Shown one piece after another: positions 1 to 17,057 of a stretch of DNA of 17,057 nt (positions are counted from its first letter, which is position 1; the number at the start of each line of letters is the position of its first letter). A model generated the notes under the pieces. The model was not told where the DNA came from, searched no databases, and saw only the letters and a list, made by a program, of their open reading frames with translations. The position numbers were made by a program, and so were the translations under genes. The stretch comes from an uncultured Thermococci archaeon (GTDB lineage: Archaea; CAYQAE01; CAYVLA01): contig CAZJVP010000043.1 of assembly GCA_964549615.1 (NCBI GenBank), positions 1 to 17,057 of the forward strand, in the 5' to 3' direction.

Positions 1-1
1 G

Positions 2-1213
2 GGCAGGTCTGTGCTGGAGGGCAAGATGCCGAACATCGGTTTCCCGACCCACTACAATCAGTATTTCCCCTTCCTCCTCGCCATCCCCGTGGCGCTTGCA
101 AACAATCCTTACTCGATAGTGGCATTCTTCATGGCGTTCGATATCATGGTCGGGCTTGGCGTCTGGAGCTTGGCTAGCAAGATCGCCGAGAACCTCCCGC
201 CGAGCTCAATTCCAGAAGACCTTCCCAAGACATCGGTGATGCTCTATATCCTTTGTCCAGCCTCCTTCTACGTCACGATATACTGGAACCAGCAGGAGGT
301 CGTCACGGCCTTCCTGCTGCTCCTGGTCGTGTATGCGTACCTTGCCTGGGAGCGCCGTCCCGACAGGCTTCTAGTCGCGGTTCCGCTAGTGATGGCAGGG
401 GCATTCGTTCTTAGCTATCTTCTGGTCTGCATAGGGCTCTTCGCGGTCTTGACTCTGTTCTATGACGCGGAGCTTAAGCGCAAGCTGATCGTCAGATCGG
501 GTGCAGCAATACTTGCTCTGTACATGCCCTTCCTCCTCCTCGGTGTTGATTTCAAGCCGGTGCTTGAGGAGTTCGGGTACGGCGCGATAGGTAACAACCC
601 CTTTGCCATCCTGGAGACGTTCTCTCTGAGTGCGGGCCCATTGCCCTACGTGCTCCTGGTTGTAGCTTTCGCGTTGGTGTACTTCGCGGTCACTATCGGG
701 AGACGAGGTTACGAGAGCTCCGGACTGACGGCCATATCCATCGTCTTGCTGGCCTACCTCCTGTTCATGACGCTTTCACGGAAATCGGTCAGTTTCTATG
801 TTCTGGTCTTCTTGCCGTTTCTTGCGGTCTTCGTGGCTGCGAACCAGAAGCTTGGCGACCTGTACCTGATCTACGGGCTGGCGAACTCGTTTGCGAGCCA
901 CTTTGGCGATAGGCCAAACATAAACGCACTTGCCCGCCTCCTGCCGGTCGAACCTGACGCAGCGATGGCGATCGTCCTTGCCTTCATGGTTGCCTTCATT
1001 CTCATGGTTGTGGCGATCCAATTGGCGTTCATACGCGAGCTAATCCGCCCCTACCGGAGTGCCCTCTTCCGGCTGAGGCTGTCAGGAGTCCTGCGCTTCT
1101 ACGCAGATCAGTTGAGGTCTTTGTTCCGGCGCTGCGGCACACCCGCCCGCTCGGAGGATGGCAAGAACGGATCGGCCTTTGATTCACAATGGCTTTTCAG
1201 AAAAAGGAACTAG
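2..1213 (+). CDS. Multi-pass membrane protein, probable GT-C fold glycosyltransferase (GT87/PIG-M-like); probably 5'-truncated by the window edge
   Basis: The frame is open to the window edge (ggc agg tct gtg...). It has about 10 hydrophobic segments. The loop VLEGKMPNIGFPTHYNQYFPF resembles the GT-C 'G..PY..F...Y.P' loop, and WNQQE resembles the GT87 'WGQxD/E' motif. It lies next to aglB genes. Confidence 0.55.
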   Translation, partial: GRSVLEGKMPNIGFPTHYNQYFPFLLAIPVALANNPYSIVAFFMAFDIMVGLGVWSLASKIAENLPPSSIPEDLPKTSVMLYILCPASFYVTIYWNQQEVVTAFLLLLVVYAYLAWERRPDRLLVAVPLVMAGAFVLSYLLVCIGLFAVLTLFYDAELKRKLIVRSGAAILALYMPFLLLGVDFKPVLEEFGYGAIGNNPFAILETFSLSAGPLPYVLLVVAFALVYFAVTIGRRGYESSGLTAISIVLLAYLLFMTLSRKSVSFYVLVFLPFLAVFVAANQKLGDLYLIYGLANSFASHFGDRPNINALARLLPVEPDAAMAIVLAFMVAFILMVVAIQLAFIRELIRPYRSALFRLRLSGVLRFYADQLRSLFRRCGTPARSEDGKNGSAFDSQWLFRKRN

Positions 1214-1255
1214 AGGATCCTTCTTGTTTCCGCCGGGAGCGCGAAGGCACATGTC

Positions 1256-3226
1256 CTACGGGCTGTGTCCATAGTTCACCTTGTAGATTTTGACGTTCGT
1301 GTCGCCGTAGGCACCCGAGGAATACGACTGGTGTATCAGCTCGAAGTTCTTCTTCTCGGGGTCCGGTTGGATGAACAAGAGCTTGTAGATCGTCGTGTTC
1401 CGGCCTTTTGGGGTCAGATCGGACCATGATATCCCTGTGGCGTTCACGTTCAGCTTGTAGTAGCCGTCGGGGTAGTCGGTGATGTTGCCCACTATCTGGG
1501 CAAAGGCGCCGACCAGCCAGAAGTCATGCTCCGGCACGATCACGTACTCCACCTGATATCTTCGGAAGATGTCTATCGCGACATCCTCGGGGGACAGGTA
1601 CGCTAGCGCGGTGCTCTGTATCGCCTGGAAGTCGGTGGTCGCCCCGTCGGTGACGCATCTCCTCTTCGCGACGGAGGTGATCCAGTGCCCGTAGTCCCAC
1701 CATGAGAGCAGTATAGAGTCCTGTGGGGTTTCCCTGTTGAGCCAGATGAGCGCGTCGTACCAGCCCTGGCCCATGTGGATCCCCCTCCCTTGGACGAGTT
1801 CCAACCCGGTGAGAATCGAGGGCGTGAGCAAGAGCAGAAGCGAGAGCGCAGCGAGCGGGCCTCCGATCCTTGCTAGCCTGAGCTCCTTCCGGACCTCCTG
1901 CTTCACGTTCCGAGATCTGGATTGGGCGAGGATGCTCAGAGATCGCTGCCTTGAGGCCATTTCCATGAACTCCCAGATCGCGATCGCGCTGAGGACGCAG
2001 AGGGCTGGGGTCAGGAGCATGGTGCTCCTTATTGCAGACAGGCCCGCGTAGAACCCTGAGCCTGCCCAGAGCACGAGGAAGACGTCCTCCAGGCGCCTCC
2101 TGTACAGGGAGAAACCAACCCCGATGATGGCGAGGAAGGGGTAGAAACTGTACCTTGAAAGCCAGTCGCCGAGCGTCGGCTTTGCATACTCTTGGACGGT
2201 GATGTGCATGCCGACTTGGGGGCTCTTGAAGGCGTTCATGAGGATGAGGAACTTCTGGGCCACCTTGAATTGTACAAGTCCCAGGGCCGGCCCATAGACG
2301 GGGAAGAGGCCCGCGCCGAGGCCAAGGAGCACGAATACGATGATCGCCGTCCTCCTAGTGAGGAGATGCATCCGAACTGCCTCCTTGACCAAGGCCTGGT
2401 AGCCGGCAAGCGCAACTACCGAGAGGATATGGATCAGCACGAACGGGTTGCTGAGCCGCCAGTTGGGTATGCTCGCCGAGATCCCAAGCATGGATAGGCT
2501 CATCGCGATCAGCCCGACGGCGGTCGAATCCGAAAGCCTCAAGATCCCTAGGAGCTCAAGAACGATGACCACGGCATAGAACAGGGAAAGGAACAGCAGA
2601 AGGTACGTGTATCCGCCCCAGGTCAGAGCCACCAGTCCGAAGAAGAGCCCGGCACATAGACCCTCAAGCGTCGCCGTCATCAGGGCCGGCCCTCCAAGCA
2701 GCCTTACCGCGAGGGCGAAGCCCGCCAGCATGAGGGGGAATGCAAGACATTCCTTGTCTGCAACTCCGCCCATAGTTCTGTTCAAGAACTCTGGGATGGT
2801 GGCTATCAAGAGGGCCGAGATGAGGCCGGTCCTGACGTTCCTCAAAGTCTTGCCGATGAAGTAGACGGGTATGACGACGAACGACCCGACGATCGCAGGA
2901 AACAGCACGGTCCACGACTCGAGCGTGATCCTGGATCCCGCGAGGCGCAGGAACGAGTAGGTGTACGCGATTGCAAACGGCAGCAGGGGCATCTCCAAGT
3001 CAAGGGATCTTCCGTTGGGCTGCCAGCCCATGTTGTCCCAAACGGGGTAGTAGCCTTTCTCCACGATGTTTTCTGCCATTCGGAACATGAAGTAGGCATC
3101 CGGATCCATGATGGTGCCGAACCTAGTTGGCACCATCCTGACGCTCATGGCGAGGAAGAGGATCAACAGGATCGCTATGGTCGGCCAGTTCTGTGCCAGA
3201 TCGGATGGCAGGCGAAGCGAACTCGT
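1256..3226 (-). CDS. aglB: Oligosaccharyltransferase AglB/STT3, paralog 1 (start uncertain: ACG at 3226 or TTG at 3166)
   Basis: WWDYG at 1688-1702, DPD in the first loop, RTMGGVADKE, TVQE (TIXE motif) and DGATT. Many TM helices are followed by a soluble C-terminal domain. The frame extends upstream of 3166 through the first TM helix to an in-frame ACG preceded by GAGGTGA. Confidence 0.93.
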   Translation of the reverse strand, partial: TSSLRLPSDLAQNWPTIAILLILFLAMSVRMVPTRFGTIMDPDAYFMFRMAENIVEKGYYPVWDNMGWQPNGRSLDLEMPLLPFAIAYTYSFLRLAGSRITLESWTVLFPAIVGSFVVIPVYFIGKTLRNVRTGLISALLIATIPEFLNRTMGGVADKECLAFPLMLAGFALAVRLLGGPALMTATLEGLCAGLFFGLVALTWGGYTYLLLFLSLFYAVVIVLELLGILRLSDSTAVGLIAMSLSMLGISASIPNWRLSNPFVLIHILSVVALAGYQALVKEAVRMHLLTRRTAIIVFVLLGLGAGLFPVYGPALGLVQFKVAQKFLILMNAFKSPQVGMHITVQEYAKPTLGDWLSRYSFYPFLAIIGVGFSLYRRRLEDVFLVLWAGSGFYAGLSAIRSTMLLTPALCVLSAIAIWEFMEMASRQRSLSILAQSRSRNVKQEVRKELRLARIGGPLAALSLLLLLTPSILTGLELVQGRGIHMGQGWYDALIWLNRETPQDSILLSWWDYGHWITSVAKRRCVTDGATTDFQAIQSTALAYLSPEDVAIDIFRRYQVEYVIVPEHDFWLVGAFAQIVGNITDYPDGYYKLNVNATGISWSDLTPKGRNTTIYKLLFIQPDPEKKNFELIHQSYSSGAYGDTNVKIYKVNYGHSP

Positions 3227-3264
3227 CCGTTCACCTCGAAGCTAGCCCCAGCGGCCAAAGTTTG

Positions 3265-3274
3265 AAATATATAT
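3265..3274 (-). promoter_or_regulatory. Putative TATA box for aglB paralog 1
   Basis: ATATATATTT on the minus strand is the main AT-rich patch in the GC-rich divergent intergenic region. It lies about 28 nt upstream of the GAGGTGA SD at 3231-3237. Confidence 0.6.
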
Positions 3275-3382
3275 CCCAAGCGGCTTGGCCGGGGGGAAGA
3301 GCGCTCTGCTGCAGGCTGCAGGGGTACAAGTAATAAGCCCGGCCGTTTTCCCTCGCGCGCGAGTTTCAAGGTTGGAGCGAGC

Positions 3383-5527
3383 ATGTTGACGGACTTTTTC
3401 AGGAAGAGGCGTCTGCTCATGTTGCAGGTCGGCGCCCTCGTTCTGCTCTACGCAGCGGGCGCCTACCTTCGACTGGCGCCCCTTCCGACCTGGGGCGTGT
3501 ATGTGACAGCAGACGACCCTGTCCTGCACGTGCGGGTGACCGAGTACGTGCTTGAGCACGGACACCTCCCGCGAAACGATACCCTGGCCTGGTATCCGTG
3601 GGGGCAGAACTGGGAGAGGACCCTTCCAAATTTTCGGTACTACCTGACCGCTTTCCTCTTCTCCATCGGCCGCTCGCTGGGGATGAGGCTTTCGCTTTAC
3701 GATTTCTGCGTGATCTTCCCTGCCTTCTTCGCGCCCTTGGCCGTCGTGCCCATGTTCCTCCTGGTCAGGCTGCTGAGGGATTGGAAGTCCGGGCTCGTTT
3801 CGGCCGGGGTGTTGGTGCTTTCGAACGGCTATCTTTCAAGGACGATAGCCGGATTCTACCGTCACGAGCAGGTCGGCATCCCGCTGCTCGTCCTATGCAT
3901 GTACTTCTTCGTAAAGAGCATGAGGTCGGAAACGCTGCGCGACACGCTGGCCTATTCGGTTGCGTCGGGCACTAGCCTTGTTCTGCTAACGGGTACCTGG
4001 TCGGGGTTCAGGTTCCTCTTGGACGGCTTTCCGGTCCTGGTGTTCTTTGCCCTCCTCGTCGGCAGGATGGGTCGCAGGCTGCTCATCGCCTTCCTGGTGA
4101 CCGACGGGATGGCCCTTGCCTCGACCTTCTTCTGGCCCAACCTAAGTTCATACTTCTTCAAGACCTTCGAGTTCTCCGTTGTCGTTGTCGTTATGATCAC
4201 GGCGCTTGCATACGAGTTCGCGCTGAAGAAGCACGTCGATGCTGAGAGGCTACCGCTCGCCACGGCCGGCCTGGCGGCCGTCGTTTTCCTGCTTATGCTC
4301 GCCACCATCAGCGGCTTGCCCGTCGGACGGCTCGAGGTCGTGATCAACCCACTTAGAACCCCGCCTGCGGGCGACGTCTCGCAGACGGTTGCCGAGCATG
4401 CCGCAATGCGGCTGAGCTTCGTGGGAGGAAAGATGGACTGGCCGGCCATGAGCTCCTATGGCTGGTTCCTATTCGTGGTTCCCCTGGGCATGGTCTTGCC
4501 CTTCCTGAAGCGGGAGGATAGCAATCTCGTCGTCCTGTCGATGCTGGTCTTCACCTGCTTCCTGCTATTCCTCGCGCTGGATCCCTACCCGGCTCTCGTG
4601 TGTTACGCGATTGTCCTTCTTGCGATGGCTGGTCTCTGGTTCCTCTGTCCGCCGGCAGATCGCCCCAAGAATGAGGAGGTGATGATGATCCTCTTTGCCC
4701 TGCTTTCCGCCTACTTCTTCAAGAATATGATAAGGCTGAACATCCTATTCTCCGTCTTTGTCGGGGTCCAGTCGGGCCTCTTCTTCGGCACGGCCCTTGA
4801 CATGGCGTCGCTTCACATGCGGGATCAGACGGCGCGGCGGGCGTCGGATTCTCGGTCAAGGAAACGCAAGGAGAGGAAAAGGAGGCAGCGGGCTATGGAA
4901 GGCAGGGCCGAGCCGGAGGCGGCTAGAGCCGGCGTCAACTACCTTCAGGTGGCGATGGCCGGGTTCTTCGTGATCCTGCTCGTCTTCACGATGTCCACTT
5001 CATACAAGTCCGCGAAGGCTTACCCCCTGGGCCTGCGGGAGGACTGGTTCCAGGCGCTGGACTGGATAGAGGAGAACTCGGAGCCGGACGATGTGATCAT
5101 GTCTTGGTGGGACTATGGCTACTGGATACAGACCTACGCCGGACGTCCGACCATCGCCGACGGTGCCACGACCAACAGCAGCCAGATAAGGAGGCTGGCA
5201 AGGGCGTTCATGACGACGGAGAAGGAGGCATACCAGTTCTGCAAGGAGTTCAACGTGAGATACGTGGTGGTGGATGTGACGGACGACTTCTACCCCGGGG
5301 CCAAGTGGACCGCGATGGCCGTGATAGCCGAGCAGAGGATCGCGGACTACATGGGGACCGGGCAGGACGGTAAGCCGGTCATCTACGACAAGGGATCGAA
5401 ATGCCTGCTGTTTCGGCTTGCTTCGCGGGTGGCGCTCTCGCAGCCCCTTGCCCTGGAGCATTTCGAGTTCCGGCAGGTTTTCCAGAGTTCGCGGGGCCAG
5501 GTCATAGTATACGAGTTTAAGCCTTGA
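3383..5527 (+). CDS. aglB: Oligosaccharyltransferase AglB/STT3, paralog 2
   Basis: WWDYG at 5105-5119, TADDP, RTIAGFYRHE, TVAEH, DGATTNSS and DK-like DD....AKWTAM. The N-terminal region is polytopic. The ATG is preceded by GGAG. Confidence 0.95.
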   Translation: MLTDFFRKRRLLMLQVGALVLLYAAGAYLRLAPLPTWGVYVTADDPVLHVRVTEYVLEHGHLPRNDTLAWYPWGQNWERTLPNFRYYLTAFLFSIGRSLGMRLSLYDFCVIFPAFFAPLAVVPMFLLVRLLRDWKSGLVSAGVLVLSNGYLSRTIAGFYRHEQVGIPLLVLCMYFFVKSMRSETLRDTLAYSVASGTSLVLLTGTWSGFRFLLDGFPVLVFFALLVGRMGRRLLIAFLVTDGMALASTFFWPNLSSYFFKTFEFSVVVVVMITALAYEFALKKHVDAERLPLATAGLAAVVFLLMLATISGLPVGRLEVVINPLRTPPAGDVSQTVAEHAAMRLSFVGGKMDWPAMSSYGWFLFVVPLGMVLPFLKREDSNLVVLSMLVFTCFLLFLALDPYPALVCYAIVLLAMAGLWFLCPPADRPKNEEVMMILFALLSAYFFKNMIRLNILFSVFVGVQSGLFFGTALDMASLHMRDQTARRASDSRSRKRKERKRRQRAMEGRAEPEAARAGVNYLQVAMAGFFVILLVFTMSTSYKSAKAYPLGLREDWFQALDWIEENSEPDDVIMSWWDYGYWIQTYAGRPTIADGATTNSSQIRRLARAFMTTEKEAYQFCKEFNVRYVVVDVTDDFYPGAKWTAMAVIAEQRIADYMGTGQDGKPVIYDKGSKCLLFRLASRVALSQPLALEHFEFRQVFQSSRGQVIVYEFKP

Positions 5528-5602
5528 TCGGTCCATGGGGGGACGCTGAGGAGCTGTGCGTCGGTCCTATCCGAGAAAGAAAAGGGAGGTGAAGCCTGCC
5601 TT

Positions 5603-6187
5603 TTAGTCAAGCAGCTTCACCGTCAGGGTCCGGTTCTCGAGGGATACGGGATTCTCGTTCGTGTAGGCGTAGTAGAGTCTTATGTCGTAGGTGCTCTCGT
5701 TCACGCCTGTCGGCAGCTGGGGACACATTATGGTCACCCTTATCGCCCTCTCGCCCTTGAGCGTGGTGAACCTCCACTGGAATCGGCCCTCCCGTTCGGT
5801 CCATGTCTCGTTGGCCTCCGTGAAGTCAACCTCGCCCAGCTCTAGCAGTATGGACACCCCTTTCGCTGTTCCCTTCTTGGGCTTGAAGACCAGCTCGATG
5901 TCTTCCTTCTTCACCTGGTACGACGTCCACTCGCTCCGATTGCCGATCGGCTTGTACTCGTCAGGGTATTCCTTGACCCAAATCATGTGGCCCTCGAGCG
6001 GAGGTTGGTTCAGCCATCTCGAGATCCAGTTGGTCTTCGTGAATATGCCCCACGCCGCGATCAACAGCAGTATTATCGCCACGACGAGGATTCCGAGACG
6101 TATCTTTCTCCTAGTCGGGGACTCCACGTACCTTACGGCCTCCTCCTTTCCCGGTTCCTTCTTCTCCTCTGGTGGTGCTTCAGCCAA
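5603..6187 (-). CDS. Single-pass membrane-anchored hypothetical protein (194 aa), likely surface glycoprotein
   Basis: TTG start with AGGAGGT SD 6 nt upstream. A basic stretch (RRKIR) precedes one TM helix and a beta-rich domain. Four N-X-S/T sequons are present. Confidence 0.8.
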   Translation of the reverse strand: MAEAPPEEKKEPGKEEAVRYVESPTRRKIRLGILVVAIILLLIAAWGIFTKTNWISRWLNQPPLEGHMIWVKEYPDEYKPIGNRSEWTSYQVKKEDIELVFKPKKGTAKGVSILLELGEVDFTEANETWTEREGRFQWRFTTLKGERAIRVTIMCPQLPTGVNESTYDIRLYYAYTNENPVSLENRTLTVKLLD

Positions 6188-6199
6188 TCATAGACCTCC

Positions 6200-6385
6200 T
6201 CAGGAAATCCTCTTTCTCAGCCCGATTATGCAAAGGATCAGTCCTCCGAAGAGCAATAGGAACATCAGGAGCAGCCCGACGTCGGCCGCGGCGGTTGGGT
6301 TAAACATCGTGCCCATGCCTAGCACGGCGCCGATGCACATCAGCCCTATTCCTCCAAGGAAGAACGGTCCGCCTTTTCGGGCCAT
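6200..6385 (-). CDS. Small two-TM membrane protein (61 aa, MARKGGPFFLGG...)
   Basis: ATG at 6385 with AGGAG SD (6391-6395) and a TATA box at 6432-6438. It has two Gly-rich hydrophobic helices, and its stop abuts the SD of the next gene. Confidence 0.75.
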   Translation of the reverse strand: MARKGGPFFLGGIGLMCIGAVLGMGTMFNPTAAADVGLLLMFLLLFGGLILCIIGLRKRIS

Positions 6386-6431
6386 GAGAACTCCTACCCG
6401 GAGAGACCTTTCCCAGAGGAAGCCAATTGCC

Positions 6432-6438
6432 TTATAAA
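6432..6438 (-). promoter_or_regulatory. TATA box (TTTATAA) for the two-gene membrane-protein operon
   Basis: Consensus archaeal TATA about 47 nt upstream of ATG 6385, leaving room for a short leader with an SD. Confidence 0.65.
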
Positions 6439-6536
6439 GGTTATTGTGCGGTTCCGGGGCTGCGGCGGCAGTAACAACCAATCCGTTGGCCCGATAGACC
6501 AACCAACCATATCCATGCCTGACCAACAGGGCATTC

Positions 6537-6545
6537 GAAGAAAAA
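6537..6545 (-). terminator. Oligo-T terminator after tRNA-Trp
   Basis: TTTTTCTTC begins 3 nt after the discriminator base. Confidence 0.5.
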
Positions 6546-6547
6546 TG

Positions 6548-6718
6548 TGGGGCCACAGGGATTTCCGTTCCGTCTTGATGACGGGATTTCGAACCCTGGT
6601 CGGTGGGTTTCTTCTTACCCTCCGTCGCTCATCGGCAGTTGCCTCGCCGCTCCGGAGTCTTTGACTGGAGCCCACTATGATTCCGGGTCAAATCCTTACC
6701 GGACTACACCATGGCCCC
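6548..6718 (-). tRNA. trnW: tRNA-Trp(CCA) with three introns: 21/22 (6696-6681, 16 nt), 37/38 (6664-6609, 56 nt) and 59/60 (6587-6562, 26 nt); 3' CCA not encoded
   Basis: Acceptor stem GGGGCCA/TGGCCCC pairs 7/7. D stem GTGT/TCAT. Anticodon stem GTGGG/CCCAC with loop CT-CCA-G/A (anticodon at 6668-6666). T stem CAGGG/CCCTG with loop TTCGAA/T. Discriminator A at 6548. BHB-type motifs occur at the junctions. Confidence 0.93.
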
Positions 6719-6743
6719 TGTACTTCGTGGCCGGTCAAGATCG

Positions 6744-6758
6744 ATAAAAATCTTTCCG
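6744..6758 (-). promoter_or_regulatory. BRE + TATA promoter of tRNA-Trp
   Basis: Minus strand CGGAAAGA-TTTTTAT, ending 26 nt upstream of tRNA G1. Confidence 0.75.
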
Positions 6759-6811
6759 GATCTTATGGTAGGATTCCACGGCCGCCTGGCCTGACCGAAA
6801 GCCGCGGCCGG

Positions 6812-8017
6812 CTACTGGAGGATTTTCGATCTAGGCGCGATGACCGTGTTCGGATCAAGCATCATCCCCGCGCTAACGAAGGCGCCTTCCCCAATGACCA
6901 CGCCGTCGCCCAGTACGGCTCCCAATCTTTTCCGGCCGGAGTCGAGCCACCTGTCCTTTATCCTAACGCGAACGCCGCGAGCGCGCGCATCGCGGTCAGC
7001 CAGAGTCGCCCCAGCACCAACGACGCTGTTCGGACCAAGGACGGAATAGCCGACCGTCGCCCCCTGTTCGATCCGGCATCCTTCCATGAGAACGCATCCC
7101 TCAACCCTTGCCCCCTTGATCTTTGATCCGTCCCCAACCGAGCAGTACGGTCCGACGACCGCCCGCCCTGCTATTGAGCACTCCCTGCCGATGATGCTTG
7201 GCCCGATGATCCTTGCGCGGCCCGCCACCAAGCTGCCCTCCCCGATTCGCACGGCTGAGCTGAGTTGGGTCCCCCTGAAGGTTCGCCCCACGTTTCGGCG
7301 AAGGAACAACTCGTTTAGGCCGATGACATCCCATGGCTTTCCAAGCTCGTGCCACTCCCTCACGCGATGGCAACGCACACGCATCCCAGCGTCGATCATG
7401 GACTGAAGGGTGTCCGTGATCTCGATCTCTTTTCTCTTCGGGTTGGGCGGGGTCCTGTCGATCCAGTCGAAGACGTCCGCATGAAAAACATAGACGCCGA
7501 CGTTTGCAAGGTCCGACGGCGGGTTCTCCACCTTCTCCGCCACCTTAATCACGAATCCTCTCCTGGTCAAGAAGACGCCGTACTCCCAGGGGTTCGGCAC
7601 GCGCTTGGCCGCAACGCTCATGCCTGGTGAAGAGGCCATCTTTTGCAGGCTCGCACCGTCGAGCAGGACGTCCCCGTTCAACGCGATGAAGGGGCCGGAC
7701 ACAGCGTCCTTGGCCGCGCGGATGGCATCCGCCGTTCCTCTCGGCTCCTTCTGGTGACATATGATCAGCTCCATTCCATTCGGCGCGTTGTGGACCAGCC
7801 AGTCCTCAAGCACGTCCTTCCTGTACCCGGCGACGATGGCGGCCCTCCTTATCCCGATATCCATCAAGAGGTCGAGCTGGTGGCCCAGAAAGGCGCGGTT
7901 TGCCACCGGTATCAGGACCTTGGGGCGGGAATAGGTCAGGGGCCTAAGCCTCGTTCCCTCCCCGGCCGCGAGGATTACGGCTTGATCCACCCTTTCGGCG
8001 GGCATGCCATCGCTCAC
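6812..8017 (-). CDS. glmU: Sugar-1-phosphate nucleotidylyltransferase with left-handed beta-helix domain (archaeal GlmU-like)
   Basis: LAAGEGTRLRPLT..RPK nucleotidyltransferase signature, Q.EPRGTADA, LNGD and EK motifs, hexapeptide repeats, and a C-terminal SGRKRLGAVLGD typical of archaeal GlmU. The start is GTG 8017 or ATG 8005. Confidence 0.8.
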   Translation of the reverse strand: MSDGMPAERVDQAVILAAGEGTRLRPLTYSRPKVLIPVANRAFLGHQLDLLMDIGIRRAAIVAGYRKDVLEDWLVHNAPNGMELIICHQKEPRGTADAIRAAKDAVSGPFIALNGDVLLDGASLQKMASSPGMSVAAKRVPNPWEYGVFLTRRGFVIKVAEKVENPPSDLANVGVYVFHADVFDWIDRTPPNPKRKEIEITDTLQSMIDAGMRVRCHRVREWHELGKPWDVIGLNELFLRRNVGRTFRGTQLSSAVRIGEGSLVAGRARIIGPSIIGRECSIAGRAVVGPYCSVGDGSKIKGARVEGCVLMEGCRIEQGATVGYSVLGPNSVVGAGATLADRDARARGVRVRIKDRWLDSGRKRLGAVLGDGVVIGEGAFVSAGMMLDPNTVIAPRSKILQ

Positions 8018-8048
8018 AGTTTTAACCCAAACTTTTCAAATATCTTCC
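8018..8048. promoter_or_regulatory. 31-bp bidirectional promoter region between glmU and rtcA
   Basis: AT-rich spacer. TTTTAA (8020-8025, +) lies about 24 nt before GTG 8049, and TATTTGAA (8042-8035, -) lies upstream of glmU. Confidence 0.55.
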
Positions 8049-9113
8049 GTGAGCTCGGAGAGCAAGCCTGTCCTGATCGATGGCCGCTACGGCGAGGGCG
8101 GGGGAAGCATAGTCAGGGTGGCCGTCGGTCTGTCAGCCGTCACCGGACGGCCCGTCTCGATCAGCAACATAAGGGAGAACCGCCCCCGGCCCGGGCTTGC
8201 TCCCCAGCACCTCACCGGGCTTAAGGCCCTGGCAAGGCTCTGCAACGCACGCACAGAGGGGTTGGCTCTGGGATCCACCTCGATCAAGTTCGTGCCGCGC
8301 AAGCCCAACCTGGCCGAGCTGTCGGTGGATGCCGGAACCGCAGGAAGCATCGGCCTCATGCTTCAAAGCCTCATGATCGCCCTGCCCTTCGCCGGTCGGG
8401 AGGTGAGGCTATCGCTGACGGGGGGCACTCACGTCCCTTGGGCACCCAACATCGATTACCTCAGCAACGTCACTATCCCTGTGTTGCGGATGATGGGGTA
8501 CTCGTGCGACGTCACCATGATTAGCCCGGGCTACTATCCGAAGGGCGGCGGCAGGGTCCTTTTCCAGTCCCGGCCCTGCCAATGCCTCTCAGCCCTGAAG
8601 ATGGATCGATTCGGCGATCTTGTGGCGGTGGAGGGCGTCTCGAGGGCATCGAATCTGCCGGAGCACGTGGCCGCTCGTCAGTCCCGCGCCGCGGCCGAGG
8701 CGCTTCGGGGGGTGGCGGATCCGAAGATCGAGGTTTCGGCGCAGCGGTCCGCTTCCCCTGGCAGCGCGATCACTCTCTGGGCGTCAACAACGACAGGCTG
8801 CCGGTTGGGCGCATCCGCCCTTGGCGAGAGGGGTAAGCCGGCGGAGGCAGTTGGTCGAGAGGCCGGCGAGGAGATGCGGCTCTACGTCGAGGGCCGCGCT
8901 CCAGTTGATCCCCACCTCCTTGATCAGATCCTCCCGTACTGTGCGCTGGCCCGCGGCGTCTCGGTTCTAAGGGGATACAAACTTACGATGCACACAACGA
9001 CGAACGTGCACGTGGTAAAACTTTTTCTTGACAGCCGGATAGAAGTCGAGGGGGAGGTGGGCGAGGCTTGCACGATAACCATAGAAGGCGTCGGGATGAC
9101 AGGAGAGGGTTAG
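8049..9113 (+). CDS. rtcA: RNA 3'-terminal phosphate cyclase
   Basis: IDGRYGEGGG.IVR, RPRPGLAPQH, GYYPKGGG, VDPHLLDQ (adenylated His motif) and HTTTN. Start moved to GTG 8049 because the track start at 8004 would overlap glmU head-to-head. Confidence 0.95.
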   Translation: MSSESKPVLIDGRYGEGGGSIVRVAVGLSAVTGRPVSISNIRENRPRPGLAPQHLTGLKALARLCNARTEGLALGSTSIKFVPRKPNLAELSVDAGTAGSIGLMLQSLMIALPFAGREVRLSLTGGTHVPWAPNIDYLSNVTIPVLRMMGYSCDVTMISPGYYPKGGGRVLFQSRPCQCLSALKMDRFGDLVAVEGVSRASNLPEHVAARQSRAAAEALRGVADPKIEVSAQRSASPGSAITLWASTTTGCRLGASALGERGKPAEAVGREAGEEMRLYVEGRAPVDPHLLDQILPYCALARGVSVLRGYKLTMHTTTNVHVVKLFLDSRIEVEGEVGEACTITIEGVGMTGEG

Positions 9114-9536
9114 TTGGCTAGGATTTGCATATTGATAGGAAGCAAGTCGGATGAGAAGGTTGCCGAGGGCGCCACCAAGGTGCTTGACGAGATGGGCCTG
9201 GATTACGAGATCCACGTCGCCTCGGCGCACCGGGAGCCGGAGAAGGTCGCTCGGATAGTCGCATCCACCGATGCGGATGTCTTCATAGGGATTGCCGGGC
9301 TTGCGGCTCACCTGCCGGGCTTTGTGGCGAGCAGGACGACCAAGCCGGTCATCGGGGTTCCCGTCTCTGCCAAGCTCGGGGGAATCGACGCGCTGCTCTC
9401 GATCGCCCAGATGCCGAAGGGCGTCCCGGTGGCGACGGTGGGCATCGACAGGGGCGACAATGCCGCTCTCTTGGCGGCGAGGATACTTTCGGTAGCGGAT
9501 CGGCGGATCGCGGAAAAGCTTCGCGTCGGAGGCTAG
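9114..9536 (+). CDS. purE: N5-CAIR mutase / AIR carboxylase PurE
   Basis: [24 protein letters not shown] and [11 protein letters not shown]. The TTG start directly follows the rtcA stop. Confidence 0.95.
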
Positions 9537-9544
9537 CGGAAGAT

Positions 9545-10174
9545 TTGTCGGAGTGGATTCGGAAGAGAAGGCGGGATCAGTTCTACAGGAGGGCCAAGGC
9601 GGATGGCTACAGGTCGAGAGCGTCCTACAAGCTCCTTCAGCTCCAGCGGAGATACGCCATATTCCGGAGGGGGGACAGGGTCCTGGACATCGGTTCCTCT
9701 CCGGGAGGCTGGTCGCAGGTGGCAAGACAGCTCGTTGGGAGGCAGGGGCTGGTCGTTGGGGTGGACCTCGCCGAGACCTCGAGCCTGGGCTTTGACAACG
9801 TCATCTTCATCCGGGGTGACATCTTGGACGCTTCCACGGAACGGCTCATAGCCTCGGTCTCAAGCCAGTACGATGTGATCGTGTCAGATGCCTCGCCGAC
9901 GATCTCCGGGATATGGACTAGGGACCATCTCCTATCCGTCGACCTTGCAAGGAGGGCCCTTTCGCTTTGCAGGTCCCTGCTGAAGAAGGGGGGGACCTTG
10001 GTTGTCAAGGTGTTCCAGGGCGAGGAACTCGATACCCTGCAGGAGGAGGCGAAGGCGTGGTTCGGCTCGGTGAAACGGGCCAAGCCCGAGGCGTCGAGGG
10101 GCGAAAGCTCCGAGATATACCTCGTCTGCAAGGGGTACCTTGGCGCCGGATCAAAGAAGGCCGACGGATCGTAG
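9545..10174 (+). CDS. rlmE: 23S rRNA 2'-O-ribose methyltransferase RlmE/FtsJ
   Basis: GYRSRASYKL, LDIGSSPGGWSQV, SDASP, KVFQG and KPEASR.ESSEIY (K-D-K-E tetrad pattern). Confidence 0.95.
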   Translation: MSEWIRKRRRDQFYRRAKADGYRSRASYKLLQLQRRYAIFRRGDRVLDIGSSPGGWSQVARQLVGRQGLVVGVDLAETSSLGFDNVIFIRGDILDASTERLIASVSSQYDVIVSDASPTISGIWTRDHLLSVDLARRALSLCRSLLKKGGTLVVKVFQGEELDTLQEEAKAWFGSVKRAKPEASRGESSEIYLVCKGYLGAGSKKADGS

Positions 10175-11074
10175 AAGCTGGCAGGCCTTACACTCGCCAC
10201 CGACGGTGGGCTCGCCGCACCTGGAGCACTCAACGAGCCTCCCACCGGCATAGAGACGCGCGAACTGGGCGCTCAGCCGGTCCACGGTGGATAGGAAAGA
10301 GCTCTTGCTGGTCGGCCGGTCCTCCTCCACTTGGTTTAGGAAACTTCTGACCTGATTGCGGAAGTCGAACCCGGCATAGGGGCATGACCCCAGATGGACG
10401 TCGAGGCGGTTGAAGATGTCGTAGAGCAGCGTCTCCTTCCCCGGGATGCCGCGCAACGGCTTTACCCTCGGCACCAGCTTCTCGTGGGAAAGGATGTAGT
10501 TGGGCCCTGACCTCGCAAGCCTCGCCGGGTCTCCGCGGATCAGGTTCAGGAGTGCGGACTCCGCCTCATCGTCTAGGTTGTGCCCGGTGATCAGCCTGTC
10601 CGCGCCAAGATCCCTCGCATGCCTGTTCAGAATCCAGCGCCTGAGCACGCCGCAGTACGTGCAGGCCCGCTTGGGCGAGCCAAGCCGGTCTACGATCGAA
10701 TCAAGGTCCGCCCCGAACTCCCGCTTGAATGACGCGGTGTGGAACTCAAGGTCGCTTGCCCTTGCCGCCTTCCTTGCCCGCTTTATGCCTTCCTCCCTGT
10801 ACCCGCGTATTCCCTCATCGACGGTGAGCACGGCCATCTGCGTTCGTCTCACCCTGCCCAGCGGAGCCACGATGTCCAGGCATGCAACGCTGTCCTTGCC
10901 CCCCGATACCGCGAAGATGGCAAAGCGGCTGTCCGAGATCATCCTGTTCCTGCCCACGTCTCTCCACACCCGCCTTCTGAGGCTCTTCGTGAAGCACCTG
11001 CCGCAGAACTTGGCGCCGGAGTGGCGTTGCAGGTACCTCGCCTTGCTGGTGCAGAAGTCGCAGCGAATCGCCAC
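10151..11074 (-). CDS. ncsA: tRNA 2-thiolation enzyme, NcsA/TtuA/Ctu1 family
   Basis: N-terminal CxxC..CxxC, PP-loop SGGKDS, CTYC, GHNLDDEAE, CPY and C-terminal CxxC..CxxC. Confidence 0.9.
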   Translation of the reverse strand: MAIRCDFCTSKARYLQRHSGAKFCGRCFTKSLRRRVWRDVGRNRMISDSRFAIFAVSGGKDSVACLDIVAPLGRVRRTQMAVLTVDEGIRGYREEGIKRARKAARASDLEFHTASFKREFGADLDSIVDRLGSPKRACTYCGVLRRWILNRHARDLGADRLITGHNLDDEAESALLNLIRGDPARLARSGPNYILSHEKLVPRVKPLRGIPGKETLLYDIFNRLDVHLGSCPYAGFDFRNQVRSFLNQVEEDRPTSKSSFLSTVDRLSAQFARLYAGGRLVECSRCGEPTVGGECKACQLLRSVGLL

Positions 11075-11078
11075 GCTC

Positions 11079-11303
11079 TCATCCCCCAGAGAAGACTTTG
11101 ATCAGGCTGATCCGATCGTTCTCCTTCAGCGGCTCGAACTCCGCCACAACCATTCCCCTTCTCACTGCTATGAACTCCTCGCTCAGTAGGCCCATCCTTC
11201 TCAGCAGGTCGCTGACCTGGCAGCCACGCCCAACGCGGAACCTCCGGGGTCCCCGGCCACCCTTTACCTCAACCCACACGGTGATCTTCTCGGACCTTGA
11301 CAT
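11079..11303 (-). CDS. Ubiquitin-like sulfur carrier (MoaD/ThiS/SAMP/TtuB type), 74 aa
   Basis: Ends in LKENDRISLIKVFSGG-stop (C-terminal diglycine). ATG 11303 has GGGGGTGG upstream, and the gene ends 4 nt before ncsA. Confidence 0.88.
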   Translation of the reverse strand: MSRSEKITVWVEVKGGRGPRRFRVGRGCQVSDLLRRMGLLSEEFIAVRRGMVVAEFEPLKENDRISLIKVFSGG

Positions 11304-12168
11304 CTTCCACCCCCCGGTTTGTGGGCACGGTGGTCCCCGCCGGCGTCGCAAGAACCGATCTTGCCTCCTCGATCCACGTGGTGCGGAAGCCTGCTTGGCT
11401 CAGCCTTCTGGATACGCCTCTCCGAAGGTCAAGCCTTCTGTAGCGGGATCCGGGCTGACCAGTGTAGTGCAGGAGGAGGCCGTCATCCGCGACTATGCGT
11501 CTGAGTTCGGTGTAGAAGGTTAGCGAGTAAAGTTCCCCGGCAAGGGAGAAGGTTGGAGGATCGTGCATTATCCTGTCGAACCATCCCGTGGGAAGGACTC
11601 GGATGAACCGCGCGGCATCGCACAGGACGGGCCGTATCCTGCCTTGGGCTGCAAGGCGGAAGAATTCAAAGCTGCATGGGTTCTCCCTTGCAAGCTTCAG
11701 GACGGCCTCGTTTCTTTCCAGGGTGATCACCGCGGCTCCCCTCCTTGCTGCGGCTTGGGCGGTGTAGCCAAGGCCGGTGCAGATATCCAGCATCCTCTGT
11801 CCGGGCCTAAGCCCCAAACACCGCACCTTGAGCTCGGCCTCTTCCTCGGGCAGCATGCCTTGGGTTCGGTGCATCCTGATCCCGTCGATCTCAAGAGCCG
11901 GGAAGCCCGGGGTCGGCACCAGCTTGTAGAGGCGACCGTTGAAGATCTGCAGCGGCTCTAGCCTGCCTTTCCGCACACGGTACAGGACGCTATCGCTCTT
12001 GGCGCGCTCGAGCTCGCTTCTCTGCACGAGCTGTGAACCGATTTGCACGGTCTTCCCATCCACCGCTATGATATGCTTTCCGTACGAGAGCCCAACCTCC
12101 CACCGCCCTCGTCTGAGTGCGAGAATCCTCTGCGAGTCGTGAGCAGTTAGCACGACGGGTTTTTTCAT
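11269..12168 (-). CDS. Class I SAM-dependent methyltransferase of unknown substrate (COG2521-like archaeal family)
   Basis: LDICTGLGYTA (motif I), LERN, IMHDPP.FSLAGELYS and PALEIDGIRMHRT. ATG 12168 overlaps the thiDN stop (ATGA), so the longer track ORF start at 12516 is rejected. Confidence 0.8.
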   Translation of the reverse strand: MKKPVVLTAHDSQRILALRRGRWEVGLSYGKHIIAVDGKTVQIGSQLVQRSELERAKSDSVLYRVRKGRLEPLQIFNGRLYKLVPTPGFPALEIDGIRMHRTQGMLPEEEAELKVRCLGLRPGQRMLDICTGLGYTAQAAARRGAAVITLERNEAVLKLARENPCSFEFFRLAAQGRIRPVLCDAARFIRVLPTGWFDRIMHDPPTFSLAGELYSLTFYTELRRIVADDGLLLHYTGQPGSRYRRLDLRRGVSRRLSQAGFRTTWIEEARSVLATPAGTTVPTNRGVEDVKVREDHRVG

Positions 12169-13649
12169 CTCAGAGCGCCCGCGATCATTTGCGCCTTCCG
12201 TGCGACCTCGGTTGGCGTTGATCCCAGAATCCTCATCATGGGTTCCTTGCCAACCGAGCCTAAGTCGTAGAGGAGGTCGGGAGGTCGGGGAAGGCTTCTC
12301 AACACGTGCCTGACCGCCCAAGCCATCGTCTTCTCGCCTTCTGGTTCCAGCTCCCTCTCGAACTTCGCCACGGACAGGCCGAGCTCGTTGCAGGCGGCGA
12401 GGATTGGCTCGGCATATTTTATGTTCATGCAGCACCCGAGGTTCCCCGTGAGCTGGCGTAGGGCTAGAGCCATCCTTGCCATGTGGGCTGATCCGCCCCG
12501 GCACGGCCACCCGCACGCTCTGGCTCTCTCCCCGATCCTGATGATGCGGCCCGAGAGGCCAATGACGTCCTCAACGGCGCAGGCCGTCGATGGGGCCATC
12601 GCGATGTTGATTCCAACCTGGGGCACCAACCTGTAGAAGCCCGGTGTGGCCTCCAGCTCGGCAACGACCCTGGACAGCTCCTCGCAGATCCTCAGGGACT
12701 CGGCTTCCCGCAGTGTCGTGCCGAGCGGGTCCACAGGGCCGTTGCCAGCGCCCGACCATCGGCCGGCCCTAATTGCGGCCTCCGTGAACTTCTTGGCCTG
12801 CCGAACGGATTCCTCCAGCCCCATGCCGTTGGCGAGGTTGCAGGCTATTGATGTCGAGAAGGTGCAGCCTGACCCATGGGTTGATCGCGAATCGATCTTC
12901 GTCCCTGCGATCGCGACCGAGTTCTCGGCCGTGACCAGGATGTCCGTGAAAGGTTCATCCCGAAGATGGCCGCCCTTCACCACGACGGATTTGGGGCCAA
13001 GCTTGAGGATCCTGCGTGCCGCTTCCTCGGACTGCCTCGGATTTCGGATCTTCGTGCCCGACAGCGCCTCCGCCTCGGGCACGTTGGGCGTCAGGACCGT
13101 GGCAACCCTCATCAACGGCGCAAAGACCTCCATGGGATCGTCGGCCAACAGAAGATGGCCGGTTCCGGCCCAGATGATCGGGTCGACCACGACGGGGCGG
13201 ATGGCGGCCCTCTTCAGCGACTGGGCCACCGCCCTGGATATCGCGGCGTTGCCAACGAGGCCCACCTTCGCCGCTGAGATCGGGAGATCCCCGGCGACGG
13301 CAGCAATCTGCCGCCTGACGGCGGCGGGATCGATCATAACTGACCGGCCGACCAGCCCCCTGGAGTTTTGGATGGTCACAACTGTCACACACGAGGCTCC
13401 GTGGAGGCCATGGGCTGCTATGGTCTTGAGGTCGTTCTGGATTCCCGCGCCCCCCGATGGATCGGATCCTGCAATGGTGAGGACAGCCTTACTCAATTCG
13501 CTCGGCCCCCGGTGGTACTGTAGCCCGGCAGATCTTTCGAGCAGTTCGGGTTCATGGTCTATCTGCCCCGGCACGGTTGACCTCGGGTTCCTTTTCTGTC
13601 CCGCGACCGCAAGAGACGAACGGGCAGTGCAAGCCATTCGCGCCGCCAT
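12165..13649 (-). CDS. thiD: Bifunctional HMP/HMP-P kinase ThiD fused to thiamine-phosphate synthase ThiN (start ATG 13649 or TTG 13496)
   Basis: ThiD motifs: LTIAGSDPSGGAGIQNDLKT, VVVDP, TPNVPEAE, VVKGGH, THGSGCTFS. ThiN motifs: VPQVGINIA, GRI, GGSAHMAR, NIKY, D.G..GKEPM. Confidence 0.93.
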   Translation of the reverse strand: MAARMACTARSSLAVAGQKRNPRSTVPGQIDHEPELLERSAGLQYHRGPSELSKAVLTIAGSDPSGGAGIQNDLKTIAAHGLHGASCVTVVTIQNSRGLVGRSVMIDPAAVRRQIAAVAGDLPISAAKVGLVGNAAISRAVAQSLKRAAIRPVVVDPIIWAGTGHLLLADDPMEVFAPLMRVATVLTPNVPEAEALSGTKIRNPRQSEEAARRILKLGPKSVVVKGGHLRDEPFTDILVTAENSVAIAGTKIDSRSTHGSGCTFSTSIACNLANGMGLEESVRQAKKFTEAAIRAGRWSGAGNGPVDPLGTTLREAESLRICEELSRVVAELEATPGFYRLVPQVGINIAMAPSTACAVEDVIGLSGRIIRIGERARACGWPCRGGSAHMARMALALRQLTGNLGCCMNIKYAEPILAACNELGLSVAKFERELEPEGEKTMAWAVRHVLRSLPRPPDLLYDLGSVGKEPMMRILGSTPTEVARKAQMIAGALR

Positions 13650-13675
13650 CCTAGTTGACCTCCTGCGGTTGGGTG

Positions 13676-13703
13676 GGGAACCTTTTTTAGCGAATCATAA
13701 AAA
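13676..13703. promoter_or_regulatory. Back-to-back promoters for the thiDN operon (-) and the 13714 operon (+)
   Basis: Plus strand GGGAACC-TTTTTTAG (TATA 13683-13690) lies 24 nt before ATG 13714, suggesting a leaderless mRNA. Minus strand TTTTTATG (13703-13696) lies upstream of the AGGAGGT SD at 13664-13658. Confidence 0.6.
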
Positions 13704-13713
13704 TGGCGCGACC

Positions 13714-14457
13714 ATGGAAGAGGAAATCAGGAAGATCGAGAAATACGTCAGGGTCCCTCACGTTTACGGCGTCGAGCTTTCATACTCCAAGTACGGCGTC
13801 CCACTGCCCGATCCGAGCTACGACCTATATGTGCAGCAGGAGGACAGCGGCCTGAAGCAGATGCTGGAACGCAGGGTCGTCAGACAGGCCATCGTGACGG
13901 AGGACTCAAAGCTCTTCGAAAACGCCGTGGTGGCCACCGTGGCCGACCAGGTCATAAGGGTGATGGGGCTCAGCGACCTGGTCTTGGCAATTCTGGGCCA
14001 ATCCCGCCCGCTGCCGAGGTTGGTGTGCTGCATCCCGATAGCCCTCTCGATGCACCCCGAGGCGTTGAACGTTGAATACATGGTCTCTAAGACCCGTGAC
14101 AAGAGCCTGATTCAGAAGCTGGGCTTCCTCTTCGACATTGCGGACTACCTGAACCCGGATGTGGCCGTTAAGTCCAAGCTGAGGATGCTTAGGAGGTTCT
14201 ACCCTTTTGATTCCGTCACGTGGATTCTGAGCCCGCCACCAGCAACCCCGGCAAGGCAGGAGGAGGAAAAGAGCTTCAAGAGCAAGAACCGGATACTCAC
14301 GTTTCAGAGCTTCTGGAAGGTCGAGCAGACCCCGTTGATGGAGGAGTTCGAGGGGCAGTTCAAGCTTTTCGTGCCGGAGGAGATGATGAAGTGGAGATAC
14401 GAGCCGAGGATTACGAAAAAATTCTCAGAAAGGGGTATACGGGTGAGGAGGTTGTAG
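13714..14457 (+). CDS. Hypothetical protein (247 aa) resembling the AbiEi (type IV TA antitoxin) C-terminal domain, without an N-terminal HTH
   Basis: ATG at leaderless spacing from a TATA box. Segments HVYGVELSYSKYG, IRVMGLSDLVLAIL, LIQKLGFLFD and FWKV parallel AbiEi-CTD patterns by eye. A nucleotidyltransferase-like gene follows. Confidence 0.5.
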   Translation: MEEEIRKIEKYVRVPHVYGVELSYSKYGVPLPDPSYDLYVQQEDSGLKQMLERRVVRQAIVTEDSKLFENAVVATVADQVIRVMGLSDLVLAILGQSRPLPRLVCCIPIALSMHPEALNVEYMVSKTRDKSLIQKLGFLFDIADYLNPDVAVKSKLRMLRRFYPFDSVTWILSPPPATPARQEEEKSFKSKNRILTFQSFWKVEQTPLMEEFEGQFKLFVPEEMMKWRYEPRITKKFSERGIRVRRL

Positions 14458-15053
14458 CCGGCCTCTCCGAGATCAGCTCCCTCCTGAGAACCTGCATCGA
14501 AGCGTTCATGGTTGGCGAGGCCCCCATAGTTCTGAGGGGCTGGAAGAATACGTGCAGCGAGGTTGAGTTGGTCCTGCTCAGCGATGCGGACCTGGAGGCC
14601 TTCGTGGAGGCCCTGAAGAAGGCAGGCTACGAGGAGACGCTCTACCTAAGGTACAAGAAGTACCTGGCGATAGATCTGTACCTTAAGTCCTTCTCGGAGT
14701 ACATCATCAGCGATGAGATGTTGAGGCGGGCCTTCGACACGGACCTTGGAAACTTAAGGCTCAAGATCGCAAGCCCGGAGGACGTCATACTCCTCAAGTC
14801 CAGCTCCACCCGGGACAGCGACTACGTCGACACACGTTTGCTGCTGAACAAGATAAGGCCCGACTGGAGCGTCGTTGTGTCGGAGCTTGACAACCAGGTC
14901 AACCGGTACGGTGCGAGCGATTACGCCGGCATAATGCTTCTGGCAACAGTCAATGACCTCAGGAGGAGGAAGTACCAGATTCCGGACAGCGTGCCAAGGG
15001 AGATAGTGAAGGCGATACAGAAGGACCTGCGCTCGGCTCCGGCTCCGATCTAG
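14391..15053 (+). CDS. DUF6036/AbiEii-like nucleotidyltransferase-fold protein (220 aa) with altered catalytic motifs
   Basis: GTG 14391 with GGAGGAG SD 8 nt upstream. AFMVGEAPIVLRGWKNTCSEVELVL matches the 'hhhGGxAh...K..T.DhDhh' layout, followed by AIDLY and IASPEDVILLK...R.SD..D. Confidence 0.6.
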   Translation: MEIRAEDYEKILRKGYTGEEVVAGLSEISSLLRTCIEAFMVGEAPIVLRGWKNTCSEVELVLLSDADLEAFVEALKKAGYEETLYLRYKKYLAIDLYLKSFSEYIISDEMLRRAFDTDLGNLRLKIASPEDVILLKSSSTRDSDYVDTRLLLNKIRPDWSVVVSELDNQVNRYGASDYAGIMLLATVNDLRRRKYQIPDSVPREIVKAIQKDLRSAPAPI

Positions 15054-15835
15054 GCCCACAGGGCATCGATCGACCTCTGTATTGCATTGAGGATGCGCCG
15101 CTGGACCTTGCTTCCGGAGGTGCCTGCGGGCACACAGACCGCGACGAAGATATCGCCGTGCCTGGTCAACAGTATCCTTCTTCCCTGCCGCTCGATCTCC
15201 GAAAGCTGCTGCCTGCTCTCCCGGTGCTCCTCCTCGAGCAGCAGGCTCTCACTGAGCGCTTCTGCCTCGGCCTCCGACGGGAGGTGGGAGAACATCACCC
15301 TGTCCTTGTAGACGACGACAAGGCCTTCCGCGCCCAAGGGATCTAGGTCCGACAGCAGCTCAACCAGCCATGCCGGCGTGAACCTTTTGGTGCACCTCCG
15401 GGCATCCCCCGCAAACTCGATCCTGACCGGCGTATCCATCACGCGCTGGAGGATCGCGGCGACTATCATGTCCGGCAGGCATCCGAGTTGCTTCGCCGGC
15501 ATCGATCTGAGCCTGCAATCGTGGAGTCGCGTGCATCCTTCGACGTCGAGGATGATGCTTCTGGCGTCCGCCCGAACCCTTGTCCTTCTTGCCCCCGAAA
15601 GGCTTCGGTGGATCTCCGCCAGCGTCTCCGCAATGGACCGAACGTCCCTTTCGCCCCCAACCAACTCTTCCAACGTGAACTTGGTCCATTCCTCTATGGC
15701 ATCCGCGATCTCCCGATTCGCCTCGGCAATGATGGGGAAGGCGGCGGATGGGGATCTGCCTTCCAAGGAATGCTCTAGGCTGGCGAGCTTGAGCCTTATC
15801 TCCTCCCTGAGCCTTCGATCCATGGCGAGGCTCAT
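15050..15835 (-). CDS. V4R/MetOD-like Cys-containing domain fused to a C-terminal Roadblock/longin/profilin-like domain
   Basis: IILDVEGC....DC...GCLPDMIVAAILQRV...VRIEF.....RCTKRF follows a V4R-like topology with 4 Cys. It is followed by LLSDLDPLGAEGLVVVYKDRVMFSHLP...IERQGRRILLTRHGDIFVAVCV and a terminal helix. ATGA overlap with the upstream gene. Confidence 0.6.
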   Translation of the reverse strand: MSLAMDRRLREEIRLKLASLEHSLEGRSPSAAFPIIAEANREIADAIEEWTKFTLEELVGGERDVRSIAETLAEIHRSLSGARRTRVRADARSIILDVEGCTRLHDCRLRSMPAKQLGCLPDMIVAAILQRVMDTPVRIEFAGDARRCTKRFTPAWLVELLSDLDPLGAEGLVVVYKDRVMFSHLPSEAEAEALSESLLLEEEHRESRQQLSEIERQGRRILLTRHGDIFVAVCVPAGTSGSKVQRRILNAIQRSIDALWA

Positions 15836-16392
15836 CGGGTCACTTCCCTGAGTAGCTCGGATGCAACCTCGCGATTCACCGAGTACTCGAGGTCGCGCTT
15901 CAGAACGAGGCCCTCGTCGATGAGGCGGTTCAGCCTTGCCTTAACCTCTATCGCCCACGCACCGGCCTGTGCGGAAAGCTGTCTTAGCGTCAGCGGCCCC
16001 GGGGCGTCCAGCAGGTATCCGACCACCTGCCTTGCGAGCTTGTCCTCGGCGAGCAGTTGCCTGAGGCGGCTCCTCTCGGGCACGTCACTGAGGTTCAGCA
16101 CGACCTTCGGCTCCTCTATCAGGGTCCCAACCCACCTGATGCTTTCCGCCAGCCTGTAGGCCTTGCGTCTCGATATGGTCTTGCCCTCAAGGATCCCGGC
16201 CTTCCTGAAGTCCTTCACGATCCTGTAAACCGTCCTCTTGGAGATCTTCGTCCTTTTCACTATCTGGGCAACGGACGCCCAAGGGCCCATCCTCGTCAGG
16301 GCCCTGAATATCGCAAGGTGTTTGGGGCTGGCAAAGACGTTGGATATCATCTTCGCGCGGGTCTCAGTATCTTCAGGAATCGCTATGTCCAT
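15832..16392 (-). CDS. Tandem winged-helix (ArsR/TrmB-like) transcription regulator (start ATG 16392 or GTG 16497)
   Basis: Two wHTH units: VFASPKHLAIFRAL...SVAQIVKRTKISKRTVYRIVKDFRKAGIL and LARQVVGYLL...LTLRQLSAQAG...VKARLNRLIDEGLV. Confidence 0.8.
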   Translation of the reverse strand: MDIAIPEDTETRAKMISNVFASPKHLAIFRALTRMGPWASVAQIVKRTKISKRTVYRIVKDFRKAGILEGKTISRRKAYRLAESIRWVGTLIEEPKVVLNLSDVPERSRLRQLLAEDKLARQVVGYLLDAPGPLTLRQLSAQAGAWAIEVKARLNRLIDEGLVLKRDLEYSVNREVASELLREVTR

Positions 16393-16784
16393 GAAACCAT
16401 CCTTCGTCCCCAGCAAAGCAGGGCAGGGCAGCCCTCCCACCCGGGCGCTGGGCCCTGATGCCTCATGGCCGAACGTTTCCAGAACGATGGGACGCACGGT
16501 TCACCTGCGCCTCGGCCTCCGCGGCGGCTGAAAAAGCCCATGCTTTGCCCGTTACGCGGACAGTTCTTGGCGCTCCCTGAAAAGTATTTGCTCACGCTTC
16601 AATCTATGATCGCCGGGCCATACGTCGTCCGTTCGAGGTCTAGCGGGACCAGCTCCCAAGACAGACTGGACGGTGAGCGCAGTAGCCGGTCGGGGGCTTC
16701 GTTGGGGCCTTGGTCAACCGCTTCACTGCCCTCATTCTGAACAAACAAAGCCATGGCGATATCCTAGGTATTTGCATCCCAGAG

Positions 16785-17057
16785 CTAGCCCTGGCTCGGC
16801 CCACCGGAGGGTGGTTTCTGATATTCGATGACCTTGTTGTACTTGGAGCAGAAAAGCTTCCCGGCCTTCAGGGTGTTGAAGCCGCACCTGTTGCAAAGCT
16901 GCCTCTGGGGGGTCCCTCCGCACAGCTCGTGAGGAGGCTTCTCGGCTTTTGCCTTTTCCCTCCTCTCCTCGATTCTCTTTGCCTTCTCCTCCACCTCTCC
17001 CTTCGGGGCTCCCGGCCTGATTATGATGAGGGCCGCTATTCCCAGCGCTGCAAGCGC
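16785..17057 (-). CDS. 3' end of a membrane protein with a TM helix, a charged linker and a Cys4 putative metal-binding tail (5'-truncated)
   Basis: The frame is open to the window edge: ALAALGIAALIII-RPGAPKGEVEEKAKRIEERREKAKAEK-PPHELC-x8-CNRC-x11-CSKYNKVI. Confidence 0.65.
   Translation of the reverse strand, partial: ALAALGIAALIIIRPGAPKGEVEEKAKRIEERREKAKAEKPPHELCGGTPQRQLCNRCGFNTLKAGKLFCSKYNKVIEYQKPPSGGPSQG

Follow-up and report, generated by a model that had tools for sequence, protein, structure and literature searches.

A three-intron tRNA-Trp(CCA) gene in a hot-spring archaeon and its predicted splicing

Multiple introns within a single tRNA gene have been reported from several archaeal groups, namely Thermoproteales, Thaumarchaeota and Asgard archaea (PMC4033280, PMC8450103, PMC11291895). 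As presented in the accounts cited, the Thermoproteales (Thermofilum, Pyrobaculum and Caldivirga) have up to three BHB introns per tRNA gene (PMC4033280, PMC8450103), and the Asgard Atabeyarchaeia and Freyarchaeia have introns in 92–95% of their tRNA genes, over half with several (PMC11291895). Increased disruption of tRNA genes is also described for DPANN lineages and for one Hadesarchaea genome with alpha4 EndA (PMC5829648). On the enzyme side, ARMAN-2 (Candidatus Micrarchaeum acidiphilum) is described as combining an epsilon2 EndA with pre-tRNAs that carry T-loop introns (PMC3239211, PMC3488258, PMC12397907), this type of endonuclease having been found, as of 2018 and according to the survey cited, only in Micrarchaeum and Mancarchaeum (PMC5829648). 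Finally, the intron of euryarchaeal tRNA-Trp is presented as a box C/D RNA, with a median length of 65 nt, which selects C34 and U39 for 2'-O-methylation (PMC4090602).

Here we describe a tRNA-Trp(CCA) gene located in a 17,057-nt stretch of archaeal DNA (the whole of which is hereafter called the window). When compared with the Thermoproteales as those reports describe them, this gene and its genome show the same limit of at most three introns per gene, with one in the canonical 37/38 position and the others as relaxed BHBs at non-canonical sites, and the same combination of a large share of interrupted tRNA genes with a broad-specificity endonuclease, which here is a predicted one. Unlike them, the host belongs to another lineage, a phylum-level group of five species entered as Hadarchaeota in public records, and its own endonucleases appear to be of the epsilon type and of a two-unit type, as opposed to the (alpha-beta)2 heterotetramer attributed to Thermoproteales. 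The likeness to Atabeyarchaeia and Freyarchaeia, as far as these are described, lies in the occurrence outside Thermoproteales of a tRNA set in which most genes are interrupted, often multiply and at non-canonical sites; the phylum is a different one. Our literature search found no relevant report on Hadarchaeota tRNA introns that dealt with the tRNAs of this lineage. An earlier reading of the window, made from the sequence only, had called triple-intron tRNAs rare and named Thermofilum; that example stands, and the statement on rarity needs updating, since more lineages have now been reported. Taken alone, the three-intron tRNA-Trp adds one more case to a layout that is known, though uncommon. 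Based on the evidence set out below, we hold, with a probability of roughly 85%, that the locus is a functional, and apparently the only, tRNA-Trp(CCA) gene of this hot-spring archaeon, spliced by the mechanism that we propose.

Layout of the gene and of its BHB motifs

The removal of 16, 56 and 26 nt from the minus strand between window positions 6718 and 6548 (Table 1), with the exons joined by coordinate using a script, gives a 73-nt cloverleaf with the junctions GGTA-TCAT, CCAG-ACCC and TCGAA-TCCC (the hyphen marking the joint). ARAGORN identifies this spliced product as tRNA-Trp(CCA) over positions 1–73. Its stems have 7, 4, 5 and 5 bp, with 20 of the 21 stem pairs formed (the exception being 13:22, a U.U), and all 11 invariant tRNA nucleotides are in place (U8, A14, G18G19, U33, G53 U54 U55 C56 R57 A58 and C61). 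The ARAGORN drawing additionally contains the anticodon CCA together with G1-C72, G2-C71 and A73, which we take to be the archaeal Trp identity set. Upstream lies an A/T-rich element, AAAGATWTTTATYGA, which is likely to be a BRE/TATA promoter, judging by what we take to be the archaeal consensus; the T-rich run directly downstream is likely to act as the transcription terminator.

Table 1. Features of the tRNA-Trp(CCA) locus in window coordinates (invariant positions counted over four genomes)
Feature	Positions	Strand	Remarks
Whole pre-tRNA-Trp(CCA) gene	6548..6718	-	171 nt; 3' end is discriminator A73; CCA not encoded
Exon 1: acceptor 5' strand, U8, D-stem 5' strand, D-loop to A21	6697..6718	-	22/22 positions invariant
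Intron 1, 16 nt, 21/22 in D-loop, relaxed BHB	6681..6696	-	8/16 positions invariant; loop variable
Exon 2: D-stem 3' strand, position 26, anticodon stem 5' strand, anticodon loop to G37 (CCA)	6665..6680	-	15/16 positions invariant
Intron 2, 56 nt, canonical 37/38 position	6609..6664	-	41/56 positions invariant
K-turn-like hairpin in intron 2: D'-like box (GCGA), 3-bp stem, variable loop, C'-like box (AUGAG...)	6627..6647	-	stem 3/3 pairs in 4/4 genomes
Guide-like GGAGC in intron 2, complementary to tRNA 31-35	6649..6653	-	pairs predicted by RNAalifold
Exon 3: position 38, anticodon stem 3' strand, variable loop, T-stem 5' strand, T-loop to A59	6588..6608	-	21/21 positions invariant
Intron 3, 26 nt, 59/60 in T-loop, near-strict hBHBh'	6562..6587	-	10/26 positions invariant
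Exon 4: position 60, T-stem 3' strand, acceptor 3' strand, A73	6548..6561	-	14/14 positions invariant
A/T-rich element, likely promoter	6741..6755	-	ends ~22-23 nt upstream of mature 5' end; same distance in 4/4 genomes
T-rich run directly 3' of the gene, likely terminator	6538..6545	-	T-runs after the gene in relatives too

The three introns differ in the helices that flank their central helix, all BHB bulges being 3 nt long in each of four related genomes. In intron 3, the central helix TTCG/CGGA has four of four pairs (one of them G.U) and the bulges are AA^A and AA^T; this motif is flanked on both sides, by the T-stem outside and by a 5–7 bp hairpin with covariation inside, whose CCGTC/GACGG helix is separated from the bulge by a T-A pair followed by a C.A mismatch. 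The central helix of intron 1, CCGG/CCGG, with bulges TA^A and AA^T, is fully paired in all four genomes; it has an inner helix of 1–2 bp and lacks a contiguous outer helix. In intron 2, the central helix CTCC/GAAG has three of four pairs and the bulges are AG^T and AA^A, the C34.A mismatch being present in all four genomes; the anticodon stem lies outside and there is almost no inner helix, making the motif a weak one. From this inventory it follows that one BHB is near-strict (59/60) and the other two are relaxed. The same mismatched CTCC/GAAG helix occurs in the tRNA-Arg(CCT) of the same genome and in the tRNA-Trp of a distant archaeon (G013). The proposal of the sequence-only reading, that a tRNA-Trp(CCA) is interrupted here by BHB introns at 21/22, 37/38 and 59/60, is borne out in its coordinates, junctions, helices and bulges.

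Chance, junction placement and conservation among relatives

The unspliced window yields nothing on the strand of the gene, either with ARAGORN or with Rfam (at the gathering threshold and with E up to 10). Run on the entire genome, the Rfam tRNA model reports 35 tRNAs, whether the limit on E is 0.001 or 10, and this gene is absent from them. The expectation that standard annotation may miss the gene is therefore correct for both ARAGORN and the Rfam tRNA model. A cloverleaf obtained by three freely chosen deletions might be a product of chance, and ARAGORN is a weak judge of this, since it passed 923 of 3102 arbitrary two-deletion variants of the locus as a "full-length tRNA". Using a stricter custom score (21 stem pairs plus 11 conserved positions, with a maximum of 32), the real locus reaches 31–32, its top solutions being variants of one architecture with anticodon CCA, and it stands above all of 20 interior shuffles, whose maxima of 26–30 leave a small margin. 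The chance explanation, to which we give almost no credence, is already contradicted by the conservation and covariation in independent genomes presented below, where exons and introns behave differently, and by the homology of the spliced sequence to bona fide tRNA-Trp genes.

The same score bears on the exact position of the junctions. A real tRNA-Trp gene in which at least one junction differs from the proposed one (the D-loop intron being shifted by 1–2 nt, or position 37 being A and not G) is in our view improbable. On the cloverleaf score alone, D-loop deletions shifted by 1–2 nt, which give a 4-bp D-stem, obtain 32 against 31 for the proposed 21/22 junction; in addition, sliding by 1 nt at 21/22, or by 2 nt at 59/60, leaves the sequence of the product unchanged, and ARAGORN placed the intron of the G013 tRNA-Trp one position 5' of the site predicted by the BHB. 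Against this, the shifted D-loop solutions have zero or one of the four central-helix pairs, and among the 14 solutions with a score of at least 30 and at least three of four pairs in both central helices, only the proposed one has all four in the helix of the D-loop intron. BHB geometry also gives the same junctions in the four genomes, including one (G003) where sliding alters the product, and the resulting D-loop, AGUCCGGUA, matches what we take to be the usual archaeal pattern. It is BHB geometry alone that selects the 21/22 junction over the shifted boundaries.

BLAST searches found full-length homologues with the same three introns in three of the 40 relatives searched, all of the same family, these three being every other member of that family among the 40. 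Across the resulting four genomes, 72 of the 73 exon positions are invariant, as against the much lower intron counts of Table 1; the sole varying exon position is 22, which changes from T to C in the family relative G002. The flanks and the intron loops diverge among the genomes while the exons stay. When the cloverleaf, the three BHBs and the K-turn are taken together, 95.9% of cells pair, versus 33–52% for slid partners. In three pairs both sides change with pairing kept, all of them in the hairpin of intron 3 (three of the five inner-helix pairs), and the observed covariation score was reached by 21 of 500 shuffles, in a set of four related genomes. The comparison set consists of these four genomes and one contig, all related. 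This 216-nt contig, from another hot-spring metagenome (set X4), matches positions 6541–6719 only, and its six listed differences all fall in introns (four in the hairpin loop of intron 3 and two in intron 2); two further DNA-contig sets, X2 and X3, do not cover the locus. Beyond the family, alignment of the spliced sequence with the tRNA-Trp from G013 and from G020, both distant archaea, gives 58 and 61 identical columns out of 73, respectively; the D-arm and T-arm of the former are uninterrupted, and the latter has a 59/60 intron too. A BLAST match in G004, a genome of the same class, was rejected as a chance match in AT-rich coding DNA, and no Trp was found among the best 30 tRNA matches there. 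As far as sequence comparison can tell, this conservation is the decisive evidence for a three-intron tRNA-Trp gene.

The genome is a 3.2-Mb draft, 99.46% complete by marker genes, and BLAST with the tRNA-Trp gene found no second copy in it or in the three family relatives. The one other gene that ARAGORN labels Trp(CCA), at C79:2833-2924, was rejected: it is a tRNA-Arg(CCT), with a body like that of tRNA-Arg(TCT), G73 and a 37/38 intron, and the ARAGORN list has no other Arg(CCT). The search for another tRNA-Trp in the genome, proposed together with the original reading, has thus found none. The locus might still be a decaying pseudogene or relic, with the working tRNA-Trp left unassembled or represented by the C79 gene, an explanation that would draw on the draft state of the genome (104 contigs) and on the ARAGORN label. 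We regard it as very improbable, given that the exons are kept while flanks and intron loops drift, that compensatory changes maintain an intron hairpin, that the promoter motif is conserved, that the C79 gene is of Arg type by its body similarity, G73 and canonical intron position, and that the completeness is high with no second copy in any of the four genomes.

Other interrupted genes were sought in the genome and in the window. A SPLITS-like scan judged by ARAGORN -i proved too permissive, with 81 of 190 anchors "solved", mostly in coding DNA, and was replaced by a scan based on the strict score and manual reading, which is not exhaustive because candidates had to have a fully paired acceptor stem, U8, and a T-arm either intact or of the 59/60 type. 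Three candidates were rejected: a Trp(CCA) solution on C81, with a long variable arm, which reads Ser(GGA); another on C72, in coding-like sequence; and a second anchor within the window (6991-7162, minus strand), which lies inside a nucleotidyl-transferase ORF and has a single poor solution. At least four other tRNA genes of the genome have 59/60 BHB introns, two of those with three introns; at least four tRNA genes apart from that of tRNA-Trp are likewise missed by ARAGORN and by the Rfam tRNA model.

The 56-nt intron and its guide-like module

In box C/D RNAs, box C has the consensus RUGAUGA and box D the consensus CUGA, and the target is the fifth nucleotide upstream of D' or D. Intron 2 resembles the described euryarchaeal tRNA-Trp intron in belonging to the same tRNA, in occupying the same 37/38 position and in being long (56–60 nt, versus the median of 65 nt). 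It contains an internal D'-hairpin-C' module that, judged by eye against what we take to be the K-turn and box C/D consensus, forms a K-turn-like hairpin with a GA/GA tandem and a 3-nt bulge; counted by hand, the partner of C34 would be nucleotide five ahead of the D'-like box on its 5' side. The tRNA-Trp introns of G013 and G020 have consensus CUGA and UGAUGA/GAUGAU boxes in the same place, and both share with intron 2 the arrangement of GGAGCG followed by D'.

Other features set this intron apart from the box C/D RNA as described. No terminal box C or D was recognisable by eye near the intron ends in the four genomes, and Rfam gave no match on this strand (E up to 10). The C34 duplex has 5 bp plus one isolated pair, against 7–8 bp in the introns of G013 and G020. 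At position 39 the tRNA has C, for which no consistent guide was found by eye: in the 3' complementary stretch there is an A.A mismatch opposite tRNA position 42, and its spacing to any D-like box varies between genomes. We consider that intron 2 probably still directs, or once directed, the 2'-O-methylation of C34. The absence of terminal boxes, the short duplex, and the mismatched and variably spaced 3' stretch would also fit a structural role (L7Ae-assisted folding, presentation of the weak BHB, or a remnant under relaxed decay) in place of an active guide, and we hold this to be a serious contender, at somewhat less than even odds. It has to be weighed against the higher conservation of intron 2 when compared with introns 1 and 3, the GGAGCG-D'-hairpin-C' module that it shares with two distant archaea, the location of C34 five positions upstream of the D'-like box, and the presence of fibrillarin and Nop5 genes in the genome.

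Splicing enzymes, proposed pathway and significance

By alignment, the genome encodes two splicing endonucleases, one of the epsilon, ARMAN-2-like type and one two-unit enzyme with a Crenarchaea-type specificity loop. The first, encoded on C90, is a single polypeptide alignable end to end with the three-unit (alphaN, alpha, betaC) EndA of ARMAN-2 (residues 29–403 of 403 with residues 22–387 of 395 of 4FZ2/9W2K, E 2e-73), and Pfam assigns N-terminal and catalytic domains to its central part. Counted on the alignment, its Y251, H264 and K295 correspond to Y236, H251 and K282 of ARMAN-2 and its K168 to K161, residues described there as the catalytic Tyr/His/Lys and the specificity-loop (ASL) Lys (PMC3488258), so that the catalytic triad and the ASL lysine are both conserved. 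The second enzyme, on C88, aligns to the Aeropyrum pernix alpha subunit and conserves the CSL Lys. The need for a broad-specificity endonuclease, foreseen with the original reading, is matched by these two enzymes, both of broad-specificity type as far as alignment goes. As in ARMAN-2, as that system is described, the likely substrates predicted for the C90 enzyme include relaxed T-loop BHBs; unlike ARMAN-2, the host genome is 3.2 Mb in size and not that of an ultrasmall DPANN member, and a second, two-unit EndA with a CSL-type lysine is present. In the literature that we searched, no account of an epsilon-type EndA from this lineage turned up. The gene for RtcB is also present in the genome.

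In the mechanism that we propose, a precursor of about 171 nt, with three protein-spliced (BHB) introns, would be transcribed from the conserved upstream A/T-rich promoter. Each intron would form its 4-bp central helix between nucleotides of a mature-tRNA loop (D-loop CCGG, anticodon-loop CUCC and T-loop UUCG) and its own 3' end, which would place the splice site after the second base of the 3-nt bulge. The six sites would be cut by the two endonucleases, the four exons would be joined by RtcB into the 73-nt tRNA, and CCA would be added afterwards. The long 37/38 intron would be additionally conserved because two parts of the euryarchaeal box C/D RNA persist in it, the internal C'/D' K-turn and the guide to C34. 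The three BHBs and the four cloverleaf stems fit one nested structure, and the consensus fold of the four genomes has the D-loop and T-loop BHBs alongside the acceptor, D and T stems. Since the three motifs can form together, no fixed splicing order would be needed, and the earlier suggestion that ordered splicing is probably required is not demanded by the structure. This splicing-competent fold differs from the single-sequence minimum (-52.8 kcal/mol constrained versus -69.8 kcal/mol for the MFE).

A wider scenario can be sketched, which we regard as doubtful when taken as a whole: that this five-species, phylum-level hot-spring lineage (Hadarchaeota in records) runs two broad-specificity EndAs, the epsilon-type one being acquired by transfer or ancient; that, with both enzymes at work, D-loop and 59/60 introns could spread in a burst, at least three tRNAs having three introns each; and that the tRNA-Trp intron survives as a minimal, single-K-turn, cis-acting C34 guide, the C'/D' half being all that is left of a box C/D RNA.

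In practical terms, genome surveys of the lineage would wrongly report missing tRNAs, because the apparently sole tRNA-Trp and at least four other tRNAs are invisible to ARAGORN and the Rfam tRNA model. For the biology of the group, the locus points to an intron-rich tRNA set in a barely sampled archaeal lineage, where an ARMAN-2-type epsilon endonuclease would occur outside DPANN, next to a second EndA with a specificity loop. Such a lineage would offer a natural test of the idea that the specificity of endonucleases coevolves with the disruption of tRNA genes, and its tRNA-Trp intron, with an internal K-turn and a C34 guide only, is a candidate for studying how small a box C/D RNA can become and still function.

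Structure of the interrupted gene and its detection

The tRNA-Trp(CCA) gene proposed by the sequence-only reading was correctly placed at positions 6548-6718 of the window, and it is read on the minus strand, from 6718 to 6548. When the 171 nt were cut by script into the exons and introns listed in the table, the exons joined to a product of 73 nt, recognised by ARAGORN as tRNA-Trp(CCA) from position 1 to position 73. Pairing is perfect in its acceptor, anticodon and T stems, and its D-stem consists of three pairs and a U13.U22 mismatch. The gene fills the intergenic gap between two ORFs; about 1.3 kb away lies the gene for an RNA 3'-terminal phosphate cyclase (RtcA), an RNA-end-processing enzyme and here the neighbour of a heavily spliced tRNA. 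The window also encodes paired, divergently oriented AglB/STT3 oligosaccharyltransferase paralogues.

Coordinates of the features discussed (contigs and loci belong to the genome under study unless another genome is named)
Feature	Sequence	Positions	Strand	Remarks
tRNA-Trp exons	window	6697-6718, 6665-6680, 6588-6608, 6548-6561	-	
tRNA-Trp introns	window	6681-6696, 6609-6664, 6562-6587	-	16, 56 and 26 nt
Flanking ORF	window	5691-6437	+	
Flanking ORF	window	6812-8017	-	
RtcA	window	8004-9113	+	
AglB/STT3 paralogue	window	1256-3166	-	
AglB/STT3 paralogue	window	3383-5527	+	
tRNA-Arg(CCU)	C79	2833-2924	-	17-nt intron
tRNA-Gln(CUG)	C75	12828-12961	-	three introns: D-loop, 37/38, 59/60; score 32/32
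tRNA-Pro(UGG)	C51	46993-47118	-	three introns, one at 59/60; D-region boundaries ambiguous
tRNA-Gly(GCC)	C76	22638-22746	-	two introns, one at 59/60
tRNA-Pro(CGG)	C88	77580-77691	-	two introns, one at 59/60; D-region boundaries ambiguous
EndA, epsilon-type	C90 (= L035)	41466-42674 (= 1195-2406)	-	403 aa
EndA, two-unit	C88 (L034)	1456-2637 of L034	-	393 aa
tRNA-Trp of G013	L005	211-501		
tRNA-Trp of G020	L013	~1480-1650		
tRNA match of G004	C58	6494-6637		144 nt

In its unspliced form the gene is unseen by standard tools, as had been anticipated. On the window, neither ARAGORN nor Rfam at gathering thresholds gave a match; with E up to 10, Rfam had no match on the strand of the gene within a 500-nt region, and the Rfam tRNA model returned 35 tRNAs from the whole genome, the tRNA-Trp gene being absent even at E up to 10.

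In a chance test, the T-loop intron was kept fixed and arbitrary pairs of segments with a 3-4 bp complementary helix were deleted. Of 3102 variants made in this way, 923 passed in ARAGORN as full-length tRNAs with a wide range of identities, and because of this permissiveness a strict score was adopted instead (21 stem pairs and 11 invariant positions, maximum 32). Among the 299,964 two-deletion variants scored, 21 reached 32 and 322 reached 31; the top-scoring variants were all slightly shifted versions of a single architecture, CCA being the anticodon in almost all of them, and the best scores of interior shuffles (n=20) were 26-30. Fourteen variants score at least 30 with both central helices paired at 3/4 or more: the 37/38 intron is common to all of them, and a 4/4 helix for the D-loop intron occurs only in the version originally proposed. 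Taken by itself, the sequence is above chance, not overwhelmingly so.

Conservation across genomes and the other tRNA genes

It is the comparative evidence, drawn from aligned sequences, that we regard as decisive. When the 171 nt were compared by BLAST with 40 relatives, three of these (one congeneric, two from the same family) proved to have a full-length homologue, with 81-86% identity. Each of the four genomes has a single copy, and in their alignment the introns lie at the same three places. The exons are invariant at 72 of 73 positions, the sole change being U to C at position 22 in one relative (G002), and the three introns, in order, at 8 of 16, 41 of 56 and 10 of 26. The flanks can hardly be aligned, except for an A/T-rich motif located ~25-40 nt upstream at the same distance in all four genomes; a T-run directly follows the gene. 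Additionally, a fifth copy was found on a 216-nt contig of a different study's hot-spring metagenome, which matches the window at 6541-6719 only. The six differences listed are all intronic (four in the hairpin loop of the third intron and two in the second intron), and the likeness is limited to the gene, give or take a few bases at each end, the sequence beyond being unlike on both sides, which indicates that the gene is conserved and its surroundings are not.

In the RNAalifold consensus, the two bulge-helix-bulge (BHB) splice motifs at non-canonical sites are recovered along with the stems of the acceptor, D-arm and T-arm, as well as three pairs of the third intron's hairpin in which both sides have changed. 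When a hand-written structure (cloverleaf, three BHBs and a K-turn) was counted over the four sequences, 95.9% of the cells were paired, versus 33-52% with the partners slid by 1-3 columns; all three of its covarying pairs lie in that same hairpin, and the covariation score, on four sequences only, was equalled in 21 of 500 shuffles. The spliced product is also identical to the tRNA-Trp of two distant archaea in 58 (G013) and 61 (G020) of 73 columns. The D-arm and T-arm of the former are uninterrupted, with one 215-nt intron at 37/38, and the latter has a 59-nt intron at 37/38 and a 41-nt one at 59/60, which forms a perfect 6-bp hairpin.

No other tRNA-Trp was found in the draft genome, which comprises 104 contigs and has a marker-gene completeness of 99.46%. 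With introns allowed, ARAGORN proposes a second Trp(CCA) on contig C79 by means of a 17-nt intron at 35/36; canonical placement at 37/38 gives the anticodon CCU instead. This C79 gene is almost identical to the tRNA-Arg(UCU) of the genome in acceptor, D-arm, variable loop and T-arm, its discriminator is G, and ARAGORN lists no other Arg(CCU) in the genome; by these features, the gene is tRNA-Arg(CCU). Two further "Trp" solutions were discarded: C81 is a class II tRNA with a Ser-GGA reading, and C72 is coding-like DNA.

Most tRNA genes of this genome seem to be interrupted: 24 of the 35 Rfam matches span 88-130 nt, an upper bound on interrupted genes, since some are possibly class II. Roughly ten tRNAs of the expected set were undetected by the Rfam tRNA model. 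Our own scan, based on acceptor and T-arm anchors with a T-loop BHB, gave 190 anchors, of which 41 compact ones were read and then scored; five of these proved to be real genes interrupted at 59/60, tRNA-Trp among them. The four others (Gln(CUG), Pro(UGG), Gly(GCC) and Pro(CGG)), none of which is among the 35 Rfam matches, make tRNA-Trp one of several of its kind in this genome. G004, the sole remaining genome in the phylum-level group, is AT-rich and has many interrupted tRNA genes too, one match having box-like motifs in its intron; there is no tRNA-Trp among its 30 best tRNA matches.

Splice motifs and splicing endonucleases

In a BHB, a 4-bp helix lies between two 3-nt bulges, which are cut after their second base. 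This geometry agrees with passages of PMC5829648 and PMC6379350. The sequence-only description of all three motifs agrees with the sequence. The 59/60 motif is a near-strict BHB, with the helix UUCG (54-57)/CGGA, the bulges AA^A and AA^U, the T-stem as outer helix and an inner hairpin of a U-A pair, a C.A mismatch and then 5 bp. The other two are relaxed: at 21/22, the helix CCGG (D-loop positions 17-19)/CCGG has bulges UA^A and AA^U, an inner helix of 1-2 bp and a non-contiguous outer helix; at 37/38, the helix CUCC (32-35)/GAAG contains the mismatch C34.A, the outer helix is the anticodon stem and the inner helix is almost absent. Judged from the sequence only, the 21/22 junction has one base of play and the 59/60 junction two, the product being unchanged; the BHB geometry fixes both at the sites first proposed. 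The CUCC/GAAG helix with its C.A mismatch is common to the 37/38 introns of this tRNA-Trp, the tRNA-Arg(CCU) and the tRNA-Trp of G013; such a mismatch is evidently tolerated, judging from these genes.

A single nested structure accommodates the three BHBs together with the four stems of the cloverleaf; no splicing order is therefore structurally required, contrary to the initial suggestion that ordered splicing probably would be. On the single sequence, this spliceable structure falls short of the optimum (-52.8 kcal/mol when constrained vs -69.8 kcal/mol for the MFE), a gap that counts as contrary evidence, with its weight lessened by protein binding and the consensus fold.

The type of the splicing endonuclease (EndA) was identified, the genome having two endA genes, one epsilon-type and one two-unit. 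Residues 29-403 of the C90 protein align (E 2e-73) to the 395-aa chain of 4FZ2/9W2K, the epsilon2 enzyme of Candidatus Micrarchaeum acidiphilum ARMAN-2 (9W2K as in part of PMC12397907), which has broad specificity according to Table 1 of PMC6379350. Counted on the alignment, Y251, H264 and K295 stand opposite the catalytic Y236, H251 and K282, whose roles are taken from a portion of PMC3488258. The ASL lysine K161 likewise has its counterpart in K168. By this full-length match, with triad and ASL lysine conserved, C90 is a three-unit, epsilon-type EndA. The catalytic unit of the C88 protein best matches the Aeropyrum pernix alpha subunit (3P1Z/3AJV, E 2e-43), K250 standing opposite K44 of the Crenarchaea-specific loop (CSL). 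The epsilon-type gene is full-length in all four family genomes (in G001 divided between two contigs), and was not found in G004, the only further member of the phylum-level group. Among 36 archaea searched at greater distance, it occurs in 2, the genomes of both being <1 Mb. RtcB, fibrillarin and Nop5 are all encoded in the genome under study.

The 56-nt intron and the place of the lineage

Conservation of the 56-nt intron far exceeds that of the other two. Its hairpin has a D'-like box GCGA (AUGA in G003) and a 3-bp stem with a variable loop, followed by a 3-nt bulge and then GA, a C'-like box. By the box and K-turn consensus, this hairpin reads as a K-turn. The introns of the G013 and G020 tRNA-Trp carry the same module with the consensus boxes CUGA and UGAUGA/GAUGAU; in G013 a textbook CUGA...UGAUGA module lies at the end of the intron, with ~150 nt extra upstream of it. 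RNAalifold pairs tRNA positions 31-35 with the GGAGC that immediately precedes the D'-like box, and C34 stands opposite the fifth nucleotide upstream of the box. The arrangement of D' box and C34 is that of the box C/D RNA in euryarchaeal tRNA-Trp introns, which selects C34 and U39 according to a section of PMC4090602. The 56-nt intron has no recognisable terminal box C or D, its C34 duplex consists of 5 bp and one pair, whereas those of G013 and G020 have 7-8 bp, and its 3' complementary stretch shows an A.A mismatch and variable spacing. For these three reasons, we judge it about as likely as not that the intron still acts as a C34 guide.

The genome belongs to a phylum-level group of only five species in the genome collection, and DNA of this locus occurs in hot-spring metagenomes. 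We infer the transcription of the gene, its exact junctions, the enzyme for each site and C34 methylation. The three-intron layout is already known from other archaeal groups: passages of PMC4033280 and PMC8450103 describe multi-intron tRNAs, with up to three introns per gene, in Thermoproteales, and parts of PMC8450103 and PMC11291895 do so for Thaumarchaeota and Asgard archaea, respectively. According to portions of PMC5829648, tRNA genes are more disrupted in organisms whose EndA has broad specificity, among them DPANN lineages and one Hadesarchaea genome, and finds of the epsilon2 type were, as of 2018, restricted to Micrarchaeum (ARMAN-1/2) and Mancarchaeum. Less expected are an epsilon-type endonuclease outside DPANN, beside a second, loop-bearing EndA, and what appears to be a half-reduced box C/D intron in tRNA-Trp.
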